Positions 1 through 64,000 of a DNA stretch of 64,000 nucleotides are shown here, piece after piece; the stretch's first letter is position 1, and the number at the start of each line of letters is the position of its first letter. The stretch comes from Eledone cirrhosa. Its lineage: Eukaryota. A program made the translations under genes and the position numbers. The stretch covers positions 31,062,001 to 31,126,000 of the forward strand of contig OZ024753.1 of the NCBI GenBank assembly GCA_964016885.1, given 5' to 3'. The notes under the pieces are model-generated. The model had not been told where the DNA came from, did not search any database, and was given only the letters and a program-made list of their open reading frames with translations.

Positions 1-35935: not shown

Positions 35936-36002
35936 TTTTATTATGCGCATTTCAAAAACAAACATCATCATGCAATAATATTTGTGTTTTCATCAGATAA
36001 AA
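35936..36002 (-). ncRNA. Type I hammerhead ribozyme (inverted partner of 31654-31720)
   Basis: 31595-31760 and 35895-36061 are inverted repeats ~4.1 kb apart. Confidence 0.8.
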
Positions 36003-36443
36003 CAGGAGAACATGATATGAAGGCTAAAAAACACTTGTGGATAGTGCAGTTTTAAATCAACAAACTGTAGAGTGCTTCTTATCCGATATCTGCATTGCTT
36101 TATTGTACTACAATACAACTCACCTCCTACATTATATATATATATATATATATGAATGTGTGAATGTATACGACGGGAAGCCGAAGAGATCCTCGCTTTA
36201 AGGGTATCGCGAAAGGGTAGACCAGTTTCCTTTACAGGGGAGGAAGAACTACTGAAATAAGTGTCTGAATCTGAGGCAGGGAATATGTTGAATAAAATCA
36301 CAAATATCTGATCCTCTTGTATTTTCTTTTACCCAAAGTCAGGAACTTTTCTGCACTCGCTCGCATATATATATATATATAACAGTAATGGTTGCATTTT
36401 TTAAGGGTATGTCAATATTTATTTATAAAACTGATCTATATTA

Positions 36444-36508
36444 TATTTTGTCTGATGAAAGCACACCATAATTTAACTTGGTGTCCTTGAAATATGTATA
36501 ATGAAATA
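36444..36508 (+). ncRNA. Type I hammerhead ribozyme (family B)
   Basis: tattttgt-CTGATGA-aagcacacca..tggtgtcctt-GAAA tatgta TA-atgaaata. Confidence 0.7.
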
Positions 36509-36547
36509 AATATGGTTTTATAAATATAGTTTCCATTTGTTAATATC

Positions 36548-36585
<38 letters not shown>

Positions 36586-36639
36586 CGTTTCTGAATTTGT
36601 TTAGCAAGATTCTTTATCTGAAAACGTATGTTGAAACCG

Positions 36640-36815
36640 ATATTGTTATACTTTGGGAGGGTCATGTTGCCAATAAGAAACACACGCACCAGCTGCTTTC
36701 ACTCCAATTTATTACAACTTAAATTTATAAATTTAATTTATAATAAATTGGAGTGAAAGCAGCTGGTGCGTGTGTTTCTTATTGGCAACATGACCCTCCC
36801 AAAATATAACAATAT
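36640..36815. mobile_element. Fold-back PLE terminal-repeat hairpin (family C)
   Basis: ~75-bp arms around an AT-rich centre. The right arm begins aattggagtGAAAgcagctg. Confidence 0.7.
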
Positions 36816-37394
36816 ATATATATATATATAGTAATAATAGATGTGAAGGCTAAAATCCGAAGAGGGCTCTATAAGGATTATATATATATATATATATATA
36901 AAATATATATAAACCCGTAGAGCAAATATTTATTATAAGAACAGATTAAAGTATAAGCCAAGAGTTTAAGAAGATCCCGTTAAGGGTCAAAGCAGCGATT
37001 CTTTGCTTAAACTTCAATCTGTTATTATAGTATGTATATAAATAGTAGAACACTGGAGGGTTATATCCGTAGTAGTAGAACACTCAGTCCATGGGACGAG
37101 TTTGGTGGAAGTAGTTCCACATATATATTTGTATATCTATTTGATAAGTTTATAGGTTACGGCCAGTATTGTCCCAAGCCATGCCTAAGTAAGTACAACC
37201 AGTCTTTCAAAGTATGCGGCACTCGTCAGTCATGATTTGGACACGATGGATCATTCTAGGAAAGAGTTATTGATGGAAATATATGGAATTTGTTGGGTTT
37301 CAATATTATGGGATATTTCTCTGCCTTGATGTGTTTTGGTATGATATTAAAGGGAGCTCGGCCAGTTGAGCTGAAATAGATTGTCGTAATGTAA

Positions 37395-37470
37395 TGTGAG
37401 CTCACCACCCTCTCAAATAACCTGACTATATGAGAGGTTATAGAGATCTGTCGGTAATTTCCTGATATTT
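37395..37470 (-). mobile_element. CR1-like RT relic
   Basis: NYRQISITSHIVRLFERVV is homologous to NYRPVSLTSHISKVMERVI in the 50-kb LINE. Confidence 0.6.
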
Positions 37471-38416
37471 TATTAATCTGAAGGTGAATGGAAAATGAGA
37501 ACACTTTGAGATTGAAATTAATTTTCTCAATCACCCAGGCCTCCTCAGTTGTCTTGGGTTCTTAACGACAGTCTTCGTGTTGTTTGAAGATTGTGTTCTT
37601 TGATTTCGAGCAGTGTGACTGATATCGAATGGCAGTGTTACGGCTGGTAATGTTTTTAGCAGGTTGATATATTCTTTTTATTAAATCTCTTTGTTTTTCT
37701 AATAAGGTTTTTTCTGTTTTCTTCTGAAGCGATTTCACTTAGTTTTGTTCGCAGATTGCAGTAATGTCTTAAGCCTATATTTGTTTCCATATACAAATTA
37801 TGGCAGTAGTGTGCTCTCATACATAAAACACAAAATTAAAACTAGAGTTCATATGGAAGCCTCTATTATTTCGTTCTAAATACTAGAAATTGCATCAACA
37901 TATATCACCTCATACATTAGTTAATGTAATATCAGTTATAGCATAACTGAATAATAATAATAATAATTATAACAACAACAAAAATAACGAAAACAATAAT
38001 AATTGTAGTAATAATAATTTGTTGTTCAAGACCAAGCTCTTGCTAGGAATTCGGTAAAGTACATCTACAATACTTCTGACACCCAGAAATACAGACGCCT
38101 TGAAAAGAATGTACAAACTATAACCCACTTGGTACGTGGATGTGGAACATTGCACACAAAGTATGTTTGTACCTTCATTGGCTTTTGTGTCGTAAATACC
38201 AATACGAAGAAATAAAGATTGGTATGAGTATGTGCCTTGTAAAATAATGCAGGAGGATGGGAAAGCTTCGATATTTTGGTATTATGATTTACAAACTGAT
38301 AGTAATTGAGAATCGTCGACCACATATTGATTAAATAATGAAAGTATTCTTTGTATGAGGTCCTTGTTTTGACTCTACAGATGACTAAATACTTTGGGGC
38401 TTTAATCATTAACACT

Positions 38417-38550
38417 GATGACATATCTAGGTCGGGGTCACTGTTTGATGACATAGCAAGGTCGGAGTCACTGTTTGATGACATAACTAGGTCGGGGCTG
38501 CTGCTTGATGACATAGCTAGGTCGGGGTCACTGTTTGATGACAACTAGGC
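38417..38550. repeat. 30-bp minisatellite (tgatgacatagctaggtcggggtcactgtt) x~4.5
   Basis: Direct reading. Confidence 0.9.
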
Positions 38551-39169
38551 CAGTGCTGCCGTCTCATGACATATATCATTACTACTCTCTGGTGGTATAC
38601 CTAGGTCACTGAGATTGTTTCATGATATATAATTTGTTTCTAATACATATCATGTATGCGCGACCACTGTTTTGGAGGTCCAGTTATGGAGGTTTTTCTA
38701 AACTGGCTTCTCATCAGGCGCTGAAACAAATACGAAATAGGAACCTCCTTTATATATACATTTCCTTTGTTTATTGTTCAGTGAAGGGGAGAAAGGCAGT
38801 CCTCGTGAGTTTTTAGGGGCTCTCTGACTTATGTGATGGGTGTTAGGGAGTTAAACTCAGAGGTGAACAAATACCACAAAGTATTTTTCTCGGATGCTCT
38901 AACGACTCTGCCAATTCTCCACCTTAGCTTTGTTTACTGTTGTATTTCTTCTATCCCATCATGCTCTCATCTTCTGTCCTCTCACATCCTGTCACATCTC
39001 CGGATATTTAATCACTACGGATATTGTAATTCTGCCTACCACTTGTTACATTATATATATATATACCCTCTCGCCCACTCCTTCAGGATTTCCATTCTTT
39101 GGAGGATCAATCTAACACCCCCGTCTCTCTCTCGTCCCTTGCATCGCTCCTACCTTGCTGGTGTGTGTG

Positions 39170-39246
<77 letters not shown>

Positions 39247-41296
39247 AGTATCTGCATATGTGTGGCTACATGGCGAACTGTGTGAGGCTGAAAAACAGAC
39301 TGTAGCAGAGCGAAGAAGCAGACTCCACCCTCTGGGGTCAAGATCTCTTGTATGTATAAGGATTGGATACCGAGAAAACATTAAATAGATGAACTTTCCT
39401 TTCAAACAAAAGTAATAAATCCGACGACGACAATATGATCTCAAACAAAGGAATTGCTATCTAAGTTTGTTTGACTCAGGTTAAAGGTCAGTGTGTGTTG
39501 ATAATGTGACTATTTGAGAACATGGGAAAACATTACCTTGAGGTTTTGTTATATACAGATAACGAAAATCACAACCATTTTTATACCGCAGAAGGAAAAA
39601 AATAAAAACCAAAAAAATGTAACAGATTTCTAAAGATTAAAATTTGAAGTAATATTAACCAATCTGATTTCTCTAATCTCAACCCCGTGGATGAATCACT
39701 GGTACAACAATAACAACAATAGAAAAAGTACTAAAAGAAATGTAAAAATACTACTATAAGCAATATAAAACAATTATGATAATCGAAGACAATAACAGCA
39801 AAATAAAAACAGCTCTGTAGGTGTCGACAAAAACACAGTCAAACATTGACTATAAAACAGACAAAAGGTATCATAAAACTTTATTATAAATTTTACAATT
39901 AAATTTAAGATGAAAGGAAAAGGAAATGGTGGGGTGGCGGGACTTTACACACAAGCCGGGGCCTCGTTTGCATTTAAAATGTGAGGGGGACAAACCAACA
40001 TTTGTTCATTCTTAAAGGAGCACGTTAGTATTGCTTATGGTGCCTTTCCCGGACCCTATCACATAAGTAAACATTTACGCTAATTAAATTTTATATATTC
40101 AAATAAAGTTCAGATATAAAAAAAATAAGCTTAAAAAGAATTTATTATATCAAATAAACAAAATTTTTAATTTGTAGCAAATGGATGTAAATTTGAATGA
40201 ACAAAATTCAATACCAATTGAAACTTAGGGGTATATATAAATATGTAAAAATGTATTATACATATGTATGACTTGCTAGTGGGATTTTCTTTGTTCTTTA
40301 ATTGGGAAAAAGTAGGGGGGGGGGGGGGGGGGGTGACAAAATATGATTTGTCCACCGTTCCTGAAAAACTGTGTGTGTGGGAGGGGACTTATACCCAGGT
40401 ACACCCCTGAAACAAGGTCCTTGCACACAAGGCTAGGCAGCATAATCTTTGATACGTTCCGCGAACGCCCCGCGAATAAGATAGTGATATCCTTTGTGTC
40501 AGTCAATCCACCTTGTGGCGGGGCTACTTCTTCAGACATGATTCCATCGTCTCAGTCTCAGATTAGCGATAGAAAACGGTAGTACAGAGACTGAGGCCAT
40601 CGGCGATCCTAAAAGGAGACGGTCAGTCAATGTCTTACATTTGGTCATCTTCTGTTCCTCTGCGACAGTCCAAAGATGAAGGATACCGACACAAGAAGTA
40701 GTCGGATCATTAATACCTGGTATTAGGTCATCTTCCCCTTCTCTGAGTCGTGGGTAGATGCTCCAAGGTTGATAGCCATAGCATGGTTATTGTTACAAAT
40801 TTAGCGCTCGTTCTAACATGGCCGTTATTTTTCATATCTCCTCACATTATGAATCCTTCATACCAGACTCCCACAGGCCGCCCTCTCTTCTATATCAACA
40901 TTTCTCCTTTATTCACCACTCCTTTATTGAATTTCTTATTCACAAATTTGCAACCAATGTTAGGGAGGGGTGTGAGGCTTATAGCGGCTACCCCTCATTC
41001 TTTTGCAAATTCAGTCTCAAGGACATTAATATATCACTTGATCATGAAGTGCTCTCCCATTACTGAAGGAGACAAAACATTTGTTTAGTGACGAGTAGAG
41101 TTACCCGGCATTACTCTGGCACGGAATAAAGGTGTATAGCAAGGACCTTTTATGTAGCTTTTTACTCTCTCTCTCTCTCACACACATCGATTAATAAATA
41201 AATTTATAGTTCTGTGACACCAAGGCTCATATACACTGGTCCGCATGCTAAACACTATCTCTTCCAATGAAGAAGTAGAGTCCAAATGTATATTCA

Positions 41297-41343
<47 letters not shown>

Positions 41344-41521
41344 AAAAAGAGATGAAATCGAAAATGCAACTGGAGTCTTATTTAAAAAAAATATATATAT
41401 ATTTATTTGGTTCCTTTACCGGTTTCGCAGTTCTTCTGCTTTTCAAAAGGTGAGTTGAGATGGAGGGCCTGTGGTTTTTCTCACATCTGGTTGGTCTCTG
41501 AATGTTACTTGTTTTATATGG

Positions 41522-41589
<68 letters not shown>

Positions 41590-41598
<9 letters not shown>

Positions 41599-42940
41599 TA
41601 AACATACATATCTTTACTTCAATAGAAAATCTGAACTCTGACACCCCAGCGAACTAACCATATTCACTGAACCAGAACAATTCTCCCAATCCCATTTCTC
41701 TTGACCACTATCTTTCCATTGTCATAACATTCGCTATAAAGGCTACAGAATAGTTTTCCAAATAAGGGCGCAAAAATGTAATGAAAACTTGTTCACATGA
41801 CAGCCAAATTTCATTTATAACCAATCAAATCACGTTTATTAAAAAAAAAGCCTTCGTGAGCCACCTTTTTTTAAAGTAAAGAAATTCAAACACACACAAG
41901 CACACAAATAAACATACATATCTTTACTTCAATAGAAAATCTGAACTCTGACACCCCAGCGAACTAACCATATTCACTGAACCAGAACAATTCTCCCAAT
42001 CCCATTTCTCTTGACCACTATCTTTCGATTGTCATAACATTCGCTATAAAGGCTACAGAATAGTTTTCCAAATAAGGGCGCAAAAATGTAATGAAAACTT
42101 GTTCACATGACAGCCAAATTTCATTTATAACCAATCAAATCACGTTTATTAAAAAAAAAGCCTTCGTGAGCCACCTTTTTTTAAAGTAAAGAAATTCAAA
42201 CACACACAAGCACACAAATAAACATACATATCTTTACTTCAATAGAAAATCTGAACTCTGACACCCCAGCGAACTAACCATATTCACTGAACCAGAACAA
42301 TTCTCCCAATCCCATTTCTCTTGACCACTATCTTTCGATTGTCATAACATTCGCTATAAAGGCTACAGAATAGTTTTCCAAATAAGGGCGCAAAAATGTA
42401 ATGAAAACTTGTTCACATGACAGCCAAATTTCATTTATAACCAATCAAATCACGTTTATTAAAAAAAAAGCCTTCGTGAGCCACCTTTTTTTAAAGTAAA
42501 GAAATTCAAACACACACAAGCACACACATAAACATACATATCTTTACTTTATTCAATAGAAAATCTGAATTCTGACACTCCAGCGAACTAACCATATTCA
42601 CTGAACCAGAACAATTCTCCCATCCCTTTCTCTTGACCATTATCTTTCACTATCTGAGTTCAAATCCCGCCGAGGTTGACTTTGCCTTTCATCCTTACGG
42701 GGTCGATAAAATAAAGTACCAGTAATGCACTGGGTAATTGCTGGCCTTGTGCCTAAAGTAGAAACAATTATCTTTCACTTATCAAAAATTCTCTAAAAAG
42801 GCTACAGAATGGATTTCCAAATAAGGGCACAAAAATTTAATGAAAACTTGTTCACGTGACAACCATAATTTCATTTATGACCAACCAAAAATAAGCCTTC
42901 GTGAGCCTCCTTTTTTCAAGTAAAAAGAAATTCAAACACT
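41590..42940. repeat. 310-bp tandem repeat (3 near-identical units plus one diverged, SINE-interrupted unit)
   Basis: aatagaaaatctgaa at 41621, 41931, 42241 and 42555. Confidence 0.95.
42652..42766 (+). mobile_element. 5'-truncated SINE with 13-bp target-site duplication
   Basis: attatctttcact at 42639-42651 and 42767-42779. Confidence 0.85.
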
Positions 42941-43155
42941 CATATATGAAAAAACAACCTGTGACAAAACTCCCCCTCTTATTTGAAGAACTATTGTAAC
43001 GCGAACTGGTGCGAAATTTATTATAATTATTGACAAACCAATCAAATTACTTCTCGAAAAACCTGGCATTTCGAGCCACTTTTTCCATATAAAACAAGTA
43101 ACATTCAGAGACCAACCAGATGTGAGAAAAACCACAGACCCTCCACCTCAACTCA

Positions 43156-43193
43156 CCTTTTGAAAAGCAGAAGAACTGCGAAACCGGTAAAGG
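43156..43193 (+). ncRNA. Minimal hammerhead variant (U3-A8 core); inverted copy at 41413-41450
   Basis: cctt-TTGAAAA-gcag aagaa ctgc-GAAAC cg GTA-aagg. Perfect stems I and II and palindromic stem III (accggt). Confidence 0.75.
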
Positions 43194-43324
43194 AACCAAA
43201 TAAATATATATATTTTTTTAAAAAATAAGACTCCAGTTGCATTTTCGATTTCATCTCTTTTTCTTTATACTTTCACTCGTGTAGGAGACCTCGGTTATTT
43301 TTCATTTTGTAAAAAAAACCTCAC

Positions 43325-43364
<40 letters not shown>

Positions 43365-43366
<2 letters not shown>

Positions 43367-43546
43367 CGAAGGAAATGTGGTAAGGAACCAGATGGACCAT
43401 AACGCACCAAAGTACTCAATACTTAGGCTAGTAAAGTTGGTAATAGGAACGAGTAGGACCCCGACGGCTGAGCTCAAGCCGTTTCGACGGCTAATTCCAG
43501 AATTAGCCGTCGAAACGGCTTGAGCTCAGCCGTCGGGGTCCTACTC
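43365..43546. mobile_element. Fold-back PLE terminal-repeat hairpin (family A subfamily)
   Basis: Perfect palindrome at 43451-43546 with apex aattc-ca-gaatt. Related partial copy at 47785-47918. Confidence 0.8.
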
Positions 43547-43704
43547 ATTCATATATATATATATATAATACACCCACATCACCTTCACACACACATATAC
43601 TGATATATATATATATAGCAAGGGTTAAAATATAACTCTGTATGGCACAAGTGTTTGTATATGCATGTGTATATATACTTGTCTATATATGTATGCATAA
43701 ATAC

Positions 43705-43752
<48 letters not shown>

Positions 43753-44975
43753 ATGTATTTGTATATGCATGTGCATATATGCTCGTCTATATATGTATGC
43801 ATAAATACATAGGTGTGTGTGTGCGTTGTGCCTGTGTATAGTTCACAAATCACGAGTAATCTGACAGTTTACTCAGCCAATCTGACTGTAATCAGAGAAA
43901 CACACTAACCGGAAGTAACTTTCCATATACTCTAAGCTCTCATTTTTATATATCGGATATACTTTTACACAACTGCGCAATTATTCTATCATTAAAGCTT
44001 CCGCTGTACCCATCTATGTTAGCTCATCCTTTCAATTCTCTCTTCAAGCCGAACGGACCTCTGTCGGTTTCGACGATGAGTGTTCCAGTTGTTCAATCAA
44101 CGGAACAGCCAGTTTATTTGATGAGAATAATGATTTCTACTATAGGCACAAGGCCAGAAATTTTGGGGGTAGAAGAGTTGATTAAATTGACCCCAGTACG
44201 TTACTGATGCTTTATTTTATCCACTTCGTAAGGATGAAAGGCAAAGCTAACCTCTGCGGGATTTGAACTCAGAACTTAAATCAACGAAACTCTATGCTGC
44301 GAAGCATGTTGTCCGATGATAATGCCTAATGCACATTTTGTTGTAGAAGAAGATTTGAGAAGAAAACATAGCTCTCGTACAGCAAACGGAAAATAAATAG
44401 TATTCGGAAAATACTTCCAAAACACTGTTTTCTATGAAAGTGGCTTGGCAGAATTGGTCAAGCTTCGGATAAAATGCCGTTGCAGTATTTGTTTGTTCTC
44501 GCTCTTTACGTTCTGAATTCAAATTCCACCGAGGTTAACTTTGCCTTTCAACTCTCAACTGTAGAAATGTGTTGCGATCCTGTTGAAATCAACGGGTGGC
44601 AGTAGTTCCAGCTGCACGCATCGAAAGACTGGTGTAGTAGTTCTGAGAACAATGCGGCTTTGCAAATTGATAATGGAAAGGTGCTCCGCTCGAGTTAGAA
44701 GAGAACTATTGACCTTGAGGAGAAGCAGCGACTCTTGATTGTATTCAGCAACCGCAACAAATATATTTAATGTCGGCTTTGAGTCAATTTCATTCTTGTG
44801 GCTAATAGACATTGGAAAGGCATGAACACCTCATATTCTTAATTCCTCCTTATTCAATACCTAAATACAGTATGAAGTTCATATAATAGTGATACCAATT
44901 TATACTGTATAGACAGGCTGGTTACACACAAGAAAACATCATTAACCCTTTTATTATCATATGTTTATTGAAAGG

Positions 44976-45618
44976 CACTGGGTGCTTTTTGTAGTGTCAC
45001 CAACACAACCACCTTACAGAGTGGACTGGGTGCTTTTTGTAGTGTCACCAACACAACCACATTACAGAGTGGACTGGTTGCTCATTTGTAGTGTCACCAA
45101 CACAACACCCTTACAGAGTGGACTGGTTGCTTATTTGTAGTGTCACCAAGAAAACCTCCTTACAGAGTGGACTGGTTGCTTATTTGTAGTGTCACCAACA
45201 CAACACCCTTACAGAGTGGACAGGTTGCTTATTTGTAGTGTCACCAACACAACACACTTACAGAGTGGACTGGTTGCTTATTTGTAGTGTCACCAACACA
45301 ACACCCTTACAGAGTGGACTGGTTGCTTATTTGTAGTGTCACCAACACAACACCCTTACAGAGTGGACTGGTTGCTTATTTGTAGTGTCACCAACACAGC
45401 CACAACCACAACCACCTTACAGAGTGTACTGGTTTCTTATTTGTAGTGTCACCAACACAACACCCTTACAGAGTGGACTGGTTGCTTATTTGTAGTGTCA
45501 CCAACATAACCATCTTACAGAGTGGACTGGTTGCTTATTTGTAGTGTCACCAACATAACCATCTTACAGAGTGTACTGGTTGCTTACTTGTTGTGTCACC
45601 AACTCGACCACTTTACAA
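44976..45618. repeat. ~46-47-bp minisatellite (gagtggactggttgcttatttgtagtgtcaccaacacaacacccttaca)n, ~13 copies
   Basis: Tandem near-identical units with no unique spacers. Confidence 0.95.
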
Positions 45619-46206
45619 TGTTATATACCATCAACTATTTCTTAATTTTAATGCTTGAGTATTCCTCAGTCAGGCGTACCTTAATACTCAACCGTGACAC
45701 ATTTTGATATACAGCAGGTCTTTTGAATTACAGCTGCAACCCATTGGACCAACCGAATTTCAATCACCTGATTCGGGTAAAAGACACTTGCTCAAAACAA
45801 GTGGGACCGAATCTGAAACCACATGACTGCGATGCGAACGTCTTAACCATTGGACTATGTCTGTGGCTATATGGAAATAAATGGACCTCCGTCGTTTTAG
45901 GAGATGAATGTTCTGCTTCTGAAATTAAATGTTCAAGTGAGTAAAGATTCGACAAACATGTGTGCGCTTAATGACATTTTCAAATAGATTCGGCGTGACA
46001 GTGTGTGACAAGGGTGGCCCTTTGAATTTCAGGTACAGTTAATCTGAAGGGTATCCCTACAATTTCCGTTTCCTCAGTTTGACTCGCAAGGCATTAATCA
46101 ACCTGATGATATAGGAGAAAATAAGGGACAAACATGACATGCAATGAGATCGAACCCAAACCTCAAGATTACGAAGCGAACTTATTAAGCACTCAGCCAT
46201 GCCTGT

Positions 46207-46279
<73 letters not shown>

Positions 46280-46514
46280 ATGTGCGCGTGTGCGCATGTA
46301 TTTGTATGTATGTATATATATATATATATATACGTAGGTCCCGGGTTGAGTCGGGGATAACCACAGTAAGTAAGGTACTCAATACATGGCAGAGTAAAAT
46401 ATATTTATTGTATAGTAGAAGCTCCTTCTATACAATAAATAAATATATATATATATATATATATATACATACACACACACATATATATACACACACACAC
46501 ACGCACACACACAC

Positions 46515-46553
<39 letters not shown>

Positions 46554-46615
46554 CATACGCTGAAAAAAGACAACCTTATGTATGTCAATATTTATTTATG
46601 AAACATGCTGTATTG

Positions 46616-46681
46616 TATTTTATCTGATGAAAGCGCACCATAGTTTGCTCTGGTGGCCCTTGAAATATGTATAATAAAATA
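46616..46681 (+). ncRNA. Type I hammerhead ribozyme (family B)
   Basis: tattttat-CTGATGA-aagcgcacca tagtttgctc tggtggccctt-GAAA tatgta TA-ataaaata. Perfect 8-bp stem I. Confidence 0.8.
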
Positions 46682-46829
46682 AATATGGTTTTATAAATAT
46701 AGTTTCCATTTGTTAATATATTGTATATTTACTCCACTAAATTGTTGAGTGCTTTATATCAGTTATAAACATTTTTTTAAGCTTGTTGAATCCCAACAAA
46801 TTAAATATAACCTCTGCATATATATACAC

Positions 46830-46886
<57 letters not shown>

Positions 46887-46917
46887 GACATATACATATA
46901 TATATACATATATATAC

Positions 46918-46974
<57 letters not shown>

Positions 46975-46993
46975 CATATATATATACATATAC

Positions 46994-47024
<31 letters not shown>

Positions 47025-47027
47025 GAC

Positions 47028-47059
<32 letters not shown>

Positions 47060-47915
47060 ATATACATATATATATATATATACATATACACACATATATA
47101 TATATAGGCATGTACATATGTACATATATATATACATACATATATATGTACATATATATATATACGTGCATACATATATATATATACGTATATATATACG
47201 TATATATATATACACATATATATAGTTATATATACACATATATATATACATATGTATATATATACACATATATATATACATATATATATATACGTACATA
47301 AATATATATTTATATTTATATATACATATACATACATACATGCATAAATATAGATATATACATATATATACATGCATACATAAATATAGATATATACATA
47401 TATATACATACATACATACATACATACATACATACACACACATGATTGAAAGAAAGCACATGTATCGTTATATATGACAATATTGCCATTGTAAGCCATT
47501 CAATAGAAGAAAGAAAAATATGCAAAGACAGAGAGAGAGAGGGGGATGTTTGCTATACACTCCTTTAAAGTATATAATGTCATAACACATGTTAAAGGAA
47601 GACACTGTGAGGAACTATCCGAAGCAGGTAATGTTTGGTCTTATATACACTCTCATATAATATAGCAATATATATATATTTCGTTTCTGAATTTGTTTAG
47701 CAAGATTCTTTATCTGAAAACGTGTGTTGAAACCGATATTGTTATACATTGGGAGGGTCATGTTATATATATATATATATATATAGGAACGAGTAGGACC
47801 CCGACGGCTGAGCTCAAGCCGATTCGACGGCTAATTCTGGACCCACTCTACTACTTTAAGTATTGAGTACTTTGGTGCGTTATGGTCCACCTGGTTCCTT
47901 ACCACATTTCCTTCG

Positions 47916-47951
<36 letters not shown>

Positions 47952-48162
47952 ATATAACAAATTAGTTTATACATACGTTCATTTTAATATTGTGTATAGT
48001 AGTATATCTATTGTTTGTGTGTGTATATATATATATAGGGTTGCCTGGTGTATGTATGTGTGTATATATCAATGCATGTATTGTGTGTCTGTTTGTTCAA
48101 ATATGTTTGTATATCATATACATAAATGCATTTTTCACACGCCTCTCTCTTGTAACACACAC

Positions 48163-48195
<33 letters not shown>

Positions 48196-48239
48196 TGTAT
48201 GTATGTATGTATGTATGTATGTATGTATGTATGTATGTA

Positions 48240-48386
48240 TAAGAGAGAGAGAGGGAAGTGTATAATTTAGATAGACAAAGGGAAACTGTTGATTGCTATG
48301 TAAACAAAACTACACATGTATACACACAATTATATCACTACATACACACACATATATATATAAATACACTACACTACACACGCATA

Positions 48387-48433
<47 letters not shown>

Positions 48434-48438
48434 GTTTA

Positions 48439-48476
<38 letters not shown>

Positions 48477-48727
48477 TAAACCTTGTCGCCTTGCATGCGG
48501 ATATAGAGTTTGTGGTGAGGGATACGTCTGTTTGTTTAGGATCATGTATGTAGGTGTATATATATATATATATATATATAGTTGTGTGTGAGGTAATTAT
48601 CTGTATACATGTGTGTACATTCATTTACATAGCAATTAACACAGATTTCCCTTTGTTTTTCAAAATAACACACACAGACATTTTCTCTCTAGATGTACAT
48701 TCATATATACATAGAATGTATATATGC

Positions 48728-48788
<61 letters not shown>

Positions 48789-48947
48789 ATATATAGAATG
48801 TATATATATACGTTATATTTATATATATATATATACATTTATATATATATATATACATTATATATATATATATATATATATAAATGTATATATATATATA
48901 TAAATATAATGTATATATATACATTCTATATATACATTCTCTCTCTT

Positions 48948-49003
<56 letters not shown>

Positions 49004-49154
49004 CACACATGCATATATACATTCTATGTATATATGAATGTACATCTAGAGAGAAAATGTCTGTGTGTGTTATTTTGAAAAACAAAGGGAAATCTGTGTT
49101 AATTGCTATGTAAATGAATGTACACACATGTATACAGATAATTACCTCACACAC

Positions 49155-49222
<68 letters not shown>

Positions 49223-49520
49223 CTACATACATGATCCTAAACAAACAGACGTATCCCTCACCACAAACTCTATATCCGCATGCAAGGCGGTGGATTGGCA
49301 GTATTGGTAGAGGGTCGGACGCCATGCTTTCCAGCATAGTTACGTCCCTTTACGATCTTAGTTCAAATCCCGCCGAGGTTAACTTTGCATTTCGTCCTTA
49401 CCGGGTCGATAAAATAATGTACCAGTAATGTACTGGGATAATTGCTGGCCTTGTGCCAAAAGTAGAAACAATTATCGCATTATATATATGTTTAAACATA
49501 TATATATATATATATGTTTA

Positions 49521-49570
<50 letters not shown>

Positions 49571-49735
49571 TAGAGTTAGATATATATGCGTGTGTAGTGT
49601 AGTGTATTTATATATATATGTGTGTGTATGTAGTGATATAATTCTGTGTATACATGTGTAGTTTTATTTACATAGCAATCAACAGTTTCCCTTTGTCTAT
49701 CTAAATTATACACTTCCCTCTCTCTCTCTCTCTTA
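48240..49735. repeat. ~1.5-kb palindrome with a SINE inserted in the right arm
   Basis: 48240-48480 pairs with 49485-49735 and 48487-48790 pairs with 48965-49288. The SINE at 49288-49475 is present in one arm only. Confidence 0.85.
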
Positions 49736-49900
49736 TATATATATAATGTATATATATATACATTATATTTATATATATATATACATTATATTTATATATA
49801 TATATATACATTATATTTATATATATATATACATTATATTTATATATATATATACATTATATTTATATATATATATACATTATATTTATATATAGATATT

Positions 49901-49931
<31 letters not shown>

Positions 49932-50030
49932 ATATATACATATATAGTATTAAGGATACTATTTATGGTTATGTATATACTAAAACTTTTTATAGTTATA
50001 TATATTTTAAACCCTAAACAGTGAAAGACA

Positions 50031-51580
50031 AAAATATGTAAGCGGGCCTTAGCAACTCCACTGAAGATGCTCTTCAGAAGCTCCTTGGCTAGCGGTGTAC
50101 TACCCAGGGAGCTGAAAGAAGGCACAATATGCCCTATCCATAAAGGAGGTAGTAGAGCGGAGGCCAAGAACTATAGGCCAGTCTCCCTGACGTCGCATAT
50201 CAGTAAGGTCATGGAGCGAGTCATCAGAAAGAAACTAATCACTTTCCTCGAAGAAAATGACCGCCTGACTAGCACGCAACATGGCTTCCGCCCAGGAAGA
50301 AGCTGCCTTACACAGCTGCTACATCACTACGACTGGGTACTGAGACAACTACTAGACAGCTCACATGTGGACGTGATATATCTTTGACTTTGCGAAGGCC
50401 TTTGACAAGGTCGACCACGGAATGATATGTCACAAACTACACGGACTCGGCATAACTGGAAAAGTAGGTGAGTGGCTGCATGGCTTCCTAAGGGACAGAA
50501 GCCAGGCAGTCGCAGCAAATGGGGCCCTCTCAAAGGAAACACCAATAACAAGTGGGGTGCCCCAGGAGACAGTCCTGGGACCACTACTGTTTTTGGTGGC
50601 TCTCTCGGACATGCCCTCTGTGGTGCATGCAACAACATCCCTCACTAGCTATGCTGATGACACTAAGGTAGCACAGGCAATCAAAAACCCGGCTGACGCT
50701 GCCCTTTTACAGCAGGATCTGGATGCCATATACAGATGGGCGGAAGAAAACAACATGCAGTTTAATGCTGGCAAATTCCAAGCCCTACAATACAAACCTG
50801 CAAACACAAATATAGTGGAACACAGCTACACTGTGCATAGACATGAGCGATGATGCATCTTTTTCTTCACACATCATGAAGGTGGCGACAACATGTAGAC
50901 GATTCGCTGGCTGGATCTTGAGGACTTTGCTTACAAGAGATCGAGACACCATGTTGACACTGTGGAGGACTTTTGTCCTAAGCCGCCTGGACTACTGCTC
51001 CCAGCTGTGGTCACCCCATAGTGTCAAACTAACCACGGAGCTTGAGGCAATCCAGCGAAGCTACACCAAGATTGCCAAGATGAGGGAGACAAGCTACTGG
51101 GAGAGGCTGAAGGAACTGAACCTCTACTCCTTGGAGCGAAGACGGGAGAGATACGCAGTGATCTACATGTGGAAAATCCTGGAGGGACTAGCACCAAACT
51201 TTGGCATTGGGAGCTTGACCAACCGCCGAACAGGACGTCACTGTGTGGTGGCAAAGGTCCCGTCTTCCACATCTAGAATAAGGAGCAGGTATTGCAATAG
51301 CCTGGGATTCAAGGGCCCTCAACTCTTCAACAGGCTGCCGAGGCATCTGAGAGACTTGCATGACGTGGAGGTGGATGTCTTTAAGAAACATTTCGACGCC
51401 TTGTTATCCAGGATCCTGGATGAGCCCACAGCAAGACATGAGGGAAACCTAAGGGCAGCAGCAACAAACTCCCTCCTACACCAGTGGCCAACCTATACAG
51501 GTTGGAGATAAAATGTGTAGCAACAAGGGCGGTGCCCCAGCATGGCCTCAGCCGGATGGCTGAAACAGGTAAAAGAGTAA
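50031..51580 (+). mobile_element. 5'-truncated CR1-group LINE, frameshifted RT and 3' end
   Basis: NYRPVSLTS, QHGFRPGRSCLTQL, VDVIYL/DFAKAFDKV, SGVPQETVLGPLLF, YADDTK, RLDYCSQLWSP and LYSLERRRER. Flanked by (TA)n. Confidence 0.95.
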
Positions 51581-51949
51581 TGTATATATATATATATATA
51601 TATAATGTATAAATATATATATATAATGTATGTATATATATAATATATATAATATACATTACATATATATAATATATATAATGTATATTTATAATATATA
51701 TAATGTATATATATAATATATATAATGTATATATATATATAATATATATAATGTCTATATATATATATATAATATATATAATGTATATATATATATAATA
51801 TATATAATGTATATTTATATATATAATATATATAATGTATATATATTATATATATAATGTATATATATATAATATATATAATGTATATATATATATAATA
51901 TATATAATATATATATATTATATAAAATGTATATATAATATATATAATG

Positions 51950-51996
<47 letters not shown>

Positions 51997-52927
51997 ATAT
52001 ATATAATGTATATATATATATATAATATATATAATGTATATATATAATATATATAATGTATATATATATATACATTAAATATAATGTATATATATATATA
52101 TATAATATATATAATGTATATATATATATACATTAAATATAATGTATATATATATATATATAATATATATAATGTATATATATATATACATAATATATAT
52201 AATGTATATATATATATAATATATATAATATATATATATATAATATATATAATGTATATATATATATATATAATGTATATATATATATATATATATATAA
52301 TGTATCTATATATATAAAGTATATATATATAATATATATAATGTATATATATATAATATATATAATGTATATATATATAATATATATAATGTATATATAT
52401 ATATATAATATATATAATGTATATATATATAATATATATAATGTATATATATATATAATATATATAATGTATATATATATATATAATATATATAATGTAT
52501 ATATATATAATATATATAATGTATATATATATAATATATATAATGTATATATATATATAATATATATAATGTATATATATATATAATATATAATGTATAT
52601 ATATATATATATATACATACATATATATATATGTATATGTATATACATACATATATATATATATATGTATATATATATACATACATATATATAAATATGT
52701 ATATATATATGTATATATATATACATACATATATATAAATATGTATATATATATATATATGTACATATATACATATATATATATGTATATATATAGAGAG
52801 ATAGAATGTATATATATACATACATATACATATATATGTATATATATACATATTAAATATACATACATATATATATACACATATATATATATATACATAT
52901 TAAATATACATACATATATATATACAC

Positions 52928-52981
<54 letters not shown>

Positions 52982-53006
52982 ATATATATATATATATTTT
53001 TTTTTC

Positions 53007-53441
53007 TAGGGCGGTAAAATTCCCGAGATCTATGGACGAGTTCTCTCCAGCGGTCTCTGTCCCTCATTATCGCTGCCATATCCTGCGTCTCTAACAGACC
53101 AGTGTCTGTCCCTAGGGCATCAACATACGTTAACCTTCCACTGTGTACATGTAGGGGCTCCCACAGGAGCACTGAGTGCAATGTCAACTCTGGATGCCGG
53201 TGAGCATGTCCAGCTAACCTCAGTCTCCTCTGTGTCACCTTTGAGGTGACTTTTGGGAGGCTCCCATACAGCTCTGAGTTTTTCATCCTCAGTGTATACT
53301 GATTAATGTTCAGAGCCATGCTCAGCATTCTCGTGTAGCACCCATCCACGATCTGAGTGAGTTTCTTCGTCAGTGTTCAAGTTTCAGACCCGTACAGCAG
53401 CACTGACTCCACGAAGTAATGAAGAGGCGGATTTTCAGGTC
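53007..53441 (-). mobile_element. RTE LINE 3' fragment
   Basis: DGCYTRMLSMALNI...ELYGSLPKVTSKVTQRRLRLAGHAHRHPE. Same family as the copies at 19.4, 24.7 and 30.0 kb. Confidence 0.9.
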
Positions 53442-53442
53442 T

Positions 53443-53492
<50 letters not shown>

Positions 53493-53989
53493 ATACTTGG
53501 AGAGAGTCATATTTGTGAAATAATATTGCCAGAATTAATAACAGAACACACTCACTGTTTGTTTGGTTTTCGCTTCTGTGCCTTTTATATCGGTTAATTT
53601 AATTTATTCGGTCCTCAATATTACTATTGTCTGACCAACGGTCAAAAATACAAATACAATATAGACACAAACACATATATATTGTCTAACAAAGTTCTTT
53701 CGTTGCACATATGCAACACCATCAGTGGTGCTATTATGTTGACACCTGTTGTATTGTATGCCTACGCCATCTTTATTTAGTCTGTTTATTTATTTATTTA
53801 TTTATTTTTTTGTCTTCTCTGCGCATGCGTTTGCGTGTGTGTATAGTGTTTGATGTGTATTCGTGTTTGGGTGACTGTGTATTGGTTATTGTATTCTATC
53901 TTAGTTTACTAGTGGGCGTTTATATGTGTTTGTTGTTATTGTGCTTGTTTATGTATTTATTTATTTATTTATACTTCTCTTAGGTCAGT

Positions 53990-54187
53990 ATTGTTTATTT
54001 GGGTGTTGTTATTCCATTCATTTGTTCTGTTTTGCTTTGGCCTTCTAAGTTCTATTTCGCTGGCCTCTCTGAGTTGCCTATCTGCTGGGTCATTTCTATG
54101 TTTAGATATTATTCGAATTTCTATGTTGTCTATGTTACCGTCGTGTTGTTGTCTGGCATGTTCGTATATTACTGAAAAACCTCGCAA
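53990..54187 (-). pseudogene. PLE GIY-YIG endonuclease C-terminal fragment
   Basis: [53 protein letters not shown] fits the S...EH...H...R...EA..I....P..N pattern of PLE endonucleases. Confidence 0.7.
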
Positions 54188-54189
54188 AA

Positions 54190-54234
<45 letters not shown>

Positions 54235-54238
54235 TCTA

Positions 54239-54299
<61 letters not shown>

Positions 54300-54358
54300 T
54301 CTATATATGTATATATATGTATATATATACATATATATATATATACATTCTATATATG

Positions 54359-54397
<39 letters not shown>

Positions 54398-54494
54398 TCT
54401 ATATATGTATGTATATATATATATCTATATATATATATATACATTCTATATATGTATGTATATATATATATATATATATACATACATATATAGA

Positions 54495-54562
<68 letters not shown>

Positions 54563-54566
<4 letters not shown>

Positions 54567-54895
54567 AAAGAGAAAACACAGGTAAGCATTAAGAGAAGGA
54601 TTTTATCCAGGTATTTACGACCGTTTCATTGGTAAGTGCAACCTTATATTGCTATACTGCAAATAGCAGCCACTCAATTATAATAGTTGTTCACAAATGT
54701 TTTTCTCTATATATTGAGAACTATTTCAAGAGTAACTTACTCACTATTTTGAAAATTTGGACTGTGAACAACAATTATAATTGAGTGGCTGCTATTTGCA
54801 GGATAGCAATATAAGGTTGCACTTTCCAATGAAACGGTCTTAAATACCTGGATAAAATCCTTCTCTTAATGCTTACCTGTGTTTTCTCTTTTATA
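54563..54895. mobile_element. Fold-back PLE terminal repeat (~130-bp arms)
   Basis: 54563-54694 is the reverse complement of 54763-54895. The right arm holds tccaatGAAACgGTC. Confidence 0.75.
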
Positions 54896-55106
54896 CTTTA
54901 TACTTTATACTCCAAGATTGAACGGAATTCTTACAAACTTGTGGAGTTTCCCCTAACCGTACGTTGAAACCATCCATGAAACTGGCTTTCTTAACAACGA
55001 ACTGGATCACAATAAGCAATTTTCTGCTTCCCTAACTATATATATATATATATATTCTATATATGTATGTATGTATATATATATATATATACACATTCTA
55101 TATATG

Positions 55107-55167
<61 letters not shown>

Positions 55168-55389
55168 TCTATATATGTATGTATATATATACATGTATAT
55201 ATATACATGTATATATATACATATATATATATATATATACATTCTATATATGTATGTATATATATACATGTATATATATACATATATATATATATATATA
55301 CATTCTATATATGTATGTATATATATACATGTATATATATATATACATACATATATAGAATGTATATATATATATATATACATATATAA

Positions 55390-55455
<66 letters not shown>

Positions 55456-55531
55456 TCTATATATGTATGTATGTATATATATATATATATATATATACAT
55501 TCTATATATGTATGTATATATATATATATAT

Positions 55532-55564
<33 letters not shown>

Positions 55565-55569
55565 CATTC

Positions 55570-55615
<46 letters not shown>

Positions 55616-56002
55616 TATTTATATATATATACATACATTCTATATATATGTGTATATAGATAACCTTTTATATATACTTAAATGCATTTCTTTGCCACCC
55701 CACCTTGTTTCACATTTATCCGGGTTTAATACCTCTGGGTGGTATCTTGGGTAAACGTCATTTACCTTATCCTCAGGTCAAACCATGCCCTGTGAAATTG
55801 GGTAGATAAAAATTATTTGGAAGTTCGTCTGAAGGACAGTACCGGTGAATCAACGAGCCAGCCATGACGCCCACTGTCACGAATCTCCTTTAGCATTTCG
55901 GTTAAATGATACCCTTGTCGGTGGAATGCTCAACCACATACACGTTAACTTCAGGAGTAGGCTGTTCCGTTGATTGAACAACCGGAGCACTGCCCTCTGC
56001 GC

Positions 56003-56086
<84 letters not shown>

Positions 56087-56219
56087 CTCGCATAACAAAA
56101 TAAGATGTAACCTCAGAATCTTATTTTGTTATTTTTATAAAAATCTCCATCGTAACTAAAAACTACGATTGTTGAGAGCTTTCTCCTGCTAGCCCCTGTT
56201 TTTAACAAAACAATCCCTT

Positions 56220-56301
<82 letters not shown>

Positions 56302-56305
<4 letters not shown>

Positions 56306-57130
56306 GCTGACAATCAGCCTAAAAAAGACAGTGATGATGTACCGCCATGCACCCAGAAAGCAATATATTCAGCCATCTATATCTGTCAAAGGGAAAATAT
56401 TGAAGGCTGTGTATAAGTTCCTCTTTCTGGGTAGTACTCTCTTCAGAACCACCAGCCTTGATGAAAAGGTAAGCTACCGGTTGTTTAATGCTACCGATGC
56501 TTTTGGTAACCTTGAGTTGTACTTGTGCCCACAGTCAGATATCAGAGTGTGTACAAAAGTTGAAGTGTATCAGGCATGTGTTTTTTACACCCTTGCTCTA
56601 TGGATGTGAGACATGGACAACATACTGTGGGCATACCCAGTGGCTTGAGCTTGCGCTCCATCCTCAAGATCTCCGTCCTCAAGACACTGATATGCTTCAG
56701 CGGGCCTGTCTGCCAAACATCAAGATCATAATCATGAAACAGTCTCTCTTGTGGTCAGGTTACCTAGGACGTACAGAGGACAGCAGACCCCCATCAAACA
56801 AGTATTGTATGGAGAACTGTTGCAAGTACAAGACAAATGCCTGCAGTGTAAGCCAAACAAACGCTATAAAGACTACCTGAAAGATACCCTGAAAAAGCTC
56901 AACATTAACACTAAAATATAGAGCTCAGTAGCTAAATCTGATTGCCACCGGTGTTAAGGAATTTGAAAAGAAGATGAGGGCCGAGGTTGAAGAGAAGCAA
57001 GCAGCTAAGTATGTGTAGGATGTTAGTCCACTCCCAGAGAAGGGTTTAAAAAAGACTCTTACCTCTGAGGGATGTGGACATTTATTTATGTTAAAGGCTG
57101 GACTACTATGCCATAGCAGATATCACACAC
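56302..57130 (+). mobile_element. RTE (BovB-like) LINE relic
   Basis: [40 protein letters not shown] and KQVLYGEL motifs, with frameshifts. Confidence 0.85.
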
Positions 57131-57882
57131 ATGAAAATAACTCCTTTCAGTACCCCCATACACCTTGAATGTAACCCTGCACGTGGGCCAACGCAGCACC
57201 CCGAAGCATACCATTCCAATCCAATTCAAGCAGGCGGGAAACATACCAGCACTCTGGCAAATTAATAAGCGGAGGGTAGAGACGATTATTGAAGACCTGA
57301 GAGTACGTGAATTATTGACGAGCGTAAGAATGAAAACTTAATACCAAAGTAGAGTTTAAATATTTATTTATTATGGCTAAGCCTTGTTACTCTGGAGTCT
57401 CACCTGCGTACTCACCCACCCGGCATGACTGGTGATCCTGTGAGAGTGCAGGTGAAAGTTTAGAGCGACAAAGCTCACCGATAGCCATATATTAATTATA
57501 TTTCCTCCCCACACTAACAAAACACGCATCTATTTGGATATGCGCTACAATTTATGTACATGTTATATTTATCGCATATCGAAGTTTTCTGACCATTTAA
57601 GATTGCAAAGAATTAAACTAATCACTATAACTAAATTGCCCCCCCATTCAGAAATGCTGCCACCGTCCCTGATATATATATATATAATATATATACATAT
57701 ATATATATATATATAATATATATACATAATATATATACATATATTATATATATTATATATATATATATATATATAATTTATATATATATATATATGGTAA
57801 ACAGAAATAACAACGTAATCGATGCAGTATATGGAAGGAATATATTAGTTTAACGCTTGAAATGGCAGGAAGAGGGATACTA

Positions 57883-57916
57883 CTTAACGTTTCGGATACT
57901 ACTCCTTCATCAGAAG
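57883..57916 (-). ncRNA. Minimal type I hammerhead ribozyme
   Basis: Minus strand reads ctt-CTGATGA-agga gtagta tcc-GAAAC GTT-aag. Loopless palindromic stem III (aacgtt). Confidence 0.65.
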
Positions 57917-58029
57917 AATGAATAAGAAATTAGAAAGATTGAAGGGACGGGCAGGGTGGGGCGCAATCTAAAAAAATGTTTTTAGAGAAAAATAACCGGT
58001 TCATGTTACTATACCTTATATACATCCAT

Positions 58030-58460
58030 ATAATATTAGGTATAAATCGAAGTAATTCTAACGGAAATACTGGAACTGTATTGGTATATGTGTGTAAGGA
58101 AAATATGAAAATACATTCTTGACAGGTGCAATCTGTCCGAACACGGAAGAGCCGAACTCCCACCGTCATCACCCCCATCTCTCTCGCCCTCCCCATCTCT
58201 CTGTATAGTGAGCAAATGGGGTTCTACGTGCTGGCCGCCCAACAGTCCCGGTGGACAGAATGGAGAAGGCATTTCCCCGGACGGAGGATGGTAATTGAGA
58301 TGCGCTGGAAGAGCCATTCCAGCTCGCGAGACTCACACATGCGGCTGGCCAGCTCGGCGCCTATGGTGGTGAATAGGGAGGTAGCCCTAGGGCCAAGGCC
58401 ACCAGAAGTCTCCTCTGCCAAAGGCACGACCGCAAACCTGTCGGAGAGGGACCGGTAAAT
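58030..58460 (-). mobile_element. CRE-like LINE 3' end (restriction-like endonuclease)
   Basis: YRSLSDRFAVVPLAEETSGGLGPRATSLFTTIGAELASRMCESRELEWLFQRISITILR matches the F.P.A.ET.G..G...QR.S C-terminus. Confidence 0.75.
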
Positions 58461-58589
58461 CGAAGTTATAGCTGCCATATAGCAGGTACTATTCGAGTTG
58501 TTGGAAGTTATATACATGGCTGTCACAGATTTTGGTACAAGGGATCCCAAAACATTAATATGCTGTAAGAAACATGAACGATCTCAATG

Positions 58590-58815
58590 TTGAGCTGGTG
58601 GGTGGAGACGTAGATGTTTTTAAGAAGCATCTCGACATTCTGAGGTCTAAGGTACCCGATGGTCCGTCCCACAGCACGCCAAGTAGCACAAATGAGGGCG
58701 GCAGTATTAAAATCCCTCATGCATAACTGGCCAACCAGGGAATGACGGCTTTAGAATATGTAGCAGCAATGACAGTGTGCGAGCACGTCGGGTGGAACAG
58801 GTCATAGATAAAAGG
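58590..58815 (+). mobile_element. CR1-group LINE 3' relic
   Basis: DVDVFKKHLDILRSKVPD..MRAAV is homologous to 51365-51480. Confidence 0.7.
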
Positions 58816-58867
<52 letters not shown>

Positions 58868-58988
58868 ATTCACACATACTCTTATATAAATATTTGTGAT
58901 CAATGGTTCTATTTTTAGCTTCACTGTACTGCTATATAGGCTTTTTATAGTTAGTGAATTAGTGCCTGGAGACATAGGTGGAACTTAG

Positions 58989-59033
<45 letters not shown>

Positions 59034-59100
59034 GACCTTCCTACCAACCTACATACCATCCTACATTCACACATATATATATATATATACACACACTCAC

Positions 59101-59135
<35 letters not shown>

Positions 59136-59146
59136 TACCTACCTTC

Positions 59147-59194
<48 letters not shown>

Positions 59195-59487
59195 CTACCT
59201 TCCTACAAACCTACATACCTTCACACATACATACATACAATCATCCACACACACACACACATACAATCATATATATATATACATATATACATACACACCT
59301 TCCTGCATACATAAAATGTTCTATTGACTATGAACACGAGCTATATCTTTTCAATTTAATGTGCTCGTTTCTTTAACCTAACATATACACCCTCCTGAAA
59401 TAGATCGTCTTGCTTCGTTCACAGTAAAAATTATGCATTCTATATAACTACATACATATCAGAGTATTGGCGAAGTTAAACACCTCA

Positions 59488-59903
59488 ACAACATGTGTAC
59501 CCGTCTCTACCACACCAATTCGGATTGCCTGAAGAGGTCACAGCCAAAGATGGCTGTCACCGAAATATAACAACATGTGTACTCGTCTCTACCACACCAA
59601 TTCGGACTGCCTGAAGAGGTTACAGCCAAAGATGGCTGTCACCGAAATATGACAACATGTGTACCCGTCTCTACCACACCAATTCGGACTGCCTGAAGAG
59701 GTCACAGCCAAAGATGGCTGTCACCGGAATATAACATGTGTACCCGTCTCTACCACACCAATTCGGATTGCCTGAAGAGGTCACAGCCAAAGATGGCTGT
59801 CACTGAAATATAACAACATATGTACCCGTCTCTACCACACCAATTCGGACTGCCTGAAGAGGTCACAGCAAAAGATGGCTGTCACCGAAATATATATAGC
59901 AGT
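59488..59903 (+). repeat. 82-bp tandem array (5 units) of hammerhead cores; last unit complete
   Basis: Each unit has CTGAAGA-ggtcacagcc aaagat ggctgtcacc-GAAAtat (one unit reads GGAA). The last unit, 59849-59903, reads actgc-CTGAAGA...GAAA tatata TA-gcagt. Confidence 0.85.
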
Positions 59904-60098
59904 AATAAACGAAGCCAAATTTTAAATATTTTACTTATTTATTTTATTTTACATTACTCCGGAGTAACCAAACCAACCTGCGCACTTCGTCGAGTGCTCC
60001 TATCTGCATACTGAGGTGTCGGTAAACAACCAACATACACTCCAAATTTGCCTACATACATAGATATATAAATATCCTAGACCTAAACATACACACAC

Positions 60099-60150
<52 letters not shown>

Positions 60151-60190
60151 AAGCAGCGATTCTTTGCTTAAACTTTAATCTGTTATTTTA

Positions 60191-60231
<41 letters not shown>

Positions 60232-60559
60232 CACAGAATCTAAGGACGATTTATTAAATAAAAGACAGGAATTGATTATAGTTTGTAATCACCGTATACG
60301 AAAAACATTTAAATACTATAAACCTAATTAAATACTATAAACCTAATTAAATATTCTGAATAGCAACTCACTATAATTCCATATAGAATAACATTTATTA
60401 GTACCTCTTTCCCCTAATTATATGCATTCATACTTATTTTTGCCTTTTAATGTTTTAGCTTCCTTAGATTTATGCGTTAATGACTAAAGACAACAAAGTA
60501 CACAGCCACCCGTAATTGCATGAGTAAATAAATATCTATGTATGATATGGAAATATATT

Positions 60560-60592
<33 letters not shown>

Positions 60593-61496
60593 GTGGGTAT
60601 AGATGTGTATCTGTGGATATAGATATGTATGGATATATATGTATATGATTATATACATACGTATACATGAGTATTTAGGTTTGTAACTATTTGTACGTAT
60701 GTATAATTTTGGTTGGCTATCAATATAACTGTACCTCTCTCTATAGTTAGTGTGGATATATACACTTTGTAATCTATGAAATTTATGTGTTTTAACTATG
60801 CCAACATGTATTTATCTGAGTTTGATTATTTATGCATAAACATACTTGAAAGTATTTTGGAGCGTATCATATGCTATATTATACTAAGTGCAATTTACCA
60901 CACCGTACTATATTGTGTTGGTTAAGTTGTATATTATCGCCTTACTGTATTTCATTATCTTATTATAATTTTCATCTTTTAATATACTATCTTTCCTAGC
61001 CATAATCTTAATTTATATTCACCTTCAAACTCAATACAACACTAATCAACTTTTATTTTGACATTCCTTTTAAATTCACTATACCAGATACATTCAACTA
61101 TCAGTTTGACAAACCCTTTCCTCCTAATAGATTTTTATGCCAATTCTACTATAAACAGCCTTCAACCATTCCTTTGAAAGGGTCATGACCTCAACTAAAG
61201 TGTATTACTTTTTATCTTAACACCATATGAAAAAAACAATTTGATTCGTTAGTTCTTGAACCACCTCCAAATAAGGACATGATACTAACATACTACTAAT
61301 TCTGAAAAAAATTATTATTGCTTCTGAAAACAGCTGGTGATATGCATATAAGTAAATATTCTCTTTATCTGATAGTTTGTAAACTTACATAGACCAGTAA
61401 CTGAGTATAGCTACAATGTATTATCATCATCTAGAAACGATCGTAAAGCAGTGAAGTATATCTCTAATGACTTAATTTTTTATTTCATTGTTTTAA

Positions 61497-61562
<66 letters not shown>

Positions 61563-61652
61563 TATATGCAAAGAGATATTTCATTTGTTGGTTATTCAAC
61601 AAATTTATTTATAACAGATTCGAAGCACTCTACAGTTTTTCCGGAGTATAAA

Positions 61653-61938
61653 ATCAATGATATTAATAAATGGAAACTATCTTTATAAAACCATATTTAT
61701 TCTATTATATATATTTCAAGGGTACCAACATTTTGGTACGCTCTAATCAGATAAAATACAAAAGTAGTTTCATAAACTGAACTTAAAACGATCAGTTCTT
61801 GTTTTGGATATGTCAATATTTATAAAACTACTTTTGTATTTTATCTGATGAGAGCGTACCAAAATTTTGGTACCCTTCAAATATATATAATAAAGTAAAT
61901 ATGGTTTTATAAAGATAGTTTCCATTTATTAATATCAT

Positions 61939-61942
<4 letters not shown>
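61653..61942. mobile_element. Inverted pair of family-B HHR terminal repeats
   Basis: 61653-61776 is the reverse complement of 61819-61942. Each arm has an HHR with a different core mutation. Confidence 0.8.
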
Positions 61943-61990
<48 letters not shown>

Positions 61991-62223
61991 TATTTTCTCT
62001 GTCTTAATTTTCCCTATTTTTTTGTTCATTTTTCTCTTTGAATCTCCCCCTCATCTTTCCTTGTTCTCTTTTCAATGAAGGACTAGTCTCCAAAATATCT
62101 CTCTTATAATTTATTATAAGCATTATACTAATATTCGTTTATCGTAATGTATTGTTCTCTGGTGTGTTTGTTTTCATCCCTTTGATCTGAATTTTACCAA
62201 CACACACACACACACACACATAC

Positions 62224-62316
<93 letters not shown>

Positions 62317-62473
62317 TTCTTTACATACATTTCTTCCTTTTCTCCGTCTTTCTTTCTAACTGTGCTTAACACTAAATATTTATAAACATCTCACTACCAA
62401 ACCAACTTCTTACATGGAAGTTGATCAATATTTATGGTACGTCAAATTTATTTATAAAACTGCTTATATATTG

Positions 62474-62539
62474 TATTTTATCTGAAGAAGGCATGTCATA
62501 TTTTTAATATGATATCCCTGAAATATGTATAATGAAATA
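62474..62539 (+). ncRNA. Type I hammerhead ribozyme (family B)
   Basis: tattttat-CTGAAGA-aggcatgtcatatt ttt aatatgatatccct-GAAA tatgta TA-atgaaata. Confidence 0.75.
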
Positions 62540-62579
62540 AATATGGTTTTATAAATATAGTTTCCATTTGTTTAATATC

Positions 62580-62633
<54 letters not shown>

Positions 62634-62641
<8 letters not shown>

Positions 62642-64000
62642 TTGGAATAAATGCTCTGAAATAGCGATATATATGTGAATATAGACATAGAATATTCGAA
62701 AATATTCTGTATGTTTATAATAAACATTTTGAAGACCTAATCGCTATAGAATAGAATACGTCACGTATTACAATTAGATTCTCGATAAAAGCAAGGGAAG
62801 TAATCTACGCGTTTCATTCTTATTAGAAATCTTCAGGACTACATATCCAGTGCTTTTATCGAGAATGACACAGCTAGAGACTTATAGAATACTTAGCTGT
62901 GTACAGGAACTGGTTTGAAAGAGCGGTTGCCGGTCCGGCAGAAATTAGAAATTGGAATAAATGCTCTGAAATAGCGATATATATGTGAATATAGACATAG
63001 AATATTCGAAAATATTCTGTATGTTTATAATAAACATTTTGAAGACCTAATCGCTATAGAATAGAATACGTCACGTATTACAATTAGATTCTCGATAAAA
63101 GCAAGGGAAGTAATCTACGCGTTTCATTCTTATTAGAAATCTTCAGGACTACATATCCAGTGCTTTTATCGAGAATGACACAGCTAGAGACTTATAGAAT
63201 ACTTAGCTGTGTACAGGAACTGGTTTGAAAGAGCGGTTGCCGGTCCGGCAGAAATTAGAAATTGGAATAAATGCTCTGAAATAGCGATATATATGTGAAT
63301 ATAGACATAGAATATTCGAAAATATTCTGTATGTTTATAATAAACATTTTGAAGACCTAATCGCTATAGAATAGAATACGTCACGTATTACAATTAGATT
63401 CTCGATAAAAGCAAGGGAAGTAATCTACGCGTTTCATTCTTATTAGAAATCTTCAGGACTACATATCCAGTGCTTTTATCGAGAATGACACAGCTAGAGA
63501 CTTATAGAATACTTAGCTGTGTACAGGAACTGGTTTGAAAGAGCGGTTGCCGGTCCGGCAGAAATTAGAAATTGGAATAAATGCTCTGAAATAGCGATAT
63601 ATATGTGAATATAGACATAGAATATTCGAAAATATTCTGTATGTTTATAATAAACATTTTGAAGACCTAATCGCTATAGAATAGAATACGTCACGTATTA
63701 CAATTAGATTCTCGATAAAAGCAAGGGAAGTAATCTACGCGTTTCATTCTTATTAGAAATCTTCAGGACTACATATCCAGTGCTTTTATCGAGAATGACA
63801 CAGCTAGAGACTTATAGAATACTTAGCTGTGTACAGGAACTGGTTTGAAAGAGCGGTTGCCGGTCCGGCAGAAATTAGAAATTGGAATAAATGCTCTGAA
63901 ATAGCGATATATATGTGAATATAGACATAGAATATTCGAAAATATTCTGTATGTTTATAATAAACATTTTGAAGACCTAATCGCTATAGAATAGAATACG
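62634..64000 (-). mobile_element. 310-bp tandem array with one HHR per unit (non-LTR retrozyme-like)
   Basis: attggaataa at 62641, 62951, 63261, 63571 and 63881, with units identical by eye. Minus-strand HHR gtagtc-CTGAAGA-tttc taataa gaat-GAAAC gc GTA-gattac. Confidence 0.85.
62800..62842 (-). ncRNA. Type I hammerhead ribozyme of the retrozyme unit (also 63110-63152, 63420-63462, 63730-63772)
   Basis: Intact CUGANGA/GAAA/GUA core, palindromic stem III (acgcgt), and stem I extended by a 16-bp helix beyond an internal loop. Confidence 0.85.

What the first reader, a model, noticed from the sequence alone, without database searches (positions are those of the whole stretch)
62634..64000. Homogeneous 310-bp hammerhead tandem array: candidate active retrozyme making a structured circular RNA
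Seen: at least 4.4 apparently identical 310-bp units run off the window end, each with an intact minus-strand type I HHR. The unit is extensively self-complementary. Pairs in the first unit are atagcgat 62661 / atcgctat 62740, the hairpins agaatatt-cgaa-aatattct (62689), tgtttataataaaca (62712) and aatacg-tca-cgtatt (62755), a perfect 16-bp helix attctcgataaaagca 62778 / tgcttttatcgagaat 62851 enclosing the HHR, acacagcta 62868 / tagctgtgt 62894, and tgccgg-t-ccggca 62928. No ORF is present. Known: animal non-LTR retrozymes are short tandem repeats with type I HHRs that self-cleave into monomers and circularise. Inference: this is a young, viroid-like 310-nt circRNA-producing family, probably inserted by rolling-circle reverse transcription into (TA)n.
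Basis: partly seen in the sequence, partly recalled or inferred. Interest (0 to 1): 0.88.

Follow-up and report, generated by a model that had tools for sequence, protein, structure and literature searches.

The report
Two-armed ribozyme retroelement, Penelope-type insertion
This is one of more than a thousand young genomic insertions of a 310-base non-coding repeat with a hammerhead-ribozyme motif, and their back-to-back arms with two fixed start points suggest that a Penelope-type transposon enzyme likely copied one small RNA, probably a circle, round and round from both ends of a cut in the DNA.

Summary
It is 4.65 identical 310-bp units, an inversion, then 1.29 units the other way, with (TA)n on both sides. 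The genome has 18,113 such hammerhead cores and at least 1,350 insertion ends. Arms start at two fixed sites, A and B, about 30 nt apart, and every inward-facing pair tested is A+B (54 of 54). The two arms share one sequence variant (100 of 101; 0.13 by chance) and read through the predicted cut site. This is an animal non-LTR retrozyme carrying the Penelope-like (PLE) footprint: inverted copy, tail at one end, (TA)n target. A young Hydra-type PLE with intact ORFs, a similar hammerhead core and the same A+B ends is in the genome. Likely mechanism: two-ended target-primed rolling-circle reverse transcription of a circular RNA. Not shown: cleavage, expression, circularity, which PLE is the partner. 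The scan reported this family before on other DNA of this genome.

The parts
62581..62633 (.). (TA)n microsatellite, left target flank
62634..64000 (-). Arm A of the insertion: head-to-tail identical 310-bp units, hammerhead (RNA) sense on the minus strand. It continues 74 bp past the window end (4.65 units in all, L001 634-2074), inverts at a 3-nt microhomology, and arm B (400 bp, 1.29 units, L001 2072-2471, RNA sense on plus) runs into (TA)n
62634..62641 (-). Start zone A ('tail' end). This locus starts at unit position 1; the usual start is position 8 (62641); positions 3 and 5 also occur
62667..62674 (-). Start site B (unit positions 34-41, a short AT run that merges with the target (TA)n); used by the opposite arm of each two-armed insertion
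62800..62842 (-). Type I hammerhead motif, unit 1: 6-bp stem I, CUGAAGA core, 4-bp stem II with a U-U at its base, GAAA, one-pair stem III with a palindromic CGCG loop; predicted cut 62806|62805
63110..63152 (-). Hammerhead motif, unit 2
63420..63462 (-). Hammerhead motif, unit 3
63730..63772 (-). Hammerhead motif, unit 4
62778..62866 (-). Perfect 16-bp helix (62778-62793 with 62851-62866) that extends stem I and is predicted to hold the two ends of a cut monomer together; repeated in each unit

Best explanation
This is one insertion of a young animal non-LTR retrozyme, built as two back-to-back multimeric arms in (TA)n, and it was likely written into the genome in one event by a Penelope-like (PLE) reverse transcriptase that primed from both ends of a cut and copied one 310-nt RNA, probably a circle, round and round. 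Steps. (1) Inferred: arrays are transcribed, the hammerhead cuts out monomers (predicted to work as a dimer, since stem III is one pair plus a palindrome) and a ligase closes them. (2) Inferred from known PLE chemistry: the GIY-YIG nuclease cuts both strands of (TA)n. (3) Shown in the DNA: one target end is joined to site A, the other to site B, never the same site twice. (4) Shown: each arm passes the predicted cut site repeatedly and carries the same variant as the other arm; inferred: rolling-circle synthesis on one circle by a two-active-site complex. (5) Shown: the arms meet at scattered positions, mostly with a few bases of overlap; inferred: end joining. (6) Shown in a few long arrays: later local expansion makes them mosaic. 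The best partner candidate is the young Hydra-type PLE of this genome; that it is the partner is not shown.
For: Ends: 987 type-A and 1,350 type-B (TA)n junctions genome-wide. On contig 1 up to 201.7 Mb, 73 A and 100 B ends gave 54 inward-facing pairs, all 54 A+B. In fetched loci 104 of 106 adjacent inverted arm pairs were A+B; the other two are inner pieces of one four-piece locus, L051. One template: within-locus deviation 123 of 124,272 bases against 0.99% between loci, 21 haplotypes in 42 loci (49 insertions, L051, L059, L089, L090 left out); arms agree in 100 of 101 insertions, chance 0.13; 53 of 61 arrays of 5 or more units have no recurrent minor variant. Read-through: both arms exceed one unit in 81 of 102; 1 of 204 inner ends lies at the cut site; no deletion at unit 168-177 in 1,153 passes and no base inserted at the cut in 1,143 anchored of 1,174 passes. 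Monomer bottleneck: one variant occurs in only five loci, and no other locus has a run as long as the 13-copy arm of L077; another variant is scattered in a mosaic 46-unit array but pure in L042. Arm lengths correlate weakly (rho 0.29, p 0.003, n 102). Ribozyme under selection: all 9 locus-fixed variants inside the hammerhead spare the core and the helices, where 46 of 129 possible changes would (p about 1e-4). PLE footprint: inverted copy, 30-40 bp tail at one end, (TA)n target (PMC8557442, passages); two internal RT start sites, both strands extended, predicted dimer (PMC11167929, main text parts 1-2). Partner candidate: 30,315 motif hits, hammerhead region running into a 713-aa RT + GIY-YIG ORF, dozens of copies at 98-100% identity with open frames, 8 of 8 end pairs A+B, 28 nt at 89% identity with the retrozyme hammerhead.
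Against: No cleavage, RNA or circle was observed. The active hammerhead fold costs 6.7 kcal/mol over the best fold, and stem II pairs with probability about 0.16 in the monomer. Outside the hammerhead core, BLAST found no likeness between the retrozyme's start module and the ends of the Hydra-type PLE copies inspected, and its two start sites are about 65 nt apart, not about 30 (part's output was cut); several other PLE families are present. In vitro, the anole PLE used uncut RNA as its main template (PMC11167929), which leaves a linear multimer possible. Some loci are not single-variant: L098 and L108 switch variant inside arm A, L065 alternates in both arms as a dimer template would, and L089 and the 46-unit array are mosaic. 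Three variants that looked private among 42 loci proved to be shared by other loci. Over the whole unit, the absence of core variants alone is not significant (0 of 37; about 1.3 expected from the 33 of 930 share).
Confidence: 0.72

Rival explanations
1. Same PLE-type two-ended priming, but the template is an uncut linear multimer transcribed from a parent array; no circle is needed.
For: Uncut RNA was the main substrate of the anole PLE in vitro (PMC11167929). The hammerhead is predicted to be weak as a monomer. Variants are shared among several loci, so homogeneous parents exist. L065 shows the same two-unit alternation in both arms.
Against: A daughter arm cannot be longer than its parent, yet arms reach 27-30 units and L077 has no parent long enough in this assembly (a parent on the other haplotype or lost is possible). 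A variant scattered in a mosaic array is pure elsewhere. Only 1 four-piece locus was seen among about 105 two-armed ones, so parents' inversion joints are rarely copied. Selection on the hammerhead suggests cutting matters.
Confidence: 0.16
2. Monomers or short copies insert, and the arrays grow in place by unequal exchange or slippage, as proposed for vertebrate retrozymes.
For: Model stated in bioRxiv 10.64898/2026.07.22.740005 (Discussion). Long arrays do show higher-order repeats and mosaic variants.
Against: Does not explain two inverted arms with non-integer lengths, fixed A+B ends, scattered inner ends, or one variant across both arms. Typical arrays have almost no internal variation.
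Confidence: 0.04
3. The reverse transcriptase jumps from one cut linear monomer to the next (template jumping) to build the multimer.
For: Rare variant switches within an arm (L098, L108).
Against: Jumps should mix variants, leave added or lost bases at the cut, and end arms there. Arms are pure, the cut site is clean, and 1 of 204 ends lies at it.
Confidence: 0.04
4. The mobilising enzyme is not a PLE but a LINE, by L1-type twin priming.
For: LINE RT fragments are common here (window 50.0-51.5 kb). Twin priming gives inversions (recalled, not read).
Against: No poly(A) or 3' tail; both starts are internal and fixed; in L1 twin priming the first cDNA should stop near the second primer's site (recalled), but inner ends are scattered. 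A PLE in the same genome shows the same A+B rule.
Confidence: 0.03
5. Assembly artefact: a single copy expanded by the assembler.
For: All units at this locus are identical.
Against: 18,113 cores, locus-specific variants, the head-to-tail joint in contigs of four public studies.
Confidence: 0.01

Closest known systems
Animal non-LTR retrozymes (Cervera and de la Pena 2020, PMC7229834: abstract, passages and Discussion read)
   Same: 170-400-nt non-coding tandem unit with a type I hammerhead, thousands of copies, PLEs in the same genome. The one-pair stem III with a palindromic tetraloop and the U-U at the base of stem II match features described for the axolotl motifs. The paper proposes target-primed copying of the circle into tandem cDNA by a LINE or PLE.
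   Different: In the parts read, there is no account of inverted two-armed insertions, fixed paired start sites or microsatellite targets; the mobiliser and the circular template are proposed, not shown. Expression and cleavage are shown there and untested here.
Penelope-like elements: insertion structure (Craig et al. 2021, PMC8557442: passages and section 11) and in vitro mechanism (Frangieh et al. 2024, PMC11167929: parts 1-2 of 4)
   Same: Inverted truncated copy, a 30-40 bp tail often at one end only, (TA)n target, two internal RT start sites downstream of a hammerhead, both target strands extended.
   Different: The cargo is a non-coding 310-nt unit and both arms are multimers. The genomic data show a strict one-of-each use of the two sites, whereas the in vitro work saw no difference in start site between strands, and Craig et al. 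ascribe the tail to nuclease resolution.
Retrozymes as non-autonomous PLE derivatives (Li, Clavereau and Pollet, bioRxiv 10.64898/2026.07.22.740005: abstract to methods, passages and Discussion; supplements closed)
   Same: Links retrozymes to PLE ends by co-occurrence and phylogeny.
   Different: Proposes growth of tandem arrays by local amplification; here typical arrays look born as multimers. The word search found no 'orientation' or 'insertion site' in its main text.
L1 twin priming (recalled)
   Same: Both target ends prime cDNA, giving an inversion with microhomology.
   Different: No poly(A), fixed internal starts, multimeric arms, inner ends not tied to the second primer site.

Membership tests
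Animal non-LTR retrozyme | Tandem unit of about 170-400 nt | tested here: met
   310 bp
Animal non-LTR retrozyme | Type I hammerhead in every unit | tested here: met
   Motif and helices in all four full units; variants spare core and helices. Rfam gives no gathering-score match.
Animal non-LTR retrozyme | Non-coding, no LTRs | tested here: met
   Longest ATG frame 31 codons; flanks are (TA)n
Animal non-LTR retrozyme | Many dispersed arrays; PLEs in the same genome | tested here: met
Animal non-LTR retrozyme | Self-cleavage of the transcript | not testable with these tools
   Needs an in vitro assay
Animal non-LTR retrozyme | Monomeric linear and circular RNA accumulates | tested here: inconclusive
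   No RNA run available to test; only contigs of unknown kind
PLE-mobilised insertion | Inverted, inwardly truncated second copy | tested here: met
PLE-mobilised insertion | 30-40 bp tail at one end only / two internal start sites | tested here: met
   A and B are 26-33 nt apart (up to 40 with the minor A sites); 54 of 54 pairs A+B
PLE-mobilised insertion | (TA)n target | tested here: met
PLE-mobilised insertion | Sequence shared with the end of an autonomous PLE | tested here: inconclusive
   Hammerhead core shared (28 nt, 89%); start module not matched in the copies inspected
Hydra clade of PLEs (the candidate partner) | C-terminal GIY-YIG, RWK-like motif, DKT, CxCX5C linker, hammerhead, (TA)n target | tested here: met
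   RWR, DKT and CxCX5C in the 713-aa ORF against the description in PMC8557442 section 11; the Pfam GIY-YIG match is below cut-off (E 0.019)
Hydra clade of PLEs (the candidate partner) | Groups with Hydra RTs in a tree | not tested
   No reference Hydra proteins were fetched
Viroid or viroid-like satellite RNA | RNA-to-RNA replication with ribozymes on both strands, no DNA stage | tested here: not met
   Hammerhead motif on one strand only; abundant DNA copies with a retrotransposition footprint

The most novel reading that the evidence does not exclude
A dimeric PLE reverse transcriptase grips one ribozyme-made RNA circle at two sites about 30 nt apart, loads one target end on each, and runs two rolling-circle syntheses at once, so a whole inverted satellite array is born in one step. 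This would explain the PLE tail and inversion by one rule, name the retrozyme mobiliser, and, if the excess of RNA-sense A-to-G among locus-fixed variants comes from ADAR, mean that RNA editing of the circle feeds the family's evolution.
Probability: 0.45. Interest if true: 0.8.

Novelty: new variant of a known kind. Interest (0 to 1): 0.62.

Why it matters
Which enzyme moves animal retrozymes, whether the template is a circle, and how PLEs come by their one-sided tail and inverted arms are open questions in the papers read (PMC7229834, PMC8557442, PMC11167929, bioRxiv 10.64898/2026.07.22.740005). This family gives more than a thousand young insertions with a strict, countable rule, a 310-nt substrate with mapped start sites, and a young PLE with intact ORFs in the same genome, so an in vitro test of the kind already done for the anole PLE can be set up directly. 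It also shows a route by which tandem arrays can arise in one step and not by slow expansion.

Tried and rejected
DNA search of the own genome with the whole unit returned nothing, not even the window's own place (common words are skipped), so exact patterns were used. Rfam at gathering scores: no match. Sequencing runs: no RNA holder listed. Four runs of unrecorded kind were laid on the unit and on the PLE end; three hold one 340-nt contig that closes on itself, which a tandem DNA array also gives, and contig depths cannot rank levels, so nothing follows for expression. 'Private' variants as proof of a circle: three were checked genome-wide and all occur at other loci; only the 85 variant, whose list is complete, gives a limited argument. 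Search for a PLE sharing the retrozyme's start module: 18 diverged copies of the Hydra-type family plus three others, no match beyond the hammerhead in the part of the output seen. The ORFs at window 50.0-51.5 kb, first taken for the PLE through a coordinate slip of mine, are a LINE-type RT fragment. Structural selection across the whole unit: the excess of pair-keeping variants comes almost wholly from A-to-G changes (10 of 12; other fixed variants keep 2 and break 9), so it cannot be told from editing; no ADAR neighbour preference was seen in 12 sites. Target-site duplications cannot be read inside (TA)n. Literature searches: retrozyme/hammerhead/octopus, Penelope-like internal initiation (18), Penelope pLTR inverted tail hammerhead (28), retrozyme target-primed circRNA tandem (82), twin priming Penelope (83); none of the listings or passages seen describes two-armed retrozyme insertions. 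The library lacks most subscription papers, and supplements were not read.

Full report
Observation. From 62634 to the window end there are four full 310-bp units and 127 bp, with no difference between them, directly after (TA)n. Each full unit has a type I hammerhead motif on the minus strand: a 6-bp stem I, the CUGAAGA core, a 4-bp stem II with U-U at its base, GAAA, and a stem III of one pair with a palindromic CGCG loop; the cut is predicted between 62806 and 62805. The monomer folds better than every shuffle, linear (z -3.7) and circular (z -4.5). Stem I forms in the best fold, while the full active fold costs 6.7 kcal/mol more; two stem III palindromes can pair with each other, as in the dimeric amphibian hammerheads described in PMC7229834 (passages). 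There is no ORF of note. Rfam finds nothing at gathering scores.

The hidden half. The window is G000:C13:31062001-31126000 in a 3.0-Gb assembly. Earlier AI notes call it an octopus; I did not test that. The next DNA shows 4.65 units, an inversion at a 3-nt microhomology, and 1.29 units in the other direction ending where the unit's own AT run merges into (TA)n; all of it is identical to the first unit.

The family. The exact core of this locus occurs 2,575 times and a degenerate core 18,113 times, with no hit for the reversed control. The 14 loci behind the first 100 hits, and this one, showed the same build. Arms begin at site A (unit position 8; also 1, 3, 5) or site B (34-41). There are 987 exact A junctions and 1,350 B junctions with (TA)n. 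Among the listed ends on contig 1 up to 201.7 Mb (73 A, 100 B), 54 inward-facing pairs lay within 20 kb and all 54 were A+B; 19 A and 46 B ends were unpaired. Of those unpaired ends 37 were fetched: most had a partner of the other type with a variant junction, two had a very short second arm, and about nine were one-armed or ran into a gap. Over all fetched loci 104 of 106 adjacent inverted arm pairs were A+B, the two others being inner pieces of one complex locus; the loci taken from the list of pairs are A+B by selection, so one search is the cleaner test.

One template per insertion. In 49 two-armed insertions (four loci left out as complex or cut off) copies deviated from their locus majority at 123 of 124,272 bases, while loci differed by 0.99% and 42 well-covered loci held 21 haplotypes. 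The two arms carried the same haplotype in 100 of 101 insertions, against 0.13 for random loci. 53 of 61 arrays of five or more units had no recurrent minor variant. Both arms were longer than one unit in 81 of 102; inner ends were spread over the unit (chi-square p 0.07) and 1 of 204 lay at the cut site; arm lengths correlated weakly (rho 0.29). The cut site was passed 1,153 times without a deletion, and none of 1,143 anchored passes (of 1,174) had a base inserted at the cut; 80 had a one-base insertion two to three bases away in stem I, which fits the 311-bp arrays seen. This argues against jumping between cut monomers and against growth in place as the usual origin. Circle versus uncut linear multimer is less settled. 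For the circle: one variant occurs in five loci only and no other locus has a run as long as L077's 13-copy arm, and a variant scattered through a mosaic 46-unit array is pure in L042. Against a strict single-monomer rule: L098 and L108 switch variant inside arm A, L065 alternates in both arms, L089 and the 46-unit array are mosaic with higher-order repeats, and the three 'private' variants checked are shared by other loci.

The ribozyme is kept. In 130 loci, 37 distinct locus-fixed variants were found; none is in the 11 core positions (not significant alone), and the nine inside the hammerhead all fall at the variable N7 position, loop II, the U-U mismatch or pair-keeping positions of stem I, where 46 of 129 possible changes would (p about 1e-4). 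Twelve of the 37 are A-to-G in RNA sense, against 13 of 122 single-copy changes (p 0.003) and 5 U-to-C (p 0.03); ADAR editing of the template and tolerance of G-U pairs both fit.

The PLE link. PLE insertions are known to have an inverted truncated copy, a 30-40 bp tail often at one end, and (TA)n targets (PMC8557442). The anole PLE starts reverse transcription at two adjacent internal sites that bound the tail, cuts and extends both target strands, and is predicted to be a dimer; uncut RNA was its main substrate (PMC11167929). The A-to-B distance here is 26-33 nt. A family with a nearly identical hammerhead core lies in this very window (6783-7380 and 9460-9990) and has 30,315 motif hits. In L195 and L200 its hammerhead region runs into a 713-aa ORF with RT and C-terminal GIY-YIG motifs and the RWR, DKT and CxCX5C marks given for the Hydra clade (Pfam GIY-YIG below cut-off). 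Dozens of copies are 98-100% identical over the 200 residues searched, many with the 758-codon frame open, and 8 of 8 end pairs found are A+B. But its start sites are about 65 nt apart and I found no likeness to the retrozyme's start module, and other PLE families are present, so it is a candidate only. A 320-nt sister family (1,858 motif hits) shares the start module and the A and B ends but has a different hammerhead, which marks that module as the likely recognition element.

Mechanism and standing. Most likely: transcription, hammerhead cleavage and ligation give a 310-nt circle (inferred from the family, PMC7229834); a PLE nuclease cuts (TA)n; the two ends prime at A and B on one RNA; both run round the circle; the two cDNAs are joined. 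The end rule, read-through and shared variant are shown in DNA; cleavage, expression, circularity and the partner are not. Copying of the circle into tandem cDNA by a LINE or PLE was proposed in 2020, and a PLE origin with local array growth in 2026. I found no description of two-armed retrozyme insertions in five searches or in the parts of four papers read; supplements were not read. Verdict: a member of a known class by every sequence feature tested, in a form that gives genomic evidence for a proposed but unshown step: new variant of a known kind, interest 0.62. The scan has reported this family before on other pieces of this genome with the same reading, and A-to-G footprints in related elements; I had reached both readings before those look-ups (notes), and they are not independent support.

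Noticed in passing
window 6783-7380 and 9460-9990: Inverted pair of ends (A and B type) of the Hydra-type PLE family, each with a canonical type I hammerhead; an RT fragment 58% identical to the intact ORF lies between them at 8338-8715.
   Followed up: yes
L050 4318-4815; L131-L160: Sister family of about 320 nt with the same start module and A/B ends but another hammerhead (long stem III); many copies have U and A at core positions 3 and 8 in place of C and G.
   Followed up: partly
L156-L158 (G000:C1:56,078,500-56,078,900): Three tandem copies of a 163-nt derivative of the sister family that has lost the hammerhead but keeps the start module and begins at an A-type (TA)n junction.
   Followed up: no
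L091-L093 (G000:C1:217.795-217.810 Mb): 46-unit mosaic arm with an 11-unit higher-order duplication; a possible source locus for several haplotypes.
   Followed up: partly
L098 and L108: The outermost units of arm A carry a different variant from the rest of the insertion: a template switch, an edit during copying, or gene conversion.
   Followed up: no
130 fetched loci: Excess of RNA-sense A-to-G among locus-fixed variants (12 of 37), a possible trace of ADAR editing of the template.
   Followed up: partly
window 59487-59894: Five copies of an 82-bp tandem unit with a minimal hammerhead-like core on the plus strand.
   Followed up: no
window 31660, 35996, 36452, 46624, 62482; inverted pair about 61570-61940: Further hammerhead-like cores with long stem II in short elements flanked by (TA)n, probably ends of other PLE families; the retrozyme sits in the (TA)n just after the one at 62482.
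   Followed up: no
window 41580-42648: Another tandem array with period 310 (3.4 copies, 98% alike), unrelated in sequence to the retrozyme unit.
   Followed up: no
window 50025-51511: Frameshifted LINE-type reverse transcriptase fragment.
   Followed up: partly
L041, L103, L129; L095, L118, L130; L113; L196, L111, L004: Fragments of several other PLE families in the flanks, one with its own hammerhead.
   Followed up: partly
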